Assembly: GCA_020348445.1 (NCBI GenBank) | Contig: CP070751.1 | Span: 4,032,662 to 4,096,661, forward strand | DNA from: Thermoplasmata archaeon | GTDB taxonomy: Archaea > Thermoplasmatota > Thermoplasmata > GCA-020350865 | Reading direction: 5' to 3' | Length of the DNA stretch: 64,000 nucleotides | Part shown: piece after piece, positions 1 through 64,000 of the stretch | Position numbering within the stretch: position 1 is the stretch's first letter | How the letters are laid out: the number at the start of each line of letters is the position of its first letter | The notes under the pieces: model-generated | Told to the model about the DNA's origin: nothing | The model's input: the letters and a program-made list of their open reading frames with translations, nothing else | Databases searched by the model: none | Position numbers and translations under genes: made by a program

Positions 1-3000
1 ATCCACATTTTCTGCATTGTCAGCAGGTGATGTTATACTTATTTGTGGTGCAACATAGTCACCGGTAGTTGTGAATGACCAGGGATTGGGAACCATGCTT
101 GGATTAAGGTCATTTCCTGAGATATCCTTTGCACCTGTAATCTGGAATATATACATGGTTTTCTGTGCAAATTCATTATGTGAAAATGTAGCAATTTTAT
201 CATTATTGGTCCATGTTATGATCCAACCCAATGGGTCTGGAGAACATGCATATGTAACGGAGGTTGTATCCATCTGTTCATTGAAATATACTACTATAGC
301 TGCGGTAGTCGTATCATTTTCCGAACCGTCCGCAGGTGAGGTGGAGGTGATCTCGGGCCCTACAACATCTAAAGTAGTAAATGACCATGGATTTTGAACT
401 GGTCCGTCCACAAGATCGTTTCCGCCAATATCTTTTCCGCTTGTGATTTCAAATAAGTATGTAGTCTTACTACCAAAATCGTCATGTGTATATGTAGCTA
501 CAGAGTTCATATTGCTCCAAGATACATCCCACCCGCCAGGATTTGGTGAACACGTATATGATACGGTGGTGATATTCATAGGCTCACTGAACATTACCAC
601 TATGCTCTTATTCAAGGCAATATCGACATAATCATCTTCAGGCGACGTTAATATTATTGTGGGCTCCACAACATCTTTGGTTGTAAATGAGAATTGATAG
701 GGTTCTTTTAGTTGATTTCCCAGCACGTCTTTCGCATCTATCATGATATTGATTATGTAGATTGTTAAGGAACTTAGCGTAGATGATGGCTCGAAGGAAA
801 CAGTCATTTCTCCGTTACTCCAGCTGAAATTCGTTGGTGTAAGTCCGCCTGAAATTGTAATTGCATTTTCAGTTGCAGTAAGGTTCATTTTAATTGAGAA
901 GGTAATGGATATCAACGGTGTTACAGAGATATTCAAGTCCCCATCTTCTGGTGTTGTGTTTTCTACATGGGGTGCTGTGATGTTCGCGGGTTCTATTAGT
1001 GGGTACCAATCTTTACTGCCACCGCCTGGAACATCATACGGAATATCTCCAATACCGTCCTCATTTGCATCAAAACCTGTATAATCGTCCCACCAGTTGC
1101 CTTCTGCACTGTCATCCCAGTCGTTTAACTGAGTTGTGGAATCATGAGCGTTCTGGAGGTTGTTTTTAAAATTGTTATGATGCACTATGTTATCTACTGA
1201 GTCTGTGATGTTCATGCCAAGTTCGGGGTGGTCCATAATATCGTTACGAATAATGGTATTTATATTTGAGTTACCATTAACAAAGATACCTGTTTGGTTA
1301 TTTGAGGTAATGTTGTTATTCTGGATTTTGTTACTATGTGAAGAGTTTGTTATGTTGATAGCACTCCAATTGTTGTTGGCTATTTTATTATAGCTGATTG
1401 TACTGGAATTGGTGGAATCTAAGAGAACGCCGTCGTTGAGGTTATTGGAAATGTTGTTGATATAAACTATATGCGAGTCTATTCTCAATAATTTAATGCC
1501 GATTAAGTTGGAGAAGATCGTGTTTTTATATAGATGTGAGTTTTCCCATGATACAGAGGTGTTATCGGATTGTGCGTAAATCCCAGAACCATTGGTTTGC
1601 AGACTGATGGTATTCGAATATATGAAATTATCTTGAACATATAAGTTGCCGGTCCTGGAGTTGCCATACATATAAATGCCATTTTGGTCGTTTGAATAGA
1701 TTGTGTTGGAATATATATCATTGTATTGGAAATAGGCATATCTGTCTACTCTATCGGAATCAAAAAAAACATATATGTACAAGCCATTTTGATTGTTTGA
1801 ATGGATTATATTAGAATGGATATTATTATATTGAAGCTCAAGGACATACCAGCGAGTATGGATAAATAAATAGATACCATTTTGATCATTTGAATGAATA
1901 GTATTAGAATATATGTTATTATATTCAAAATAGGAACCGTCGACTCCATAGCAGTGAAAAAAAATACCGTTTTGGTTGTTGGAAAAAATAGTATTGGAAT
2001 ATATATTGTTGTATCGAAAATAAGAGCATTCATTTGGAATATAACTGGTGTTGAAAAAGATTCCATTTTGGGAGTTTGAATAGATAGTGTTATTAAAGAT
2101 GTTATTATATTGGAAATAATACCATTCCCACTCAGCTTTTAAGTTGAAATGAATGCCATTTTTATTGTTTGAATATATGGAGTTATTGTTTACTTTATTA
2201 TATGAAATATATAAAGTATAAGAGTAAGAGAAGACTTCGAAATAAATGCCATTTTGATTGTTAGAATTTATGGTATTATTGTGGATGCAATTGTATTGGA
2301 AATACGGGGAATAGGTATATTCTTCGGCGTAGGTGTTAAAATAAATACCATTTCTATTGTTTGAATATATTGTGTTAATGAAGATATTATTATATTGAAT
2401 ATATGAATGATGTCGGCAGTAACGATCAGCAAATGTTTTAAAATAAATGCCATTTTGAGTATTGGAATATATTTTATTGGAATATATATTATTGTATTGG
2501 AGATTCAATGTTGAATCTGTTGAATAAACATAGAAATAAATCCCATTATTTTCGTTCCCGGAAATTGTGCAATTTTGAATAGTGTTATTTTCTTGGATCT
2601 CACTCCCATTAAATATTATGCCATTTAATCCATTTTCGGAGATATTTGAATCGGTAATATTAACATAAGTTGCACCATAAAGTTCGATTCCATCTTCTGA
2701 GTTATTCCAGATTTCAGAGTTTTTGATTGTAATGTTAGATACAGAATCCCCCGAGTAAATTCCCGCGTTCCCTTTGTTTTTAGATATATTGCAATCCATA
2801 ATATCCACATATAATGAACCTTCTAGGTCAATACCTGATCCATCGTTATCTCGGATAATACAGTTTTCAATCCATTGATTCTCCGAAGCACAGCCTAAGT
2901 CAATCCCCGTGCCGTCGTTGCCAATGATTCGGGAATCTGCAATATTGTTGTTGCCATTACCATTAAAATCGATTCCATTGTCCTGATTTTCAAATACAGT

Positions 3001-3735
3001 TACATTTGTTATTTCTATATAGCTTGAATTCAAACCCAGTTCGATTCCACCCCCGGTATTTTTTGATACGTATGTGTTCATGATAGTATTATTACTCGAG
3101 GATCTCACGTAGATTCCAAAAGCCCGATTCTGGTTTACAAACGATTTATTTATAATGTTATATTCCGAGATCAGCAAGGTGATGCCATTGCTGTAGCTGG
3201 AGGTCACAGTTGTATTGTATATGATGTTACCTGATGTTTCTTTGAGGTAGATCCCATCGCCTGTATTGTTGGATATCTTGCAGTTCGAGATGCGGTTTTT
3301 TGTGTTTGCACACATGATGTACAGTGGGTAGTCACCAAATGAGATTTCGCAATAATCCATTATGTTGTTCGCTCCGTGAAGTCTGATTCGATGCCAGTCA
3401 CCCTTTGCAGGCACGCCTTGATTTGATGTGAACAGAATCGGTGATCCGGGTGTGCCCTGGGCAATGAGCGTGCCATTCACGATCAAGCTGTAAAGTCCAT
3501 CGAACTTCACCTCGACTCCCGGCTCTATGGTCAATGTGACTCCAGGCTCCACAGTCACATCTCCGGTGACGATAAATGGGCTATCAGTTTGATACCATAT
3601 CGTATTCAGGGTAATTGAGCCACTCACATAAGTCGGGCCAGGTGCTCTTGCTTGATTTGTTACCGCAAATAATCCTAAAAAACCACAAATTACGAGCAAT
3701 CCCACAATTCCAGTAGAGATTATTCTGTTCTTCAT
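1..3735 (-). CDS. Large secreted surface protein with parallel beta-helix (PbH1/NosD-like) repeats followed by Ig-like (Big_5/SbsA-like) domains; 3' end runs off the window
   Basis: Not in the ORF track, probably because it has no stop in the window. ATG at 3735 after a GGAGG RBS gives signal peptide MKNRIISTGIVGLLVICGFLGLFAV. Then repeated 'NxIYSNxxNGIYF' motifs, and 'DYVAPQISITSPADNAENVD' in the same frame at the window edge. Frame checked by hand at 3735-2400, 2460-2160 and 60-1. Confidence 0.85.
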   Translation of the reverse strand, partial: MKNRIISTGIVGLLVICGFLGLFAVTNQARAPGPTYVSGSITLNTIWYQTDSPFIVTGDVTVEPGVTLTIEPGVEVKFDGLYSLIVNGTLIAQGTPGSPILFTSNQGVPAKGDWHRIRLHGANNIMDYCEISFGDYPLYIMCANTKNRISNCKISNNTGDGIYLKETSGNIIYNTTVTSSYSNGITLLISEYNIINKSFVNQNRAFGIYVRSSSNNTIMNTYVSKNTGGGIELGLNSSYIEITNVTVFENQDNGIDFNGNGNNNIADSRIIGNDGTGIDLGCASENQWIENCIIRDNDGSGIDLEGSLYVDIMDCNISKNKGNAGIYSGDSVSNITIKNSEIWNNSEDGIELYGATYVNITDSNISENGLNGIIFNGSEIQENNTIQNCTISGNENNGIYFYVYSTDSTLNLQYNNIYSNKIYSNTQNGIYFKTFADRYCRHHSYIQYNNIFINTIYSNNRNGIYFNTYAEEYTYSPYFQYNCIHNNTINSNNQNGIYFEVFSYSYTLYISYNKVNNNSIYSNNKNGIHFNLKAEWEWYYFQYNNIFNNTIYSNSQNGIFFNTSYIPNECSYFRYNNIYSNTIFSNNQNGIFFHCYGVDGSYFEYNNIYSNTIHSNDQNGIYLFIHTRWYVLELQYNNIHSNIIHSNNQNGLYIYVFFDSDRVDRYAYFQYNDIYSNTIYSNDQNGIYMYGNSRTGNLYVQDNFIYSNTISLQTNGSGIYAQSDNTSVSWENSHLYKNTIFSNLIGIKLLRIDSHIVYINNISNNLNDGVLLDSTNSSTISYNKIANNNWSAINITNSSHSNKIQNNNITSNNQTGIFVNGNSNINTIIRNDIMDHPELGMNITDSVDNIVHHNNFKNNLQNAHDSTTQLNDWDDSAEGNWWDDYTGFDANEDGIGDIPYDVPGGGSKDWYPLIEPANITAPHVENTTPEDGDLNISVTPLISITFSIKMNLTATENAITISGGLTPTNFSWSNGEMTVSFEPSSTLSSLTIYIINIMIDAKDVLGNQLKEPYQFSFTTKDVVEPTIILTSPEDDYVDIALNKSIVVMFSEPMNITTVSYTCSPNPGGWDVSWSNMNSVATYTHDDFGSKTTYLFEITSGKDIGGNDLVDGPVQNPWSFTTLDVVGPEITSTSPADGSENDTTTAAIVVYFNEQMDTTSVTYACSPDPLGWIITWTNNDKIATFSHNEFAQKTMYIFQITGAKDISGNDLNPSMVPNPWSFTTTGDYVAPQISITSPADNAENVD

Positions 3736-3866
3736 ATAACCCCTCCTATCAATGAAGTGTGCATATGAATTATTGTATTATTGTATTTGAATATACTTGT
3801 ATCATATTTATAATTACTGAAAGATTTTTCGATAGAAATCGGATACCCAATGAATCTTATGTAAAA

Positions 3867-4412
3867 TCAAAGCATTTCCTTCAATATTTTCTTACTTAAT
3901 ATGTCAAAAGCAAAATTCACATTAAGTCCTGTTTTCGCTGAAGAGAGATAGGCTCCGGGGCTTTCATACCCGGCTGCAAAGCTCTTAATCTCATTTAATC
4001 CTATTTCTTGGAAATCCAAAAGATCGCTTTTATTTCCAAGAAACACTGTTGGGATCTCATCGTCACCACTTTGTACTCCATCTATCCACCCGTCTAAACC
4101 TGGTAACGTTTTCTCCCTTGTGTTGTCACATACCGCCACAATTCCCTGGACCCCTAAAAAATACGCTTTCTGAAGTAACTTACGAAAGTCTTGTTTTCCC
4201 ATGATATCCCATATATAAAGTTGGACATCGACGGGCTTTTTTGTTTTTGGGTGCTGAATTGTTATCTTTTTTGTTGTGACCTTTGTTCCTATTGTGCAAA
4301 TGTAGCTATCTGAATATTCATTAAAAACATATCTTCTTATTAAGCAAGTTTTTCCTACAGCCAGGTCACCTACTAGACAGATTTTGAATTTGAAAAGGTG
4401 GGCTTCTGACAT
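3867..4412 (-). CDS. Rab-like small GTPase (Ras superfamily)
   Basis: G1 GDLAVGKT, G2 TIG, G3 WDIMG, G4 NKSD, G5 SAK; 181 aa. Confidence 0.9.
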   Translation of the reverse strand: MSEAHLFKFKICLVGDLAVGKTCLIRRYVFNEYSDSYICTIGTKVTTKKITIQHPKTKKPVDVQLYIWDIMGKQDFRKLLQKAYFLGVQGIVAVCDNTREKTLPGLDGWIDGVQSGDDEIPTVFLGNKSDLLDFQEIGLNEIKSFAAGYESPGAYLSSAKTGLNVNFAFDILSKKILKEML

Positions 4413-4667
4413 AATTTCCCTTCGGCTAGTTCTTAATCTATAGGTAAGATTACAAAAATAAAACTTTTTTAGGACCCTATAAAGGTTGACCTGCGATTAT
4501 CCTAACTGATAATTTATCAATTTCAGCAACCAGCATATATAAAGTTAAATATGATAATATTATTACCCAATCAAAAAGTGCCAAGCGATGATATAAAACA
4601 GAGCATCCAGAATGTCCTTATAATGTTCGGTTAAAAATACGCTAAAAGCTACGGTAACTGTGGATTT

Positions 4668-5342
4668 ATGAACGAAAATATTCATCTTAGCAAGGATAAT
4701 CTTTGGCAAGAGAGAACTCCGATTTATTATGGGAAAAAGACAGAGCTAAAACTCTACTCGATTATTCGAAATGTGTATGATCGATTTCTCTACCCGGTCA
4801 GAAATAAATATCTCGCAGATTATCTCATTAATTTTGTTTCCCATGGAGACTCGTTACTCGACATCGGCTGTGCGGAAGGAACAATTCCATACCTGATGTC
4901 GCAGAAGAAGAAAATTGCGGTTCATGGGGTGGATGTGTATTTTAAAAGCAGACCCCTAATCCCTTCCAGCCGATATGATGGTTCCACTCTTCCCTTCGAA
5001 AACAAACAGTTCAACTACTCTATGGCTGTGGATGTTCTGCACCACTGTGAGGATATAAAGGCAACCCTACAAGAAATGATGAGGGTGTCTGGCGGTATTA
5101 TTATCAAGGATCATTATTATAAAAATGATTGGGACAGATTCCTCTTGAAGTTGTTTGATGTCTGCGCAAATAAACCCTACGGTGTAAATATCCAGTTTAA
5201 CTTTAAAAGATGGGAGCAGTGGGAAAAGATTTTTAATGAACTCGATTTGGATTATACTTATTTAGACAAGCAAATGGATTGCACAAGATTAGGTCCTATT
5301 AAGCATTTCTGCATCCTCTTGGAAGAAAATGGAAAGAAATGA
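4668..5342 (+). CDS. Class I SAM-dependent methyltransferase
   Basis: LLDIGCAEG motif I, 'GVDV', 'LPFENKQFNYSMAVDVLHH'. Confidence 0.85.
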   Translation: MNENIHLSKDNLWQERTPIYYGKKTELKLYSIIRNVYDRFLYPVRNKYLADYLINFVSHGDSLLDIGCAEGTIPYLMSQKKKIAVHGVDVYFKSRPLIPSSRYDGSTLPFENKQFNYSMAVDVLHHCEDIKATLQEMMRVSGGIIIKDHYYKNDWDRFLLKLFDVCANKPYGVNIQFNFKRWEQWEKIFNELDLDYTYLDKQMDCTRLGPIKHFCILLEENGKK

Positions 5343-5566
5343 GAATTAAAGAAGAATTGAATTGCACCTGGCAAATCCTGGATTTATACCTATGAATCAT
5401 TCCTATTTATTCTAAAATACACTAGAATTACCGATTTTGATTTTCACTCGTGATTATCATTAATAAAAAGAAATCCAAATTATCTGGGTGTATGGAACAT
5501 ATATTCTAAAATGATAATATTGTAAATACGTTTAAAATATATGAATAAGAATAGATAATTGTTACA

Positions 5567-8500
5567 ATGAGTCAGGAAGATTTTGATGATGATGATGATT
5601 TTGGCCTAGGAGCCTTACTCGAAGACGAAGACCTCTTCAAACCAAAGAGCGGAAAGGGTCATAAAATAGGTACAGAGGATTCAGATGCCGATTTGGCAAA
5701 AGAGAATCTCGAGCTAATTGCATTGAAAAAACAGCTCGAAATAGATCCTAAGAACGTTGATCTACTTATTAAGGGCGCCAATTTACTAAGGGGTACAAAA
5801 AAAATCGATGATGCTATAGATTACATTGATAGAGCACTGGAGGCAAATCCAAATCATGCAGAGGCTTTGAATATGAAGGGTCAGCTGCTTGTTGACTTGA
5901 ATTCAGCAAGTGAGGCTATACACTATTTCACCAAAGCGATCTATGCCAATCCTCAACTTGAAGCGGCTTGGTTAAACAAGGCCATCGTGTTGGAGCAAGA
6001 AGGTGCTGTAAATGAGGCGCTTTACAACCTGGATATGGTTTTAAAGATTAATCCTGATAATGCGAAAGCTAGAAACCTAAGGAGCTTGATTTTGGAGATC
6101 GAAGTTAGGCCAAAGCGGGCCTGGTTATTTGTTGGCACAGAGGAAACTTGGAACGAGAAGTTCAAAATAGGTGGATCTTGGGGAATGCATGAAAATGCAC
6201 TGGATATTGAGTCATTCCTAAATGTGGGAAAAGGAGATTTGATAATAGCTTTTAAAAGGAAACCCGTGAACATGATCTTCGCAGTTATGGAGGTTCGCAC
6301 CCCAATATACACTGACTTCTCAACTATGTGGCGTCATAGAATAGATATAGAACCAAGAATAAGGTTGAAAAAACCGATCTCCTTAAACGTACTCAAGAGA
6401 TCCCCTCAACTTGTTGAGATATGGAACTTTATAAGGAACCCTGATACGAAAAGGACGGTCTTTGAAATAGAGCCTGAGAGCTGGGAATTACTCAAAGAGT
6501 TGATATTTAGTTATAATTCCGATTTAAAAAAGGATGCTCTTGAGATGGAGATCAGGAGCAAAGACATGGCAATGATATATGACATGGATATAAATGCCAT
6601 TACAAACAAGGTATTTGTTCCACCCCGGGTGTTGAACGAGATTCAGACGCATTTAAAGAGCGGAAGGAACATAATCCTGTACGGACCTCCTGGATCTGGA
6701 AAAGAACAGCTTGCACAACTAATAGCAGAGCAAATCTGCGGTAAGAGATTTAAAAGCGAAGGTCATGATTTTACAAATTTCACGGCACAAATGGCCAATC
6801 CCCTTTGGAATGATGAGGATATCATGGGATTCTGGGAAAACCAAGGTGACAAAACCGTATTTCGCAAGGGGTTCGGCATTCAGGCCATTGAATTGTGCGA
6901 GGACTCCATCAGAAATTCCAATAGGCCCCATTATCTTATCATCAATAAAATGAACAAACTGGATCTGGATAGAGCTTTTAACAGGTTCTTGAATGTCGTT
7001 GGTGAAAAGGATACATCTGTGGCACTATCGCTCCACCGTGGTGAAACCCTCACCCTCAGAGTGCCGAAAGAATTCCGCATCATTGGGACGGCAGATTCAG
7101 ACGAATGGTCGATACCTGAGAATCTTCTTCCTCTCAGAGGTCAATTTTCATTTATCGAGGTTAGTGTACCAGAGAAATCACTTGAATATGAGGAGATTCC
7201 GTTTTTGGTGAGGGAGCGGTTGGTCTATCTTGGCACATTGAATCAAGATGATCTGTTAAAACAAGAATTCAAAGGTGCAGAAATCACCATGTCAAGGTTC
7301 GATAATGACCCTGATGGAGAAATACAAAAGGCATACGACAAGCTAATTGAATTCGTATCCAAGGACAAGTACCCTCCCAAGGGAACTGTTCTGCCAAGGG
7401 GTATTAGAACGTACAGGGCCATTGGTACAAGACTTCTTGTGGAAACCATGCTGTGTGTTGCAAATGCCCCCTATAGAATCAGCAAGGAAAAAGCCCTTGA
7501 GGATGCAATAATGTCCATTTTCCTACCCATTTTGGAAAAGATGGAAGCTGCCGAGCTTTACAATATAGAACTTAAGGCAAAAGAGGTGTTTGGCTTAAGA
7601 TCGAATGTGGTGGATATGATTACGGCTTTAATAAGCATGCAGAAAGGTCCTGGCGAATTGGAGGACGAGGACGGGATGAAGGTTGATGACTGGACAGATG
7701 AAGACGAGGATGAGGATGCTTATATATCAAATAAGGATGTTGAAGCCGTTGAGATAAATTATGATATCGATCTCACCCCAATATTTGATCACCTATCGAT
7801 TTCCAAGAAGACATTGGACCAAATACTGGTTAATCTTGAAAGTGGAAGAAATATAATCCTCTATGGAGCTCCAGGATGCGGCAAGACAAAGGTTGCTACA
7901 CTGCTTTTGGCGCTGATTTGTGGTAAAATGACCCTAAAGAATGGGCAGCAAAGACCCAACTTCACAATCGTCACTGCCAATGCCGAATGGGACAACTACG
8001 ATATAGTTGGAGGTGTTGCACCTAAGGTTGATGAATATACAAAGGAAATCTCATACGAGTTTCGGGATGGATGCGTTACCCAGGCGGTCAAGGATTGTTT
8101 AAGATCCCTTAAGAGGATAGGAAGACCCCATCACTTGATCATAGATGAGTTCAATCGCGCCAACATAGACGAGGCTTTTGGAAAGCTCTTTACGATTTTC
8201 GAGTACAGAGATACCCAGGCCTTGCTCACCTCCGAGGAAAACAGAGGCGACGCGCTCTATCTGCCCCGCCAATTTCGAGTCATTGGGACCATGAATGTGC
8301 AGGACAAGAACACGCTGTTCGATATAGGTCATGCCCTGATGAGAAGGTTCGCCTTTATCGAGGTTGGGCTGCCTGATAAGGAGGACGAGTTCTCTCGTAT
8401 GCCACATTTCGTGGAATTACGGGCCAAGGAGATGGGAATTATCTTAAAAGGGGATAAGACAGAAAAATCCCTGTTCAGAGGCGATCCCGAAGGAAAGGCG

Positions 8501-8839
8501 GATGCCGAGTACCGAAAACTCATGAAGTTCTTAGAGGAGGATCCAATGCCTGAGGAAGGAATTGAGACATCTGTTGGTGTCCGAACATACAGAAAGATCG
8601 GGACAGCCCAGGTCATAGACTGCGTGATTTGGTGCCTAAAGGCCGGCGGGGATTATTCAAAGGAAGATGCAATGCAGGACGCAATCGTGGCCAACATACT
8701 TCCCCAACTTGAAAACCTGGAAAAGGCACAGATATCGAATATGTACATCAGGGCTGTGGAGGTTTTTACTGAAAGATCAAAGGTGGCCCGGGCCTTGGAT
8801 CGAATGCTCAAGAGCACAACTTTGTCAGTTTTTAGTTAA
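5567..8839 (+). CDS. mcrB: McrB-like protein: acidic N-tail, TPR repeats, EVE (PUA-like) domain, degenerate AAA+ GTPase, acidic linker, intact AAA+ GTPase
   Basis: TPRs about aa 50-175; EVE-like segment about aa 183-315 (W..GD...F.......V...W..RI..EP...L..PI.L..LK). Domain 1: GPPGSGKE / IINKMNK / GTADSDE. Domain 2: GAPGCGKT / IIDEFNRA / GTMNVQD / ALMRRF. Confidence 0.85.
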   Translation: MSQEDFDDDDDFGLGALLEDEDLFKPKSGKGHKIGTEDSDADLAKENLELIALKKQLEIDPKNVDLLIKGANLLRGTKKIDDAIDYIDRALEANPNHAEALNMKGQLLVDLNSASEAIHYFTKAIYANPQLEAAWLNKAIVLEQEGAVNEALYNLDMVLKINPDNAKARNLRSLILEIEVRPKRAWLFVGTEETWNEKFKIGGSWGMHENALDIESFLNVGKGDLIIAFKRKPVNMIFAVMEVRTPIYTDFSTMWRHRIDIEPRIRLKKPISLNVLKRSPQLVEIWNFIRNPDTKRTVFEIEPESWELLKELIFSYNSDLKKDALEMEIRSKDMAMIYDMDINAITNKVFVPPRVLNEIQTHLKSGRNIILYGPPGSGKEQLAQLIAEQICGKRFKSEGHDFTNFTAQMANPLWNDEDIMGFWENQGDKTVFRKGFGIQAIELCEDSIRNSNRPHYLIINKMNKLDLDRAFNRFLNVVGEKDTSVALSLHRGETLTLRVPKEFRIIGTADSDEWSIPENLLPLRGQFSFIEVSVPEKSLEYEEIPFLVRERLVYLGTLNQDDLLKQEFKGAEITMSRFDNDPDGEIQKAYDKLIEFVSKDKYPPKGTVLPRGIRTYRAIGTRLLVETMLCVANAPYRISKEKALEDAIMSIFLPILEKMEAAELYNIELKAKEVFGLRSNVVDMITALISMQKGPGELEDEDGMKVDDWTDEDEDEDAYISNKDVEAVEINYDIDLTPIFDHLSISKKTLDQILVNLESGRNIILYGAPGCGKTKVATLLLALICGKMTLKNGQQRPNFTIVTANAEWDNYDIVGGVAPKVDEYTKEISYEFRDGCVTQAVKDCLRSLKRIGRPHHLIIDEFNRANIDEAFGKLFTIFEYRDTQALLTSEENRGDALYLPRQFRVIGTMNVQDKNTLFDIGHALMRRFAFIEVGLPDKEDEFSRMPHFVELRAKEMGIILKGDKTEKSLFRGDPEGKADAEYRKLMKFLEEDPMPEEGIETSVGVRTYRKIGTAQVIDCVIWCLKAGGDYSKEDAMQDAIVANILPQLENLEKAQISNMYIRAVEVFTERSKVARALDRMLKSTTLSVFS

Positions 8840-8932
8840 CGATCAAGGGAAGGGATTTAAATCGAATGTTATAATGTATCAATTCATGCACTGTCCTCGG
8901 GTAAACCCATTGAGAATGTTAAAGAAAACCAG

Positions 8933-10531
8933 ATGATACTGCTTAGAATAGAGAATCACGGGCACAGAATAGAGAGATCCTCAATATGGTTGGGCAGGAC
9001 ACGTGTTTGGATCCTTGATGAACTAAAGGAAAATAGCATCCGGGAAATCACATTAGATGTGGGAGATTATGTGGGGAATAATATTTTATCTCTAAGAGAT
9101 GCAAATGGCGAGGAGATCAGCAAGCCCATTCCATTTTTCATCGAGCCAAATGGCCTTTCCTCAGAGGAGTTCAAGAAGATCAGGCACGAGAGGATTCCAT
9201 CACTTCTTAAGAAGTTCGGGGCTGAAAATGTCCATGATGTGGTTTATGGCGGAGGTTATGCTACATATCAAATAGATGTTGAAGATTATGCCATTGATGA
9301 CCTTCTCAACCATTACAGCAAGGAGCTTATTGAATTGACAAAAAAGATCACTGAATGTCTCACGTATGCTAGTCAAAAAGAAGTTCGTAAGTACAAGTCA
9401 GAAATTAAAGGAAAGATCAAGTGGCAAAAAACCGTTAGAATGAGGTTCCAAAAGGGACTCTCCCATACCACTTCCCATGTCTGCGAAAGGAGAAAACGGA
9501 CGTTTATAACACCGTCGAATCTTCTTCTCTTAAAGTTCCACCTCGAAGTATTAACCGAAGGTGCCACAATGCTATCCAGGATCCAGCAAAGAGAAACTGA
9601 GAAGATGAGATGGAGGGGGATATATAAATTGGACAGCAGCCGTGAATATGACAAAAAGGTTCTTGATACACTCTCTGATCTAAGAAGTGTTCTTCGTGTT
9701 CATAGATACTTTTTAACAAAGGATAAATTCAGGGAGGCCCTACCCAGATTGAGGTTCATTCCCAGGGACAATCCATCCCTTATAAGGGAGGCAGAATTTG
9801 AGGCTGTGCGTGCAAAGAACCGTTCATACAAACCACTTGTTACCCTTTACAAGGATTTTATCAATAATTTTCATCCCACATTTATGAAGACCGTTCCAAT
9901 AGACACTCAGAGAACACGTGATTTCTACAGGGTCTGGGCCATGTGTGAGTTGGTAAATGCCCTTGATCTCAGATCCATAGGTCATACAATGAGGGAATTT
10001 AAAAACCGCCATGAAACAGTATTTCTCTACTTCCAGAACATAGAGTCGCTTCGCCATCCCTGGAGCGAGATTTCCGATGAATCGGCCTTATATATGGGAG
10101 GAGATATGAAAGCCGAGGACTTATCCTTTATCGGTCCAGAAATCTATCTCAGATACGAGGGTATCGATGTCTTTGTGGACACGATATATGGTGATTTTAA
10201 AGGGGGATTACCCAGAGAGAAAATCTATGAGGCCCTGGGTTACATGTATGACTTTGAATTCAAGGTGGGTATCGTGCTTTATCCGGGTTTGAGGTTTCAT
10301 ATCAAAACCGATTTAAGAGTCCCTTCTGCCTACAAGATTCTAATTGAGGCGCCTTTGCGGCCAGAAACAATTAAGACAAAGAAACAATTGGAGAAAAGGA
10401 AGGATTACTTAAGATATCTTGTCTGGGCAGCTGTGATATTGCATAGAGTCGCTAGAAAAAAAGAGGATATGGCTCGTGCTATTAAGAGCATCACAAGGAC
10501 AATTGAGGTAAAATATTCTATTAAGACATGA
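8933..10531 (+). CDS. McrC/DUF2357-like partner with a degenerate PD-(D/E)xK nuclease domain
   Basis: Directly follows mcrB. McrC-like motifs 'VGDYVG', 'KGKIKWQKT', 'TPSNLLL', and C-terminal 'PEIYL...VFVDTIY...YEALGY...GIVLYP'. Confidence 0.7.
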   Translation: MILLRIENHGHRIERSSIWLGRTRVWILDELKENSIREITLDVGDYVGNNILSLRDANGEEISKPIPFFIEPNGLSSEEFKKIRHERIPSLLKKFGAENVHDVVYGGGYATYQIDVEDYAIDDLLNHYSKELIELTKKITECLTYASQKEVRKYKSEIKGKIKWQKTVRMRFQKGLSHTTSHVCERRKRTFITPSNLLLLKFHLEVLTEGATMLSRIQQRETEKMRWRGIYKLDSSREYDKKVLDTLSDLRSVLRVHRYFLTKDKFREALPRLRFIPRDNPSLIREAEFEAVRAKNRSYKPLVTLYKDFINNFHPTFMKTVPIDTQRTRDFYRVWAMCELVNALDLRSIGHTMREFKNRHETVFLYFQNIESLRHPWSEISDESALYMGGDMKAEDLSFIGPEIYLRYEGIDVFVDTIYGDFKGGLPREKIYEALGYMYDFEFKVGIVLYPGLRFHIKTDLRVPSAYKILIEAPLRPETIKTKKQLEKRKDYLRYLVWAAVILHRVARKKEDMARAIKSITRTIEVKYSIKT

Positions 10532-10547
10532 TTGCCGATTTTCCCTT

Positions 10548-11429
10548 TCAACCTTCTTTTTCTGGATTTAATCCTTGAAATTCTCTGGTATCTTTGAGCT
10601 TTCTTAGGGTCAGATCCTCCTTTGCCTTCTTATAGAGGGTTTTGTCCATTTCTATTGCGCATTTCAGTTGTATCAGGGCTTTCTTTTTGTTTCCAACCCG
10701 AAGATATATGCGTGCCTTATTGAAATACGCATTTGCATAATCAGGGGCAAGCAATATCGCTTTATCAACTGCAGAAAGACCGGATTTGAATCTGCCAAGG
10801 AATCCTAGAACAACGCCATAATTGTTCCATATCTCGGCCTTGTTGGGATCGATTGCCAGCGCGCGCTCGAAATATTCCACAGCCTTTTCCAACATCTCTA
10901 TGCTTTCCCTCTCCTCCCTAAGCTGAGAAAGCAGTTGATAGGCTATGCCTTCGTTGTTTAGGGCGTTTAGGTTATTTGGATCGTCCTCAAGGGCTTTCTC
11001 ATATGCCATTATGGCATCCTCAAACTTCAACTGAGTGGATGAAATAATCCCCAGGGTAACCCATATATTGGCCTTGTTCCCTCCAACTTCAAGTGCTTTA
11101 CTAAGGAACTCCACAGCATCATCAAACCTGTTCAAATGGGCATACAGGTACCCCTTGGTCTCCCAGCCTATGGCATATTCGGAGTCCAGTTCCAGAGCTT
11201 TGTTTATAGCGTCATCTGCATTTTTAAAATCCCCCATTTGATAATAAACTAGACCTATGTTATTCCAAGCTTCTTTATCGCTTTCTTTCCCCTGAAGTGC
11301 ATTTTCATAGCAGCTAATGGCATCCTCAAATTCTCCTTTTTTTTCGCAATCAAGGCCTTTTAATAGCCACTTTTCGATTTCAATTCGCGGTTTGTTTTCT
11401 ATTGTCTTTTTCTTCTTTGTAATAGGCAA
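10548..11429 (-). CDS. TPR-repeat protein
   Basis: About 7 TPRs (AWNNIGLVYYQMGDF, ALNNEGIAY, IWNNYGVVL); TTG start. Confidence 0.85.
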   Translation of the reverse strand: MPITKKKKTIENKPRIEIEKWLLKGLDCEKKGEFEDAISCYENALQGKESDKEAWNNIGLVYYQMGDFKNADDAINKALELDSEYAIGWETKGYLYAHLNRFDDAVEFLSKALEVGGNKANIWVTLGIISSTQLKFEDAIMAYEKALEDDPNNLNALNNEGIAYQLLSQLREERESIEMLEKAVEYFERALAIDPNKAEIWNNYGVVLGFLGRFKSGLSAVDKAILLAPDYANAYFNKARIYLRVGNKKKALIQLKCAIEMDKTLYKKAKEDLTLRKLKDTREFQGLNPEKEG

Positions 11430-11796
11430 TTTTGCACCCCCGAGTCATTTTCAAAATTCTCTGGAGAATGAGGCTATATTAAGGATTTACGAGAAATAGC
11501 AAAAACTTTATCCTCGTATTATCACTATTGATTCTTTGAGGATAATGCAATTTTTATTTGTAGGTGAGATGTTGATTTCGGAACCGATTAATGTAATTAT
11601 CTTTAATAAGGCTCAACTTCAATTTCCTCGTTTTCCCCTTACCAGATCCAAATATTATCAACTTTGATAATTAATAAAATATATCTTTCTTTTCTCGGAA
11701 AGTTAATATAAACGGAGGAAGAAAAAGGCCTCGGAAAATCACGTTTGATTATCGTATGGGAATTTTTAAACTTACATATAACAATATAGTATAATC

Positions 11797-12222
11797 ATGA
11801 ATACCGGGGAGGTAATTGTAGTAAAGAGAGGGACTCTTCGTGACAACAACATCTTCGCAAGATGGCTTGCAGAGAGAAAGGAATTTCTCATACCCTTCTT
11901 CATTCTCTTTGTTATTGTTGATCCACTTATGACTTTCATTGGAACAAGGGCATTTAACATTCCCGAGGGAAATTTTATAGTGTCAACACTAGTTGAGGCT
12001 GAAAACGGGTGGATGATTTGGCTGGCTCTGAAAATCGTTTTCGGCTTTATTGGTACAACGTTTATGTTCTCTGCATATTATGTTATCAACACACAGAAAC
12101 TTTCTTTACATGAGAAAAGGAGGGCAACTTTTTTAGAATACAGCGCATGGTCATTTATCATATGCTTTCTTTTCATAATAATTCTACATTGGGCTTTGAA
12201 TATATCACTGGCGAATCTATAG
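11797..12222 (+). CDS. Small membrane protein (DUF5658-like)
   Basis: Three hydrophobic segments, 'DPLMTFIG...EGN' motif. Confidence 0.55.
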   Translation: MNTGEVIVVKRGTLRDNNIFARWLAERKEFLIPFFILFVIVDPLMTFIGTRAFNIPEGNFIVSTLVEAENGWMIWLALKIVFGFIGTTFMFSAYYVINTQKLSLHEKRRATFLEYSAWSFIICFLFIIILHWALNISLANL

Positions 12223-12297
12223 TATGTTTTTCAGGTGCTCTTAAAAGAAACTTATATAAACGGAGAGTACTTTCACCCAGGCAAAGAGGCAAGTCAA

Positions 12298-12633
12298 ATG
12301 AAGCTCATCGATGTATGCAGAGGTTGCGGAGCCCGAAGATTGGTGAACCATCTCAAACTCTGTAAGAGATGCAACAAGCAGGCTAGCCAATTTCTTTCTA
12401 AACAAGATATCGAGCAGGCCAGATTGGAGAGGGAGGCATTACTTGAGGCCAAGGCAAAGATGAAAGAAGCCGAGGAGCTCGCAAAAGCAGAGGCAGCGGC
12501 AGCGGCAATGGCTGCGGCTGAAGCCGAGGGCGAGGGCGAGGAGGAAAAGGAAGGGGAAAAACCTAAGGAAGGGGAAAAAGAGGGTGAGAAGAAAAAACCA
12601 GAAGATAAGGGTGAAAAGAAAGATAAGGAATAA
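12298..12633 (+). CDS. Small Zn-finger (CxxC-CxxC) protein with Ala/Glu/Lys-rich tail
   Basis: CRGC...CKRC. Start placed at ATG 12298 (GAGG upstream, TATA-like CTTATATAAA at 12251-12260) rather than the track's 12235. Confidence 0.6.
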   Translation: MKLIDVCRGCGARRLVNHLKLCKRCNKQASQFLSKQDIEQARLEREALLEAKAKMKEAEELAKAEAAAAAMAAAEAEGEGEEEKEGEKPKEGEKEGEKKKPEDKGEKKDKE

Positions 12634-12705
12634 TCCCCCACCCACTTTGTCAACATTCGAATTTATATAATATTAAATATGCTCAATAAAAACCAGAAAT
12701 TGTTT

Positions 12706-15279
12706 TTATGTTTTTGGAAACTTTATCGTGAAAGTCGTGCCGCATCCAAGCTCGCTTTCCGCTGATATTTCTCCTTGATGTTTTTTTACCAGCATCGACA
12801 CGATATATAATCCAAGATCCATGCCCCCTTCCACATTTTTCGAGTCGTAAAAAGGCTCGAAAATCCTATTTAGCTTCTCTTTGGGGATACCAACACCATT
12901 GTCAAGAATTTTTACTTCTACAAATCCATCATCAGCCCTGGTGGATATGTTAATTTTACCCTTTTTTTGTAGGGAGTCAATGGCGGTGTTCAGTAGGTTC
13001 ACAATGATTTGATGAAGCTCTGTTTGATTTCCCTTGATTTTTGGAACATCTTGGTCATCGACCTCTATGAAAATATCACATGTGCTTCTTGTATGTTTTA
13101 AGGCCTCAATGGAATTATCTATGATAATATTCAGATCCACATCTGTAATCTTGTTGTCCTTTGCCTCCCTGGAATAGTTTGAGAGCCATTTTACGATCTC
13201 TGAGGCCCTCTCGGCTGCGTTCACTATCTTCTTGGCAAAATTTTTCATCATTTCTGGATTTTCTTGATATTGTATAATCTCGGCATATCCCAATATTGTA
13301 CTAAGGGGATTGTTGATCTCATGGGCAATTCCAGAGGCTAATGTACCGATTCCAGCTAACTTTTCTGATCTAATTAATTCCTCCTCTGCCAACTTACGCT
13401 CTGTTATATCTCTAATAACGGTGATCAACCGTATGGGATTACCATTGGAGTCGATGATCCTTCCACCACTCACACTTACCGGAATCCTCCTATTCCCCTT
13501 ACCAATAACAGTTAATTCAACTGGGTTTATCAGATCCCTTTCCCAGGCATCTTCGAAGAGAGTAAGAAATTTCTCGATATCCTCAGATTTCTGCTTCTCC
13601 ATCCCAGGGATTTCCAAAAGGGATTTTCCTATGATATCATCTGGTTCTTGATCAAATAACCTGCAGTAAGCTTTGTTTGCTAAGACAACTTTCCCTTCGA
13701 GATCAAATAATAGAACTCCATCGTTCATAGCTTCGATGATATCGGCTCTTTCTCGTAAAACCTCCTCTACTTGTTTGCGCTCTGTAATATCCACCACAAT
13801 TCCTCTAATACCAGCGTTAGCTCCATCGCGAGTAACAGCATTTGCGTAAACGATCACAGGAAAGGTGCTGCCATCCTTCCGTTGCGCTTTATATTCTACT
13901 CCTTGAACCCGCTCTTGTCCAGACAATTGTGCAATATTCTTTTGCGCCCTATCGTGGTCTTCTGGAGCAAGTGCCTCGATTACATTGAATCCTTCTTTGA
14001 GATCCTGCTCCGTATATCCAAAAGCCATCAAACCCGCATGATTGGTAAATGTCAATTTTCCGGTTTCATCAGCCGTAAAGATCGTTTCAGGTAAAAGTTC
14101 AGCTAAATCCCTGAACTTTTCCTCGCTCTCTCGCAATGCTTTCTCAGCGCGTCTGCGCCCAGTGATATCTTCCAAAATGAGAGATATCCCAACCACTTCG
14201 TTTATCCTTCTAATGACAGATATATGTGCAAGCAAAATCTGCACCCGGCCCTTTATATTTGTTAATTCCCACTCGATTTTGAATCGGGGGGGCCCTTTTA
14301 GAACATCCTGCAAAGCCGAAGAAATAAATGAGTGGTCTATGTTGAAGGTGGGGAGTAATTCCATGAAGTTATCCCCAATGATATCATCTTTATCGTACCC
14401 TAGAATATTAAGGCCTTTTGGATTTATATCCAATATATTCCATTTACTATCAAGATACATTATTCCCTCGCTTGCGTTCTCAAATAAAAGCCGAAATTTA
14501 CCCTCGGACTCTCTCAAAGCCTCTTCAATTCTCTTACGCTCGGTAATGTCCCTTACTATGATTTGAACGGCATAGATCTCATCGTCTCTTTCCAACAATG
14601 AGGGAAAAACTTCGATCCATCTTTTTTCATTGTATGGTTGGATCACAAGCTCTATTGTTCCATGAAACTCCCCCCTTAAAATCTTGGAGAATATCTCCAA
14701 CATTTTTGAAAGATTATCCTCATCCAGAAGACCCAGGTCCATAAAAGGTAATCCAACAATGTTCATTCTCTTATATCCACTGATTTTTTCTGCAGCGTCG
14801 TTACATTCCAATATCGTCCCATCCAACCCGATAAGGATGACCCCTTCGGGTGATTTATCGAACAATGTTTTATATTTCTTTTGGCCTTCTTTCAATCTCC
14901 TTTCCATTTCACTCTTGTAAAGCGCCATCTCGATAGTTGATTGTAACTCGCTGCTTCCAAAAGGTTTAACTATGTATCCCAAGGGCTCGGTTATCTTTGC
15001 CCTATTGAGTAATTCTTCGTCTGTGTAGGCAGTGAGGTAAACTGTTGGTATATTGAAACGAGAGCGTAGTTCCTTTGCGGCCTCGACACCGTCAACCTCT
15101 CCCTTCAATTTTATATCCATTAACACAAGATCTGGACGAGTCTCATTTGCTTTTTGGATGGCCTCCTCCCCAGTTGTGGCAATTGCCGGAACCTCATATC
15201 CAAATGACTCCAATTTTGATTGTATGTGTGTTGCTGTGATCATTTCATCTTCAACAATCATGATCCTGGCAGATACCAT
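12706..15279 (-). CDS. Hybrid sensor histidine kinase: receiver, 4 PAS/PAC, HisKA, HATPase_c
   Basis: 'DLVLMDIKL' receiver; four 'RDITERK'-type PAC ends; H-box GIAHEINNPL; G1 DNGVGI. Confidence 0.9.
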   Translation of the reverse strand: MVSARIMIVEDEMITATHIQSKLESFGYEVPAIATTGEEAIQKANETRPDLVLMDIKLKGEVDGVEAAKELRSRFNIPTVYLTAYTDEELLNRAKITEPLGYIVKPFGSSELQSTIEMALYKSEMERRLKEGQKKYKTLFDKSPEGVILIGLDGTILECNDAAEKISGYKRMNIVGLPFMDLGLLDEDNLSKMLEIFSKILRGEFHGTIELVIQPYNEKRWIEVFPSLLERDDEIYAVQIIVRDITERKRIEEALRESEGKFRLLFENASEGIMYLDSKWNILDINPKGLNILGYDKDDIIGDNFMELLPTFNIDHSFISSALQDVLKGPPRFKIEWELTNIKGRVQILLAHISVIRRINEVVGISLILEDITGRRRAEKALRESEEKFRDLAELLPETIFTADETGKLTFTNHAGLMAFGYTEQDLKEGFNVIEALAPEDHDRAQKNIAQLSGQERVQGVEYKAQRKDGSTFPVIVYANAVTRDGANAGIRGIVVDITERKQVEEVLRERADIIEAMNDGVLLFDLEGKVVLANKAYCRLFDQEPDDIIGKSLLEIPGMEKQKSEDIEKFLTLFEDAWERDLINPVELTVIGKGNRRIPVSVSGGRIIDSNGNPIRLITVIRDITERKLAEEELIRSEKLAGIGTLASGIAHEINNPLSTILGYAEIIQYQENPEMMKNFAKKIVNAAERASEIVKWLSNYSREAKDNKITDVDLNIIIDNSIEALKHTRSTCDIFIEVDDQDVPKIKGNQTELHQIIVNLLNTAIDSLQKKGKINISTRADDGFVEVKILDNGVGIPKEKLNRIFEPFYDSKNVEGGMDLGLYIVSMLVKKHQGEISAESELGCGTTFTIKFPKT

Positions 15280-15535
15280 TATCTTCGCCTACATCCCAAT
15301 ATACCCCTCTTTATACTCTCCCCCCTTTTACATAAATTAATTTCATGATTTTAAATCCAGAAAAATGAATACTAAAAAACAGATTAAAGGATTTTGTCGA
15401 TATTATCATAAATGATAAATGGGAAATGATTCTCTTTCAAAATCAAATTTTTAATATCCCAGACTATCTTTTTTAAAAAAAAATATTAAATTAGACACCT
15501 TAAAAAGAGACGTCACATCATGGACTTAACAGGAT

Positions 15536-17746
15536 CTAAGCCTCGTAGTACTTGGCATCATAGGGTTCGGGTTTCAGACCTTTTCTTTTTCTGATATCGG
15601 CAACAACCTCGCTTTGCAGTTCCCTGGGAACCCTCTCATATCCTGAAAATTCTGTTGTCCAAAGCGCCCTTCCTCCTGTTGCAGAGCGTATGGCACTGGC
15701 AAAACCGAACATTTCGGCGACAGGGGCCTTTGATACGATTGTAGCCATGTCCTCTTCCTGCTTCATGTCCTCGATAACGGATCTTCTCTGCTGCATCTCG
15801 CGGGTTGCGTTGCCCATTAGATCTTGGGGGGTGTTTATGAACACGGTCTGTTTTGGCTCAAGTAGTATCCTTTCGGCGACACACATGGCACCATAGATAG
15901 CAGACCTAACAGCTGGAATAACCTGTGCAGGTCCTCTGTGAATGCTGTCCTCATGGAGCTTTGCATCCACTAGCCTGACCTTAAGACCCATGCATTTTTC
16001 GGCCGCAAGGGGCCCTCTGTCCATGGCTTCCTGGAATGCCTGAATACACAGTTCGATGGTCTCATGTAGATACTGAATACCCTTGGTTACGTCTATGAAC
16101 ATGTTGGAATTGTGAAAGAGTTTCACACCTTTTGCTTCCAGCTTGCTCATTCCCAGATCCTGCAGCTGTCTCGCAAGGACCTTAGAGTCCTTGATCTTAC
16201 CCCCTGAGGCTGCAGATATTTCCCCACTCTGCATTGTCTTGAGTATTTCAGGTTCAAGGGGCTCAACCTCCAGATAAAACCTGTTGTGTTTGTTGGGAGA
16301 TTTCCCCTCGAAAGGTCCACCTTTTCTCTCGATGTTCTCTCTGTACACCACGATGGGCTCAGAGGCCACGATATCAATACCGTGCTCGTTTATGATTCTG
16401 TACTGTGTTATCTCAAGGTGCAGTTCCCCCATGCCGGAAAGGAGATGCTCTCCTGTTTCCTGATTTATCTCCACATGGATGGATGGGTCTGCCTTTGCAA
16501 CTGTTCTGAGAACCTCCACCAGCTTGGGCAAATCCTTCATGTGTTTTGCCTCGATGGCCACTGTGACCACGGGATCAGAATAATGCACGATTCTCTCGAA
16601 GGCTTCCATCTCATCGTCGGAAGTGGCTGTTGAACCTGCAATGGCATCCTTCAATCCAGAAACAGCTGTGATATTCCCGGCATCCAGATGTTCTACGGTG
16701 ATTCTGTCGGCGCCTACAGACATGGCCACCTGCTGAACCCGGTTCTTTTTGGGCATTCCCACCACTTTCAATTCCATGCCCCGCTCCAATCTTCCGGAAA
16801 ATAGCCTCCCAACAGCGATCTCCCCGGCATGCGGGTCCATTAAGATCTTGGTTACCATGAGACTAACAGGACCCTTTGAACTACATTTGGTCATGGCCTG
16901 TCCGATATTGGATTCTATATCTCCGTGCCAGATGTGTGGTATCCTGTACTTCTGCGCTTCGATGGGACTCGGCATATGGCCTATGGTCATGTCCAGAAGA
17001 ACCTTGTGAATCTGGGCCTTCTTTGCTAGGGTCTTCTGATCCTTGTTCTTGCAATAATTATAGATATCATTGAAATTTATATTTGTCTTCTGCATGTATG
17101 GATATGAAATCGCCCAGTTGTAGTATGCTGAGCCAAAGGCAACACTGCCGTCTTCAACTTTCACGATCCAATCATTTTTGAACTCTTCAGGTACCATCTT
17201 TTTGATGAGGCTGTTTACCTCGTTTATTATCTTGATAAAGCGCTGTTGCATCTGCTCTGATGTGACCTTGAGCTCGTTTATGAGCCTGTCAACCTTATTT
17301 ATAAAAAGAATGGGTTTTACCTTCTCCTTTAAAGACTGGCGTACCACAGTTTCTGTCTGGGGCATCACTCCCTCCACAGCGCATACAACAACGATGCAGC
17401 CGTCCACTGCCCTCATGGCCCTTGTAACATCACCGCCAAAATCCACATGGCCGGGAGTGTCTATGAGATTGATCAGGTATTCCTTCCCCTCGTAAGAGTG
17501 CACCATGGATGCATTTGCTGCGTTGATGGTTATTCCTCTTGCCTGCTCCTGCTCATCATAGTCCAAAAGCAGCTGTTTTCCGGCAAGCTCCTCGGACATC
17601 ATACCTGCTCCGGCAATGAGGTTATCGCTCAATGTCGTTTTTCCGTGATCGATATGAGCGGCGATGCCAATGTTCCTAATCATTTCTATCTGGCCCATGA
17701 GGGCCTGAGCCTTCTTTATATTCTCTTCTTTTCTGCCCATGGTCAC
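15536..17746 (-). CDS. fusA: Translation elongation factor aEF-2
   Basis: [21 protein letters not shown], diphthamide loop [11 protein letters not shown]. Confidence 0.99.
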
Positions 17747-17812
17747 ACATCCTGTGATTATATTTGATTACAATACAACAAACGTTATTGGTTTAAATCT
17801 ATTGTGCAGTGA

Positions 17813-18694
17813 TTATCTAGCAGAAGCAGCGATTCGTTCCATTTCCTCCTTCTTCGAGATGGCAAAGCTGTTCATGTCAGCCTTGGAAGCAAGGATTATC
17901 TCCTCAGCCAAACACACTTCCATACGTTTTTTATTTTTATGAGAGGAATTCACGGCACCTTTGCAAATGTTCCTTAAAGCAACATCCAATCTATGCGAGG
18001 AGGATGTGTCAACGGCCTTGGGTACTGAGATGCCCCCGAACCGAAGTCTTGTGATCTCTTCCTTTGGAGAGGAGTTTTGAAGGGCGTGTATGAGCACCTG
18101 GACTGGATTCTGCTTTGTTCTTTTCGCGATGATGTCAAAGGCATTTCTCACAGTCCGATAGGCAAATGATTTTTTACCTGTTGTATGCTCAGTCCTCATC
18201 ATGTTGTTTATCAGCCTCTCCACAACGTTTACCTTTTGCTTTCCAAACCATTTGTTTGCATGCCTCGCACCTGTATGAGGGATTCCAATAGGTGTTAGAT
18301 TGACATACCGCTTCAGTCCAGGATCATCGACAACCACATCATTTAAATTGTATTTATCGAATATGAGGGGTGCTAAACCAGGAACAAGCTCCTTACCTGT
18401 GTCCTTCTTTAATTCATTCTTTTTGGGCTTTTTCTTCTGCTCCTTTCCTTCTTCTGTCTCTTTTTCCTTTGTCTTTTTCTCCAAAGGTGTCTTTGTTGTC
18501 TCCTTCTTTATCTCTTCCTCGACTTTAACAGGTTCCTTTGGGATCTCTTTTGTTTTTTGCTCTACAATGCTCTCTTGAGGTTTTTCTTGTGTCTTGTCAG
18601 TTTCTTTTTCATCACTTTTTTCAGGTTCTTGGCTTTTTTCTTCCTCTTTCTTTTGGGTAATTTCTTTTTCGATTTTTTCATCCGATTGTTCCAT
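17813..18694 (-). CDS. rps7: 30S ribosomal protein S7 with ~105-aa Glu/Lys-rich N-terminal extension
   Basis: C-terminal S7 core (VERLINNMM, NPVQVLIHALQNSSPKEE, KKEEMERIAASAR). Confidence 0.97.
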   Translation of the reverse strand: MEQSDEKIEKEITQKKEEEKSQEPEKSDEKETDKTQEKPQESIVEQKTKEIPKEPVKVEEEIKKETTKTPLEKKTKEKETEEGKEQKKKPKKNELKKDTGKELVPGLAPLIFDKYNLNDVVVDDPGLKRYVNLTPIGIPHTGARHANKWFGKQKVNVVERLINNMMRTEHTTGKKSFAYRTVRNAFDIIAKRTKQNPVQVLIHALQNSSPKEEITRLRFGGISVPKAVDTSSSHRLDVALRNICKGAVNSSHKNKKRMEVCLAEEIILASKADMNSFAISKKEEMERIAASAR

Positions 18695-18743
18695 TTTTTC
18701 CCCTTCATCATTATCTTATAAAAAATTTATTCTTAGGTCATGA

Positions 18744-19172
18744 TCATCTAACGGGCTTCTCCTTTCTTCCGCTTACCAGTTCATTTAGTGAGATGTTGTT
18801 AACCTGGATTACTTTCAACCTCACACCAGGAATGTCGCCATAAGAGCGCCCCATCCTACCCCCGATTCCTTCCACCAAAACCTCGTCATGCTCATCAATG
18901 TAATTTATAGCTCCGTCTCCAACTGCAAAGGCGGTTATCTGCCTTCCGTTTTTAATAAGCTGCACCTTAACACATTTTCTGATGGCGGAGTTGGGCTGCT
19001 TTGCCTCGATCCCCACCTTCTCGAGAACGATTCCTCTAGCCTGTGCCGAGCCTTCCAATGGGTCGGATTTTTCTTTTAGGCGAAGCATTCTTTTTTTGTA
19101 ATATCTATCATTCCATCTGAATTTCTTTCTGTTCTTTCTCAGCTTTCGAGCCGTGTTGAGGCCTCTTGGCAG
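18744..19172 (-). CDS. rps12: 30S ribosomal protein S12 (probable CTG start)
   Basis: [10 protein letters not shown]...[15 protein letters not shown]...GDIPGVR. RBS GGAGGT (19185-19180) lies 7 nt before CTG at 19172; the track starts the ORF at 19223. Confidence 0.97.
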
Positions 19173-19352
19173 ATTCTCAACCTCCGCTTTAATATACTCA
19201 ATTATCGAGGGCTTATTTATCAATGGATGTCACAAATAAAGACATCCAAATAAGGTAGGAAAGCGGTTATTGTCGTTCTCATATATATTGTTTATTGACG
19301 AATCTAAAGGAAAAAAGGAGAAATTTCGCGTTAGAATCCATTTTCCCTGGAT

Positions 19353-20354
19353 TTAGAAATCAAAGACATAAGTTGCTGTAAAGAATACCTGTAAGGCCAT
19401 TAACATAAGATACATGTTCACCCACACTATTGTATTCTCAAATATTTTTTCCTCTTTTGTAGCAACGGTCTGCATTAAAAGTGCTGTTACAACACCCCAG
19501 ACTACCATGAGCATCAGCCAAAGCATCCTCAACTCCAAGACTCCCGACATAACGCCAGCTAGTATTAGAATAAAGGGTAAGACGAAGAACGGCCCTGAGA
19601 TGACTGCAGCTTTCCGAACTCCATAGACAACAGGAAGGGTTCTCATTCCATGGACTTTATCACCTTTTATATCTGTGAAATCCTTTGATGTTATAGCGCC
19701 GATTAAGAATATCATCATAACACCGCCAATGATCCACGGTGTAAAATCTGAAAATGGATCCCCAAAAATCGCCCATGCAGCAACAAAGCCCAACATTCCT
19801 CTGGCAAAAGCTATGGTAAGATTAGAGAACCACAATCTCTTCTTCAGCCTCAGAGGTGGTGTGGAATACGCTATGGTGATGAGCATGATAATCATTACAA
19901 AAAAACCGAAGGTCCTATTCACCAATACAGCCCTGAATAATACTACTGGATAGAGAATCCAGGCAATGGTACGGGCCTCATCCTTCGTGATAATACCTGA
20001 GGGTATGGGGCGATAGGGTTTGTTTATTTTGTCTATCTCGACATCATAGGACGCATTTAATGCATTGCTTGCTGCATTCAACAAGACCAGTGTACTTGCT
20101 CCTATGAGAAGTTCCAGGAAACCATGGTGGTACTGTAAAAACGGGAAATGATGATCGAAATAAAGGAAAGGCAGATCATTTTCTGGAAAAGGATTCTTTG
20201 AAGCCCATCCCATCAATCCAATGCAAATACCACCGATAAGGGGTGCAAGAAGTGTGAACGGCCGAAAAAGATCGATAAAGCCCCTGACCTTCTTCGGCAT
20301 GACCATGGCTTTGTCCCATGATTCTTTACCCCAGATTCTGACCATCCTAATCAA
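19353..20354 (-). CDS. UbiA-family prenyltransferase (DGGGP synthase-like)
   Basis: NASYDVEIDKINKPYRPIPSG and KDFTDIKGD aspartate motifs; multiple TM helices. Confidence 0.85.
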   Translation of the reverse strand: MIRMVRIWGKESWDKAMVMPKKVRGFIDLFRPFTLLAPLIGGICIGLMGWASKNPFPENDLPFLYFDHHFPFLQYHHGFLELLIGASTLVLLNAASNALNASYDVEIDKINKPYRPIPSGIITKDEARTIAWILYPVVLFRAVLVNRTFGFFVMIIMLITIAYSTPPLRLKKRLWFSNLTIAFARGMLGFVAAWAIFGDPFSDFTPWIIGGVMMIFLIGAITSKDFTDIKGDKVHGMRTLPVVYGVRKAAVISGPFFVLPFILILAGVMSGVLELRMLWLMLMVVWGVVTALLMQTVATKEEKIFENTIVWVNMYLMLMALQVFFTATYVFDF

Positions 20355-20644
20355 CCCAAGGCCATATCAAACTGGTTTTCTTGTGGTCTACACATAATAA
20401 GTCATTGTATATAGACATATTGATATAAATGCCCTATTGTTTTCAAATCCCCCACTTCCCATCCATTCAATCCCTCCTACCTTTCCCCCTCCGTCGTGTC
20501 CTATTCAATTCACTATATAATGAATTCATATGCCACTCTGTCCTTCGGTTATACTAAAAGACAATTATATCTTAAACCTCATGACTCTCACCCATTTTTA
20601 TATCCCCCATATATTTATCTGAAAGATATCTTCTAATGTCAGGA

Positions 20645-21415
20645 TCAGTCAGAGGCCAGGTCCTCCCCACCTGCAAATATCTGCTGCACCATTGAATAGA
20701 GGTCCTCCAAACCTGTCATTTCCTCTGAGGAGATGGGAATCAGCTCCTTGTACGTTCCCAGGTTCTCAAATGCACGGAACAGTTCCACACTCAGCTCTCC
20801 TTTCATGTCGGGAGTTTCGATAACAAGGGCGTCGTACAGAGCATCGGGATTTTTAGACCAGTTAAGTATTTGCTCCAATTGCTCCTCTTCCAGAAGATCG
20901 ATTTTACTGAGGACATTGATCGTAGGTATGTAGAACCTAAACTGGGTTGTGGAACCAAGAAGTATCTGCGAAACGAAATTTGAGGGGGTGGTGGACAGCA
21001 TGGGATCGAAAAGGAACACAATGACTGATTTCTCCTCATTTAGGGTTTTGATTATAATCTTGCTGCACTCCCTGAATGTGAACAATTCCATCTGCCCTGG
21101 AGTATCCACAAGACAGTAATCTGATTCCATCTCATTTACGAGTTCCCTTATCTCTCCAGCTCTTAAAGCTATCATGTCCGCTGCCACGATTTGAGCTCCG
21201 TTGGGTCCCAGTCCGTACTCCTCCATTATATCTGAGAGAGTAAACCAATCTCTGACATCGATGTCTGCAGGATAAGGTATGCGCTCCACACCAGGATCTA
21301 GGTTTATGGTTGTGGCGTTGTAACCCATCTTGTCCATCCAGACCTTAAAACTTTGGGTTAGTGTGCTCTTTCCAGAACCTGCACAGCCTGTGAAATAGAG
21401 AAAAACACCTTCCAT
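20645..21415 (-). CDS. GPN-loop GTPase
   Basis: GCAGSGKS, NLDPG, GLGPNG, DTPGQME, SKID. Confidence 0.95.
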   Translation of the reverse strand: MEGVFLYFTGCAGSGKSTLTQSFKVWMDKMGYNATTINLDPGVERIPYPADIDVRDWFTLSDIMEEYGLGPNGAQIVAADMIALRAGEIRELVNEMESDYCLVDTPGQMELFTFRECSKIIIKTLNEEKSVIVFLFDPMLSTTPSNFVSQILLGSTTQFRFYIPTINVLSKIDLLEEEQLEQILNWSKNPDALYDALVIETPDMKGELSVELFRAFENLGTYKELIPISSEEMTGLEDLYSMVQQIFAGGEDLASD

Positions 21416-21479
21416 TTATAAACACCTCTTGTATACTGCAATATTAAAGGGTATGCCCGAGCCCTTTCAATAACTTTTG

Positions 21480-22586
21480 CTATACTTCTTCTGTATCTTT
21501 CTTTTTAACCGCAGCTAGCAGGAAAAGGAAAATTACCAATGCACATCCGCACATTACAGCTGCAAGCATTATATTGGCCAGTCGTCCGAATTGCCATGCC
21601 ACGACACCCCCCATCAATGATCCGAGAATAGACGATATACTCAATGTTGACCCAAGTATGCCTGCTGATGTTGCTTTTTCGATGTTCCTTTCCATCACGA
21701 ATTTCAAGGAGCCCACATAGAGAAATCCCCAGGCAACTGATATGAGAACCCAGGGGATCACAACCTGCCAGAAACTTGTCACGAAAACGAGGGTGGAAAA
21801 GGATATCAGGGAGATTATAAGTCCAACCACTATCAATTTCGTGCTCTTGAACCGATCCACACTCTGCATCGTGAAAAACTGTCCAATAGGATTTAATGCA
21901 TATAAGATCGCTATCCAGAACTTGCTTCCACCGAGATCCTCGTAAAGGAAAAGGGGAAAGATGACCCAAACTGTGCATGCTCCAGTATGACGCACCAGCA
22001 TGGTAAGATAGGCCGGCAAGCTCTTTTTTATCACATCCTTTGGAAACAAAGGTACTGTTATTTTCACTTCGTTCTTGAAAGAGATTAAGAAGGAGAAGAG
22101 AAAGCACAAAAAGAACATAAGAGAGCTAAAGAAAAATATCTGCCAGTATATCGATAAAATCCCTGCAATGAGAATACCAAATCCCCAGCCAAATGAGCCG
22201 AAGGAGGCGAACTTGCCTATTTTCTCCTCTTTTGACTGGTACGCCTTTGCAAGCAGTGCAGCAGGGTATATTCCAGCGCAGAAACCCACCAATATTCTTG
22301 ATACGGCGAGAGTCCATACAGAATCGGCCATAATCTGGGCAAGACATGCAAATCCTGATAATACCAGACCCAGTTGGAGGAACCTCTTTTTCCCGTAGAC
22401 ATCAGAAGCCCGCCCAAAAGTATAGGATGAGACAAATAGTGCAAATGCATAGGATGCCACTATGAGTCCCACCTGAAAATCTGAAGCAGAAAGCTCTCCT
22501 GCTAAAATGGGAATAAAAAGTGCGGAGGCGAAAAGAGCTGAATTGGAGAAGAACTGGATTGGGATGAGTCTTATAAGATCCTTCAT
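21480..22586 (-). CDS. MFS transporter
   Basis: Motif A 'GRASDVYGKK'; about 12 TM segments. Confidence 0.9.
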   Translation of the reverse strand: MKDLIRLIPIQFFSNSALFASALFIPILAGELSASDFQVGLIVASYAFALFVSSYTFGRASDVYGKKRFLQLGLVLSGFACLAQIMADSVWTLAVSRILVGFCAGIYPAALLAKAYQSKEEKIGKFASFGSFGWGFGILIAGILSIYWQIFFFSSLMFFLCFLFSFLISFKNEVKITVPLFPKDVIKKSLPAYLTMLVRHTGACTVWVIFPLFLYEDLGGSKFWIAILYALNPIGQFFTMQSVDRFKSTKLIVVGLIISLISFSTLVFVTSFWQVVIPWVLISVAWGFLYVGSLKFVMERNIEKATSAGILGSTLSISSILGSLMGGVVAWQFGRLANIMLAAVMCGCALVIFLFLLAAVKKKDTEEV

Positions 22587-22681
22587 CTTGGATTCCCCTT
22601 GGACTTGAATGTTGTGAAAATTTCTTGCTGCTCACCCCATCCTCAAAAACCATGGCTCAAATTGTGAAAGGGACGTGGGAA

Positions 22682-22921
22682 TCATTCCCAGGCCAGTCTG
22701 TCAAGATCCCTTTCCTTCTTCGTCTTCTTCTTGAACTCTTTGTAGTGTTTTTTGCAAAGATGAGTGCGCTTTCCCTCCCCTGTACGCAGACTGAGGTCTG
22801 TAAGTGCCTGTTTCACCTTCTTTGTGGACAACGATTTATGGCCCTTTTCCTTACAGTCTGAAATGCCGCAAACATCCCCACTTGCGCCTCTTGGTTTATG
22901 TTTCATGGCCATATACATCAT
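22682..22921 (-). CDS. Small basic Cys/His (probable Zn-binding) hypothetical protein
   Basis: CGISDC...HLCKKH. Confidence 0.6.
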   Translation of the reverse strand: MMYMAMKHKPRGASGDVCGISDCKEKGHKSLSTKKVKQALTDLSLRTGEGKRTHLCKKHYKEFKKKTKKERDLDRLAWE

Positions 22922-23057
22922 CCTTCTCTGGTGTGGAATAACGTATTGATATTAATAATTGTCGAAGCATGTAAGTGGATGGTAAGAGGGCCTTATGTCC
23001 TTCATATGAAAATTAACGATCGTAAACTTCTATCCTTATAGTTAATTTACATGCGCC

Positions 23058-23094
23058 GTGCAATTGACTTAAGTTAACATAATCTCAATTGCAC
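23058..23094. repeat. Perfect 10-bp inverted repeat GTGCAATTGA-N17-TCAATTGCAC
   Basis: Read directly; lies in the divergent intergenic region. Confidence 0.8.
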
Positions 23095-23251
23095 TTAAAC
23101 CCGACACTTTTGTTTACATAATTAATTATGGAATTTATAGGTAAAACATAAAAAATATCAATTATTCCTAGTTCCTGAAATTGTATCTTTTGGAGAAAAT
23201 TATTAATAATAAACAACATATACAATTTCATTAGGAACTCGAGGTTCGGCA

Positions 23252-23470
23252 ATGACTGAAGGAGAACAAACTGAAACTGAAAAAAATTTCGGATGGTTTA
23301 CCCAAGCAAATATTAGGGGCTGTGAGGGACAATGGGTCGCTATAGTGGATGGTAAAATGTTGGGTCCCAATAAAAAGATAGAGCCATTATTAAAAGAAGC
23401 AGAAAAGAAGTATCCAAAAAAAATCCCTTTGGTTGTCAAAGTGCCAACTGAAGAACCTCTGGTTGCGTGA
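23252..23470 (+). CDS. DUF5678-like small protein
   Basis: 'GQWVAIVDGKML...' and 'P.VVKVP.EE' pattern; 72 aa. Confidence 0.7.
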   Translation: MTEGEQTETEKNFGWFTQANIRGCEGQWVAIVDGKMLGPNKKIEPLLKEAEKKYPKKIPLVVKVPTEEPLVA

Positions 23471-23474
23471 CCAC

Positions 23475-23918
23475 ATGGTTCTCTCCTATTCTTATTTTCC
23501 AAGCAGACCCCTTCCAAGACCGATCATACCCGTTAGATTAAGATACAATGATAAATTGTTGGATGTCGGTATGTTATTGGACTCAGGTTCTGATTTTTCA
23601 ATGATCCCGGTTAGTATCTCGGAGGCACTAGGGATAAATATCAAAAGGCTTAAAAAAACAAAAACAATTGGTATCGGCGGAATTCCAATAGAAGTCAAGA
23701 TGTCAGAATTGGGATTGATTTTAAAACGGGGTAGGGAAGAATATGACTTATCCATGCCAGTTCAAATCAATTTAAATCCTGATGTGATCCCGTTATTAGG
23801 GCGAACTCCATTGTTTGATGAATTCGATGTGACATTTAGGCAATGGAAGAATCAAATAAATCTAAAAAAGATGACAGAGAAGGATAAAGTTAAAAGGAGA
23901 AAACGAGTCGGAAAATAG
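23475..23918 (+). CDS. Retropepsin-like (clan AA) aspartyl protease
   Basis: LLDSGSD catalytic motif, GIGG flap, LLGR. Start set at ATG 23475, 4 nt after the upstream stop. Confidence 0.8.
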   Translation: MVLSYSYFPSRPLPRPIIPVRLRYNDKLLDVGMLLDSGSDFSMIPVSISEALGINIKRLKKTKTIGIGGIPIEVKMSELGLILKRGREEYDLSMPVQINLNPDVIPLLGRTPLFDEFDVTFRQWKNQINLKKMTEKDKVKRRKRVGK

Positions 23919-24012
23919 CGAGCCATTTTTATTCATTCCACAAACAAAATTAAAAACAAAACCAAGTTATCTCGCCATATCCAATGCTTTTATAATTTGT
24001 AATATGGATTTT

Positions 24013-27000
24013 CTACACTACAATAGAATCAGTCCCTTCCCCAATTCCTAACCTGATATTATCATCATCCTTCACGACTAAAGTCACAGTCCCCGGCCCC
24101 TCATAAACCAAAGTTGTGGTGTCCATTATATCCACTGGATTGACTTCCGGAGATGGATACGGGTCTGGATTAGGTGGATTGTTCAGATAAGTAACAGTCT
24201 TTACCTGAGAACCATAGGTGAAGGTTAGAGTTTCATCATCACTCCCTGGATCTGTGATATGAGAGGTTATTTCGAAGGGAAGCCCGACAAAATAACTATT
24301 CAAATCCACTTCCCAAGGCTCTACATGGATCCAATGCTCACTGTCTCGTTTCTTGGATTGCTGGACATTGAAAGTATGGTGTATCTTTTTGATGCTTCCA
24401 TTCTGGGATTTAAGGTATATCCAAACCGGATTAGCCCCTACATTTGGTGGGTCTTCTGGGGTGTAGAATACAGTAGCGTTATAGGAACTTGAAAAGTTGA
24501 TACTAACAGGAATCCAGGCCATTTGCTCGTCTGGGGAACCAGGTTGACGCTCGATGGAGACATAACCCAGGAGGTTACCTTCTTCATATAATGCCATGCT
24601 GACATTGTTGTATTTTCTGCCTGCAACTCTTAATCCGATTTCTACATTCATCAGTGCGGATACGATTGTTGCAGTTGGATTAACATTTAGAACAGTTACA
24701 TTGCAGGTGTCTGTATCAGTAAGATTATACTCATCGGTTATTCTTAAGGTGACCGTGTAAATGCCATCATCACCATAGATGTGTGTTGTCTTACCGTCGA
24801 ATAAACCATCGGGAGCATTACCTAGAGTTTCTTGATAATCATAGATTCCATCAGAATCAAAGTCCCACTCATAGGAGATTATTTGCGCCCCATCGCCTAA
24901 ATATTTCGCATATTTGAGATGACACCTAGGTCCTGATCCATTATAATAACTAATGTGTGGATTTCCTTTGCTATCTAGTGCAATTGAGGTAAAATAGCCA
25001 ACATTACCCGCACTATCCACAATATCAATGTCCCAAACACCCCCTGTCCATTTAGCATATTTAAGATCTAAATTGGTCTCATCATAATAGCTTATGTGAG
25101 CATGGTTACTGTCGTCGAGAGCTATCGAAGTCCAGTGCCCAACGTTCCCTAGGTTGTCCACGGTCTCAATGTTCCAATTGCTGCCAATCCATTTCGCATA
25201 CTTGAGTTCTTGGTTAGAACTATCGTAATAACTTATATGTGGATTCTCGTTCGTGTCGAGCGCTATTGAGGTGTATTTACCAACATCATCTCCGCTGTCC
25301 ACAGTCTCGATTTTCCATACACTTCCGGACCATTTCGCATACTTGAGATCTCCGTTAGTTTTATCATAATAACATATATGTGGATAACCATCACTATTGA
25401 GTGTTATAGATGTGTACCATCCGACATTACCAGCTCTGTCTACAGTCTCTAAATTCCAACTATTCCCATTCCATCTCGCATATTTGAGAGTACCGTCTGC
25501 GTAATAGCTTATATGAACATTATCACTACTATCAACTCCTATTGACGTCCATGTACCAATCATACCAGAAGGAGCAATGTCTATAGTTTCTATTGTCCAA
25601 CCACTCTCATCACATTTTGCATATTTGAGGTCATGGTTTTGCCAATCTTGATAACTTATATGTGCATACCAGTTACTATCGAGGGCTATTGATGTATACC
25701 ATCCAACACCACGAGTATTATCCACGATTTCAATGTTCCAATCACATCCCGTCCATCTTGCATAACAGAGATTTTTAGAAGTTATGTCTAAATAGCTAAT
25801 ATGTGCATAATCCAAGCTGTCTAGAGCCAAAGAGGCGTAACGTCCAACATCATTATAAGAATCTATAATACTTATTTCCCAGGGGAGATTGATATTGTAG
25901 TTTCCACCTCCCTCTAGGTGAACAACATCACCCTCATCAACAGTTTGATCTTCTCCCGCATCCGCAACCGGTGGTATTACAGCAGGTAAAACTGTGATTA
26001 TGCAGGTATCTGAATCAGTGGCATTGTCATCATCTGTAATGGTAAGAGTAACAGTGTAGTTACCGGGAGTGCTGTAGATATGTGTGAGGGTAACTCCATG
26101 TTCAGTTGGTGATCCGTCACCAAAATCCCATTCATAAGAAATGATATCATTTACTCTCCTTGCATATTTGAGAGCAGTATTACTCCAATCGTGATAGCTT
26201 ATATGTGGCTCACCAAGATCATCCAAATACATGGACAACCATCCCCCTACACCACCATCACTCTCGACAGTTTCTATATTCCACGTACTGCCGTCCCAAT
26301 TTGCATATCTAACGTCATGATTTGGATGTGCATCATGGTAAGCGATATGAGGATAATCGTTGGAACCCAATGCAAGGGATGTGTAGCCATACCACAAACC
26401 AGTATTATTCACTTCCTCGACAATCCAATCACTTCCATCCCATTTCGCATATTTTAGAAAACCATTGGCATGTATGTATGATATGTGGGGATAGTAATTG
26501 GAATCGAGTTCAATTGATGTAGACGCCATTACCATCAATATATTGATATCAATAGATTCCAAAATCCAATCAGCGCCATCCCATCTTGCGTACTTAAGAA
26601 ATCGGTTAGTGTCATCATAATAACTGATATGAGCTCTGTCGTTGTTATCCAGCACAAGAGAATTATACATACCAACATTTCCAGAACTGTCAACTGTACT
26701 TATGTTCCAATTGATTCCATTCCATTTGGCATACTTTAGATCTGAATTCGTATTATCGAAATAACTTATATGCGGATAGTCGCTGCTGTCGAGGGCTAAT
26801 GAAGTGTGATGGCCAACGTCCCCAGCACTATCCACGATCTCAATGGCCCAGTCACTTCCGGTCCATCGGGCATATTTAAGATCATGGTTGGGTGTGGAAT
26901 CGAAATAACTGATGTGCGGATAACCCATTCTGTCCAAGGCGATAGATGGAGACCATCCCACTGAACCAGGACCGTCCACTGTTTCAATTTGCCAAGAACT

Positions 27001-29778
27001 CCCATCCCAACGAGCATAATTAAGATCATAGTCACCGCGATAAGTTATGTGAGGATTCCCCAAACTATCCACAGAAATCGAAGTACCCCCACCTCCTGAG
27101 GGTCCTATTGTATCAATCTGCCAACCAGAATCAGGATCATAACTTCCACTTCCATCGAATTGCACAGTGTCGCCTTCGTTTACTGTTTGATCGGGGCCTG
27201 CGTCGGCGATTGGGGGTTGGTTTTGGGTAGGTGTTCCAATGGCGTATAATCTACCATTGTCAGAACCAATATAAATTGTACCGTCGGAACCGATTGCAGG
27301 TGAGGTATGAAAATCGTTTGGAGCAGAGAAATTCCATTTTTCAGTACCATCTGGATTGATTGCATGAAGTTTATCGGCATTAGAACCAACAAATATCGTT
27401 CCATCATAACCAATTGCAGGTGATGAAAAAACAGCATTCCCGATAATAAAGTTCCATTTTTCAGTTCCATTCGGATTTACTGCATAAAATTTTGTATCTA
27501 AAGAGCCAAAATAAATCGTTTCATCAGAGCCGATTGCAGGTGATGAATGAATATCGTTACCTGTTGAAAAACTCCATTTCGTAGTACCATTTGGATATAT
27601 TGCATGTAGTTTATCAGCACTTGAACCTACATATATCGTTCCATCTGGACCAATTGCTGGTGATGAATCAACAGAACCTCCAGATAAGATTGTATATCTC
27701 CATTTTTCGGTTCCATTAGGGTTAAATGCAAACAACGTGCCATCCTGAGCGGGAACATATATCGTTCCATCAAGGGTAATTGCAGGTGATGAGAAGATTT
27801 TATAATCTGTGGTGAAACTCCATTTCTCACTTCCATCTGGATTAATTGCATAAAAGTTATTATCATAAGACCCAACATAAATTGTCCCATCAGATCCGAT
27901 TGCGGGTGATGAAAGTACAGCACCTCCTGTAGTGAAATACCATTTCTCGGTACCATCTGCGTTGATAGCATACAGACGATTATCTTGAGATCCTACATAA
28001 ATCGTACCATCTGAACCTATAGCAGGCGATGAATTTACATCTGAATTAGTGGTGAAATTCCATTTTTCAGTGCCATCCGGGTTGAGTGCATATAGTTTAT
28101 TATCGTCAGAACCTATAAAAATCGTCCCATTGAAACCAATAGCAGGAGATGAATGCACAGATCTACCAGTTAAGAAATTCCATTTTAAATTACCGTCATT
28201 TCCACTTGTATCATAGGGGCTTTGTCCAGTATGATTAAGATTCTGTCGAAACATCGGCCACGGAATCGGATTTAAAGTAACATCCACATATCCAGAACCA
28301 TCGTTATATCCGGTTTTACTGACTTCCGCTGATATTTTACAGATAATCTGTGATGTTACAATAGGTGCATTGAATATGCTTTTAAAATCACCATTTGCAT
28401 CAGTAATTCCTGATTGCGGGCTGAATATTCCCCCATTATCAGAAACCAGATTTACAGTTGCACCCTGGACTGGGTTTGTGCCATCGGTGACTTGGACAGA
28501 GATTGAGGATTGTGCTGCTGAGTTGAGGGATGTGAAATGGGAGGCGACATTAACATTGAGGCGAGAGGGAGTCCCAATAGCATATAATTTTGAATCCCAT
28601 GAACTAACATAAATCGTACCGTCAGAGCCGATTGCAGGTGATGAGAGCACATCATTAATAGTGGTAAATTTCCATTTCTCAGTACCATTTGGATTAATCG
28701 CATATATATTATTGTCTTCAGATCCAACATAAATTGTACCCTCAGAGCCAATTGCAGGTGATGATTCAATATCATAACTACTCGCAAATCTCCATTTCTC
28801 AGTACCATCTGGGTTAATTGCATATATATTATTGTCATTCGAGCCAATATAAATAGTCCCATCGAAACTGATAGCAGGCGATGAGAGCACATCGTTACCT
28901 GTTTTGAAACTCCATTTTTTGGAACCATCTGGATTGATTGCATGCAATTTGTCGTCGTTAGATCCTATATAGATCGTACCATCGGTGGCAATTGCTGGTG
29001 AAGAATCCACTGGTAAAGAGAAAGTGAGGTTCCATTTTTCGGTACCATCTGGATTAATTGCATATAATTTACTATCCAAGGAACCTATATAGATAGTGCC
29101 ATCAGAACCGATTGCAGGTGAAGAGTTTTTAATGATGCCAGCTGTGAACTTCCATTTTTCAGTGCCATCTGGATTGATTGCATACAATTTTTTATCCGTT
29201 GAACCGATATAGATTGTGCCATCTAATCCAATTGTGGGTGATGAACGGATGGCTTCACCTGTGGCAAAATTCCATTTCTCGGAACCATCTGGGTTAATGG
29301 CAAAAAGTTTGGTGTTTAGAGAACCAACATAAATCGTACCGTCAGAACTGACTGCGGGTGATGAGTATATCGCATCACCTGTTTGAAAACTCCATCTTTC
29401 AGTGCCATTAGGATATATAGCATATAGTTTACCATCTGCTGAGCCAAAATATATCGTTCCATCGGAACCAATCGCAGGAGATGACTTCACACAATCCAAA
29501 GTGTCAAAGTTCCATTTCAAAGAGCCATTATTTCCACTCGTATCATATGGACTAAGACCTGTATGCCTAAGATTCTGCCGAAACATCGGCCATGGGGAAT
29601 CAGCAAGCCCTCCCGTTCCGCTGGAGCTTGAAGTTGGTTGCCCGATATTTTGAGGTTGTTCAGCATTTTGTAACTGTCCAGCATTTTGTGTAATTGGAGC
29701 AGAAATACTTGTTATCATCATCAAACAGATAGCTATACTCATTACCCTGCTCTTCGTATAAAACCCCCCCTCCTCCAT
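24013..29778 (-). CDS. Giant surface protein: 2 PQQ/BamB-like propellers, Ig domain, 2 further propeller-repeat blocks, PKD domains
   Basis: About 16 'SSPAIGSDGTIYVGS.D..LYAINPDG..KW' repeats; 'HISYYD....LKYA.W' repeats; PKD 'ADAGPDQ' and 'YEWDFGDG'. Track ORF extends to 29943; the start is uncertain. Confidence 0.85.
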   Translation of the reverse strand: MEEGGFYTKSRVMSIAICLMMITSISAPITQNAGQLQNAEQPQNIGQPTSSSSGTGGLADSPWPMFRQNLRHTGLSPYDTSGNNGSLKWNFDTLDCVKSSPAIGSDGTIYFGSADGKLYAIYPNGTERWSFQTGDAIYSSPAVSSDGTIYVGSLNTKLFAINPDGSEKWNFATGEAIRSSPTIGLDGTIYIGSTDKKLYAINPDGTEKWKFTAGIIKNSSPAIGSDGTIYIGSLDSKLYAINPDGTEKWNLTFSLPVDSSPAIATDGTIYIGSNDDKLHAINPDGSKKWSFKTGNDVLSSPAISFDGTIYIGSNDNNIYAINPDGTEKWRFASSYDIESSPAIGSEGTIYVGSEDNNIYAINPNGTEKWKFTTINDVLSSPAIGSDGTIYVSSWDSKLYAIGTPSRLNVNVASHFTSLNSAAQSSISVQVTDGTNPVQGATVNLVSDNGGIFSPQSGITDANGDFKSIFNAPIVTSQIICKISAEVSKTGYNDGSGYVDVTLNPIPWPMFRQNLNHTGQSPYDTSGNDGNLKWNFLTGRSVHSSPAIGFNGTIFIGSDDNKLYALNPDGTEKWNFTTNSDVNSSPAIGSDGTIYVGSQDNRLYAINADGTEKWYFTTGGAVLSSPAIGSDGTIYVGSYDNNFYAINPDGSEKWSFTTDYKIFSSPAITLDGTIYVPAQDGTLFAFNPNGTEKWRYTILSGGSVDSSPAIGPDGTIYVGSSADKLHAIYPNGTTKWSFSTGNDIHSSPAIGSDETIYFGSLDTKFYAVNPNGTEKWNFIIGNAVFSSPAIGYDGTIFVGSNADKLHAINPDGTEKWNFSAPNDFHTSPAIGSDGTIYIGSDNGRLYAIGTPTQNQPPIADAGPDQTVNEGDTVQFDGSGSYDPDSGWQIDTIGPSGGGGTSISVDSLGNPHITYRGDYDLNYARWDGSSWQIETVDGPGSVGWSPSIALDRMGYPHISYFDSTPNHDLKYARWTGSDWAIEIVDSAGDVGHHTSLALDSSDYPHISYFDNTNSDLKYAKWNGINWNISTVDSSGNVGMYNSLVLDNNDRAHISYYDDTNRFLKYARWDGADWILESIDINILMVMASTSIELDSNYYPHISYIHANGFLKYAKWDGSDWIVEEVNNTGLWYGYTSLALGSNDYPHIAYHDAHPNHDVRYANWDGSTWNIETVESDGGVGGWLSMYLDDLGEPHISYHDWSNTALKYARRVNDIISYEWDFGDGSPTEHGVTLTHIYSTPGNYTVTLTITDDDNATDSDTCIITVLPAVIPPVADAGEDQTVDEGDVVHLEGGGNYNINLPWEISIIDSYNDVGRYASLALDSLDYAHISYLDITSKNLCYARWTGCDWNIEIVDNTRGVGWYTSIALDSNWYAHISYQDWQNHDLKYAKCDESGWTIETIDIAPSGMIGTWTSIGVDSSDNVHISYYADGTLKYARWNGNSWNLETVDRAGNVGWYTSITLNSDGYPHICYYDKTNGDLKYAKWSGSVWKIETVDSGDDVGKYTSIALDTNENPHISYYDSSNQELKYAKWIGSNWNIETVDNLGNVGHWTSIALDDSNHAHISYYDETNLDLKYAKWTGGVWDIDIVDSAGNVGYFTSIALDSKGNPHISYYNGSGPRCHLKYAKYLGDGAQIISYEWDFDSDGIYDYQETLGNAPDGLFDGKTTHIYGDDGIYTVTLRITDEYNLTDTDTCNVTVLNVNPTATIVSALMNVEIGLRVAGRKYNNVSMALYEEGNLLGYVSIERQPGSPDEQMAWIPVSINFSSSYNATVFYTPEDPPNVGANPVWIYLKSQNGSIKKIHHTFNVQQSKKRDSEHWIHVEPWEVDLNSYFVGLPFEITSHITDPGSDDETLTFTYGSQVKTVTYLNNPPNPDPYPSPEVNPVDIMDTTTLVYEGPGTVTLVVKDDDNIRLGIGEGTDSIVV

Positions 29779-30064
29779 GAAGAATAAATGCACTTGGGAG
29801 CATATAAAACCTTCCACAAGAGCCGAATAATGGTATTTTACAACCATATATTTAATAATAAAAAGAAAAAGAAAATTAAGAAATATCTTGCCGAATCGCA
29901 CACATTTTTTCGCAGTAAGGGGGCCCCTGTTCCTTTTCCCCAATTTCCCTGCCTTAATAAACTCGCTCGGAAAAAGTAATTATGACCTTTATAATAGAAT
30001 CATATCATAATTATGACAAATTCATTTATAGAAAAATAAGAAAAAGAAAAAAGGCAGGATTTTC

Positions 30065-31621
30065 CTACCTTTTTCTGTCATAGTACTGTGACCAGTCCTG
30101 AGGGCCGTTCTGGTACGGGGTGTGCCTGTCATAGGTACTCTCGAATCCTTCAGGTTTCTTGCCCTTGCCCCGCTGATGCACGATAATTGCCATAACCACA
30201 ACCACGGCCACAAATATTAGAGCACCAAAGCAGAGGGCAAGTAAGGGGCGCAAATTTGTATCAGATTCTGTCTTTTCCGAAATCTCGAAGGTCATCTCAC
30301 CCTCCATTCCGGGATCATGGTAAATCGAATCCCCGCCTGGATAGCTCAATCCACCTTGAAGGGCAAATCCGGTATACAACCTTCCCCATCTCCCTTTTAA
30401 TGTGAAGGCCATACCAGCCTGAACTTGGGCGTACATCTGCTTCTCTTCCCCGTCCACAGTGACATCAGAAACCCAGGTGAACTTCCCTATTCTGCTCCAG
30501 TTCCCCTCGAAATCGATTCTGTTTGCCTTTAATTTTCTGGGGCCTTTATCTTCCGGATCATCGGCACTGGATTTTTCCATCTCTCCGTTTTGTTTCATGT
30601 ATCTTGCCTTTCCGTCCTCGCCAAGACGATTCATGAACTGGGCCTTGAACCACCGGGTCGTGGTGGCGGGAACGAAGTTGCCCAAAATGGCCTTGAATTC
30701 CATTAGAAGGGACTCGTTTGTGAAATACGGATTGTAATCCCATCCCTGGATTTCATGATCCCATTTCACCCCATACATGGCCTTCTTTCCATTGTATGTG
30801 AGGTTTTCTATTCGCTCAGAGCTTAGAATAGGCCATGCATCAGCCTCGTCCTTTTTGTCTGGATCATCTGTTACAGTAACATAGTACTGGGGTACGGTCA
30901 CGTTGTCCACTTCCACGAGCTTGGCTCTGAGATGGAACGTGAACTGCAGCTTCTCTAGGACGTTTTCCTCATTTGCTGGATCCCAGGGCCAAAGGGGCCA
31001 CACCTTCTCATAATTCAGATTTTCGGCTGTTAAGGAAAATTCCCAGGTCTTTTCTTGATTTGTTTTGTCCTCTGATGTTGTTACTTCAGATGCAGTCCAA
31101 GCAGTTGCGAGATCGATTTTCTTGTTGCACAAAGGCTCGTAATCCCATAAATCCCACCAGTAATCTGGATCCTTATTTCTTTTGAAATTGAATATCCCGT
31201 CGCCGTTTGTATCGTTGAATTCCAGCATTGTCTCCAATTTCATGCCGTAGAATGTGTAAACCTTGATTGGAAAGTTCTTTTCCTTGAGCTCCCCGTCATC
31301 ATCGTAAACCTGGGCAACTCCCAGATACCGGGCCTGAATAACAAAGGGTATTATGGAATTGGGATTATCCTTTGTTCCCCATATAACACCAAAAGCTGCG
31401 TCCATGCCGCCTTCTTCGGATCCAAAGGCGATCATGTAGTAATCACCACCTCCGTATTTATCGGTGGTTCCCTTGTCCGTATATATATGTTTGTTCCTCA
31501 CCTTTTCTTTGTCTCCTAAGGCGGTACCACCCACTACTAATATACTTGTTAAAAGCAGAAGGACCGCCACCCACACGCAAGTTAGCTTCCTTATTTTTCT
31601 CATGTCGCTCACCATTTTCAT
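30065..31621 (-). CDS. Secreted, C-terminally membrane-anchored hypothetical protein
   Basis: N-terminal signal peptide, EF-hand-like DTNGDG, C-terminal TM helix followed by a basic tail. Confidence 0.7.
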   Translation of the reverse strand: MKMVSDMRKIRKLTCVWVAVLLLLTSILVVGGTALGDKEKVRNKHIYTDKGTTDKYGGGDYYMIAFGSEEGGMDAAFGVIWGTKDNPNSIIPFVIQARYLGVAQVYDDDGELKEKNFPIKVYTFYGMKLETMLEFNDTNGDGIFNFKRNKDPDYWWDLWDYEPLCNKKIDLATAWTASEVTTSEDKTNQEKTWEFSLTAENLNYEKVWPLWPWDPANEENVLEKLQFTFHLRAKLVEVDNVTVPQYYVTVTDDPDKKDEADAWPILSSERIENLTYNGKKAMYGVKWDHEIQGWDYNPYFTNESLLMEFKAILGNFVPATTTRWFKAQFMNRLGEDGKARYMKQNGEMEKSSADDPEDKGPRKLKANRIDFEGNWSRIGKFTWVSDVTVDGEEKQMYAQVQAGMAFTLKGRWGRLYTGFALQGGLSYPGGDSIYHDPGMEGEMTFEISEKTESDTNLRPLLALCFGALIFVAVVVVMAIIVHQRGKGKKPEGFESTYDRHTPYQNGPQDWSQYYDRKR

Positions 31622-31747
31622 TTGATATATTTGAATTTCAGCTTTAAATACCTGCTGCGCTCTTTTACGCTGATTCTATCAACTATTCTCTACTTCTATC
31701 AATCAGACCATCACTTTTTTAAATTGAAAAGACCTTATTAGGAAAGG

Positions 31748-34666
31748 ATGCCTTCCTCCATCGCCTTATCACAGAAAAAACGCCTTTTGCTTTACCTTGA
31801 AAGATTTGAAAGGTTCCAAACTGCCTGGGAGGTGCCCTATGGTGTCTCACAGGATGGGATCGGAGAGGCACTGGATATATTAATAAACAACGTGTCAAGA
31901 ACCTTATCCGGCATGGTGGAGGAAAACCTGGTGGTTTCCAGGCTAGCACATGTGCAGGGTATTTTAAGGCGCAGGAGGGTTTATTTTCTATCGGACTTGG
32001 GAAGGCAGGAGGCTGCACTCTTAAAATCCAATTTGGACGCCGCTTTGGTTCCTTACAATAATCCTGAAGGAAAAACCGAGGAACTAGCTTTGTCAAAGGT
32101 TCGTGATACAATCTCGCAGATTGCCCGAAGACCTGTTTCTGTATTCGATGTAATGGAATATCTACGAACAAGGGATGTTGTATCTGCACAAGAATTCTTA
32201 AAGTTTGTTGATAAGAGGATGGAGGTACCCAAGGAAACCGAGATTCCTAAGGTGAAATTGGTTCATCGAATTTCTGCCATGCCATCGACTCAGAACTTTG
32301 TAGGAAGGGAAAAGGAACTTGAGATCCTCAGAAATTGGATTAAATCGAAAAACAAACCAATTATTGTTATTCAGGGGATCGCAGGAATTGGGAAAACTGC
32401 ATTGGCTGCTAGATTTGCAGATGAATGTAAAGACAAGAAAAATCTCTTTTGGTTCAGGTTCCATGAATGGGACTCTCTAAGAAGTCTGGCTGACGAGCTT
32501 GGACAGTTTCTTTCAGAATCCGGCAGAAAGCAAATGACAGCAAAACTGAGGGGCAAAAAGAGTCTTGAAATAACTGAGTTCGGAAACCTTTTAATGGACG
32601 AGATACAAGGGCTTCCTGCCCTTTTGTTTTTTGATGATACACAAAAGGCTGCAAGCCAGATGATATCCTTTCTGGGCTTTATAGTTGAGAGATGGAACAA
32701 TCCTCACGATGTGGGTATCATAATATTATCAAGGGAATTGGGCAAGTTCTATGACTCAAGAGATGCTCATGTAAGGAAGGTCATATTTGAGATACCTTTA
32801 GGAGGACTGGATGTAGAGCAAAGCAAACAACTTCTTGGACCCGAATTTTCTGAAAAATCCCAGGAGATTTATGGTTTTACAAAGGGCCATCCCCTTTTTC
32901 TTGAGCTAATCAAGTCCAGTGAAAGAATGGAATTCAGCCAAGATATCAACACGTTTTTGGAGCACGAGATTCTATCGGGTCTCGATACCCAGAAGAAGGA
33001 GATACTGGAAAAATTGAGTGTGTTTCGCAATCCTGTTCCCATACCTCACATTTTGGGGGAGGAAATGGATTATGCATTGATATCTTCCCTTTCTAAAAAA
33101 GGGCTGGTCGAGGAAACTCAAAAGAACCTTCTCGAGTCCCATGAGCTGATTAAAGGATTTATCTACAATCGATTGCCTTTTGAGAAGATCAATATGCTTC
33201 ATAAAAATGCTGTTAAGTATTATCTGGATTTGGAGGAGAGCCAACGCGAAGGAGGAGTGGAAGCTTTATATCATCTTCAGAAAGCAGGGGAAATAAAACG
33301 CGCTGTGGAATTAGCTGGGACCATCTCATATGCAATTGCCGATCTGGGATTACCAGAGATAAGAAAGCTATTTTCAGAGTTTAGAGTCGATACCCTTTCA
33401 GAACAGGAATATGCCGGATTGTTATTTATCAAGGGCGAGATCTTAGCGCACCATGATGAATGGTTCGAAGCCCTGAAGAATTATCAGGAATGCCTGAGAT
33501 TGAATACGCAAATGCAAGCTCCTCCTGAAAAATTGGCAGAGCTTCACAACCGCATCGGAGAAGCTCAAAGAAATGTAAAAAAGTGGGAGGAGACAATTAC
33601 CTCTCATTCAAAAGCCCTGAGCATATTTGAGAAGGTGGGGGACAAAAGGAACCTAGCAAAGGAGCATCTGAGCCTGGGCATAGTGTACAAGGAGATGAAG
33701 AACTTTCAATCTGCAAGTAAGCACTATGAAAAAAGCAGGGAAATCCTATTGGACCTCCAAGATAAAAGAGGACTTGCCGCAGTATACAACAACCTTGGGA
33801 TGCTGAATTTGGAATTTGGCAAGTTTGGCAAGGCTAAGGAGAACTTTGATGAGGCTATGAAATTGAACAGTGAGATGGGAGATTTGATTTCCTTGGCCAT
33901 AACAAGGCAGAACCTCGGTGATTTGGCCCTAGTAAAACAGGAATATGAAGAGGCCACCTATGAGCTGAAACAAAGTCAGGATATATTTTCTGCAATCGGG
34001 CGTACAAAGGAAGCTCAAGAGCTTGCTTTGAAATTAGGAAACTTGTATGTGGAGATAGACGAGCCAAACAAGGCCATCGAAGCGTACAAAAAGGGCCTTG
34101 ATCTTGAAAGTGGTGCTGAATTGGAGTTTCCTAGGAAAAAGAGATTATTTAAAAAAACAGAACAGGCCAAAGAAGGTTATACAAAAAACACTGCAAGGCT
34201 CCACAGCAGAATTGCTACAGTTTACAGGGATATGCAGATGTGGGATGAATGTTATGTTCAAAGGGCAAGAGCCCTCGAAGTATTTGAAAAACTCGGTGAT
34301 ACTGGTTCCATACCCACGGAACTTTTAGAGCAAGGCTTTGACTTTGAGGATTCAAAAAAATATGATCTCGCGATTATGTCCCTTAGAAGAGGATTGGATT
34401 TAGTTAAAAGGGTAAATGACAGACATGGAGAGGTTGCCTTTTTCCTGAATCTGGCTAGGATTTATTCAAAAAAGGCAGATTTGCACAATGCAATAAGATC
34501 ATCGGAAAGTGCACTTACCCTTGCCGAGGAGATTCAGGACTGGATCGGTGCAAATAAAGCATGTGATATTCTTTATGAACTACACAATGAGCAGGGTAAT
34601 GAAAAGGAGAAGAAAATATATTCTCAAAAAGCCAAAGACATCAAAAAGAGGATGGGAAAAAGATAA
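31748..34666 (+). CDS. STAND-class NTPase with N-terminal wHTH and C-terminal TPRs
   Basis: 'FVGREKEL', Walker A GIAGIGKT, Walker B LLFFDD, GHPL motif, TPR array. Confidence 0.85.
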   Translation: MPSSIALSQKKRLLLYLERFERFQTAWEVPYGVSQDGIGEALDILINNVSRTLSGMVEENLVVSRLAHVQGILRRRRVYFLSDLGRQEAALLKSNLDAALVPYNNPEGKTEELALSKVRDTISQIARRPVSVFDVMEYLRTRDVVSAQEFLKFVDKRMEVPKETEIPKVKLVHRISAMPSTQNFVGREKELEILRNWIKSKNKPIIVIQGIAGIGKTALAARFADECKDKKNLFWFRFHEWDSLRSLADELGQFLSESGRKQMTAKLRGKKSLEITEFGNLLMDEIQGLPALLFFDDTQKAASQMISFLGFIVERWNNPHDVGIIILSRELGKFYDSRDAHVRKVIFEIPLGGLDVEQSKQLLGPEFSEKSQEIYGFTKGHPLFLELIKSSERMEFSQDINTFLEHEILSGLDTQKKEILEKLSVFRNPVPIPHILGEEMDYALISSLSKKGLVEETQKNLLESHELIKGFIYNRLPFEKINMLHKNAVKYYLDLEESQREGGVEALYHLQKAGEIKRAVELAGTISYAIADLGLPEIRKLFSEFRVDTLSEQEYAGLLFIKGEILAHHDEWFEALKNYQECLRLNTQMQAPPEKLAELHNRIGEAQRNVKKWEETITSHSKALSIFEKVGDKRNLAKEHLSLGIVYKEMKNFQSASKHYEKSREILLDLQDKRGLAAVYNNLGMLNLEFGKFGKAKENFDEAMKLNSEMGDLISLAITRQNLGDLALVKQEYEEATYELKQSQDIFSAIGRTKEAQELALKLGNLYVEIDEPNKAIEAYKKGLDLESGAELEFPRKKRLFKKTEQAKEGYTKNTARLHSRIATVYRDMQMWDECYVQRARALEVFEKLGDTGSIPTELLEQGFDFEDSKKYDLAIMSLRRGLDLVKRVNDRHGEVAFFLNLARIYSKKADLHNAIRSSESALTLAEEIQDWIGANKACDILYELHNEQGNEKEKKIYSQKAKDIKKRMGKR

Positions 34667-34677
34667 TTTCGTATGTC

Positions 34678-35727
34678 TTAAAGCCCCGGTCTCATTGGTG
34701 TTCTGTATAACATGGTTGTTATGAATAGGAACCATATTGAAGGTAATAAGAACAGCCCGATGGCCCCTAAAATCCCGATGTTGTCAACAACTAAGAAAGG
34801 ACAGGCCAGCCAGGTCAAGACCCCATCCTTGACAATAAAACCAATGTAACTTGATCTTGTATGTCTTCCTATCATTTTATAGATTGAATAAAGCTGCGAT
34901 GGCAAGCCGATAACAAGGAATATAACAAGGTACAAGGGTAGCCCATAGAAATAAAGCGTAAATTCAAAATTTACCACTCCGATACTATCCAAAAGAAAGG
35001 GCACAAGAAACATCACTATAAGGAAGTACTTGATGATCACACCGAAAAGAAGGTTTTTATCCCTCAATCCAAGGTTCTGATCATGTGTATATCCCCATAC
35101 CACGGCCCTTGTCGGCACGTTGAGGAGCCTATCCGTTTCCACATCCTTGACCGCGTTTCCCCACTGTATAAAAACCTCGAACAAAAAGATAATTATAGCA
35201 GCGACTATGGCCATGGGATACAGAAGTGTTTCCCTTATTCCGCCGAACTCTCCAACTGCAGAGGCTCCATATAGAACATAGAAAAACAGACCTATTGCCA
35301 GTGTGACATCGTAGGCCCATGGCGTGTATTTACCTTTTAAGCTGTAAGCGGCAGCAAAGACATTGGCCAAGGTAAAGAATATCAGTGTTGTTCTGTTGGG
35401 GAAGAACCATATCACCAGGACATAACTTACAAATATACAAAATAACGTGAACGAAAAACCTTGTACAAGACTGATGTCACCCTTTACCAAGGGTTTATGG
35501 GAGATTTCAGGCACCTTTTTATCGAGCTCATAGTCGCATATCTCATTTAAAGCGCATCCAAATGCATGTGAAAAGAATCCCACAGCACAAAATACTACAA
35601 TCTGCCACCAGTGTACAACCACTCCAACACTGTAAGCGCCGAGGATGGCGGCTCCCGCCGTGAGCATGGCTGAAAATACTCTTCCCAGCTCAAAATAACG
35701 TTTTACACGCCTTGCCAGTTTTCCCAT
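34678..35727 (-). CDS. UbiA-family prenyltransferase
   Basis: NEICDYELD and NAVKDVETD motifs; multiple TM helices. Confidence 0.8.
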   Translation of the reverse strand: MGKLARRVKRYFELGRVFSAMLTAGAAILGAYSVGVVVHWWQIVVFCAVGFFSHAFGCALNEICDYELDKKVPEISHKPLVKGDISLVQGFSFTLFCIFVSYVLVIWFFPNRTTLIFFTLANVFAAAYSLKGKYTPWAYDVTLAIGLFFYVLYGASAVGEFGGIRETLLYPMAIVAAIIIFLFEVFIQWGNAVKDVETDRLLNVPTRAVVWGYTHDQNLGLRDKNLLFGVIIKYFLIVMFLVPFLLDSIGVVNFEFTLYFYGLPLYLVIFLVIGLPSQLYSIYKMIGRHTRSSYIGFIVKDGVLTWLACPFLVVDNIGILGAIGLFLLPSIWFLFITTMLYRTPMRPGL

Positions 35728-35731
35728 ATCT

Positions 35732-36952
35732 TCACCTTAATGAAGGCAGGAATTTACCAAGTTTCAGGACGATTTTGGGGTAGTTGCGAAGAACAGGCCA
35801 TATCATCCGAAGGCCCATAGAGCCCAAATCTGTTTGGCTGTCAATATCGCCAGGAACCTCTCTTGTACCTATCTGCTCGCACAATTTGTCAAGCTTCTCG
35901 TCAGGCATCTCCTCTATTAATTCCTTGAATATCTCAAAGGCCTTAAACCGTCTAGCAAATTCCTTGTTCCACTGCTTCTCGTATGCCTTTAAGAACTTAG
36001 CTGAGCAGTCTCCATTCTTAGCTGCAGATGCAGCAACCTCTCCCGCGATTATCCCGGCCCGAATACCGAATTTCATTCCTCCACCTGTTGCTGGGTTGAC
36101 CTGCCTTGCTGCGTCCCCTACAACCATGATGCCGTTGTCCACCATTTTTTTTACCACACCACCTACTGGGACAGGCCCAACATTGAACTCAATTATGCTC
36201 CCGTTTCTCAGTCTCTCGTCCTTTTCCACGAATTCCCTTAGGTAGGCCAAGGCAGTTTTTGGGTCGTTTCCTGCGATACCAAGGCCTACATTAGCAAATC
36301 CCTTTTGTTTTGGAAGTATCCAGAAACCTCCTCCAGGAGCCACCTTCCCAAGATAAATCTCTGATATTTTTGGATCGATATTCACATTGGCCATCTGAAA
36401 CTGTGCACAGCTTGCAAATTTTTTGATATCGCTGTATATTTCCATACCCGCCCATTTGGCGACATTGGAGGAGGGACCATCGGCAGCAATCACCACCCTT
36501 GATTTAACTTCCCTTATCTCATCTATATGTTTGAGTTTTATTCCAGTTACAAATCCGTTGTCCTTAAGAACTCCAATTGCAGGGGTTTTTGTATAGATGT
36601 GCGCACCCGAATTAGCGATCTTCACGGCAAGGAGCTTTTCGAACATCTTCCTTTCCAGAATCACACCAGGTGTCTTTTGGCCTTCTGGCATAATAAGCTC
36701 GATTTTCTTTTTATTTGGAGAGTACATTCTAATTATCCTGACATCGTCGTTGGCAACAAAGCTCGGGTCGGGTTTTAGTCCCAATTCCTCAATGGAAGAG
36801 AGGGCAAGGGATTCGCCGCACTGAACAGGGGTTCCTATTGCTGCATGATCCTCTATGACCAGAACTTTTGCACCGTGGTCCACAGCCGATTTTGCAGCAG
36901 CTAAACCTGCAGGGCCTGCACCCACCACTATTACATCGTAACTGGAATCCAT
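35732..36952 (-). CDS. Geranylgeranyl reductase (digeranylgeranylglycerophospholipid reductase family)
   Basis: VGAGPAG, P..CG, AADG, VGDAA..V.P.TGGG. Confidence 0.9.
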   Translation of the reverse strand: MDSSYDVIVVGAGPAGLAAAKSAVDHGAKVLVIEDHAAIGTPVQCGESLALSSIEELGLKPDPSFVANDDVRIIRMYSPNKKKIELIMPEGQKTPGVILERKMFEKLLAVKIANSGAHIYTKTPAIGVLKDNGFVTGIKLKHIDEIREVKSRVVIAADGPSSNVAKWAGMEIYSDIKKFASCAQFQMANVNIDPKISEIYLGKVAPGGGFWILPKQKGFANVGLGIAGNDPKTALAYLREFVEKDERLRNGSIIEFNVGPVPVGGVVKKMVDNGIMVVGDAARQVNPATGGGMKFGIRAGIIAGEVAASAAKNGDCSAKFLKAYEKQWNKEFARRFKAFEIFKELIEEMPDEKLDKLCEQIGTREVPGDIDSQTDLGSMGLRMIWPVLRNYPKIVLKLGKFLPSLR

Positions 36953-37055
36953 ATTCTCACATCCATTGTAGACACATACCTAGCTGTAAATAAGGATTTC
37001 TGATTACATGGAAACCTACTTATGTTACCTGGTTCATTCCCAAGCAGGGAGAAAC

Positions 37056-38240
37056 TTGCCTATCTGGGGGAGAAAGAAGAGAGAAGCTGAAGAGGAGCTA
37101 TCCTCGGCAAAGAAGCTCATCATCAAGGTCAAGAAAAAAGGAATTGACACATCCGAGGCCCAGGAGCTCTACAAAGAGGCGAAAAGGGCTATCAAGAACG
37201 GAAAGTACGGCATCGCCGCGAAAAAAATTGAGGAGGCAAAGAAATCCGCTAAAAAGGCCTATGCAAAGGGAATTAAAAGGAAGTTGGAGCTCAGAATCTC
37301 GAAACTGAAAAAGAAAATAAAAGATATGGAGGCAAAAAACCTCGATTCTGAAAAGGCCAATAAAAAATTGAAAAAAGCCAGAACATCTCTTAAGGCCGGA
37401 ATAAAATCCTACAAGGAAGGTTTGAAGCATGCAAAAGAGGGTCTCAAAATAGCACAAGCCAAGGTGCAAGCATTCAATAAGGTATCCAGTTTGCAGGCTT
37501 CTACAAGTGCCATGCTCAGAAGAATCGAGGATCAAAATCCCGATTTATCTAAAATAAAAGACTTTAGGGTGAGACTTGCCAAATTGGATGATGTAAAGGC
37601 CAAAAGGGAAATTGAAGAGGCTCTTGTTCAGGCACAGAAGCTGAATGCCGAGGTCAAGATTTTCAAGGAGCGCTATTTTAAAGTCTATGAGGCTATTAGT
37701 GCCCTAAAAAAGGTGGTGGCGGATGTGGAGGTTCTGGGTGCGAACATCGATGCCCAATCCAAATTGGATGAAGCAATGGCATTATTATCCAGTCAAAAAT
37801 TCAAAACTGCACGCAAATTAGCCTTTGAGAGCACAAAGGAGATATCAGACTTCTTGTCAAAATACAGGGATGCAAAATATCACGTTGATATGGCCCAGGA
37901 AAAGGTACTGGAGGTAAAAGGATGGGGTTTTTCGGCTTTTGATGCTGAGAAGACCTTAAATTCCTCAAAGGAGGCACTAAATGAAAACCGCTTTGAGGAG
38001 GCCATTGAAAGATCAAAGGAAGCAAAAGAGAAGGCAAGTACCATCAGAGAGAGGCATGCTCACTCCCTCGAATTGATACATTCTGCAAGGGATGAGATTG
38101 CGAAAATAAAGACAAAAGGTGCAGATATAACAGAATATGAGGATATTATCAACAAGGCCGAGGATGAGTTCAATCGCGGCGATTATGGGGCTTCAGACGA
38201 GAAGATCAAAGGTTTTTTTGAAATGATAATAAAACAATGA
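37056..38240 (+). CDS. All-helical, charged coiled-coil repeat hypothetical protein
   Basis: Repeating 'A...L..AK......Y..A' helices; TTG start at 37056 after GGGAG (track starts at 37008). Confidence 0.7.
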   Translation: MPIWGRKKREAEEELSSAKKLIIKVKKKGIDTSEAQELYKEAKRAIKNGKYGIAAKKIEEAKKSAKKAYAKGIKRKLELRISKLKKKIKDMEAKNLDSEKANKKLKKARTSLKAGIKSYKEGLKHAKEGLKIAQAKVQAFNKVSSLQASTSAMLRRIEDQNPDLSKIKDFRVRLAKLDDVKAKREIEEALVQAQKLNAEVKIFKERYFKVYEAISALKKVVADVEVLGANIDAQSKLDEAMALLSSQKFKTARKLAFESTKEISDFLSKYRDAKYHVDMAQEKVLEVKGWGFSAFDAEKTLNSSKEALNENRFEEAIERSKEAKEKASTIRERHAHSLELIHSARDEIAKIKTKGADITEYEDIINKAEDEFNRGDYGASDEKIKGFFEMIIKQ

Positions 38241-38427
38241 TTAATTGAATAATTATCAAAAAGGATACCAAATTGTTCGTGTTTTTGTTGGTGTATAAGA
38301 TGGTTATAACCATATAATCCTTATATATAAGATTATTAATAAGCCAATCTAGCAATCTTATTATGCAATCCAAAAATTTACCAAGTGTTGGCAAAGAATA
38401 TTAAATATCAAAAGAGGAGGCCCCAGG

Positions 38428-41400
38428 ATGAGAGAAAAGGTAAGAAGAAAGGTAAGAAAGAAGATAGTGTGGGATGATAAAGGTGTATCCGAGATAATCG
38501 CAGACATCTTGATATTGTCCATTACAGTTGTCTTGTTTGCGGTTATATTCGCGTTCGTTTATAGCTTACCCGCCCCAAATGAGTCAACGTATGCGGATTT
38601 GGATGCCAGCGTTATTTTGGATCCCACGGGTGGGAGAATCAATATTACCCATAATAGTGGAGAGGACTTGGCTGAAGCTAATACGGTTATAATTTTATAC
38701 AAAAACGCTGGAAGACCAGGTGAAGTGATAAGAGAACTACACTTAAGAAGTCCAACGGGTGACGCGGACAATCCAGCTAGTAAAGGCGGTTATGGCCTTG
38801 AAGTTGACGATATCTGGTCGCCTGGGGAAATATGGACTTACTATTTTGGAGGGGTAAAATCAACTGATATTTTAGAAGTAAGGGTAGTGGATACTAGATT
38901 TGATAACCTCGTTATGTCAGGCTTGCTCCTTGGCGGTGGTGCAAACGATGCTCCAATAATTATGGAAAGATGGTACGATCCAGATCCTGCAGCCAATGCG
39001 ACAATGCTTAATCTTTATGTCTATGTCAGGGACCCTGACGGTTTTGGTGACATCAGCGCACCCGGGGCCATTTCCGCGGATGTCAGCCACTTGAGCTCAA
39101 ACCAAACGATCTATGATTTCTACGAGGTGAGTCATACCCCTGATACAGGTCTTTTTAAAGCGAACTTCACCATGGACAAAGGCCAGGGAACCTATCTGGT
39201 TACCATAAAAGCAGAGGATAACTCTGGACTTGTGGATAGGGCACGAATGGTTATACGTGTGACCTATACTGTTTTGAATTCACCGAGGATTATGGAAAGG
39301 TATACCATTCCGGCAGTGGGTGTAAATGGGTCAGACATCACGGTCTACGCCAAGGTGCAAGATGTAGATGGTTATGATAACATAGACTACGTTACAGTCG
39401 ATATCGGACCTTTAGAGAATCCCAATGGTTCATCTAATGTCGTAAATATGATGGATCCAGAAAGGGATGGTACATTCGAGTACTCCACAGTTGCTTATGT
39501 GCCAATAGGCGATCAGTACAGATTGAATTTCACTGCAATGGACATCACCCAATTGGAGGACTCGGCTCACCTGAACGTTTCTGTGTCCAAGTTCAGACCC
39601 GTTATCTCAAGGACATGGACTGTGCCAGTCATTGGACGAGACCAAGAGATGTTAACAATATCTGCCGAGGTTTTCGATTATGATGGCTACAGCGATATAT
39701 CAGAAGTTATGGTGAATGCAACAAATCTTGATCCCTCCTTGGGATGGGAAAGCATGACTGATCCTGAGCAGGACGGTATATTCGAATACAATCTAACCAT
39801 AGACATCGGTTGGGGAGGCAATAAGACCGTCGACTTTCTGGCGAGGGACATAATCGGAAACGAGGTCACTGCACAGATGAAGGTCTTCATTTCAACAAGA
39901 AATCCACCAGTCATTTTGGAGAGATGGACAGATCCCCACTTCCCCGATAACAATTCATATGTAAGGATCTTTGCAAGGGTAATGGATCCTGACGGTTATG
40001 AGGACATCAACGCAACAGGCGCAGTTAGGGTGAATATTGCGGAGTTGGACAGGAGCTTGAGCTTCTCAGATGGTTGGATTAATATGACAGATTCGAACTG
40101 GGATGGTAATTTCATAACATCTTATTTGGTAGACCAGGAGTCAGGCACTTACCAGATTTATTTCCATGTCACGGATTTGGGAGGCAATCAAGCAAACGCC
40201 ACATTGAACGTCACGATACTGCCATACAGACCAAGGTTTTTAAATATCTGGACCAATCCGCAAGTTGGAAGGAATGGGAGTCAAATCCAGATATTTGCCA
40301 ATGTGATGGATCCCAATGGTTATGCAGACATTGCAAATGTGACCGTTGATATAGTTCAACTGAATGAATCATACAGTCCCCTTTCATCTTATTGGGTGAA
40401 CATGACTGATTACAATCAAAACGGCACTTTTGCGTATGAGATGATGATAAATGTCAGCGAAACAGACCTTTACAACCTCAACTTCACTGTTATGGACAGT
40501 GATGGGAACCCGGCCACCACAAGCCATCTGCTTTTGGTTACATCCTATAAACCAACGATTGTAGATGCATGGTACTCTCCAAAGCCTGCCGTAAACGGGT
40601 CCAATGTTACGATCTTCGCATGGGTAAAGGATGATGACGGTATCGACGACATCACATCAGTTATCCTCAACGTCAGCGAACTGAATACCAACTTCACCTG
40701 GGTCAATATGACTGATCCCGATGAAAACGGCATATATGAGAATCTAACATTGATCAACGCCATAAACGTTACTGGACAATACAATGTGACCATAGTCGTA
40801 TTTGATACCACTGGCAATTCATACAACAAGTCTTTCAAAATTGAGATTGCCACGATAGGAGACGCACCTGAGGAGGAAAATCCCACTGTCTTTGGCATGG
40901 CGAATCCAAATGCTGCTGGTGGAGGAAGCTATGTTTATTTCTCTGCATATGCAAGAAACGGATCCGCACCTGGGGAGAAAATATCCTCGGTTATTTTCCA
41001 ATGGGAAGGTATTTGGTATACCATGACCCGGATTTTCGAAAATTATTTCAGATATTCTGGTTCATTTATGGCTCCTTTATGGGGTGAAACGAAGTCTGTT
41101 CCGGTGAGTGTGCAGGCACTTAATTCTTCAGGGGGTGTAGTTGCCACAGATACCATCAACCTGCTGGTTTTATACGATGAGACTGGCGGCGAGGTAAGAA
41201 AGGCAACAGCACTTCAAAAGATGGTGGCTTGGATTGCGCACGATCAGGGTTTCGTTATCACAAATAACAAGACCTCGAATAAGACGGTTCAGGTTTTCGA
41301 GATGTTCGATGATAAGGATAAATTCTGTCATATAAAAATCGGGAGCAATACAATAACTAACACCGAGAAAGCCAACATAATCAGGATAACCAGCAGAGTG

Positions 41401-43302
41401 ACAGGTGAAATCATTGGCCCGCCATATATACCAGACGATCTGAAATTCGAGTATGACGGTGTCATGGCAGGATATTGGTTCTTCAATTTATCCTTCCCTA
41501 CGGAGCTGCTGTTCGATTACATTGAGGACAATCCGGCCAAATTCCCGCCAGGTACCAATGCGGAGTATTTCGATGTATATATGTACATCAAGGATACGAC
41601 AGATGATTACTTTATGACCGAATCTTGGATAGTGGTGACAGACAGTCATATACCAGATTTCTATCCGTATCTGGAATTCTTCGACGATCCCGATTACATA
41701 CCAGGTGTACCCATAGCCGACACAAACGGTGATAAGATACCTGATGATGGGGTAATTGGACCTAAGGATGATTACTTTACATTCCAAAATACTGATGTGG
41801 TTTACGTTTGGATTGTGACCGATACCACAGATTCAATTGGCTCTGTTACCTTTACCAATTTGGAGATCCAGGACTTCTGGGGTAACCACGTGGTTTCCAA
41901 TCCTCCAGACCAGGGTGCTGTGGGGCCTATTTCTACGTATACAACGGGTGGCAAGACTCATTACATCGTTGCTGTGAATCTCCTTCTAGCTGACAAAGAC
42001 CCGTGGCTCATGGGCAAAGTGGCGTATACAGTTATTATCAAGGACTTCAAGGAGCTTGGTGGGGATGGTGAGGAATTCTCTTACCTCGCTAAGCAGATAA
42101 TAATTGATTCACCTTCGTCAATAATGGATATAGTGAGCGGGCATGAATATGCAGGAAAAGGCACATACAGTGACAAAGTCCATGGTCATTTCTATGAGAA
42201 CCAGAACGGGTATTTTGATAAATATATATATGCAAAAGTGGGGGGGACTACAGGTCAATCAGATTACATAGGAAATATTTGGAGTGTGGCATTCGAGGAT
42301 CTCGATCAGGATACTGATAGAGAGATTGTTACAGGCAGGGCAGGTGAAAGCAAACCGACTCTCTCGATTTGGGAGAATTTTGGTGGTGGGCACTTCGAGG
42401 AAATAGAAATCGACCATCTCACTGATGAAATATACTCCGTTGCAACAGGTCAGGTCAACGAGGTCGGTTGGGATAAACCGTACGATATCGTTATTGGCAC
42501 AGATGGTGGAGAGGTAATCTATTACCAAAATGACGGAACCTGGGATCAGACCCTGCCCCATGTAGCATCAGGGATCGGTGCAGTTCCAATTGGTCATGGG
42601 ATTGAAATCGGTGATTTGGATAACGACGGGGATGGAGACGTTGTCGTAGTTACAACAAATGGCTTATATGTTTTTGAGAACGATGCTGGTACTTGGGATG
42701 AGGCATATACTCATAGCCTCGGTGGAGATGATGGAACCAGTGTAGCAATCGGTTTTCTACAGGAAGATTATGACACTGGTGCAACTGAGGACCTATATCC
42801 TGATATTGTTGTAGGTACCGACAGTGGTGATGTGTGGCGATTCTTAAACGATGACGATGTCTTAACGGATTGGAGCGCAGACACAATTGATACCAATATC
42901 GATTCATTTAATGCATATGTGGATATAGGTAATATCAATGGTTTGCGTTTCCTGGATGTCGCAGTTGGCTGTGGTGATAGTGTGGTATATTACAATAACT
43001 TAGATGGTGGGACAACTTGGGGAACTCAGAAAACTGTAGCGATCGTACCCCATACCAAAGCATTATCTATCACGGCATTAAGAGTTGGAAACATAGACGG
43101 TGCCATCGAGGATGATATAGTAATCTCTACAACCAAAGAGGGGAAAGAGGGAAGCGCTATAGATGGAGGCTTCATCAATTACTATAGGAACCTTGGCAGA
43201 GGTTCCAAATGGATGAAGTTTGAAGTTGATAACATGAATAGAATGAATGGTTTCATGCACATTTTCACAATCGAGATAGGAGACGCGGATTTAGGCTCGT
43301 AG
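38428..43302 (+). CDS. 1624-aa archaeal type IV pilin-like adhesin (class III signal peptide, tandem Ig-like repeats, FG-GAP-like C-terminus)
   Basis: 'WDDKG|VSEIIADILILSITVVLF'; about six ~100-aa 'P.I..RW..P....I.A.V.D.DG..DI' repeats; DLD.D.D.D motifs at the C-terminus. Confidence 0.85.
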   Translation: MREKVRRKVRKKIVWDDKGVSEIIADILILSITVVLFAVIFAFVYSLPAPNESTYADLDASVILDPTGGRINITHNSGEDLAEANTVIILYKNAGRPGEVIRELHLRSPTGDADNPASKGGYGLEVDDIWSPGEIWTYYFGGVKSTDILEVRVVDTRFDNLVMSGLLLGGGANDAPIIMERWYDPDPAANATMLNLYVYVRDPDGFGDISAPGAISADVSHLSSNQTIYDFYEVSHTPDTGLFKANFTMDKGQGTYLVTIKAEDNSGLVDRARMVIRVTYTVLNSPRIMERYTIPAVGVNGSDITVYAKVQDVDGYDNIDYVTVDIGPLENPNGSSNVVNMMDPERDGTFEYSTVAYVPIGDQYRLNFTAMDITQLEDSAHLNVSVSKFRPVISRTWTVPVIGRDQEMLTISAEVFDYDGYSDISEVMVNATNLDPSLGWESMTDPEQDGIFEYNLTIDIGWGGNKTVDFLARDIIGNEVTAQMKVFISTRNPPVILERWTDPHFPDNNSYVRIFARVMDPDGYEDINATGAVRVNIAELDRSLSFSDGWINMTDSNWDGNFITSYLVDQESGTYQIYFHVTDLGGNQANATLNVTILPYRPRFLNIWTNPQVGRNGSQIQIFANVMDPNGYADIANVTVDIVQLNESYSPLSSYWVNMTDYNQNGTFAYEMMINVSETDLYNLNFTVMDSDGNPATTSHLLLVTSYKPTIVDAWYSPKPAVNGSNVTIFAWVKDDDGIDDITSVILNVSELNTNFTWVNMTDPDENGIYENLTLINAINVTGQYNVTIVVFDTTGNSYNKSFKIEIATIGDAPEEENPTVFGMANPNAAGGGSYVYFSAYARNGSAPGEKISSVIFQWEGIWYTMTRIFENYFRYSGSFMAPLWGETKSVPVSVQALNSSGGVVATDTINLLVLYDETGGEVRKATALQKMVAWIAHDQGFVITNNKTSNKTVQVFEMFDDKDKFCHIKIGSNTITNTEKANIIRITSRVTGEIIGPPYIPDDLKFEYDGVMAGYWFFNLSFPTELLFDYIEDNPAKFPPGTNAEYFDVYMYIKDTTDDYFMTESWIVVTDSHIPDFYPYLEFFDDPDYIPGVPIADTNGDKIPDDGVIGPKDDYFTFQNTDVVYVWIVTDTTDSIGSVTFTNLEIQDFWGNHVVSNPPDQGAVGPISTYTTGGKTHYIVAVNLLLADKDPWLMGKVAYTVIIKDFKELGGDGEEFSYLAKQIIIDSPSSIMDIVSGHEYAGKGTYSDKVHGHFYENQNGYFDKYIYAKVGGTTGQSDYIGNIWSVAFEDLDQDTDREIVTGRAGESKPTLSIWENFGGGHFEEIEIDHLTDEIYSVATGQVNEVGWDKPYDIVIGTDGGEVIYYQNDGTWDQTLPHVASGIGAVPIGHGIEIGDLDNDGDGDVVVVTTNGLYVFENDAGTWDEAYTHSLGGDDGTSVAIGFLQEDYDTGATEDLYPDIVVGTDSGDVWRFLNDDDVLTDWSADTIDTNIDSFNAYVDIGNINGLRFLDVAVGCGDSVVYYNNLDGGTTWGTQKTVAIVPHTKALSITALRVGNIDGAIEDDIVISTTKEGKEGSAIDGGFINYYRNLGRGSKWMKFEVDNMNRMNGFMHIFTIEIGDADLGS

Positions 43303-43490
43303 GGACAATTCAGAGAAAATCAACCATCCAGATAAACTAATCGACAATTATATATACAATATTACCTATCAATGAAGAGGAAAAATCAAGAAGACCTTTA
43401 TGTCGATCATGGAATCAAAAGCCAAAAGAACTAGTTCTCGCCAGGGTTGCACTTAATTGGGTAGGAAAAAAATTCAAAGGAGATGAGACT

Positions 43491-44345
43491 ATAAGGCGAT
43501 TTAAAGAGGATTCTAATGCAGTTGCGGCAGTAATCGGTACCATAATGGCATTGATGGTCTTTTTGGCATTCTTCTCGTTTCTGATCTTGTACTGGATACC
43601 GGTTATGATGGAAGATAATGAAGAAAGCCATATGAGGGACGTCAAAGGTCAATTCAGTAAATTGAAAGAAACCGTGGATGAACAGATATCCCTGGACAAC
43701 AGGGATGAAACAAGGGATACCACCATCGCGCTTGGCGCGGACGGAGTTCCCCCTTTCGAGAAAGAAACCCAGAGCCAACTTTCTCTTCAACTCAATTCGG
43801 AGTTCTTCAACTACTCATTTCAAGACAGCGGCGATGATATATACGAGAACTCGTCAGGCAGCATAGACCTATATGCACTCAACAGATTTTACGTACAGCA
43901 GAGACTGGTTTACGAAAATGGGGCAGTTCTCATAGTCCAATCGAAGGGCCAGATAGTGTATAATGAACCAGAATTTCATGTTGAAAAACATGGAGATGAA
44001 GTTAAATTATCATCAACTTTGATTTCGCTTTATCACGATTCAGACGACAGAATTACTGGGACACGTCCTGAGAAGGTGAGTACCAGGTTATGGTATACGG
44101 ACAGGTGGGTTTACACGAACCTATCTGACCCAAATAGGGTGGTTACCCTCACCATCAAAACCAGATATTCATCTGCCTGGGAAACCTATTACGACACAAC
44201 ATTCAGAAATGCAGGATTGGTGAATGGAGAGGATTACAATATTACCGCAGTATCCGGGGGGATTCGGATCACTATAGACAGGGTATTTGAATTTTCACTT
44301 ACCCACGCCTTTATTGAGGCTTACATAGGAAGGCAGGCTAAATAA
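43491..44345 (+). CDS. Archaeal type IV pilin-like protein (probable ATA start)
   Basis: In-frame 'RRFKEDSNA|VAAVIGTIMALMVF' class III signal lies upstream of the track's ATG (43545); GGAGATGA RBS 4 nt before ATA 43491. Confidence 0.7.
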   Translation: MRRFKEDSNAVAAVIGTIMALMVFLAFFSFLILYWIPVMMEDNEESHMRDVKGQFSKLKETVDEQISLDNRDETRDTTIALGADGVPPFEKETQSQLSLQLNSEFFNYSFQDSGDDIYENSSGSIDLYALNRFYVQQRLVYENGAVLIVQSKGQIVYNEPEFHVEKHGDEVKLSSTLISLYHDSDDRITGTRPEKVSTRLWYTDRWVYTNLSDPNRVVTLTIKTRYSSAWETYYDTTFRNAGLVNGEDYNITAVSGGIRITIDRVFEFSLTHAFIEAYIGRQAK

Positions 44346-44381
44346 TATATATATTTAAACCACATTAATTAGGGGAATTAC

Positions 44382-46139
44382 ATGGCTGAGAAAACTGCGT
44401 TTGAAATACCTGGAGAGGGAGAAAAGAGATCTCGAGAAAGAGTTGGACCGCCCAAGTTCAGGGATAAGTACCGGGCTCTCTTTGCCAAACGATTTTATAA
44501 ACAGCCACTAAGGGTGAGGGTGGCCGAGGGGATGAGGCAGGAAAAAGAAGTTGAGAGGGGGTCCATGCTAACAGAGATACCTGTGATTAAGGATCCCAAT
44601 ATCGAAGAAATAGAATACTACCCTGTGACAGAACCTTACAGTTACGTGAGAATTCTTTACAACGAAGCAAAAAGCGAGTACATTTTTGAGGGAATCGAGC
44701 CCCAACTCACCGTGAGGGAAAAAGAGATCATGCAATACCTGAAAGATACTTTGAGATTGACAATGGGCTATGATTGGGAGGAGATGAGCGAGAAAGACAG
44801 AAAGGAATACCTTGAGGAGAACCTCAATGCTTTGATCAGGAGTAGGGGCCTGAAAATGAATCCATTGACGGAGGATAAGCTTCGTTACTACATCATTAGA
44901 GATTTCGTGGGATACGGCTCAATTGATATCCTCATTCAGGATATAAATGTGGAGGACACCTCATGTGATGGCATAGATGTCCCCATATTCATTTTCCACA
45001 GGAAATACGAATCCATCAAGACTTCCTTGGTTTTCTCTGATGAGGATGAACTGAACTCATTTGTGATTTTGTTGGGACAAAGATGCGGAAAACAAGTTTC
45101 TGTTTCTCAACCGATATTGGATGGGACAAGCATCGAAGGTCACAGGATTCAGGCGACCTACTCAAAGGAAGTGACAACCCGTGGGGCGTCGTTTACCATT
45201 AGACGTTTTAAGGAAAAGCCCTTTACACCCGTTGATCTTCTGGATTTCCACAGCGCTTCACCGGAAATGGTTGCATATCTTTGGATTGCCGTTGAGCATG
45301 GGGAATCCATGATAATCGCAGGGGGAACAGCCAGTGGAAAGACCGCTACCCTCAATGCTATAATGCTGTTCATTCCACCCACGGCAAAAATAGTGAGCAT
45401 AGAGGATACAAGGGAGATCAACCTCCCCCATGAGAATTGGATACCGGGCGTAACAAGGACCGGGGCAGGAGACATAGGTGCGGACGGCAAAGCTGCCGGT
45501 GGAGTGGATATGTACGATTTGGTCAGAGCGGCTTTAAGGCAAAGACCCAACTACATCATGGTGGGAGAGGTTAGAGGAAAGGAAACATACACCATGTTTC
45601 AGGCCATGGCAACAGGCCACACGACATATGCCACCATGCATGCAGATTCCGTGAAGAGCATGGTTCACAGGCTCGAAAACCCACCGATCTCATGTCCAAG
45701 GATTCTTTTATCGGCGTTGAATAACGTGATAATCCAAAAACATGCTAGAGTAGGTTCAAGCGTGGTTCGACGGATTATGGATATGGTAGAAATAGTTGGA
45801 TTTGAGCCTGAGACCAACGAATTAATTACAAATACGGTTTTCGAATGGGATCAGGCCACTGATTCATTCTTATACAAAGGCCACAGCTTCCTGTACGATA
45901 AAATTCAAGAGATGAAGGGATTAACATCCGATGAGATGAGGGAAGAGGTTGAGAGGAGAATCGAAATCATAAATTATATGATCAGGAAACACATGACAGA
46001 TTTTCGGGATGTAGGCACAATGGTTTCCTCCTACTATAAAGAGCCTGAGATTGCATATGAAAATATCAAGAAGGAAATTCAAAAGATGGATCGTCTCGAA
46101 GCCCAAAGGGAGGCCGTACGAGCTAAAAAGAAAAGGTGA
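44382..46139 (+). CDS. Type IV pilus/secretion ATPase (FlaI/TadA family) 1
   Basis: GGTASGKT, SIEDTRE, RQRPNYIMVGEVRG, TGH. Confidence 0.95.
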   Translation: MAEKTAFEIPGEGEKRSRERVGPPKFRDKYRALFAKRFYKQPLRVRVAEGMRQEKEVERGSMLTEIPVIKDPNIEEIEYYPVTEPYSYVRILYNEAKSEYIFEGIEPQLTVREKEIMQYLKDTLRLTMGYDWEEMSEKDRKEYLEENLNALIRSRGLKMNPLTEDKLRYYIIRDFVGYGSIDILIQDINVEDTSCDGIDVPIFIFHRKYESIKTSLVFSDEDELNSFVILLGQRCGKQVSVSQPILDGTSIEGHRIQATYSKEVTTRGASFTIRRFKEKPFTPVDLLDFHSASPEMVAYLWIAVEHGESMIIAGGTASGKTATLNAIMLFIPPTAKIVSIEDTREINLPHENWIPGVTRTGAGDIGADGKAAGGVDMYDLVRAALRQRPNYIMVGEVRGKETYTMFQAMATGHTTYATMHADSVKSMVHRLENPPISCPRILLSALNNVIIQKHARVGSSVVRRIMDMVEIVGFEPETNELITNTVFEWDQATDSFLYKGHSFLYDKIQEMKGLTSDEMREEVERRIEIINYMIRKHMTDFRDVGTMVSSYYKEPEIAYENIKKEIQKMDRLEAQREAVRAKKKR

Positions 46140-46145
46140 GTTTTC

Positions 46146-47162
46146 ATGTCGCCTGAAGTGAGAGATGCATTTAAGTCCCTGGAAACCTCGAAAAGAGGTA
46201 TGATAGTCACAAAGAAGCATGAGGAGGATTATGACGAGGCTTTTGGTCCGCATCTTGTCAAGCTACCCAAAGGTGCGGCAGTTGAGCAGATAAAACTGAC
46301 TCCCTATCAACAGTTCTGCTGGAGAACCATAGGCAACTTCGTGAAAAGGCGTGATAAAACAAATCCCAAGCTTGAGGAGAACCTTCAAGCTGCCCATATG
46401 AGAATCAGGCCCGATGAGTACGTGGCCATAGTCCTAATGACCACGATACTCACATTTGTAGCCATGTTGGTTGTGGGAATAGTTCTCGGAGCGATATTCT
46501 GGCTCATTGAGTGGGGTCCTTGGGGTTTTGTTATTGGTGCGATGATGGTCATTTTTGTCCCGATTCTAGTCTACTTTGGTATGATGTCCACTCCAGGCAG
46601 CAAGGCCAAGGCAAGGGCAAAGGACATAGACCGCAGGATCTCAAGTGCAATGAGCTTTATCTCCGCAATGGCATCCGCCAACGTCAATGTCGATGTTATC
46701 TTTAAGGAACTGTCCAAACAGCCAATATATGGTGAAATCCAGAAAGAAGCCGAGTGGATCACACGGGATACAGAACTTTTGGGTCAAGATATACTCTCGG
46801 CCATCAAAACAGCCTCGATTAGAACCCCCTCTGAGAAATTTCAGGACTTTCTCCAGGGTGTGGTAACCACCTCCAGCTCTGGTGGAGAGCTGAAGCCGTT
46901 TTTCCTGATAAAGGCCAAGCAGTACGAAGACGAGAGAAGATTGGACCTTCGGGCGAGAATCGAAACACTGGGTATGCTTGCCGAGAGCTTCGTCACAGTT
47001 GGCGTGGCTTTTCCATTGTTCTTGGTTGTTATGATGTCCATTATGGCTTTAGTGGGCAGCAATCCTGATTTCATAGTAATGCTTCTTTATGTGGTTTGTT
47101 TTGGAATGATCCCGGGGACCCAGGTGGGATTCATTGTAGGGATATCATCAATGAGCGAATAG
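46146..47162 (+). CDS. T2SS-F/TadC-like platform membrane protein 1
   Basis: TM helices, TPSEKFQDFLQG, LAESFV. Confidence 0.9.
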   Translation: MSPEVRDAFKSLETSKRGMIVTKKHEEDYDEAFGPHLVKLPKGAAVEQIKLTPYQQFCWRTIGNFVKRRDKTNPKLEENLQAAHMRIRPDEYVAIVLMTTILTFVAMLVVGIVLGAIFWLIEWGPWGFVIGAMMVIFVPILVYFGMMSTPGSKAKARAKDIDRRISSAMSFISAMASANVNVDVIFKELSKQPIYGEIQKEAEWITRDTELLGQDILSAIKTASIRTPSEKFQDFLQGVVTTSSSGGELKPFFLIKAKQYEDERRLDLRARIETLGMLAESFVTVGVAFPLFLVVMMSIMALVGSNPDFIVMLLYVVCFGMIPGTQVGFIVGISSMSE

Positions 47163-47172
47163 AGGAATTCAC

Positions 47173-48327
47173 ATGGCACAAGAAGCGGGAAAGGACAAGG
47201 TAAAAAAAATTAAGGCAATAAAAGAGACTAATTGGCTTGCTATCACCGTTGCGATAGCCGTAGTTATATCAATAATTTTCGTGATACTCGCTTTTCTCTC
47301 TCAGGTGGGCACCATCGATTTTGAAGGTGAAGCGGAGGTGGTCTTTGATCCAGATGGAAATCCTGTGGGTGCCATAGGTGTCAGTGATATACAGGTATTG
47401 GAGAAAGAGGGTGACACCATTACCTACTATTTCATAACTGACTCCATCTCAGAATCGGAGGCCGATGAATTTTTAGATCAGGAGGGTTACGAAAAAAGAA
47501 GCCTTGGAATCGATAGGGGATACGAACTGGGTAAACCGCCGGCGAGTCCTATGCGCGTTGACGGCGATATGATGAACTTCGTAATCTTGGCTATGATACC
47601 CCCTTGTGCCATTCCCGGCGTCTATATCATGCGACGTGACAGGAACATAAAGCAAATCGAAGATCGTCTTCCAGATTTCCTAAGGGATGTGGCGGAGGCG
47701 GGAAGATTCGGTATGACCTTGGCAGACGCCATTGTGGTTGCATCTGGAGGCAGATATGGTAAACTCACGCCAGAAATTAAAAAGATGGCTGCCCGGATTG
47801 ACTGGGGAGTGCCTGCAAACGAGGCCATCAGGCTGTTTTCAGAAAAAGTAAAAACCCCGCTGGTGAACAGGGTATGTGCAATTATAATGAAGTCCAATGA
47901 TGCCGGAGGAAACGTGGCCGATGTTCTGACACTGGTTGCTAACGATACAAAACAGGTCCAACTCATGGAAAAGGAGCGAAAACTTTCTATGAGCACCTAT
48001 ATTGCCGTTATTTACATTTCGTTCTTTGTATTCCTTTTCACCATCCTCATCCTGAACGCTACCTTCCTTCCCCAGATGAGACAGGCAGGTGAAGAAACTC
48101 AAGAGCTGGTTGGGAGTGGAGGAGGTGGAGGAACGGTTCAGATCATCCAATCCCAAGCCATATCTGCCATTCAATTTACATATCTAATTGCCTCCCTAGC
48201 CCATGCTGTGGGCGATGGTTTAATAGCAGGAAGCCTTTCAACGGGCAAGATCAAAAACGGTTTGGTACATAGCTTTATTTTGCTCGTTTGTGCTTTCATG
48301 ATGCTCAGATTGTTGGCATATTTATAA
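47173..48327 (+). CDS. T2SS-F/TadC-like platform membrane protein 2
   Basis: LPDFLRDVAE, YGKLTPEI, GGNVADVL. Confidence 0.9.
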   Translation: MAQEAGKDKVKKIKAIKETNWLAITVAIAVVISIIFVILAFLSQVGTIDFEGEAEVVFDPDGNPVGAIGVSDIQVLEKEGDTITYYFITDSISESEADEFLDQEGYEKRSLGIDRGYELGKPPASPMRVDGDMMNFVILAMIPPCAIPGVYIMRRDRNIKQIEDRLPDFLRDVAEAGRFGMTLADAIVVASGGRYGKLTPEIKKMAARIDWGVPANEAIRLFSEKVKTPLVNRVCAIIMKSNDAGGNVADVLTLVANDTKQVQLMEKERKLSMSTYIAVIYISFFVFLFTILILNATFLPQMRQAGEETQELVGSGGGGGTVQIIQSQAISAIQFTYLIASLAHAVGDGLIAGSLSTGKIKNGLVHSFILLVCAFMMLRLLAYL

Positions 48328-48348
48328 TTTGATTAGGAGTGGATTCAA

Positions 48349-50202
48349 ATGGCATCACAACCTTCAGCAAAAGTTGAATCAATTTCTGAAATTGACCAGC
48401 AAATAGTGGCCATCGAAGAGCGGAAAGCCGAAATCGAGGACCAGAAAGCTCGGTTGGATGAGGAGGAGAGAGAACTTGAAGAGATAGAAGAAGAGCTATC
48501 GAAAATGAGGAAGTTCTTCAAGAGGGTGAAAATCGGATACCGTACCTTCTTTGTAAGGAGGTTCTCGGCACCTCGAAGGATAATGACAACCAGCTCCGGG
48601 GCAGGAGGTCTAAAAGGTGATTTGGCCAAGAAGATAACACCTGTACCAAAGATCGTGGAGAAACATGTTGATGAGATAGAGATCGATACTGTTGAAGATC
48701 CATATTCTTATGTACGAATCAGGTACGACAACCAAACCGACGAATATCTCTATGAGGTAATAGAGCCCCCGCTTTCAAAGGATGAGGAAAATGTCTTGGA
48801 GCTTCTCAAGGAAGGATTAATCGATACTGTACAACTAATCCCGGACAGAACCATTGATATCTCAGAGAAGTACCTTCGAAAAACCGTTGATGGCCTCCTA
48901 CACGGTATGGATTTGAGATTGAACCCACTGTCAAAGGAAAGGATTTTCTACTACATAAGAAGGGACTTTATGGGATATGGTCCCATCCAGACGATGATGA
49001 TCGAGTACCAGGTGGAGGATATCTCATGTGATGGTGTGGGTGTACCCATCTTCATATATCATAGGAAGTACGGTTCCATCAGGTCCAATATCAAGTTCAA
49101 TTCAGCTACTGAGCTTGATGGTTTCGTGGTCTGGATGGCACAGAAGTGTGGAAAGCATATAAGTGTGGCAAGTCCCATGCTGGACGCAACTGTTCCCGAT
49201 GGTTCGAGATTGCAGGAAACCTTAAGCACTCATGTCACGAAGAAGGGATCCTCCTTTACCATCAGGAGGTTCAGAGAGAATCCTTTTACCTTCGTTGATT
49301 TGATAAAATTCAAGACCATGTCCACAGAGATGGTGGTCTATCTTTGGCTGGCCATCGAGCATGGACAATCCATGCTGATTTGCGGTGGAACGGCAAGTGG
49401 AAAGACCACCACATTGAACGCGATTTTACTTTTCATTCCTCCCCAGATGAAGATCGTGACAATCGAGGATACAAGGGAGCTGAACCTACCCCATGAAAAT
49501 TGGGTGCCTACATTGACTAGAAGCGGTTTTGGAGCAAAGAGCCCCATTACTGGCAAGGCACCTGGTGAGATCGACATGTTCGATTTGTTGACCATGGGTC
49601 TTAGGCAGAGACCTCAGTATCTGATGGTGGGTGAGGTGCGAGGTGCTGAGGCGTACACAGTTTTCCAGGCCATGGCCACAGGTAAAGCCTCTTATACGAC
49701 ATTTCATGCAGAATCCACCCAGGCTATGGTTCACAGGATGGAGAATCCCCCAATCAATCTCCCGAGAGCGCTGATCACGGCTTTGGATTTGGTGCTTCTT
49801 CAGGCTCAGGTTAAGGTGGGCACGAAGATGACAAGAAGGGTTAAGGGTCTGACTGAGATAGTAGGTTTGGATCCCGAGACAAACGAGCTCATTACAAATA
49901 CCGCCTATTCTTGGAATCCTGCAGACGATACTTTCAACTACAGTGGTCACAGCTATATTTACGAGAAGGTGCAGGCTCAAAAGAACTGGTCGCTACGGGA
50001 AGTGGAACGAGAAGTTAAGCGCAGGATCGACCTTATTGCTTACATGCAAAAGATTGGTGTTAGTAACTATATGGATGTCTCCAGGATCATCTCAGCATAT
50101 TACAAGGATCCAGAGAAGGTCGTCAAGAAAGCCAGGGATGAATTAAGAGAGGGAGCAGCAGATCCACGAATGGCTCGTAGACCTGGAAGAAAGGTAGCGT
50201 AA
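48349..50202 (+). CDS. Type IV pilus/secretion ATPase (FlaI/TadA family) 2
   Basis: GGTASGKT, TIEDTRE, RQRPQYLMVGEVRG; N-terminal coiled coil. Confidence 0.95.
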   Translation: MASQPSAKVESISEIDQQIVAIEERKAEIEDQKARLDEEERELEEIEEELSKMRKFFKRVKIGYRTFFVRRFSAPRRIMTTSSGAGGLKGDLAKKITPVPKIVEKHVDEIEIDTVEDPYSYVRIRYDNQTDEYLYEVIEPPLSKDEENVLELLKEGLIDTVQLIPDRTIDISEKYLRKTVDGLLHGMDLRLNPLSKERIFYYIRRDFMGYGPIQTMMIEYQVEDISCDGVGVPIFIYHRKYGSIRSNIKFNSATELDGFVVWMAQKCGKHISVASPMLDATVPDGSRLQETLSTHVTKKGSSFTIRRFRENPFTFVDLIKFKTMSTEMVVYLWLAIEHGQSMLICGGTASGKTTTLNAILLFIPPQMKIVTIEDTRELNLPHENWVPTLTRSGFGAKSPITGKAPGEIDMFDLLTMGLRQRPQYLMVGEVRGAEAYTVFQAMATGKASYTTFHAESTQAMVHRMENPPINLPRALITALDLVLLQAQVKVGTKMTRRVKGLTEIVGLDPETNELITNTAYSWNPADDTFNYSGHSYIYEKVQAQKNWSLREVEREVKRRIDLIAYMQKIGVSNYMDVSRIISAYYKDPEKVVKKARDELREGAADPRMARRPGRKVA

Positions 50203-50208
50203 ACTAAC

Positions 50209-50250
50209 TTTTTTTTCACAATTTTTTTTTGTTATTATTTTTTTTATTTT
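50209..50250 (+). terminator. Oligo(T)-rich archaeal terminator of the pilus operon
   Basis: Several T7-T9 runs immediately after the stop codon at 50202. Confidence 0.6.
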
Positions 50251-50280
50251 ATTAAGGGCCAATGCGTTTATTAAGGGGCC

Positions 50281-50710
50281 GCCGAGCCCTGAGGTTTAAG
50301 AAACAATTATTTTACATTTATAACCGAAGGGCCAAGGCTAATAAGAAGATTCAATTGCCGAGCCATTAAGCTTAAGACATAATTGAATTAGAATTATAAC
50401 TTAATGGCAAGGCAACTAAGAAATTTGAATTGTCGGGTCTTTCAGCTTAAGAACCGATTTTTATGTAATTATAACTGAAAGACAAGGCTATGTATAAATG
50501 GGGCCGCCGAGCCCTGAGGATTAAGACACCATTGTATTACAATTATAACCGAGGGGCCAAGGCGTATAAAATGGGGCGGTCGAGTCTTTCAGCTTAAGAA
50601 CCAATTCTTATATAATTATAACTGAAAGACAAGGCTATGTATAAATGGGGCCGCCGAGCCCTGAGGATTAAGACACCATTGTATTACAATTATAACCGAG
50701 GGGCCAAGGC
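50281..50710 (-). repeat. Array of six 57-58-bp hairpin units (73-76-bp period) 3' of tRNA-Pro
   Basis: Units start (+ strand) at 50281, 50357, 50432, 50506, 50579, 50653. Consensus GYCGR-arm9-(C/A/T)TTAAGA-N15-(A/T)TTATAA-arm9'-(C)AAGGC. Confidence 0.92.
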
Positions 50711-50743
50711 GGCCCCACGTATTAATTTAATATAAAATTTAAG

Positions 50744-50873
50744 TGGGGCCGCCGAGATTTGAACTCGGGTATCCAGCATTTCGTATCATTTTCGAAACCG
50801 AGTTATTTTCCGGGAACTCGGTACTCAACGAAACCCCAAGCTGAGAGGATTGTCCAAGCTACCCTACGGCCCC
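50744..50873 (-). tRNA. tRNA-Pro(GGG) with a 55-nt intron at 37/38 (50779-50833); CCA not encoded
   Basis: GGGGCCGTAGGGTAGCTTGGACAATCCTCTCAGCTTGGGG[intron]TGCTGGATACCCGAGTTCAAATCTCGGCGGCCCCA folds as a 75-nt cloverleaf. Confidence 0.9.
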
Positions 50874-50970
50874 AGTGGGGATATGGGCATGGAATAGAAT
50901 GAAGGTTTATACCTTTTTTGATTGATGGTGATTTAGAAAAGAGCAATTAGTATGTAGATATCATTTTATT

Positions 50971-51744
50971 TTATAGGTCAAGCCATCGTGTAAACTTCCT
51001 CTCATTAATCACGACATCGTCCTCTCCAACCATGTCAAAGGGATTCTCCAGATGATCCTGAATGTTATCCAGGGAAACCAGGATAATGCTGAAAAGAACA
51101 GGCATTACAAAGAACATGGCAAGGGGAATATCCCTTGATAAGTTGGCGAAATAAGGTCCATAGAAGATGGGTAGGATGTAGGTGAAGATCTTGCTGTAGG
51201 CCCTGAGGGTTATCGGGGTGCGGTATTGATATATATGTTTCATGCTCTCAAAAGACTCCAGCATCTTGCTTAAAAACTGATTGGTTCTCGATACTCCTCC
51301 TGGGGGCATGCCGCGGTTACCACTTTCCTTGATAAAAAGTGATAGCTCAGAGAACTTGGAATAGATAAATCTCTCCTCTGCTGCACTTTTCTCTGGTTCC
51401 TTCATGAACATCTGGCGAAGTCCTCCAAGAAGTTCTCTTAATATACGTTTTAGCTTCCTTTGATATTTAGCTTCTGAGTTGGGGACCCAGTCTCTTGAGG
51501 CAAAGTAAATAGCCCTACCATATGCCTTGAGGGAACCGTAATAATTAAGGGACCTTTCCCTGCGTGTATATGCCGTGCTTATGGAGAAAACTATGGGAAA
51601 GACGACGGCTATACCGATTAAAGTAAGGGGAAAATCGGCATATATCTCATAATGCATGCATAAGAATGTGGAGATAACAGACAAAATCGCTACTGCAATG
51701 GTATTTGGAGTGAGTATCAATATAATACTTTTTATGATCCTCAT
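50971..51744 (-). CDS. Bestrophin-like (YneE-type) anion channel
   Basis: TM helices, 'STAYTRR', C-terminal 'LENPFD..GEDD'. Confidence 0.75.
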   Translation of the reverse strand: MRIIKSIILILTPNTIAVAILSVISTFLCMHYEIYADFPLTLIGIAVVFPIVFSISTAYTRRERSLNYYGSLKAYGRAIYFASRDWVPNSEAKYQRKLKRILRELLGGLRQMFMKEPEKSAAEERFIYSKFSELSLFIKESGNRGMPPGGVSRTNQFLSKMLESFESMKHIYQYRTPITLRAYSKIFTYILPIFYGPYFANLSRDIPLAMFFVMPVLFSIILVSLDNIQDHLENPFDMVGEDDVVINERKFTRWLDL

Positions 51745-51903
51745 ATTTCTGAAATATCCATCTTATATATTATAGTTTGTTATAATCGCTGAAAAACGAT
51801 AATAAAGCAACAATGTATTCTTTCAAGTAATATTATATACTAAAGTCTCTATAAACAAACAATACAATAACTAAGCATTTGGCGAGGAGACGAATCTAGC
51901 GAA

Positions 51904-52407
51904 ATGATCAAGGATTGCGGTGTGCAGATGCTCGATTATGAAGATATAAAACATATATCAAAAATATTATCTCGGATAGCGTTGGTTGGCACAATTATCT
52001 CCATTGTCATATTCCTCGTGACAAATATTTTGTTTTTATTGATAATTGGCATATTGATAAGTTTTGAGCCCTTGATGTCATTATGGATCCGTATTATTCT
52101 ATTTCCAGATTCAGAATATGTTTTTATTTCGTTTGAAGATTTTAAATTATTTTCTAAGATCTTAATTTGGGTTGCGATAGTGGGAACCATATCTTCAATT
52201 ATCATATTCCTTCCTTCGGGTCAGTATGATTGGATGGCATTGATGATAGGAATTAGTATCGCACCGTTTCTAGTCGCTGTTGCCTTCTTTATATCCTGGG
52301 ATCCTTTTTTGTTCTATAAATTCTTTATAAAGGAAAAACGTGAGGAAAGTGTGGCAATCAGAGTGGAAAAGTATCGTCTTCAAAAGCAGAAGAGATGGCG
52401 TAAATGA
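51904..52407 (+). CDS. Hypothetical membrane protein
   Basis: Three to four TM segments; internal duplication 'SKIL..(I/V)A.VGTI.SI.IFL'. Confidence 0.55.
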   Translation: MIKDCGVQMLDYEDIKHISKILSRIALVGTIISIVIFLVTNILFLLIIGILISFEPLMSLWIRIILFPDSEYVFISFEDFKLFSKILIWVAIVGTISSIIIFLPSGQYDWMALMIGISIAPFLVAVAFFISWDPFLFYKFFIKEKREESVAIRVEKYRLQKQKRWRK

Positions 52408-52439
52408 TTTGATTATTCAAATATCTACGGTAATAGCTC

Positions 52440-52783
52440 ATGAAAAATAGAACCCTGAAAATCATGATGGGAGGAGGAATTACTCTTATTATTTTAGCGG
52501 GCGCAAGCGGAGGTCCTGCAATAATTCTCTTACCATTATTGATTATAGGTTTGGTATTGATGGTGGTTTCCCTTTGGATCATCCTAATCGGGTTTAACAA
52601 GGTGATATTTTTAGCGGGTACCATTATCGGGGTTATTGGTTTACCTTAGCATTCTTCTAGGGCAATGAATACAGTTGCACGGCAATCATTATCATTGGTT
52701 TAGGAGTTATCATCGGATGCATAGCAATACTTGTTGGTTATTCAAATATCGGGGATACTACTGGGTGGGACAAGGATCTCTGA
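52440..52783 (+). pseudogene. Small membrane-protein gene, probably disrupted
   Basis: ORF stops at TAG 52649. A hydrophobic continuation (LAFF*GNEYSCTAIIIIGLGVIIGCIAILVGY...) follows in the -1 frame with a second stop, ending at TGA 52783. Confidence 0.4.
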
Positions 52784-52872
52784 CTGTTTTTTTATAATGG
52801 GGGAGTAATTTGTTCACATAAAGTTAAATAAGGGGCTAAAACTATGAGGTATTAAATCCATTGATTTAAAGG

Positions 52873-53370
52873 GTGTTTGTTATGTTATATTGGAACAGGT
52901 GCGTAATCAAAGACATAGAAACTGATCCCAAAATTCCGGGATCTGAAGAATATTTCAATGTCGATTTTTTAGATTTTAAACCCCATTTTAATTTTAAGGT
53001 TTATGCTAGATCTTGTAACAAGTTTGAGGATGCAAGTGGTTGTTTTGATTATAAGCGATTCAAACCGGGAACCGAGATCGTTGTTAGATTAGCTGGAGAG
53101 CTTCACATGTACAGAGCACTTAAACTAGAGAAAGTGGATAAAAACAAACATTGGGAAGAAGGGTTTGTTACCATGATCAACTCAAATGGTGATAAGAATT
53201 ATTTTCTAAGAGGGTATGTAATAGGAAGAAATCCTGAGGATTATGGGAGGGAAGGTAGGGTGATGAAAGCCAATAACTTATATGTTTATTTCACCGATAT
53301 AAATAACAAAACAAAAAAAGGTGATAATGTTCTTATTTCACTTACTGGTATCCTTGATTTAAAAGAATAA
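52873..53370 (+). CDS. Hypothetical protein
   Basis: 165-aa ORF, no recognised motif. Confidence 0.45.
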   Translation: MFVMLYWNRCVIKDIETDPKIPGSEEYFNVDFLDFKPHFNFKVYARSCNKFEDASGCFDYKRFKPGTEIVVRLAGELHMYRALKLEKVDKNKHWEEGFVTMINSNGDKNYFLRGYVIGRNPEDYGREGRVMKANNLYVYFTDINNKTKKGDNVLISLTGILDLKE

Positions 53371-53504
53371 CTTCAGATGTACAATTCAAAGAGAGATAAC
53401 AATAAAGCTTTAAATTTATCAGGGGACGGGGGATCATTTGAATAGTAAAATTTGTTGAGTAGGTATGTGAAATCCTAATAGGATAACATAAAAGAAAATA
53501 ATGG

Positions 53505-54437
53505 ATGGTGTCTATTGTGAATCGAGACAGGATCATTAAGATAATTAAGCTGGGAAGAATCCATTTCGTGGTAGGTGGTTTTTTACTCTATTGTCTTGGG
53601 GCGCTGTATGCCATGGTAACAGGTACTGACTATTCATTGCTTAGATTTATTTTGGGGTACGCTGTTTTGTTTCCTGCCCATCTCTCTGTCTCGTATAGCA
53701 ATGATTACTTCGATTACAAGGCTGACAAATATAACAGGTCCACAATGTTTTCTGGTGGAAGTGGTATACTTGTTAATTATCCCGAATTAAGGAAAGTTGC
53801 CCGAAATTTTTCCCTTTTTCTGATTTTTTTATCCATTATCTTGGCTTTGTTTTTCTTAATGGTATTTTCTTTCCCATTGATCTTTTTAGCATTTGTTATT
53901 TTTGGCAATCTTTTAGGATGGTTCTATTCAGCTCCTCCAGTTAGGCTGGTTTACCGCAAAATGGGAGAATTGGCTACAGTTCTCACGGCGGGGATATTAC
54001 TCCCTGGGATGGGCTATTTTGTTATGAAGGGCGCATTCGATATTTCTTTTCTCATATTTGCCCTTCCACTGATGCTTTATAGTATGTTCTTCATTCTCAG
54101 TGTAGAGATGCCTGATATGGAGGGTGACATCTTAGGTAATAAACAGACCATGATTGTTCGAAAGGGTCGCGCCTTTGGTTTTACAGTGATGGCTTTATGT
54201 CTCATTTTATGCACATTCTATTATATCATAATGGCCATGCTGGTTCCCGCGACCACGAGCATTGGATTTTTTGTAATTGGTTTGCTTTCCATTTTACCCC
54301 TTTATATCGGTCTTGTGGGATTAATAAAAAGACCAAATGAACAAAGAGTGGCTTCAAAACTAACAAATAAAGGGGTTGCATCCCTTTTCTTATTTGTCTT
54401 TTTTGTAGATATTTATTATTTAACCCTACTGTTATAA
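53505..54437 (+). CDS. UbiA-family prenyltransferase (MenA-like)
   Basis: SNDYFDYKAD, FSGGSG, YSAPP.RL.YR..GEL, EMPDMEGD. Confidence 0.85.
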   Translation: MVSIVNRDRIIKIIKLGRIHFVVGGFLLYCLGALYAMVTGTDYSLLRFILGYAVLFPAHLSVSYSNDYFDYKADKYNRSTMFSGGSGILVNYPELRKVARNFSLFLIFLSIILALFFLMVFSFPLIFLAFVIFGNLLGWFYSAPPVRLVYRKMGELATVLTAGILLPGMGYFVMKGAFDISFLIFALPLMLYSMFFILSVEMPDMEGDILGNKQTMIVRKGRAFGFTVMALCLILCTFYYIIMAMLVPATTSIGFFVIGLLSILPLYIGLVGLIKRPNEQRVASKLTNKGVASLFLFVFFVDIYYLTLLL

Positions 54438-54493
54438 TATATTCATTTAATTAGTAATTTATAAGAAATAATATAATACCTATGTATTTACTC

Positions 54494-54925
54494 TTAATCG
54501 GGTACATTATATTTTTTATTAGCATAGAGAAAACCGAAGTTGATTGCCCTTTCTTTTGTGGCTTTCATATGATGGTGACCATGGGCGTTTAATATTCCTT
54601 TCATATAGGCACTTTTAGGTATATATTTAATCTTTATTCGCCTGTGAAAAAAGATATCGTGAACCATAAAATAACCAATACCGTATGCTATAATCCCTAT
54701 ACCAATCCAGAAATAGATATTAAAGCCCGAGAGAATTCCATATAAAATAAAAATGAATGCTAGGACACTGAAGAATAGAGAGAAGATGTCATTTTTCTGC
54801 AATCTATGTTCCTTGGGTCTATGATGGTCCTCATGGAGCACCCAAAGAAAACCGTGAATTACAAATTTGTACAGGAAGCAGACAAATAATTCCATGAATA
54901 GGAACACCACGATTACTGTGATCAT
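54494..54925 (-). CDS. crtZ: Beta-carotene hydroxylase
   Basis: His boxes HGFLWVLHEDHH, HDIFFHRR, HGHHH; 'KNDIF'. Confidence 0.9.
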   Translation of the reverse strand: MITVIVVFLFMELFVCFLYKFVIHGFLWVLHEDHHRPKEHRLQKNDIFSLFFSVLAFIFILYGILSGFNIYFWIGIGIIAYGIGYFMVHDIFFHRRIKIKYIPKSAYMKGILNAHGHHHMKATKERAINFGFLYANKKYNVPD

Positions 54926-55186
54926 ATAGATTGTCAGTGTAAATACATCTATATTCAGTCAACCAAGGGTAAAGTGCATCAATTATTAAAGGCTCTTTAT
55001 TACTTCAAATAAAAGTGACAACGGGCATAAAATCGATCCTGACCCGCAATTATTTAATAAAGTATAGTGTTTGTATTTCAGCTCTTAACCTAAATCTATT
55101 TTAACAATGTTGGTATATTCCTTAAAAAGCTTAATTGCTTATCATTTATCCTATTATAATCAATAAATCACAAGGAGATTAAACCC

Positions 55187-55864
55187 ATGATAAACTACTT
55201 GATAATCAACGTCCTCATCATAATATTTCCATTATTGTTTTCCTTTGAAAAGAGAATCAGTTATTACAAACATTTCAAGCCGCTTTTTATTTCAATACTG
55301 ATTGTGGGAGGCTGTTACATAATATGGGATGCAGTTGCAACTTCCCGCGGGGACTGGTGGTTCAACCACGATTACGTTATGGATTTCGATATAGTGGGGC
55401 TGCCAATTGAGGAAATAATGTTCTTTGTGACGGCACCTTATTCATGTATATTTATCTACGAGTCGCTTCTATATTTTTTAAACGATAGGCAATTTAATTA
55501 TGATACGAGAGTCTTTATTGTTCCATCATTAATTTTTATTGTGGCAGGTAGCATGTTCTACTATCAGAACTACACCGCAACTGTACTTTTCTCCTGCGCT
55601 CTGTTTTTCTTTTTAGCTATGCTCGCATATCCAAATATGCTGAAGTCAGTTATCTACTGGCTTTACATAATCATTGTATTCATACCCTTTTTCATCATGA
55701 ATTACCTACTAACATCAATCCCAATAGTGCTTTACAATTCAGAAGCCATTTGGAACATTAGAATAACCACGATTCCCGCTGAGGATTTCTTTTACAACTT
55801 CGCAATGCTCTCTTTTTACCTAATGGTATATCTGTTTTTCAAAGGTAGAGTTGCTAAAAATTAA
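55187..55864 (+). CDS. crtY: Membrane lycopene cyclase (fused CrtYc/Yd type)
   Basis: Two repeats with 'GLPIEEIMFF' and 'TIPAEDFFY'. Confidence 0.85.
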   Translation: MINYLIINVLIIIFPLLFSFEKRISYYKHFKPLFISILIVGGCYIIWDAVATSRGDWWFNHDYVMDFDIVGLPIEEIMFFVTAPYSCIFIYESLLYFLNDRQFNYDTRVFIVPSLIFIVAGSMFYYQNYTATVLFSCALFFFLAMLAYPNMLKSVIYWLYIIIVFIPFFIMNYLLTSIPIVLYNSEAIWNIRITTIPAEDFFYNFAMLSFYLMVYLFFKGRVAKN

Positions 55865-55956
55865 TTATCTCATTAATGTGCTTATATGCTATACAAAGTT
55901 ACCCTACACAGTTACAACGTAAACATTTTATATACATCTTTTATTTACCCTCCTTA

Positions 55957-57447
55957 ATGCATAGAGGGGAGGTAATAATCATAGGGGCCGGCTTTTCCGG
56001 CCTAGCCACCGCAGCCCTCCTAGCAAAACAGGGATTTACCGTCACGGTGGTGGAGAAGAATGAACAGCCAGGGGGCAGAGCCTCTGTATGGAAGGAAGGT
56101 GGCTTTACCTTCGATATGGGCCCATCTTGGTACCTAATGCCGGATGTCTTTGAAAGGTTCTTTTCAGAATTTAACAAGAAACCAGATGATCTCATGGAAC
56201 TGGTACAGCTCAATCCATCGTACCGTGTGTTCTTCGGTCCGAATGACACCCTGGATATTTCAGCAGATCTCAACGAGAACCTTGCCACTTTCGATGAAAT
56301 GGAGGAAAACGGTGCCGAGAAGATGAAGAAATACCTGGAAAGTGCAAAATATCAGTACGATGTGGCTATGAACCAGTTCATCTACAAGGATTATGTACAT
56401 CTCACAGACTTCTTTAATCGCAAGCTCGTTGTTGAGGGTACCAAGCTGCACATATTCGACAAGCTGGATCATTATGCTCAACGCTTCTTCGAAAATCCAA
56501 GGATAAGGAAGATTCTCGAGTATAACATCGTGTTTCTCGGCGGCACCCCTTACAACACTCCTGCACTTTATGCTCTTATGTCCCATGTTGATTTCAACCT
56601 TGGTGTGTGGTATCCAATGGGGGGCTTGGGAAAGCTGGTGGAGGCAATTTACGACCTAGATCTATCCCAGGGTGTTAATTTCAGGTTCAACGAGGCTGTG
56701 ACTAAGATAGAAGTTGATGAGAAGATTGCAAGGAAGGTGGTGACCGAAAAGGACACCCTCAATGCTGATATAGTTGTAGTGAATGCCGATTATGCCTATG
56801 CAGAAACCCATCTGATTCCCAAAAAGAACCAAACCTATCCTAGGAAGTACTGGGATGGCAAGGCCATTGCGCCCTCATCACTGCTGTTCTTTTTAGGATT
56901 GAATAAAAAGCTTGACAATCTGATTCATCATAACCTTTATTTCCACCCTAAATGGGAGAAACATTTTGATACCATCTTTAAGAAGCCTTCTTGGCCCAAC
57001 GAGCCTTCATACTATGTTTCTTGCACATCCAAGACAGATTCAACAGTTGCCCCCAAAGGTGGAGAGAATATCTTTATTTTAGTTCCTATTGCGCCCGGTC
57101 TTGAGGATACTGAGAAGATAAGAGAGAATTATTACAATAAAATTATAGGGCATCTGGAAAATCTAATAGGGGAAAACATAAGGGATGCAGTTGTGGTTAA
57201 GAGGTCTTTTGCCCATAATGATTTTTCTAACCGATATAATGCCTATCAGGGAACGGCTCTTGGGTTCGCCCATACGTTGCGGCAGACCGCAATATTCAGG
57301 CCAAGACATAAGAGCAAGAAGGTGAAGAATCTGTATTATACTGGTCATTACACACATCCTGGGATCGGCGTTCCCATGGTGATAATTTCATCTCAAATAG
57401 TAAGCGAAGAGATAGGTAGGTATCATGCCAAACAGAACCATATATAG
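55957..57447 (+). CDS. crtI: Phytoene desaturase
   Basis: IGAGFSGL, GGRA, FDMGPSWYLMP, HPGIGVP; start set at ATG 55957. Confidence 0.93.
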   Translation: MHRGEVIIIGAGFSGLATAALLAKQGFTVTVVEKNEQPGGRASVWKEGGFTFDMGPSWYLMPDVFERFFSEFNKKPDDLMELVQLNPSYRVFFGPNDTLDISADLNENLATFDEMEENGAEKMKKYLESAKYQYDVAMNQFIYKDYVHLTDFFNRKLVVEGTKLHIFDKLDHYAQRFFENPRIRKILEYNIVFLGGTPYNTPALYALMSHVDFNLGVWYPMGGLGKLVEAIYDLDLSQGVNFRFNEAVTKIEVDEKIARKVVTEKDTLNADIVVVNADYAYAETHLIPKKNQTYPRKYWDGKAIAPSSLLFFLGLNKKLDNLIHHNLYFHPKWEKHFDTIFKKPSWPNEPSYYVSCTSKTDSTVAPKGGENIFILVPIAPGLEDTEKIRENYYNKIIGHLENLIGENIRDAVVVKRSFAHNDFSNRYNAYQGTALGFAHTLRQTAIFRPRHKSKKVKNLYYTGHYTHPGIGVPMVIISSQIVSEEIGRYHAKQNHI

Positions 57448-58249
57448 GATTTTTAAAAAAGGCAGCAGGACGTACTTCTACAACAGTATCTTCTTTCCAA
57501 AAGAAAAGAGAGAGGAGGTCTTTGTGCTATACAGCTTTGTACGCAAGGCGGACAACATGGTGGATTCCTTTCCGCAGAGAATCGATGAATTCTACAAATT
57601 AAAAAGGGATTATAAGAGGGCCAGGGCAGGTGAGGTTACTGGGGACATCGTGGTGGATTCCTTTTCCGAGCTTGTGGACAAAAAGAACTTCGAAGAAAAA
57701 TGGGTTACTTCATTTCTGGAATCAATGGAGATGGATCTGACCAATAACAAGTATGAAGATTTTTGTGAGTTGGATAAGTACATTTTCGGCTCGGCAGAGG
57801 TCATAGGACTTTTTATGGCTAGGATTCTGGATCTTAGAGATGAGGCATTGCCTCATGCCAGGATACTAGGAAAAGCCATGCAGTATATCAATTTCATAAG
57901 GGATATACCCGAGGATCTGACTCTAAATCGAAGGTACATACCACTTTCGGAGCTTAGGAAAAAGGGTCTTTATTCATTGGAATATGATGAAGTGATGTTG
58001 AACACAAGCGGTTTTAAGGATCTTGTAAGGGATCAGATCGATATATACTATGGCTGGCAAAATTATGCAGAGAGAGGCTTCAAATATATACCAAAGCGGC
58101 TGCTAATCCCCATAAAGAACGCCTCTGAGATGTACAAATGGACTGGCAAGATCATATACAGGGACCCAATGGTCGTATTTAAGAAGAAGGTCAAACCCTC
58201 AAAAACAAGAATAGTCCTTAATATAGGCTATAATACAATAACAGCGTAA
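57425..58249 (+). CDS. crtB: Phytoene synthase
   Basis: GSRTYF, YSFVRKADNMVD, SMEMDL, GSAEVIG, AMQYINFIRDI.ED. Confidence 0.93.
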   Translation: MPNRTIYRIFKKGSRTYFYNSIFFPKEKREEVFVLYSFVRKADNMVDSFPQRIDEFYKLKRDYKRARAGEVTGDIVVDSFSELVDKKNFEEKWVTSFLESMEMDLTNNKYEDFCELDKYIFGSAEVIGLFMARILDLRDEALPHARILGKAMQYINFIRDIPEDLTLNRRYIPLSELRKKGLYSLEYDEVMLNTSGFKDLVRDQIDIYYGWQNYAERGFKYIPKRLLIPIKNASEMYKWTGKIIYRDPMVVFKKKVKPSKTRIVLNIGYNTITA

Positions 58250-58375
58250 TTTAAATTCTAATCAATTCTTTCTATATATAAAAATGAACCTCTAATATCA
58301 AAAGGCAATAACATTTAATATACATTAAACTGCAAAGAATTATAGGCCTGTAAATCATTTGCAGGGAGAATATGT

Positions 58376-59350
58376 ATGCAATCCTTCGAAAAACCCATTC
58401 TGGTGTGCAGCCGATGCCTAGGTTTTGATAACTGTCGCTTCAATGGTCAGATATTATACAACGATCTCGTTAACAGTTTAAAGCCATATGTGGAATTTAA
58501 AACACCCTGCCCTGAGACGGATATCGGTCTGGGTGTTCCCAGATATCCTGTGAGAATTATCCAGGATAAAGGTCAAAATACAATGTTTCAACCGTCAACA
58601 AAATCAGATTTTACAGGGAAGATGAATTCCTTTGTCAAAGAATATCTAAATAATTTAAATGCGGTTGATGGCTTTATTTTGAAATCCAAATCACCATCCT
58701 GTGGTATTGGCGATGTCAAGGTTTATAAGGATGTAGACAACCCTGCAAATTTTTCAAAGGGCGACGGCCTTTTTGGTGGCGAGGTTAAAAGAAGATTTTC
58801 AGGCAAAGCTGTGGAAGACGAGATGAGGCTTTCCAATCCCAGGATCCTGGACCATTTTTTAAAAAAGATATTTACCCTTGCTGCATTCAGAAAGGTAAAA
58901 AAGGCAAATAATATAAAGGCACTAATCGAATTGCAGACAAAAAACAAGCTTCTTTACATGTCTTACAACCAAAAGGAATTGAAGAATCTGGGTAATATCG
59001 TTGCTAGCCACAAAAAGAAAGATAAGGGAGAAATCCTAGAAAAATACGAGAATCATCTGGATATTGCGCTGGCCAGAGGACCAACATATAAATCAAACAT
59101 CAACGTGCTTCATCATGCTCTCGGGTATGTATCAGAGAATATATCAAGGGAGGAAAAGACCTTTTTTTTAGATACAATACAGATGTACAAGGAGGATCGA
59201 GCTCCATTCGAATCCTGCCTCTCTCTCATTTACTCATGGGTGCTAAGATTCGATGTGGAATATTTAAAAAATCAGACATTGTTCCATCCCTATCCTGATG
59301 AGCTTCGAAAGGGATTCGAGCCTGATCGCAGGAGGGAATTCTGGGGATGA
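58376..59350 (+). CDS. DUF523 + DUF1722 (YbbK/YbgA family) protein
   Basis: SRCLGFDNCRFNG, CPE...GLGVPR, KSPSCG, EDEMRL, YL.NQT.F.PYP. Confidence 0.9.
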   Translation: MQSFEKPILVCSRCLGFDNCRFNGQILYNDLVNSLKPYVEFKTPCPETDIGLGVPRYPVRIIQDKGQNTMFQPSTKSDFTGKMNSFVKEYLNNLNAVDGFILKSKSPSCGIGDVKVYKDVDNPANFSKGDGLFGGEVKRRFSGKAVEDEMRLSNPRILDHFLKKIFTLAAFRKVKKANNIKALIELQTKNKLLYMSYNQKELKNLGNIVASHKKKDKGEILEKYENHLDIALARGPTYKSNINVLHHALGYVSENISREEKTFFLDTIQMYKEDRAPFESCLSLIYSWVLRFDVEYLKNQTLFHPYPDELRKGFEPDRRREFWG

Positions 59351-60249
59351 GGATAGGATACCCTTGCATTAACAGAAGCATTGGATGTAAGAGCAGCAAG
59401 ACCTTCAGGCTTAATAGCTATTCAGAAACCAGACTCAGGGAAATCGTGAATAACAATCTAAAATGTCTGATGAAAATATTGAAATACAACAAGAAAAACC
59501 ATATGCTCTTCTTTCGCATCACCTCTGATCTTGTTCCCTTTGCCTCTCATCCTGTATGTGAATTTGACTGGCAAGGGTATTTCTCCAACGAATTTGGGTC
59601 CATAGGTGATTATGTGCGGGAAAATGATATGAGAATATCCATGCACCCTGACCAGTTTAACGTGCTCAATTCAAAAAGAAAGGATGTGGTTGAAAACAGT
59701 GTAAGAGAGCTTATTTATCATGCAGAGGTTCTCGATACAATGGGCCTCGACAGAACCCACAAGATACAGATTCATGTAGGGGGGATGTACAGGGATAAGA
59801 AAGGGAGCATGGCCAGATTCCAAAAAAGGTACAAAAGCCTGGATATTAGGATTAAAAAAAGACTCGTGATAGAAAATGATCATGGCATGTACAATACATC
59901 GGATTGCCTTGATATAAGTGCAAAGACTGGTATACCGGTTTTATTTGATTTTTTTCATGAGAGTCTAAATCCATCTGGTATGAGTTTAAAAAAATCTCTT
60001 AAACTTATAGAGGGTACCTGGAAAAGAGTTGATGGAATACCCATGGTGGACTACAGCCATCATCATTCAAATCCCGCTTCAAAGAAGCATGCCGAAACCA
60101 TTAAAATCCGTGACTTTCATAAATTCCTTGTTTATACGAGACCCTATGACATGGACATCATGCTTGAGATAAAGGACAAGGAGAAAAGCGCAATTCGGGC
60201 CGTTGAATTGGCAAGAAAGGACAGCAGATTTTTAATTGTCCATAGGTGA
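59347..60249 (+). CDS. uvsE: UV-damage endonuclease (UVDE)
   Basis: RIGYPC, FFRITSDLVPFASHP, SMHPDQF, IHVGG, ENDH, D..H, H, DIMLEIKDKE. Confidence 0.95.
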   Translation: MRIGYPCINRSIGCKSSKTFRLNSYSETRLREIVNNNLKCLMKILKYNKKNHMLFFRITSDLVPFASHPVCEFDWQGYFSNEFGSIGDYVRENDMRISMHPDQFNVLNSKRKDVVENSVRELIYHAEVLDTMGLDRTHKIQIHVGGMYRDKKGSMARFQKRYKSLDIRIKKRLVIENDHGMYNTSDCLDISAKTGIPVLFDFFHESLNPSGMSLKKSLKLIEGTWKRVDGIPMVDYSHHHSNPASKKHAETIKIRDFHKFLVYTRPYDMDIMLEIKDKEKSAIRAVELARKDSRFLIVHR

Positions 60250-60704
60250 TATATATGGAAATAGATAAAATACTTGAGGATATAAGGGATCTTTTTAAAT
60301 CCCAGAGATTTGCAGTTGTGGCGACCTCCAATGGGGGGCATCCTTACACGAATATAGTGTCCTTTTCATATTCAGAGGACCTAAAGTCCATACTTTTTGT
60401 GACAAAAAGAAACACGAGGAAGTTCAGGAACATAAGCAGTGAGCCAAGAACCTCTGTATTGGTGGACAACAGGAAAAACAGTCCTTCGGATCTTGCTGAA
60501 GCTTGTTTTGTTACCATCCTAGGTAAATCCAAAGAAGTTCAATTGGATAAAGATGAAAAAATTAAAAAGTTCCTTAATTTACATCCCTATATGAGTGATT
60601 TTACCAACGAACCTGATTGTGCTATTATTGAGCTGGTAGTTGACAGGTTTTTGTTTGTCAGGAATTTTCAGGATGTAGTGGAAATTGAAGCAGAGCAAAT
60701 GTAA
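60246..60704 (+). CDS. Pyridoxamine 5'-phosphate oxidase-like FMN-binding protein
   Basis: 'FAVVAT..GGHPY', 'T.KFRNI..EPR.SVLVD'. Confidence 0.85.
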   Translation: MIYMEIDKILEDIRDLFKSQRFAVVATSNGGHPYTNIVSFSYSEDLKSILFVTKRNTRKFRNISSEPRTSVLVDNRKNSPSDLAEACFVTILGKSKEVQLDKDEKIKKFLNLHPYMSDFTNEPDCAIIELVVDRFLFVRNFQDVVEIEAEQM

Positions 60705-60899
60705 GTTACACCTCTTAATTTCCCAAAAAAAAGACGTGATAAATTACCAGTTTGTAGAATAATAAATATTATATATCATCTCCAATTATGGATCATTATT
60801 TCCTTATCCACCACAACCTGATACCACATTTTCCCAAAATACTTATAGAATTAAGTCTTTGCCTATACTATATTTGTGACGATATTTTAGAGGGATAGC

Positions 60900-62069
60900 A
60901 TGCCTAGAATCGATGAGAAAAAACTAATTAATATGATAAAGGAAAAAGGACAATCCTGGAAGGCAGGCAGGACATCACTTTCAGAGCTTCCTTTCGAGGA
61001 GCAGAAAAAGCGCCTAGGACTCGCCGTAAAAAAAGAAGATTTGGAAAAGATGCGTCTGGAAATCAAGGCGGCTGTTAAGGCTTTCTCGTTTCCACAGGAA
61101 TGGGATTGGAGAAATGCACGCGGGAAAAACTGGACCACATCCATAAAGGACCAATCCTCCTGTGGATCATGCGTTTCATTTGCCGTTTGTGCAGTTATGG
61201 AATCCATGATGAAGATCGAGGAGGATAAACATGATTTGAGCATAGACCTCTCTGAAGCGCATCTCTTCTTCTGTGGATGTGGAAGATGCTGCAATACCGG
61301 CTGGACCTTTGAGCCCGCACTCGATTATGCCAAAGGCGACGGCATATCTGATGAAGCATGCTTCCCCTATAGGGCCACAGATACCAACTGTAACGAAAGA
61401 TGCAGTGATTGGGATAAGAGATCCTCGAAAATAACAGAATGGAAGAAGATAACAAATGTGAGCGAGAGAAAGAACGTGCTCTCAAGTGTAGGACCGCTTG
61501 TGGGAGGAATGGCTGTATATGAGGATTTCTTTTCCTACCGAGGCGGAGTTTACAGGCACGTTACTGGAGATTTTGCTGGATATCATGCAATTGCAATCGT
61601 GGGATTCAGCGAGAGCGAGCAGTGTTGGATCTGCAAAAACAGTTGGGGTTCTGGCTGGGGTGAGAACGGCTGGTTCAAGATAGGTTATGGTGAATGCGAT
61701 ATTGATACTACATTCCCAATGTACAGCGTCACGGGGATCGTTCCTGCACCTCCGCAACCTCCACAACCTGAATGTCTCATAGCCACTGCGGCTTATGGTT
61801 CTGTATTGTCACCTGAAGTTCAGTTTTTAAGGGACGTGAGGGACAACATCGTAAGAAAAACAGAGAAGGGAAACAAGTTCATGGACGACGCAGAATACGT
61901 CTACTACAAATTCAGCCCTCAGGTCGTTTACCACATGAAAAGGAGTAAAAACTTTAAAAAGTTTGTTCGTTGGACAGTGGTTGCCCCCTTCGTCTATTCT
62001 GTGTACGGGATTATGAGGGTATTAGTGGATGACGAGAGGTTGGACAAATACAACCTTGATGAAACATGA
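60900..62069 (+). CDS. Papain-family (C1A) cysteine protease with C-terminal CFI-box-CTERM-like domain
   Basis: QSSCGSCVSF (Cys), GYHAI (His), KNSWG (Asn); Pro-rich linker then CLIATAAYGS. Confidence 0.9.
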   Translation: MPRIDEKKLINMIKEKGQSWKAGRTSLSELPFEEQKKRLGLAVKKEDLEKMRLEIKAAVKAFSFPQEWDWRNARGKNWTTSIKDQSSCGSCVSFAVCAVMESMMKIEEDKHDLSIDLSEAHLFFCGCGRCCNTGWTFEPALDYAKGDGISDEACFPYRATDTNCNERCSDWDKRSSKITEWKKITNVSERKNVLSSVGPLVGGMAVYEDFFSYRGGVYRHVTGDFAGYHAIAIVGFSESEQCWICKNSWGSGWGENGWFKIGYGECDIDTTFPMYSVTGIVPAPPQPPQPECLIATAAYGSVLSPEVQFLRDVRDNIVRKTEKGNKFMDDAEYVYYKFSPQVVYHMKRSKNFKKFVRWTVVAPFVYSVYGIMRVLVDDERLDKYNLDET

Positions 62070-62391
62070 AGAAAAGAATTTTGGTGATCATCTGAAAATT
62101 TTATCTGAGGACGAAGAGTCCATAGAAATAGCCTGTAGCGAGGAATTCACAATCACTTTGGATTCAAATCCAACCACAGGATATGTTTGGAAGGCGGAAT
62201 TCGATGGGAATTATATTGAGCTCCTTGGAAAAACGTTTGAGCAACGATCAAGTGGGATCGGCTCAGGGGGAAAGGAGAATTTCCAATTTAAGGGGGTGAA
62301 AGATGGCGAGACAAGTATTAAAATGATATGCAAAAGAACCTGGGAAGATGAACCCATAAAGACAAAATCATTCCTGGTGAGTATTAAGTAG
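62059..62391 (+). CDS. Chagasin-family (I42) cysteine-protease inhibitor
   Basis: SNPTTGYVW and GSGG loops; overlaps the protease stop codon. Confidence 0.9.
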   Translation: MKHEEKNFGDHLKILSEDEESIEIACSEEFTITLDSNPTTGYVWKAEFDGNYIELLGKTFEQRSSGIGSGGKENFQFKGVKDGETSIKMICKRTWEDEPIKTKSFLVSIK

Positions 62392-62583
62392 ATGAAAGGG
62401 GGTCGAAACTGGGGGTTTATATATTTTTTGCAAAAAATAGCTTTTATTTATACCATTTTATTAAACTCAGCGAAATTAAAACTCGAATATCGCAGATAAC
62501 ATGTAAGAGCTATCTATTAACCAATAAATTTAAATACGTGAAAATAATTATGGTCAGGTCACCTTAAGTGTTATGGAAATAAT

Positions 62584-62809
62584 GGGCCCGTAGCTCAGCT
62601 AGGTAGAATATTATGATAAAATGGAAAAGTGTGAGCCATGAATATATTCCTAGAAAGAGCATCTGGCTTTTAACTGAACAATCTGGCGGTATAGAAAGTA
62701 GTAAGGACTAACAGCCGAGACCGGGTTTTTCGGCAGGAAACCAGGTGGTCGGGGGTTCGAAAAGTCTCGCCCCGATTGGAGCGGGAACTCGAAATTCCCC
62801 TCGGGCCCG
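62584..62809 (+). tRNA. tRNA-Lys(UUU) with three introns (20/21: 62605-62655; 37/38: 62673-62739; 59/60: 62762-62795)
   Basis: Removing the three inserts gives a 74-nt cloverleaf: GGGCCCGTAGCTCAGCTAGGT|AGAGCATCTGGCTTTTA|ACCAGGTGGTCGGGGGTTCGAA|TCCCCTCGGGCCCG. Confidence 0.9.
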
Positions 62810-62950
62810 TTTCCAAAATTCGCTGAGACGAAAGGACATGTGGTAGGAAAAGGTGTGGTGAGAAAATAGAAGTATGGTTTTGAAAAAGAGTCATGATAAC
62901 AAGATTGAAAAAACGTGGGCAGATCGATTACAAAAATAGGGGGCTTGCTA

Positions 62951-63211
62951 ATGGTAGATGTCAATGTTATGTTACATGAATTGGTACCCGAGCACACACT
63001 TCTTTCTGAAGAAGAAGCTAAGAAGGTTTTAGAAGGTTTAAAGATCAAAGTGGATCAGCTTCCCAAAATAAGAAAGGACGATCCAGTTCTTAAGATTTTG
63101 GAGATGGTGGAGGGTGAAATTACGGAAGGGCGTATCATAAAGGTCACGAGGAGGAGCGAATCTGCAGGTGTGAGTGTAGTATACAGAATGGTTGTAGAGA
63201 GGGTGAAGTAA
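62951..63211 (+). CDS. rpoH: RNA polymerase subunit Rpo5 (H)
   Basis: HELVPEH, QLPKI...DP, TRRSESAG...YR.V; start set at ATG 62951. Confidence 0.95.
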   Translation: MVDVNVMLHELVPEHTLLSEEEAKKVLEGLKIKVDQLPKIRKDDPVLKILEMVEGEITEGRIIKVTRRSESAGVSVVYRMVVERVK

Positions 63212-64000
63212 ATGCGCGAGTTAGTGGAGGCTTTTTTTAGGGAAAGAAGTATTGTGAACCATCATATCGCATCTTATAATGACTTTTTGCCCACCCCTGA
63301 TAACTTGAACAGCGGGATGCAGCGTTTGGTGGATAATATCAGGATAGGAGAGAGCGAAGATGGAAGGGGAATCATAAGACTCGAGGTGGACAAGACCAGC
63401 GGTGAAACAATCGAGATTCGAGTTGGAAGACTTAGGAATCCAAAGACAGGTGCAATCGAGCGGAATGCAAAGCCCACGGTATTTGTGGATATTCCCAAGG
63501 TAAAAGAGGCAAATGGAGCAACCCATCCCCTCACACCAATGGAAGCAAGGTTAAGAAACCTGAACTACGAGGCTCCAATATATCTTGAGTGCACAGTTGT
63601 CGAAAACGGTGTGGACAAGGAACCTGAGAGGGTTCATATCGGGAACCTACCCGTCATGGTGAAATCAAAGAAATGCAACATACACAGGGACAACATAGAT
63701 AGCGAAGTTGAGCTTGCGGACGAGGAATACATAAAGCATCTGATTGGGGTTGGAGAAGATCCCTTGGATCCTGGCGGTTATTTCATAATCGGTGGAACCG
63801 AGAGGGCATTAATCTCATTGGAAGATTTAGCACCCAATAGGGTGATGGTGGAGTACAACGAGCGGTACGGACATAGGATGGAGGTGGCCAAGGTCTTTTC
63901 CCAGAGAGAGGGATATCGCGCCCTGACCTTGGTTGAGAAAAAGAGAGATGGAATGCTCATGGTCTCTGTACCAGCTGCCTCTGGTCAAATACCATTGGTT
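63212..64000 (+). CDS. rpoB: RNA polymerase subunit Rpo2 (B), 5' part; runs off the window
   Basis: HHIASYNDF, PMEARLRNLNYEAP, IGNLPVMVKS, DPLDPGGYFIIGGTER; not in the ORF track. Confidence 0.97.
   Translation, partial: MRELVEAFFRERSIVNHHIASYNDFLPTPDNLNSGMQRLVDNIRIGESEDGRGIIRLEVDKTSGETIEIRVGRLRNPKTGAIERNAKPTVFVDIPKVKEANGATHPLTPMEARLRNLNYEAPIYLECTVVENGVDKEPERVHIGNLPVMVKSKKCNIHRDNIDSEVELADEEYIKHLIGVGEDPLDPGGYFIIGGTERALISLEDLAPNRVMVEYNERYGHRMEVAKVFSQREGYRALTLVEKKRDGMLMVSVPAASGQIPLV

Follow-up and report, generated by a model that had tools for sequence, protein, structure and literature searches.

A McrC relative with an inactivated nuclease site and its tandem McrB-like partner: a candidate non-cutting reader of modified nucleic acid in Thermoplasmatota

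The gene at positions 8933 to 10531 of the window, by which we mean the whole 64,000-nucleotide stretch of DNA analysed here, is a true relative of McrC, and the catalytic motif E ... PD ... (D/E)xK is absent from its product at the aligned positions. It lies next to a gene for a McrB-like protein that joins TPR repeats, an EVE domain, and two McrB-like modules (Table 1). On balance, the two genes probably form a McrBC-derived module that serves as a GTP-driven reader of modified nucleic acid and does no cutting of its own; we infer the action without cleavage from the sequence.

Table 1 Coordinates of the features in the window.
Feature	Position	Strand	Basis
McrB-like partner, 1090 aa: TPR, EVE, degenerate McrB module, canonical McrB GTPase module	5567..8839	+	Pfam, NCBIfam, phmmer
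TPR repeats, residues ~40-175	5684..6091	+	several TPR Pfam families within 53-170; PDB TPR proteins
EVE (PUA-like modified-base reader), residues 186-310	6122..6496	+	PF01878
McrB-like module 1, degenerate, residues 321-710	6527..7696	+	internal duplication, motifs
McrB-like module 2, canonical, residues 711-1090	7697..8836	+	GAPGCGKT, IIDEFNRAN, GTMNVQDK (NxxD), ALMRRF
Former 5' end of McrC-like gene	8840..8932	+	in frame, conserved relative to orthologue N-termini
McrC-like gene, inactivated PD-(D/E)xK site	8933..10531	+	532 aa, stop-free ORF translation
N-terminal Ig-like beta-sandwich, residues 1-72	8933..9148	+	six strands in AF2 model; VIA-align Z ~6 to beta-sandwich domains
McrC finger/DUF2357-like region and long helical insert, residues 77-325	9161..9907	+	VIA-align, hhalign; contains KGKIKWQKT, TPSN, AKNRSY
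PD-(D/E)xK-fold domain without catalytic set, residues 326-475	9908..10357	+	model fold order, VIA-align, motif table
R333 codon	9929-9931	+	helix Glu position of nuclease-like domain
P402-E403 codons	10136-10141	+	PD position of nuclease-like domain
D416-T417-I418 codons	10178-10186	+	DxK position of nuclease-like domain
C-terminal helical hairpin, residues 483-527	10379..10513	+	helices 483-508 and 513-527, pLDDT ~83-96
Convergent TPR protein, 293 aa	10548..11429	-	TPR_1 1.7e-38

The original prediction that the gene encodes a McrC-type partner was borne out by fold, by profile-profile alignment, and by transitive homology. The ORF itself gave no usable match in Pfam, NCBIfam, or PADLOC (the sole match was DUF6671, E 0.065) and no match to PF10117 or PF09823 at E values up to 1. 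No McrC was found among PDB sequences with phmmer and the family profile, which returned chance-level matches to Vipp1 and RadA, and a PF10117 search of the host's own genome gave no match either. When the family alignment A1 was compared by hhalign with A3, which consists of 11 canonical PF10117 McrC ORFs, residues 145-453 were aligned at 90.2% probability and E 1.5e-6, pairing GPEIY with PDI, VDTIY with DAKY, KGKIKW with RGRI, NRSY with RLNxxY, and GIVLYP with LxYP. PF10117 was matched by seven of the 19 library proteins scanned (P0033 and P0036-P0041) at 18.8-24.3 bits, P0041 being the one match above the Pfam cut-off of 23.9, and the A2 profile matched a bona fide McrC (PF10117 2e-70) at 1e-9.

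An AF2 model of the McrC-like protein built on 32 sequences (pLDDT 86.6, pTM 0.78) gave McrC chains in all of the top five VIA-align rows (6ut6_G, 6hz4_M, 7vsr_M, 6ut5_G, and 6ut7_G; Z 11.2-9.6), and an earlier, weaker model (13 sequences, pLDDT 66.5) had given the same top four by Foldseek. The alignment to T. gammatolerans McrC 6ut5_G covered 140 residues over 118-311 (Z 10.2, rmsd 3.9), and that to E. coli McrC spanned residues 120-502 (Z 10.6-11.2); a finger/DUF2357-type fold is thus indicated by both VIA-align and hhalign. The nuclease-like domain of the model follows the order alpha-beta-beta-beta-alpha-beta and was aligned over residues ~328-500 with the PD-(D/E)xK nucleases AF1548, Can2, EcoT38I, Bax1, and AspBHI (Z 6.2-8.4), placing a PD-(D/E)xK fold at the C-terminal side by model and alignment alike. 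R263 of TgMcrC and K157 of EcMcrC are described as the basic residue that stimulates the McrB GTPase (PMC7680126). At the sequence level, hhalign paired the conserved Arg of canonical RLNxxY with A294, which lies between R293 and K295.

The partner was recognised by Pfam as AAA_5 (1.4e-28), TPR_1 (2.6e-13), and EVE (8.3e-8), the last scoring 32.8 bits (cut-off 23) over profile positions 3-143 of 145. The NCBIfam McrB model NF008457 reached 98.7 bits, short of its equivalog cut-off of 637, phmmer aligned residues 740-934 with E. coli McrB 6hz4_A at E 7e-17, and its best PDB structural matches include McrB chains. The two McrB-like modules arose by internal duplication, residues 321-710 and 711-1090 sharing 34% identity (E 1e-70). 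Module 1 has GPPGSGKE, its Walker B DE has become NK, and it has neither MNxxD nor RRF, while the P-loop lysine is kept; these degenerate motifs are conserved in 10/10 orthologues. Module 2 carries the full set of McrB marks (Walker A, Walker B, MNxxD, and RRF), with motifs identical or nearly so in 10/10 orthologues. The domain order of TPR, EVE, degenerate module, and canonical module is common to all ten partner orthologues; the original prediction had overlooked both this pairing of modules and the EVE reader.

Every motif that had been named for the McrC-like ORF is found in its translation and lies at the site assigned to it: FYRVW at residues 331-335, GPEI at 401-404, and VDTIY at 415-419, flanked by KGKIKWQKT (159-167), TPSN (193-196), YEALGY (432-437), and GIVLYP (446-451). 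A MAFFT alignment with PF10117-matching distant relatives matched R333 to the Glu of YELW, E403 to the Asp of PD, and I418 to the Lys of DxK. The aligned positions read R333, P402-E403, and D416-T417-I418 against E, PD, and DxK in active relatives, in agreement with the claimed loss of the catalytic Glu and Lys and the change of PD to PE; the equivalence of the helix Glu is less certain, being R333 by MAFFT and shifted by some turns by hhalign. In the window clade, 12/12 aligned rows show R, then P(E or D), then (D, H or Y)-T-(I or V); the distant relatives have E, PD, and DxK in 8/8.

The substitution extends through the clade. Thirteen orthologues of the McrC-like gene at 55-87% identity are full length, and the lysine is missing in 15/15 clade members (55-100% identity), comprising the 12 aligned rows, the metagenome locus L101, and the proteins P0013 and P0014, of which P0014 is in A1 and P0013 outside the alignment. 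The loss is thus not one of a single strain: the possibility that most orthologues keep D.K, raised together with the original prediction, was not what we found, and the orthologues consistently lack the catalytic residues in a domain that is itself conserved. Because dS between the window copy and the 75% identical copy at L101 is saturated, dN alone was compared; it was 0.166 in the nuclease-like domain and 0.197-0.201 in the rest (0.197 in the helical part), the nuclease-like domain being the slowest-changing part of the protein. In relatives with unsaturated dS, dN/dS was 0.06-0.135. Furthermore, 14 orthologues (55-88% identity) are open with the same substituted motif, indicating that the catalytic loss is old and tolerated under constraint.

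On the reading of a non-cutting reader, three tandem McrB chains would form a pseudo-hexamer in which dead and live sites alternate, and the McrC-like finger would plug this ring and, as in McrBC, stimulate the hydrolysis of GTP. The EVE domain would pick modified DNA or RNA, on which the complex may translocate or clamp without cutting by itself, and the retained nuclease-fold domain may serve dimerisation or nucleic-acid binding. A downstream effect, if any, would run through TPR-mediated partners.

The B-like gene stands next to the C-like gene in the window and in 5/5 loci of relatives, and for five further pairs of B/C orthologues an identical length of the longest contig points indirectly to such pairing; synteny within the window's own clade covers two genomes. 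A search for related loci with A1 found no relatives in genome contigs and one partial locus in metagenome contigs. The TPR gene had been reported to converge on the McrC-like gene, which is true and is conserved in one other genome, a 65% identical orthologue occupying the same convergent place at L101; with a linkage seen in these two genomes, the TPR protein is a possible third component. The neighbouring gene described as a small-molecule-type methyltransferase indeed matches Methyltransf_11 (E 5e-8), and the same methyltransferase is found elsewhere in congeners, without the McrB/McrC-like pair. A gene for a Ras-family GTPase also lies close by in the window. None of the scanned flanking ORFs was recognised as an effector or nuclease gene, a point against the reading of a non-cutting machine, whose output it leaves without explanation.

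The archaeon that carries the pair is a sediment-dwelling member of the Thermoplasmatota: its EF-2 is 88-91% identical to that of MAGs labelled Thermoplasmata, and the Asgard host that the Ras-family GTPase had suggested was rejected. In its genus, none of four other genomes (one complete) has the McrB/McrC-like pair, and three congeners gave no DNA match to window positions 5567-11429, the stretch being variable; the distribution of the pair in this genus is that of an accessory element of the conflict type. The picture differs in a small-genome order of Thermoplasmatota, where the McrC-like gene is near-core, occurring in 38 of 45 species genomes (8/9 of those at least 90% complete). The proteins there match the family profile at E 1e-157 to 1e-176, are about 700 aa long, and end in a low-complexity tail. 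The B-like gene there overlaps its C-like neighbour, and the partner has a single McrB module, 46% identical to module 2 of the window, together with a Zn-ribbon and 7-11 hydrophobic segments that make up a polytopic membrane domain, and has no nucleic-acid reader. The surroundings are of a conserved housekeeping kind: a GAPDH-like ORF follows the locus in 5/5 cases (Pfam-checked in two), and a GINS51-like gene, a tRNA-intron endonuclease, and L15e lie nearby, in genera of 35% and 63% GC. Over the whole gene, dN/dS in this order is 0.075-0.089. Canonical McrC is patchy by contrast (15/401 genomes, and 0/10 in the family of these relatives).

These features of the small-genome order raise the alternative that the family is a domesticated housekeeping GTPase pair outside defence, which might deal with modified RNA or DNA or remodel a protein or membrane complex, and of which the window would be an architectural variant. 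We consider this unlikely for the window, where the pair is missing from all four congeners and sits in a variable stretch, the McrC-like gene has lost its start codon, and the partner bears an EVE reader, which is typical of Type IV restriction (PMC7641849). Moreover, most of the near-core relatives still have the lysine, and they may work differently from the window clade: sister lineages have PE..ExK in 27/34 genomes and ExQ in 5/34, with dN/dS of ~0.1, and the family as a whole is accordingly not nuclease-dead.

The same lysine-bearing lineages are also compatible with a less probable alternative, namely that the window protein is still a nuclease, whose site, formed by E339, E403, and D416 (H416 in some), binds metal while the lysine is replaced by water or another residue; in that case the pair would be a conventional Type IV restriction enzyme, guided by its EVE domain, whose active site is atypical. 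PD-(D/E)xK enzymes without the lysine are known, BamHI and BglII being examples. E339 does not vary across the family, an acidic residue (E or D) stands at position 403 in 30/31 family rows (the exception, P0022, has G), and D416 is present in 7/12 window-clade rows, so that on sequence grounds these three residues could bind metal. Among the EVE architectures found in defence, moreover, EVE-McrB is the most frequent (PMC7641849). Against a working nuclease, the lysine position is hydrophobic (I or V) in 12/12 clade rows with no polar substitute, the helix Glu is R in 12/12, and position 416 is H in 4/12 and Y in 1/12. In the wider clade the three DxK positions read DAD, DTY, EPN, ITL, EAR, ECQ, or NSH, and this free drift looks like relaxed catalytic constraint on a fold that is still constrained.

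The gene had further been described as full length and not decayed. The 532 codons are indeed open, whereas the start is lost: the ancestral ATG of the orthologues is AGG in the window (8846-8848), and an in-frame TAA stands at 8858-8860 where orthologues have R or H. The 31 codons ahead of the window's ATG stay in the reading frame and are conserved relative to the orthologues, and the two changes cut off about 30 N-terminal codons from the window copy. Three public runs, drawn from two studies, have contigs identical to the window across the AGG/TAA region, and no RNA run is listed among the public runs that carry the sequence. The window copy may be on its way out. That the pair is altogether a decaying, functionless relic of a restriction module, which lost first its nuclease and then its start codon and is absent from congeners, is nonetheless very unlikely, given the intact 1090-codon partner, the open orthologues with the same motif, and the several close orthologues likewise called from starts near the window's ATG.

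Beyond the window, we propose tentatively, and with considerable doubt, that a branch of McrBC has moved out of restriction in Thermoplasmatota and become a non-cutting GTP-driven reader or remodeller, whose core in a sister order is bolted to the membrane and has turned into a near-universal cellular gene. If this were true, three pseudo-GTPase/GTPase tandems of the window clade, equipped with an EVE reader and a TPR platform and capped by the dead McrC, would mark or clear modified DNA or RNA or pass it to partners bound by the TPR repeats, and a McrBC-type motor would have a cellular, non-restriction job. McrBC is the textbook GTP-driven restriction motor, and its value as a model comes from the coupling of the McrB ring with the McrC nuclease. 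A ring, finger, and nuclease fold kept under constraint after the cutting residues were given up, together with an added pseudo-GTPase module, would be a natural separation-of-function variant, one that could reveal roles of the motor apart from cleavage, such as sensing, clamping, signalling, or remodelling. The membrane-anchored, near-core version suggests cellular roles of McrBC-type machines beyond defence.

With the McrBC of E. coli and T. gammatolerans, the window pair shares a gene for an NxxD AAA+ GTPase and, directly behind it, one for a partner that combines a finger and a C-terminal PD-(D/E)xK fold, and it shares with many EVE-McrB proteins (PMC7641849) a modified-base reader fused to McrB. 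It differs in that the catalytic E, the D of PD, and the K of DxK are R, E, and I, in that its McrB joins TPR repeats to two modules in tandem, one degenerate and one live, and in that its McrC has gained an Ig-like domain, a long helical insert, and a C-terminal hairpin and is not recognised by Pfam McrC models. From the membrane-anchored pair, which has the same McrC-like family, adjacent genes, and a related McrB module, it is set apart by the membrane partner, the mostly retained lysine, the near-core occurrence, and the housekeeping synteny of the latter.

No description of a tandem TPR-EVE-McrB architecture was found in the literature, where McrBC, EVE, TPR, and archaea together yielded only the CoCoNuT work, and no paper was found on McrB in Poseidoniales. 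Among the matches listed for McrB with Thermoplasmat were papers on methanogen or archaeal genomics, presumably concerning the mcrB of methyl-coenzyme M reductase. The main text of the CoCoNuT paper (PMC11090510) has no occurrence of "tandem GTPase". Calling the pair an undescribed system is nevertheless too strong as a concept, since a nuclease-dead McrC has already been published there: McrC homologues of CoCoNuT types II and III-B/C keep an inactivated PD-(D/E)xK domain (PMC11090510). CnuC resembles the window protein in its dead nuclease fold, its N-terminal Ig-like beta-sandwich, and its helical or coiled-coil DUF2357 inserts (PMC11090510). The two differ in that CoCoNuT McrB has an NxD signature (PMC11090510), whereas the window partner has NVQD (NxxD), and in that the CoCoNuT parts CnuH helicase, HEPN RNase, Hsp70-like protein, SmpB-like protein, and zinc ribbon are absent from the scanned flanking ORFs of the window. 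With the window clade, McrC homologues would have had their nuclease inactivated twice independently, the CoCoNuTs being the other instance.

The McrC-like protein (P0001) was matched by no profile in Pfam, PADLOC, and NCBIfam scans and by no PDB chain in a sequence search. The family has few members: 14 proteins (56-100% identity) were recovered from 5.8 billion by a word-indexed search, and only 32 from 1.84 billion cluster representatives when these were searched exhaustively with a profile. PF10117 (McrBC) was matched in the C-terminal part by seven of the 19 library proteins scanned (18.8-24.3 bits), one of which, the distant relative P0041, exceeded the cut-off of 23.9, and a genuine McrC (PF10117, 2e-70), encoded in a Thermoplasmatota genome, was picked up by the P0001 family profile. 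When a 13-sequence family alignment (A1) was compared by hhalign with 11 canonical McrC ORFs from genomes of the phylum, a probability of 90.2% (E 1.5e-6) was obtained over residues 145-453. Furthermore, the five best PDB matches by VIA-align of an AlphaFold model built with 32 family sequences (pLDDT 86.6, pTM 0.78) were McrC chains (Z 11.2-9.6), namely 6ut6_G, 6hz4_M, and 7vsr_M of E. coli and 6ut5_G and 6ut7_G of T. gammatolerans. PD-(D/E)xK nucleases ranked next, aligning with residues about 328-500 at Z 6.2-8.4, and residues 1-72 were matched by beta-sandwich domains. The PF10117-matching relatives, hhalign, the model, and VIA-align identify P0001 as a McrC homologue, and its four-part build follows from this homology and fold evidence.

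Features of the McrB-like/McrC-like locus (nt, window position; aa, protein residues)
Feature	Position	Strand	Remarks
Surface-type protein	1-3735 nt	-	very large, extends past window edge; 8 beta-helix stretches, NosD, three Big_5; in low-GC stretch (0.29-0.31 around 1500-3000)
Small Ras/Roc-family GTPase	3867-4412 nt	-	PF00071, 3.2e-28; several paralogous DNA matches in congeners
McrB-like partner gene (P0002)	5567-8839 nt	+	ORF, 1090 codons
P0002 TPR repeats	about 40-175 aa		
P0002 EVE domain	186-310 aa		32.8 bits (cut-off 23)
P0002 McrB module 1	6527-7696 nt	+	C-terminal to EVE; duplicate of module 2 (34% identity, E 1e-70)
P0002 McrB module 2			C-terminal to EVE
Spacer	8840-8932 nt		93 bases, in frame with both ORFs
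McrC-like gene (P0001)	8933-10531 nt	+	ORF, 532 codons; same strand as partner ORF
P0001 Ig-like sandwich	1-72 aa		
P0001 McrC finger region	77-325 aa		with long helical insert
P0001 PD-(D/E)xK fold	326-475 aa		
P0001 helical hairpin	483-527 aa		

In all eight rows of active-looking distant relatives, the helix Glu position is E (in YELW) and PD and DxK are present; P0001 has R333, P402-E403, and D416-T417-I418 at these positions. The alignments thus bore out the motif reading of the original prediction, in which Glu and Lys are missing and PD has become PE. MAFFT pairs the canonical helix Glu with R333, and the hhalign alignment is shifted, so that it may instead lie nearer E339. Among the close orthologues forming the window's clade, the helix position is R and the lysine position I or V in all 12 aligned rows, and position 416 is D in seven, H in four, and Y in one. 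The metagenome-locus orthologue L101 and P0014 carry the same substituted motif, and the check originally suggested, whether orthologues consistently lack the catalytic residues, came out positive for the lysine in all of these sequences; P0013, the fifteenth clade member, lies outside the alignments. Because the substituted motif is shared in this way, the catalytic-residue loss is old and common to the whole clade. More distant family members drift further at the DxK position (DAD, DTY, EPN, ITL, EAR, ECQ, and NSH). P0001 retains the family-invariant E339, acidic residue 403 (30 of 31 rows), and D416, which most of the 12 clade rows keep.

A1 comprises 13 full-length orthologues (mean column identity 70%). 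In the comparison with L101 (75% identity), the sole orthologue with DNA used for this purpose, dN was lowest in the nuclease-like domain (0.166 versus 0.197 in the helical part), dS being saturated. In a sister lineage with measurable dS, dN/dS was 0.06-0.135 in the nuclease-like domain and 0.075-0.089 over the whole gene.

The window gene had been described as full length and not decayed; however, this copy is damaged at its 5' end. The conserved N-terminal stretch of the McrC-like protein is still encoded in the spacer, which reads RSREGI*IECYNVSIHALSSGKPIENVKENQ and aligns with orthologue N-termini. REG in the window corresponds to MEG at the start of orthologues, the start ATG being AGG here, and the in-frame TAA corresponds to R or H in orthologues. 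This copy has thus lost its original start codon together with about 30 codons, and the called gene starts from an internal ATG. At the spacer, contigs of two studies (three runs) have the same letters as the window.

Module 2 of P0002 contains GAPGCGKT, IIDEFNRAN, GTMNVQDK, and ALMRRF and matches McrB of E. coli (E 7e-17) and T. gammatolerans (E 1.8e-12) in the PDB. In module 1, the P-loop is GPPGSGKE, NK stands where Walker B has DE, and MNxxD and RRF are absent. This pattern is common to 10 of 10 P0002 orthologues (55-93% identity in module 2), suggesting that module 1 is a conserved pseudo-GTPase. Given the tandem modules, the ring would consist of three chains, not six, with dead and live sites alternating. 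In the account of Niu et al. (2020, PMC7680126), the McrC finger plugs the McrB hexamer and an inserted Arg/Lys stimulates hydrolysis.

The host, a Thermoplasmatota archaeon, has an EF-2 that shares 88-91% identity with MAGs carrying the label Thermoplasmata or Methanomassiliicoccales. The host genome is one 5.16-Mb contig, scored as only 81.7% complete and unusually large against the phylum genomes sampled (congeners, 2.3-3.7 Mb). The locus (5400-11500) was detected in sediment metagenomes. No defence genes were found in the flanking ORFs scanned, which agreed with the neighbourhood originally described, including a Methyltransf_11 enzyme and a convergent TPR protein. The other neighbours are the beta-helix surface protein, the Ras-family GTPase, a DUF5658 membrane protein, a PAS histidine kinase, EF-2, S7, and S12. 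TPR and DUF5658 genes also lie downstream of the McrC-like gene in L101 (65% and 64% identity). The pair was absent from all four other genomes of the genus, one complete, and 5567-11429 had no DNA match in three congeners, though the flanks match; the Methyltransf_11 gene is placed elsewhere in congener genomes. The pair is accessory within the genus.

The family profile matched 12 of 401 phylum genomes, eight of them in one ten-genome family; in the small-genome order around it, the McrC-like gene occurs in 38 of 45 species genomes (8 of the 9 at least 90% complete). Canonical McrC has a scattered distribution in the phylum (15/401) and was found in none of those ten genomes. In this order, the McrC-like gene overlaps that of a McrB-like partner with a Zn-ribbon, a polytopic membrane domain of 7-11 hydrophobic segments, and a single McrB module (46% identity to P0002 module 2). 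The McrC-like protein is about 700 aa, its gene adjoins a GAPDH-like gene (loci L014-L018), and the housekeeping surroundings are conserved across genera at 35% and 63% GC. Across 34 genomes (G261, G246, and others), the catalytic motif reads PE..E(A/T/C)K in 27, ECQ in five, and EAR in two. Since the lysine is mostly kept there, the predicted nuclease death characterises the window's clade and does not extend to the family at large. Three proteins labelled Planctomycetes (P0063, P0064, and P0159; about 700 aa) combine DUF4340 with an AAA_5 module (46-49% identity to P0002 module 2) and may pair with P0033-P0041, the McrC-like relatives that look active.

The observation of a McrC-like protein devoid of catalytic residues therefore stood, and its interpretation as part of a non-cleaving machine is partly supported: the pair probably acts without cleavage, and its output could be defence signalling or a cellular role. 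As to an undescribed system, the concept of an inactivated McrC nuclease is already described: in CoCoNuT types II and III-B/C, as reported in PMC11090510, McrC homologues that bear Ig-like domains and coiled-coil inserts retain a PD-(D/E)xK domain in inactivated form, activity being supplied by HEPN RNases or other partners. Neither a TPR-EVE-tandem McrB nor a membrane-anchored McrB was found described in the literature searched, although the supplements of the CoCoNuT paper could list such branches. Among EVE architectures in defence, the EVE-McrB fusion itself is given as the most frequent (PMC7641849). In the CoCoNuT types named above, the signature is NxD and the partners are helicase, HEPN, or Hsp70 components (PMC11090510), whereas the window pair has NxxD, with no such partner in the flanking ORFs scanned. 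Taken together, sequence and model point to a module that descends from McrBC and has an inactivated nuclease, a known kind of system in a new architecture.

Follow-up and report, generated by a model that had tools for sequence, protein, structure and literature searches.

A tandem hairpin array behind tRNA-Pro(GGG) in a Thermoplasmata archaeon and its apparently genus-restricted family

Introduction

What is a row of hairpins behind a tRNA gene, when the stems differ from one hairpin to the next while remaining paired? This question was raised by a locus in the window analysed here, a stretch of 64,000 nucleotides from a Thermoplasmata archaeon (contig CP070751.1, positions 4,032,662 to 4,096,661). 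A sequence-only reading of this window had described six covarying hairpin units behind a tRNA-Pro gene and had named three candidates: a stack of tiny non-autonomous elements integrating at the tRNA 3' end, attC-like recombination substrates without cassettes, and a co-transcribed array processed into small RNAs with tRNA-like 3' ends. What it had missed is that such modules form a family that extends through the genus and follows many tRNA genes, this locus being one member, with each copy tailored to its own tRNA.

Results and Discussion

The array behind tRNA-Pro(GGG)

Six hairpin units and a 12-nt stub were found on the minus strand, 3' of an intron-bearing tRNA-Pro(GGG) gene (window span 50254-50873; Table 1). 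The array is flanked by the tRNA 3' end on one side and by the 3' end of a convergent 617-aa ORF on the other, and beyond the stub lies the A/T-rich end of the intergenic region. ARAGORN detected the tRNA gene solely with the intron option and gave it the wrong label, Phe; the anticodon was assigned by reading the sequence and by comparison with the intronless paralogue carried by a relative of the same genus (G002). The number of units was borne out by a search for their two conserved motifs as a pair with a fixed 16-nt gap. This pair occurred six times in the window, always at 50296-50695 and on the minus strand, where 0.73 occurrences were expected from shuffles and none of 100 shuffled sequences reached six. 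With its six cores the array is the largest in the genome; tRNA-Trp has five cores.

Only the unit next to the tRNA is a full module. It begins with the inverted copy of the tRNA end (50708-50718), continues with the linker TTG and the core hairpin, and closes with the direct copy (50646-50658) of the tRNA 3' end. The inverted arm pairs with this copy over 10 bp, and the fold of this outer helix plus the inner stem has a minimum free energy of -34.2 kcal/mol (z -3.7 for the minus strand, -5.3 for the plus strand). In units 2-6 the inverted arm is cut to GCC, and the spacers measure 8-18 nt. A 12-mer of the tRNA 3' end is present in the tRNA itself at 50745 and recurs exactly at 50275, 50500 and 50647 and, in unit 2, with two mismatches at 50573. 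The supposed seventh tRNA end at 50254-50265 turned out to match the 5' start of a unit instead.

Pairwise identities of 100% between units 1 and 3, 92% between units 2 and 4 and 87% between units 6 and 1 agree with the order A-B-A-B-C-A' proposed from the sequence. The proposed duplication of 50432-50563 at 50579-50710 was likewise recovered by TRF, which placed a 147-bp duplication at 50432-50711 and reported additional older periods of 73-76 bp. This two-unit duplication is the newest event in the array.

Table 1. Coordinates of the tRNA-Pro(GGG) array and of a further family core in the window
Feature	Position	Strand	Details
tRNA-Pro(GGG) gene	50743..50873	-	Exon 1 50834-50873; exon 2 50743-50778, terminating in discriminator A and C74
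tRNA-Pro(GGG) intron	50779-50833	-	55 nt, position 37/38; ARAGORN with intron option, genome c[4083404,4083534]
AT-rich spacer of first (full) module	50719..50742	-	24 nt, contains TTTTATAT run
Unit 1, type A	50646..50718	-	Sole full module of the array; CM match 62.5 bits
Unit 2, type B	50572..50635	-	Truncated; inverted arm is a GCC remnant; perfect 9-bp stem; z -3.5; CM match 69.7 bits
Unit 3, type A	50499..50563	-	Truncated; core 100% identical to unit 1; z +0.7, no better than shuffles
Unit 4, type B	50432..50488	-	Truncated; tRNA-end copy down to 6 nt; 92% identical to unit 2; z -3.5
Unit 5, type C	50357..50413	-	Truncated; perfect 9-bp stem; tRNA-end copy down to 6 nt; z -5.0
Unit 6, type A'	50275..50338	-	Truncated; tandem TC/CT stem mismatch; 87% identical to distal unit of the G002 array
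Stub	50254..50265	-	First 12 nt of another unit; 11/12 matching unit 5' start
Recent tandem duplication of two units (A+B)	50432..50710		TRF: period 147 bp, 1.9 copies, 96% matches, score 532
Family core not beside a tRNA, class II	20537..20588	+	Type A-like tandem-mismatch stem; nhmmer E 1.8e-7; CM match 52.3 bits

Anatomy of the module

Across the family a full module opens with an AT-rich spacer of about 24 nt containing a TTTTATAT run. The end of the tRNA then appears in inverted form, followed by a linker of 3 nt and the core hairpin, and it is repeated in direct orientation after the core. Spacers like that at 50719..50742 were also present behind Ile, Ala, Arg, Trp, Gly and Leu tRNAs. 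The inverted arm of full modules is the exact inverse of the last 9-11 nt of the host tRNA, running through the discriminator and C74, and the direct copy in most first modules spans the tRNA from position 59-61 in the T loop to C74. Behind the Ser, Ala, Ile, Leu, Gly, Arg, Trp and Pro tRNAs the arms matched the end of the cognate tRNA, and the distance from T54 to the start of the first core was 54-57 nt. In modules behind tRNA-Ala the inverted arm exactly complements the 3' strand at the place where the genuine acceptor stem has G3·U70; the outer helix is therefore a single strand folded back on itself and does not reproduce the acceptor stem.

The core hairpin has a covarying stem of 9-12 bp around two invariant motifs, TTAT..T and TCTTAA, which lie 15-16 nt apart. 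The invariant columns (TTAT, one T, CTTAA and the first C of the stem) are all inside the stem and the feet vary; one unpaired base follows the second motif, the 15-nt centre is variable and the apical helix is weak. In 22 family members (alignment A1) the 12-bp stem was 90.5% paired and eight pairs changed on both sides (58 cells). The covariation score was 0.41 versus 0.04-0.10 for slid controls, and none of 500 shuffles reached the observed score. The earlier view that structure is kept while stem sequence changes is thus correct. Mean column identity of the cores was 71%, and the stems differ from copy to copy. When units were folded singly, unit 1 and those of types B and C had z values between -3.5 and -5.4, while the truncated units of type A were not better than shuffled sequence (z +0.7 and -1.1).

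Two classes of core could be distinguished. Class I is the commonest behind tRNA genes, and its 3' stem strand looks, by reading, like a T loop. Class II cores have a conserved tandem TC/CT mismatch; to them belong type A of the present array, the units behind Pro(TGG), Ser and Trp tRNAs, and some 15 copies without a neighbouring tRNA gene. At least four copies carry the loop flipped relative to their tRNA, with the motifs still intact. Between copies matched across species, some pairs of which are not strict orthologues, conservation was 85-92% for the motifs, 80-83% for the stems, 61% for the spacer, 57% for the loop and 37% for the flank past the module.

Several simple readings were discarded. 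The array is not a CRISPR array, as had already been stated: stems differ between units and there are no unique spacers between conserved repeats. Palindromic hexamers in the motifs had observed/expected ratios of 1.00-1.15 in the genome and are thus not avoided, so that a link to restriction-modification was rejected. Reverse transcription of mature tRNA halted at m1A58, prompted by the start of the copies at position 59-61, was rejected as the copies are without CCA unless this is encoded in the gene. A module acting as a spliceable T-loop intron was rejected as well; no bulge-helix-bulge motif was found on reading, and the tRNA is intact without splicing.

Distribution in the genome and the genus

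A scan for the motifs plus complementarity, combined with two nhmmer rounds, yielded about 54 cores in the 5.16-Mb genome (G000). As many as 33 of the 54 lie within 450 nt 3' of a tRNA called by ARAGORN, 30 of these 33 in the orientation of the tRNA. At least one core was found behind 20 of 47 tRNA calls outside a dense, foreign-looking tRNA cluster versus 0 of 19 within it. This cluster (G000:C1:4640570-4643566, outside the window) comprises about 19-27 tRNAs on one strand with an HNH-like ORF fragment inside and no hairpin module, and looks like a tRNA array borne by a mobile element or virus.

The cores that are not next to tRNA genes include the one at 20537-20588 (+) in the window and about 14 further sites in G000, e.g. 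71013, 1385647, 2191826 and 3451829. They have a 9-bp inverted pair of their own around an AT-rich spacer, are flanked by short C-rich direct repeats (CCCACC-like), and their upstream sequence is CT-rich and repetitive. Within 3.5 kb of 15 such copies no recurrent protein family was detected, only scattered pairs of paralogues.

Copies at other tRNAs are also a feature of the relatives: a covariance model (R1) found 22-38 matches per genome in all five genomes of the genus and no match in 146 other Thermoplasmata genomes sampled from 65 genera, all genomes compared being MAGs. In a pattern scan of one genome per species (a collection of 185,579 species), full matches to the covariance model among the 80 loci listed came from three members of the genus only, one of which, a complete MAG, is labelled Methanomassiliicoccales archaeon. 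The matches in bacteria, a Bathyarchaeota MAG and an Archaeoglobaceae MAG among these 80 loci were to the pattern only, with no full covariance-model match. Viral contigs gave 25 matches to the motif pattern, none of which had stems under the covariance model, and these were therefore regarded as chance matches. A literature search found no published description of the hairpin family, in line with the earlier statement that no archaeal element of such form is known to have been described. The family is apparently undescribed and genus-restricted.

Orthologous tRNA-Pro(GGG) loci

Modules occupy orthologous tRNA genes across the genus, and at the tRNA-Pro(GGG) gene the number of units ranges from one to six. 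One full module is present on metagenome contig L240, and one full module plus a 3' half unit in G004. On metagenome contig L239 another small insert is followed by two units, the second of which is cut to GCC as in the genome studied here. G002 has three full modules of about 99 nt each, and G000 the six units and the stub. The stem of the first unit varies between species, and the changes are compensatory.

Together with the identities between units, this comparison implies that the module is old at the tRNA-Pro(GGG) site and that the array expanded independently in different lineages. Recent growth in the genome studied here took place by local tandem duplication, as follows from the unit identities and the 147-bp duplication. 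Units 2-6 thus derive largely from local tandem duplication and not from repeated integration.

Passage between tRNA genes

In G002 an intron-bearing copy of tRNA-Pro(GGG) is interrupted after the T loop (L033:1600-1725, one contig of one MAG, from which alone this chimera is known). From the T loop onwards there follow the 3' end of tRNA-Trp, a Trp-type spacer, a degenerate Trp inverted arm, a class I core and then the Pro 3' end. A matching module lies behind tRNA-Trp in three other members of the genus, which confirms the Trp identity of the insert. The chimeric tRNA is unable to form a T stem, and the gene is probably dead. The whole chimeric locus extends over L033:1502-1725 (G002:C34) and is followed at L033:1795 by an intact tRNA-Pro(GGG) that lacks the intron and differs in its anticodon stem. 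A tRNA-Pro gene with a tRNA-Trp end and a Trp-type module shows that modules can pass between tRNA genes. The left junction is in the conserved T loop and the right junction at the foot of the core, without homology between Pro-type and Trp-type cores. These junctions argue for an insertion or replacement that has defined ends rather than for simple homologous conversion.

Heterologous integration would yield exactly such a chimera, including the right junction at the core foot without homology. Integrative elements that target tRNA genes by means of tyrosine recombinases carry or are linked to their integrase and use one or few tRNA species. Like them, the modules leave a tRNA 3' direct repeat flanking the insert and accrete in tandem behind the tRNA. 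Unlike them, the insert measures 60-100 nt, has neither ORF nor integrase, includes an inverted copy of the tRNA end and is found at 20 or more tRNAs. The arrays could be imagined as stacks of miniature non-autonomous elements served by an integrase in trans, each with an attP resembling the T loop and the 3' end of a tRNA. Insertion into the T loop would regenerate the tRNA and displace the old 3' end, and arrays would be repeated integrations with the newest beside the tRNA.

Direct repeats of the tRNA 3' part from the T loop or T stem are a classic att signature, and the three full modules of the G002 array, the distal unit as the one common to G000 and G002, the T-loop resemblance of the class I 3' stem strand and other small inserts with terminal tRNA 3' copies behind SeC, Tyr, Leu, Ser and Thr tRNAs would all fit this scheme. 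We nevertheless consider it unlikely. At least 20 different tRNAs have self-cognate arms, for which neither one integrase specificity nor a single att specificity can account. The scheme gives the inverted arm no role, orthologous sites are kept across species without turnover, no module was found on viral contigs and no recurring gene near the non-tRNA copies. The earlier proposal is partly supported by a Trp-type module that sits with its Trp 3' end inside a relative's tRNA-Pro gene; the stack of integrations does not fit units 2-6, which are truncated and duplicated pairwise.

The direct-inverted-direct arrangement of a short segment, here the tRNA end, also resembles tandem inversion duplications and fold-back priming (snap-back template switching). 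In contrast to these, the two junction sequences, spacer and core, are conserved family-wide across tRNAs and are not locally derived. Miniature inverted-repeat (MITE) or IS200-IS605-derived elements were rejected: the outer arms differ per tRNA, and the duplication is 13-17 nt of tRNA and not a short target duplication of fixed length.

Folding of DNA or of RNA

Non-canonical pairs were counted on the strand that carries the motifs, in most copies the sense strand of the tRNA. Among 50 distinct stems of the home genome, 19 A·C stood against 4 G·T (binomial p = 0.003, the copies not being independent), and among 54 stems from relatives 23 against 15 (p = 0.26, not significant). The hint from the home genome that the opposite strand folds was not reproduced in these 54 stems of the relatives. 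The combined sense-strand count was 19 G·T versus 42 A·C mismatches, and this excess of A·C over G·T means that there is no G·U enrichment in a sense RNA.

This result bears on a function at the RNA level, in which the units would be transcribed with the tRNA or from a promoter of their own and would act as processing signals, as mimics of the tRNA end or by pairing in cis with the tRNA 3' end. Stable covarying hairpins, the tRNA-like end of the outer helix in full modules and a TATA-like run in the spacer count in favour of such RNAs. In Rfam scans at gathering and at E-value thresholds no family reached its gathering threshold in the window; the best match below it, tmRNA_permuted with 32 bits against a cut-off of 47, spans the inverted arm together with the tRNA's T arm and 3' end (50704-50768, minus strand). 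It could be counted in favour of an RNA, but the structural match is coincidental and comes from a 3' strand with a 5'-like strand behind it. On the sense strand G·U-compatible pairs are rarer than A·C (4 vs 19 and 15 vs 23), and the Ala modules have a Watson-Crick pair in place of G3·U70. A T-rich run lies between tRNA and module, the outer helix is missing in five of the six units here, and flipped copies retain the motifs. An RNA-level function therefore appears highly improbable to us. Processed tRNA-like RNAs as suggested earlier are disfavoured by the same lack of sense-strand G·U enrichment, by the fold-back nature of the outer helix and by the flipped loops. A tRNA-like minihelix or tRNA mimic in the strict sense was rejected on the exact complement in the Ala modules as opposed to G3·U70 and on the sense-strand counts of 19 G·T versus 42 A·C.

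Resemblance to attC sites and REP palindromes

Integron attC sites have R''/R' core sites (RYYYAAC ... GTTRRRY) at the hairpin foot and separate gene cassettes downstream of intI. The present hairpins recall them in being imperfect hairpins with an unpaired base, short invariant motifs and a variable loop, features that suit recognition of structure. They could be sites at which a genus-specific protein reads a folded strand or a cruciform via the motifs and the bulged base, be it for recombination, for loop inversion or for some host role at tRNA genes, for instance in termination or as a barrier. Variable but paired stems, invariant motifs at fixed spacing and one unpaired base after the second motif speak for this reading. 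The motifs persist in old orthologous copies while loop and flanks diverge, flipped loops do occur, and the weak A·C excess on the motif strand (equal to G·T on the other strand) would fit the folding of one particular strand. We find this reading hard to credit in its attC-like form, and rate its chances as low. The outer arms of full modules are derived from tRNA, the RYYYAAC/GTTRRRY cores are absent, and the units are 73-76 nt apart without an ORF or cassette between them. The flanking ORFs are the convergent 617-aa one and one of 257 aa, with no integrase adjacent. The strand asymmetry is absent as a significant effect in the relatives, and there is no candidate protein. What stands of the earlier comparison with attC is the conserved structure with short invariant motifs; the defining features of attC are lacking.

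REP, BIME and REPIN palindromes, which are mobilised by RAYT (Y1 HUH) transposases, are scattered and share their sequence within one family. They are similar to the present hairpins as short, non-coding, gene-less imperfect palindromes, which occur between genes in tens of copies per genome and sometimes in tandem clusters. The cores described here differ from them in that the stem sequences vary, the copies adjoin tRNA genes and their arms are copied from the neighbouring tRNA. Copies near HUH genes had been suggested as something to look for; none of the matches to the Y1 transposase family PF01797 (1866358, 2860419, 3339079, 4214534 and 4215093) was adjacent to any core. All five genomes of the genus encode Y1 transposases, as do 13 of 36 others that are without the hairpins. 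A REP/REPIN-RAYT system was rejected on this non-discriminating distribution, on the mean column identity of 71% and on the tRNA linkage of 33 of the 54 cores.

Other inserts at tRNA genes

The genome has further small inserts at tRNA genes. Non-coding inserts of 85-230 nt lie on G000:C1 behind tRNA-SeC (5100149-5100330), tRNA-Tyr (2737300-2737554), tRNA-Leu (1361000-1361222), tRNA-Ser (154530-154760) and tRNA-Thr (5034300-5034551). Each terminates in a copy of the segment from T loop to 3' end of the tRNA; some are common to several tRNAs, and some begin with an inverse T arm. The same insert of about 48 nt was found in the T loop of one tRNA gene and in a 3'-end pseudo-copy behind tRNA-SeC (2879790-2879860 and 5100330-5100400), and is possibly a mobile T-loop intron. 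Upstream of tRNA-Ala(GGC) and tRNA-Lys (4789810-4790000 and 2800907-2801100) there are units in which a direct and an inverted copy of the first approximately 11 nt of the tRNA surround a different small hairpin core. Directly 3' of tRNA-Met, the region 2412480-2412746 resembles, on reading, the part of a tyrosine recombinase gene that encodes the C terminus, indicating that conventional tRNA-targeting integrated elements also occur in this genome.

Proposed origin and maintenance of the array

The explanation that we favour, with confidence about evenly balanced, is that a DNA-level fold-back module, non-coding and confined to the genus, attaches to the ends of tRNA genes and has here formed a local tandem array. 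At the same middling level of confidence, we take this DNA-level repeat to be kept either through correction templated by the hairpin or through recognition of its specific structure, with an occasional move via the T loop. A single module would have been placed behind tRNA-Pro(GGG) before the genus diversified, and the array would have grown via unequal exchange or slippage between the repeated copies of the tRNA end. The arms could stay complementary through quasi-palindrome repair, in which the hairpin is the template for correction, or because selection acts on a cruciform or a folded single strand, and the invariant motifs would be contact points of a putative protein. Now and then modules would move or convert between tRNA genes, with junctions in the T loop and at the 3' foot of the core.

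That the motifs have stayed invariant for so long points to such a putative protein as their reader. It counts against the favoured explanation that two short motifs kept over the long term in about 50 divergent copies per genome are more suggestive of a protein-binding site with a function than of selfish DNA that drifts, so that a host function is possible. Going beyond the fold-back repeat as such, we tentatively raise the possibility, which we hold to be somewhat doubtful, that the modules represent a new class of archaeal element: a structure-specific, protein-recognised site that copies or tracks the adjoining tRNA end, maintained either for a function at tRNA genes or by a recombination that would enter at the T loop and copy the end. 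Under this reading 3' tRNA ends would use the core described here and 5' ends another core.

Significance

If the modules are mobile or recombinogenic, tiny pieces of DNA without genes ride tRNA genes without breaking them and only occasionally do break them, as in the Pro/Trp chimera; this would explain tandem duplications of tRNA ends that lack an integrase. If they are protein-binding sites, they would add a new layer to the biology of tRNA genes in uncultured sediment archaea, labelled Methanomassiliicoccales in the record of a relative. Either way, the family offers a clean natural case in which stems are rewritten while two short motifs stay fixed, and with it a tractable handle for finding the protein that reads them.

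Follow-up and report, generated by a model that had tools for sequence, protein, structure and literature searches.

A three-intron tRNA-Lys(UUU) gene in uncultured Thermoplasmata and a tRNA splicing endonuclease without the known specificity loops

Introduction

tRNA genes interrupted by three introns are textbook features of the Thermoproteales. The stretch of DNA analyzed here (hereafter, the window: 64,000 nucleotides, positions 4032662–4096661 of a single 5.16-Mb contig with 41.5% G+C) comes from an uncultured member of the class Thermoplasmata, and the closest public relatives of the proteins encoded around the locus of interest are from genomes labeled “uncultured Thermoplasmatales archaeon”. 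An earlier note, made from the sequence alone, described a tRNA-Lys(UUU) gene split by three introns near the end of this window. The locus raises two questions, namely whether it is a genuine and functional gene, and how its introns could be removed in a euryarchaeal host. Three introns per gene is the known archaeal maximum, recorded in Thermoproteales, and the phyla named as intron-rich are Crenarchaeota and Thaumarchaeota (PMC8450103); Pyrobaculum calidifontis, for example, carries 71 introns in 46 tRNA genes, with as many as three in a single gene (cited in PMC8450103). The earlier note knew of no triple-intron tRNAs in Thermoplasmatota, and a literature search of incomplete coverage likewise found no paper on multi-intron tRNA genes, or on D-loop or T-loop tRNA introns, in Thermoplasmata.

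Structure of the tRNA-Lys(UUU) gene

Positions 62584–62809 of the window hold a tRNA-Lys(UUU) gene in four exons separated by three BHB introns, at 20/21, 37/38 and 59/60 (Table 1). The joined exons give a 74-nt RNA that ARAGORN calls as tRNA-Lys(ttt) with a full cloverleaf: stems of 7 bp (acceptor), 4 bp (D) and 5 bp (anticodon and T), discriminator G, and no stem mismatch. The introns were delimited by the archaeal rule of a 4-bp central helix, two 3-nt bulges and cleavage 3' of the second bulge base; for introns 1 and 2, where a one-base slide of the boundary leaves the mature sequence unchanged, it is this rule that sets the boundaries. A script written for this analysis finds all six bulges to be 3 nt long, with 4 of 4 central-helix pairs in introns 1 and 3 and 3 of 4 in intron 2. 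The coordinates, intron lengths, intron positions, helices and 74-nt cloverleaf given in the earlier note are all exact.

In introns 2 and 3, the motif is flanked by a helix on either side, as in the hBHBh' form, of which intron 3 is a strict example. The inner helix of intron 2 (CTGAA/TTCGG) comprises 5 bp and its outer helix (7 bp) is the anticodon stem; in intron 3, an inner helix of 3 bp is combined with the 5-bp T stem as the outer helix. Intron 1 is of a different kind: it has no contiguous outer helix, as A14 and G15 stay unpaired opposite the 3' bulge. Because these two bases separate the D stem from the central helix, the 3' cut site lies in a 2x3 internal loop and not in a clean bulge. 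When the 226-nt precursor is folded without constraints, the acceptor stem forms again, together with the helices of all three introns (-79 kcal/mol, z = -3.1).

Table 1. Features of the tRNA-Lys(UUU) locus (window positions) and other interrupted tRNA genes of the same genome (genome positions, marked g)
Feature	Positions	Strand	Description
Likely BRE and TATA box	62521..62536	+	CCAATAAATTTAAATA; ~55 nt 5' of the tRNA; kept in 4/4 genomes of the genus, flanks diverge
Exon 1	62584..62604	+	Acceptor 5' strand, U8, D-stem 5' strand, D loop to 20; (near-)identical in 109 orthologs
Intron 1	62605..62655	+	51 nt, D loop 20/21, relaxed HBh'; central CTAG/CTAG, bulges GTA/AAA, inner GAATAT/ATATTC (6 bp)
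Exon 2	62656..62672	+	A21, D-stem 3' strand, anticodon-stem 5' strand, loop CUUUUA including anticodon UUU
Intron 2	62673..62739	+	67 nt, canonical 37/38; central CTTT/CAGG, 3/4 pairs (one G-U), bulges TAA/AAA
Exon 3	62740..62761	+	Position 38, anticodon-stem 3' strand, variable loop, T-stem 5' strand, T loop to 59
Intron 3	62762..62795	+	34 nt, T loop 59/60, strict hBHBh'; central TTCG/CGAA, bulges AAA/ATT, inner AGT/ACT
Exon 4	62796..62809	+	Position 60, T-stem 3' strand, acceptor 3' strand, discriminator G73; CCA unencoded
rpoH	62915..63211	+	RNA polymerase subunit H, Rpb5 C-terminal domain; Pfam PF01191, E = 5e-26
132-aa ORF, spurious	62650..63048	-	No Pfam family; overlies the tRNA and rpoH, two conserved genes on the opposite strand
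tRNA-Arg-CCG	679353-679501 (g)		Second three-intron tRNA; introns 29, 23, 23 nt
tRNA-Met	328769 (g)		Two introns
tRNA-Glu-UUC	668241 (g)		Two introns
tRNA-Val-UAC	2191957 (g)		Two introns
tRNA-Val-CAC	4300906 (g)		Two introns
tRNA-Gly-CCC	2879725 (g)		Single 59/60 intron
tRNA-Cys	5002829 (g)		Single 59/60 intron
tRNA-Arg-GCG	5061849 (g)		Single 59/60 intron
tRNA-Met, probably initiator	151025 (g)		Single D-loop intron
tRNA-Thr-GGU	5066819 (g)		Single D-loop intron
tRNA-Ser-GCU	5072067 (g)		Single D-loop intron

Detection of the gene and the need for splicing

The earlier note suggested that standard annotation may miss this gene, and two common tools indeed do so. The unspliced gene is called neither by ARAGORN, on the window and, with the intron option, on the whole genome, nor by Rfam, on the window under both gathering and E-value thresholds and, with the tRNA model, on the whole genome. 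A purpose-written scanner that looks for cloverleaves with optional introns, with the products verified by ARAGORN, finds 44 tRNAs at a score of at least 4, six of which are multi-intron genes at a score of at least 6, compared with no valid tRNA parse at a score of at least 4 and no multi-intron parse in the reversed (not complemented) genome. At least seven tRNA genes of this genome escape ARAGORN and Rfam, and apparent gaps are to be expected when the tRNA sets of these metagenome-assembled genomes are compiled with common tools.

A search of the whole genome with four approaches, ARAGORN with introns, the Rfam tRNA model, blastn-short with the spliced sequence as the query and the scanner, detects no second tRNA-Lys(UUU). 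In particular, no intron-less copy, which the earlier note named as part of what would speak against its reading, was found in the unmasked genome; 35,300 bases are masked, and another tRNA-Lys could in principle hide there. Under permissive scoring, “Lys ttt” parses appear at 1761316, 3004171 and 4784168; these vanish under stricter scoring and overlap real tRNAs (Ala-GGC, Trp). The two other tRNA-Lys genes of the genome both have the anticodon CUU, one at 2800753-2800906 and one inside a cluster of 21 tRNA genes (4640570-4643566), which was considered as a source of tRNA-Lys(UUU) and contains Lys(CUU) only. A tRNA with C34 does not read AAA, and in a set of 1031 long ORFs this codon has a frequency of 27.0 per 1000. 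Given this demand and the single tRNA-Lys(UUU) found, the gene must be expressed and spliced and must give a working tRNA. Very probably, the locus is functional and this organism has no other tRNA-Lys(UUU) gene, with splicing predicted from the sequence.

Two minor observations concern the CUU genes. The tRNA cluster (minus strand) packs about 21 tRNA genes, mostly intron-less, into 3 kb, and a 420-nt gap in it contains an HNH-endonuclease-like ORF (positions 1464-1913 of the extracted locus, L017); it resembles a tRNA array carried by a virus or mobile element. Just upstream of the other tRNA-Lys(CUU) gene, there are two 16–18 nt copies of a tRNA-Lys 5' end, 94% identical (2800970-2800987 and 2801054-2801069, minus strand), which may be leftovers of integration at this gene.

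Orthologs across the class

A DNA search with the whole locus, introns included, detects 76–79% identity in three genomes of the same genus. For a survey at greater depth, rpoH, the conserved downstream neighbor located about 100 nt 3' of the tRNA gene, was used as a tRNA-independent anchor and searched in 150 further genomes of the class; upstream DNA was taken from 113 genomes, the present one included, and the four exons were located by fuzzy matching. A tRNA-Lys(UUU) gene is found upstream of rpoH in 109 of the 113. All three introns are present in 30 genomes from 12 families (f1, f2, f7, f9, f12, f15, f20, f21, f22, f25, f27 and f29), and one or two of them in another 55: the D-loop and T-loop introns in 37 genomes (f3, f4, f5, f11, f16, f23, f24, f26 and f28), the D-loop and anticodon-loop introns in 5 (f17), the T-loop intron only in 10 (f10, f3 and f16), and the D-loop intron only in 3 (f13 and f11). 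In all these 85 genomes, the introns occupy exactly the same positions. The remaining 24 genomes (f6, f14, f18 and f19), Thermoplasma among them, have no intron; this group presumably also takes in Aciduliprofundum and Methanomethylophilaceae. In family f8, where nine genomes yielded an rpoH match, tRNA-Lys(UUU) was not found upstream of rpoH in the four genomes fetched. One unpublished genome (G097) is present only in the tallies of the rpoH-anchor and EndA surveys. In a genome of the same genus that consists of a single 3.2-Mb contig and is apparently closed (G001), EndA is present, and neither rpoH nor a full tRNA-Lys locus was found; this region may be masked or missing.

The earlier note inferred intron invasion for one lineage; the gene is not special to it, with all three introns present in orthologs from 12 families of the class. 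Jointly with the functional reading given above, and with equally high confidence, the three introns are best regarded as old, shared features of an orthologous gene in much of the class and not as a recent event in the present genome. With orthologs that carry 0, 1, 2 or 3 introns, this gene offers clean material for the study of gain versus loss of archaeal tRNA introns.

Covariation in the splice motifs

The introns of the orthologs range from 19 to 104 nt, and outside the splice motifs their sequences have diverged, with central helices paired in 82–100% of cases. Covariation was assessed in 72 (D loop), 34 (37/38) and 70 (T loop) distinct introns anchored on the splice sites. In the D-loop intron, the central helix is 94–100% paired, with two-sided changes at position 2 (TA in 59, CG in 12) and position 3 (AT in 67, CG in 5). 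These changes fall exactly where the D loop of the exon differs (CTAG to CCAG or CCGG); for example, the exon change from CTAG to CCAG is matched by the compensatory change from CTAG to CTGG in the partner strand. In the T-loop intron, the central helix is 96–100% paired and the outer helix 100% paired. The inner-helix positions of all three introns show four to six pair types with 59–100% pairing. Controls in which the partner strand is slid are clearly lower, mostly 15–60%, at variable, informative positions; where a column consists of repeated bases, as at some positions of the central helix and at some first positions of the inner helix, they equal the observed values. Compensatory changes support the intron helices. 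The two outer positions of the D-loop intron are unpaired in all 72 distinct orthologs, which indicates that the relaxed 3' side is itself conserved.

Splicing enzymes

The genome contains a single EndA locus, a 362-aa ORF (genome positions 548043-549128, minus strand) in which PF02778 and PF01974 each match twice, i.e., two tandem N-terminal-plus-C-terminal repeats. The KYG, EHA and VKKE motifs that align with the catalytic residues (Tyr/His/Lys) of the Methanocaldococcus jannaschii enzyme are present in the C-terminal unit and missing in the first one. By sequence, therefore, this is a single two-unit polypeptide of the alpha'2 type. The best match among solved structures is the fused Methanopyrus kandleri enzyme (5X89, E = 5e-39, full length), followed by weaker matches to the alpha'2 enzymes of Archaeoglobus fulgidus and Thermoplasma acidophilum. 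Examination of this EndA for the L1/CSL, L2/ASL and L3 inserts reveals none: the catalytic unit aligns with that of M. jannaschii (1A79) without insertion, and it has neither the ~10-residue crenarchaeal loop (A. pernix 3P1Z_B, S. tokodaii 2CV8) nor the inserts of the ARMAN-2 enzyme (4FZ2). The catalytic unit is equally insert-free in 19 relatives from the class (a 20th row, G060, is a wrong-frame ORF and was left out). The proposal of a relaxed EndA, made in the earlier note, thus finds no support in the sequence of the sole enzyme, which is devoid of the known broad-specificity loops. The RtcB ligase is encoded by one gene (E = 6e-180).

In the 150 further class genomes, a long EndA (~350–370 aa, 39–84% identical over nearly the full length) is found in every intron-bearing family and in f6. 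The f10 enzymes are shorter, at 334–349 aa, and align in two pieces in two of the genomes; f14, f18 and f19 have short forms of 289–327 aa that align only partially. A strict link between the long enzyme and the introns was considered and rejected, given that f6 combines the long enzyme with an intron-less tRNA-Lys. In one genome of the class, EndA matches PDB entry 2OHC, the T. acidophilum enzyme, over all 289 residues (654 bits), which identifies the class as Thermoplasmata. The EndA described here resembles that enzyme of the same class in carrying a structural unit ahead of a catalytic one in a single polypeptide, and differs from it in length (362 aa against 289 aa with a cut-down structural unit), so that the two align only over the last ~85 residues; the T. 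acidophilum genome, unlike the present one, has an intron-less tRNA-Lys(UUU). In several genomes of f11 (e.g., G104, G139 and G125), the EndA-containing frame spans 540–617 aa owing to a long arginine- and proline-rich N-terminal extension, which may be an artifact of high G+C or real.

A predicted splicing pathway and the relaxed D-loop intron

The proposed pathway would start with transcription from the BRE/TATA promoter about 55 nt upstream, yielding a precursor of about 250 nt. EndA would then recognize the three BHB motifs independently of the tRNA body and make six cuts, each after the second bulge base; RtcB would join the four exons; and the ends would be trimmed and CCA added, given that the gene does not encode it. 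This scheme builds on the anatomy of the gene, the sole copy found, the covarying conservation and the presence of one EndA and one RtcB gene; splicing itself, the order of the cuts and the promoter are its predicted parts.

The difficulty lies in intron 1. According to Kaneta et al. (2018), relaxed introns are removed only by loop-bearing (alpha-beta)2 and epsilon2 enzymes, and “Cluster II” Euryarchaeota encode only alpha'2 enzymes (PMC5829648). That the sole EndA is without the loops tied to such motifs in that work counts against an EndA pathway for the D-loop intron. The general requirement for a broad-specificity enzyme stated in the earlier note stands for this intron and falls for introns 2 and 3, which are near the strict motif and need no relaxed enzyme.

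The locus shares with the Thermoproteales up to three BHB introns in the D, anticodon and T loops, bulge cuts that give a cloverleaf, and genes missed by standard finders; in contrast to their (alpha-beta)2 heterotetramer with the crenarchaeal loop, a euryarchaeal host with a single two-unit, loop-less EndA is involved here. The closest single precedent for intron 1 is the intron at 20b/21 in pre-tRNA-Glu(UUC) from M. kandleri, a relaxed HBh' intron accompanied by a canonical 37/38 intron; in vitro, it is excised poorly, albeit at a level above zero, by the A. fulgidus and M. kandleri enzymes, both of them loop-less (PMC5829648). Common to both cases are a D-loop intron between 20 and 21 whose 3' side is disrupted, a 37/38 intron and a loop-less endonuclease. 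However, M. kandleri has two introns, in a single gene of one species, compared with three introns here and many tRNAs in many families, and in the present case a single gene naturally carries the structural unit fused to the catalytic one. Korarchaeum cryptofilum also combines a single-polypeptide two-unit EndA with multi-intron, non-canonical tRNAs (PMC3239211); its catalytic unit, unlike the insert-free one described here, has the L1 loop and clusters among (alpha-beta)2 enzymes (PMC5829648). Asgard archaea, too, are described as having hidden introns that standard annotation misses and that often lie in an enlarged D loop, in a preprint that does not mention Thermoplasmata (bioRxiv 10.64898/2026.10.13.758758); that is another phylum, and the Asgard enzymes carry the L1 loop (PMC5829648).

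One way to accommodate these facts is that much of the class keeps relaxed D-loop introns in essential tRNAs (among them the initiator and the sole Lys-UUU) with a loop-less EndA that suffices on its own; this reading is tentative, though a serious possibility. If EndA alone does remove these introns efficiently, its broad substrate range would have an unrecognized structural basis, for which the complete structural unit, cut down in Thermoplasma and Aciduliprofundum, would be one candidate, and a whole euryarchaeal class would break the accepted rule by which disrupted tRNA genes are allowed only by (alpha-beta)2 and epsilon2 enzymes with a loop.

Alternatively, the gene would be real, and removal of the D-loop intron would require more than the bare EndA dimer, i.e., contacts with the tRNA body or an unknown helper protein. 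In the first variant, a partly folded tRNA body would keep A14 and G15 out of the helix (through U8-A14 and G15-C48) and thereby let the D stem stack onto the central helix. The interruption of the outer helix in 72 of 72 distinct D-loop introns, the missing L1, L2 and L3 inserts and the inefficient in vitro cutting of the comparable M. kandleri intron by loop-less enzymes (PMC5829648) all speak for such help; on the other hand, the published cutting, however inefficient, was above zero, and the long two-unit EndA is also found in f6, with its intron-less tRNA-Lys. We view this alternative as possible, if somewhat doubtful.

Other interrupted tRNAs and the question of intron invasion

The tRNA-Lys(UUU) gene is not the only gene of this genome to be interrupted at unusual positions (Table 1). 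At least 13 tRNAs have introns outside the anticodon loop, and the scanner results, inspected by eye, amount to at least eight T-loop (59/60) and at least seven D-loop introns. These numbers, with two three-intron and four two-intron genes in one genome, speak for a recent invasion by mobile introns, allowed by a relaxed EndA of a known type (with a specific loop, (alpha-beta)2 or epsilon2), in the sense of the intron invasion proposed in the earlier note. Nevertheless, the same three positions are occupied in the orthologs of 12 families, and the sole EndA is a single two-unit gene without a known specificity insert. In addition, a search of the genome for identical introns in other tRNAs, suggested in the same note, detects no other copy of the three Lys introns at E = 0.1 or better, so that there is no sign of recent transposition; C/D-box motifs are not evident by eye in these introns either. 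Recent invasion is accordingly an improbable and largely refuted explanation. Least credible of all is a decaying or non-functional tRNA gene with the insertions kept in, which would explain why standard tRNA finders give no call but is at odds with the status of this locus as the sole Lys(UUU) gene found in an AAA-rich genome, with four intact exons without a stem mismatch, and with splice motifs conserved with covariation across 85 genomes.

This tRNA gene with three introns is genuine and essential and belongs to a known kind. The novelty lies in the place of occurrence, as such genes are common in uncultured Thermoplasmata, where the three-intron layout is the norm in many families, and in the pairing with an EndA that, by the current model, should not cope with one of the introns. 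The literature ties three-intron tRNA genes to loop-bearing endonucleases; here, the enzyme is loop-less and the tRNA is essential and single-copy. The accepted picture of coevolution between tRNA introns and EndA derives from cultured Thermoplasma, where both the introns and the long enzyme are lacking, and needs to be revisited for this class.

Surroundings of the locus

The conserved block upstream of the gene (Table 1) is likely its archaeal promoter, as judged from its BRE- and TATA-like sequence; TATA-like boxes are also present at -50 to -65 in other families. The ORF track of the earlier note was said there to overlay the tRNA gene with spurious ORFs, and the 132-aa ORF on the minus strand, without a Pfam match, does look spurious.

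Several further observations were made in and around the locus. In the window, TGGAAA (62574-62579) could pair with TTTCCA (62810-62815) around the tRNA-Lys(UUU) gene. In family f15 (loci L029, L032, L036 and L045), the tRNA-Lys 5' leader (CCGAGACCTCAGA...) is complementary to the 3' trailer (TCTGAGG...CTCGG), which suggests a putative processing helix around the tRNA in this family. Just upstream of the tRNA gene, at 60900-62391 (plus strand), a gene for a papain-family cysteine protease is directly followed by a gene for a chagasin-family (I42) inhibitor. Elsewhere in the window, at 50744-50873 on the minus strand (4083405-4083534 of the genome), there is a tRNA-Pro(GGG) gene with a 55-nt anticodon-loop intron, which is missed by ARAGORN on the window and wrongly called as Phe by ARAGORN with introns.
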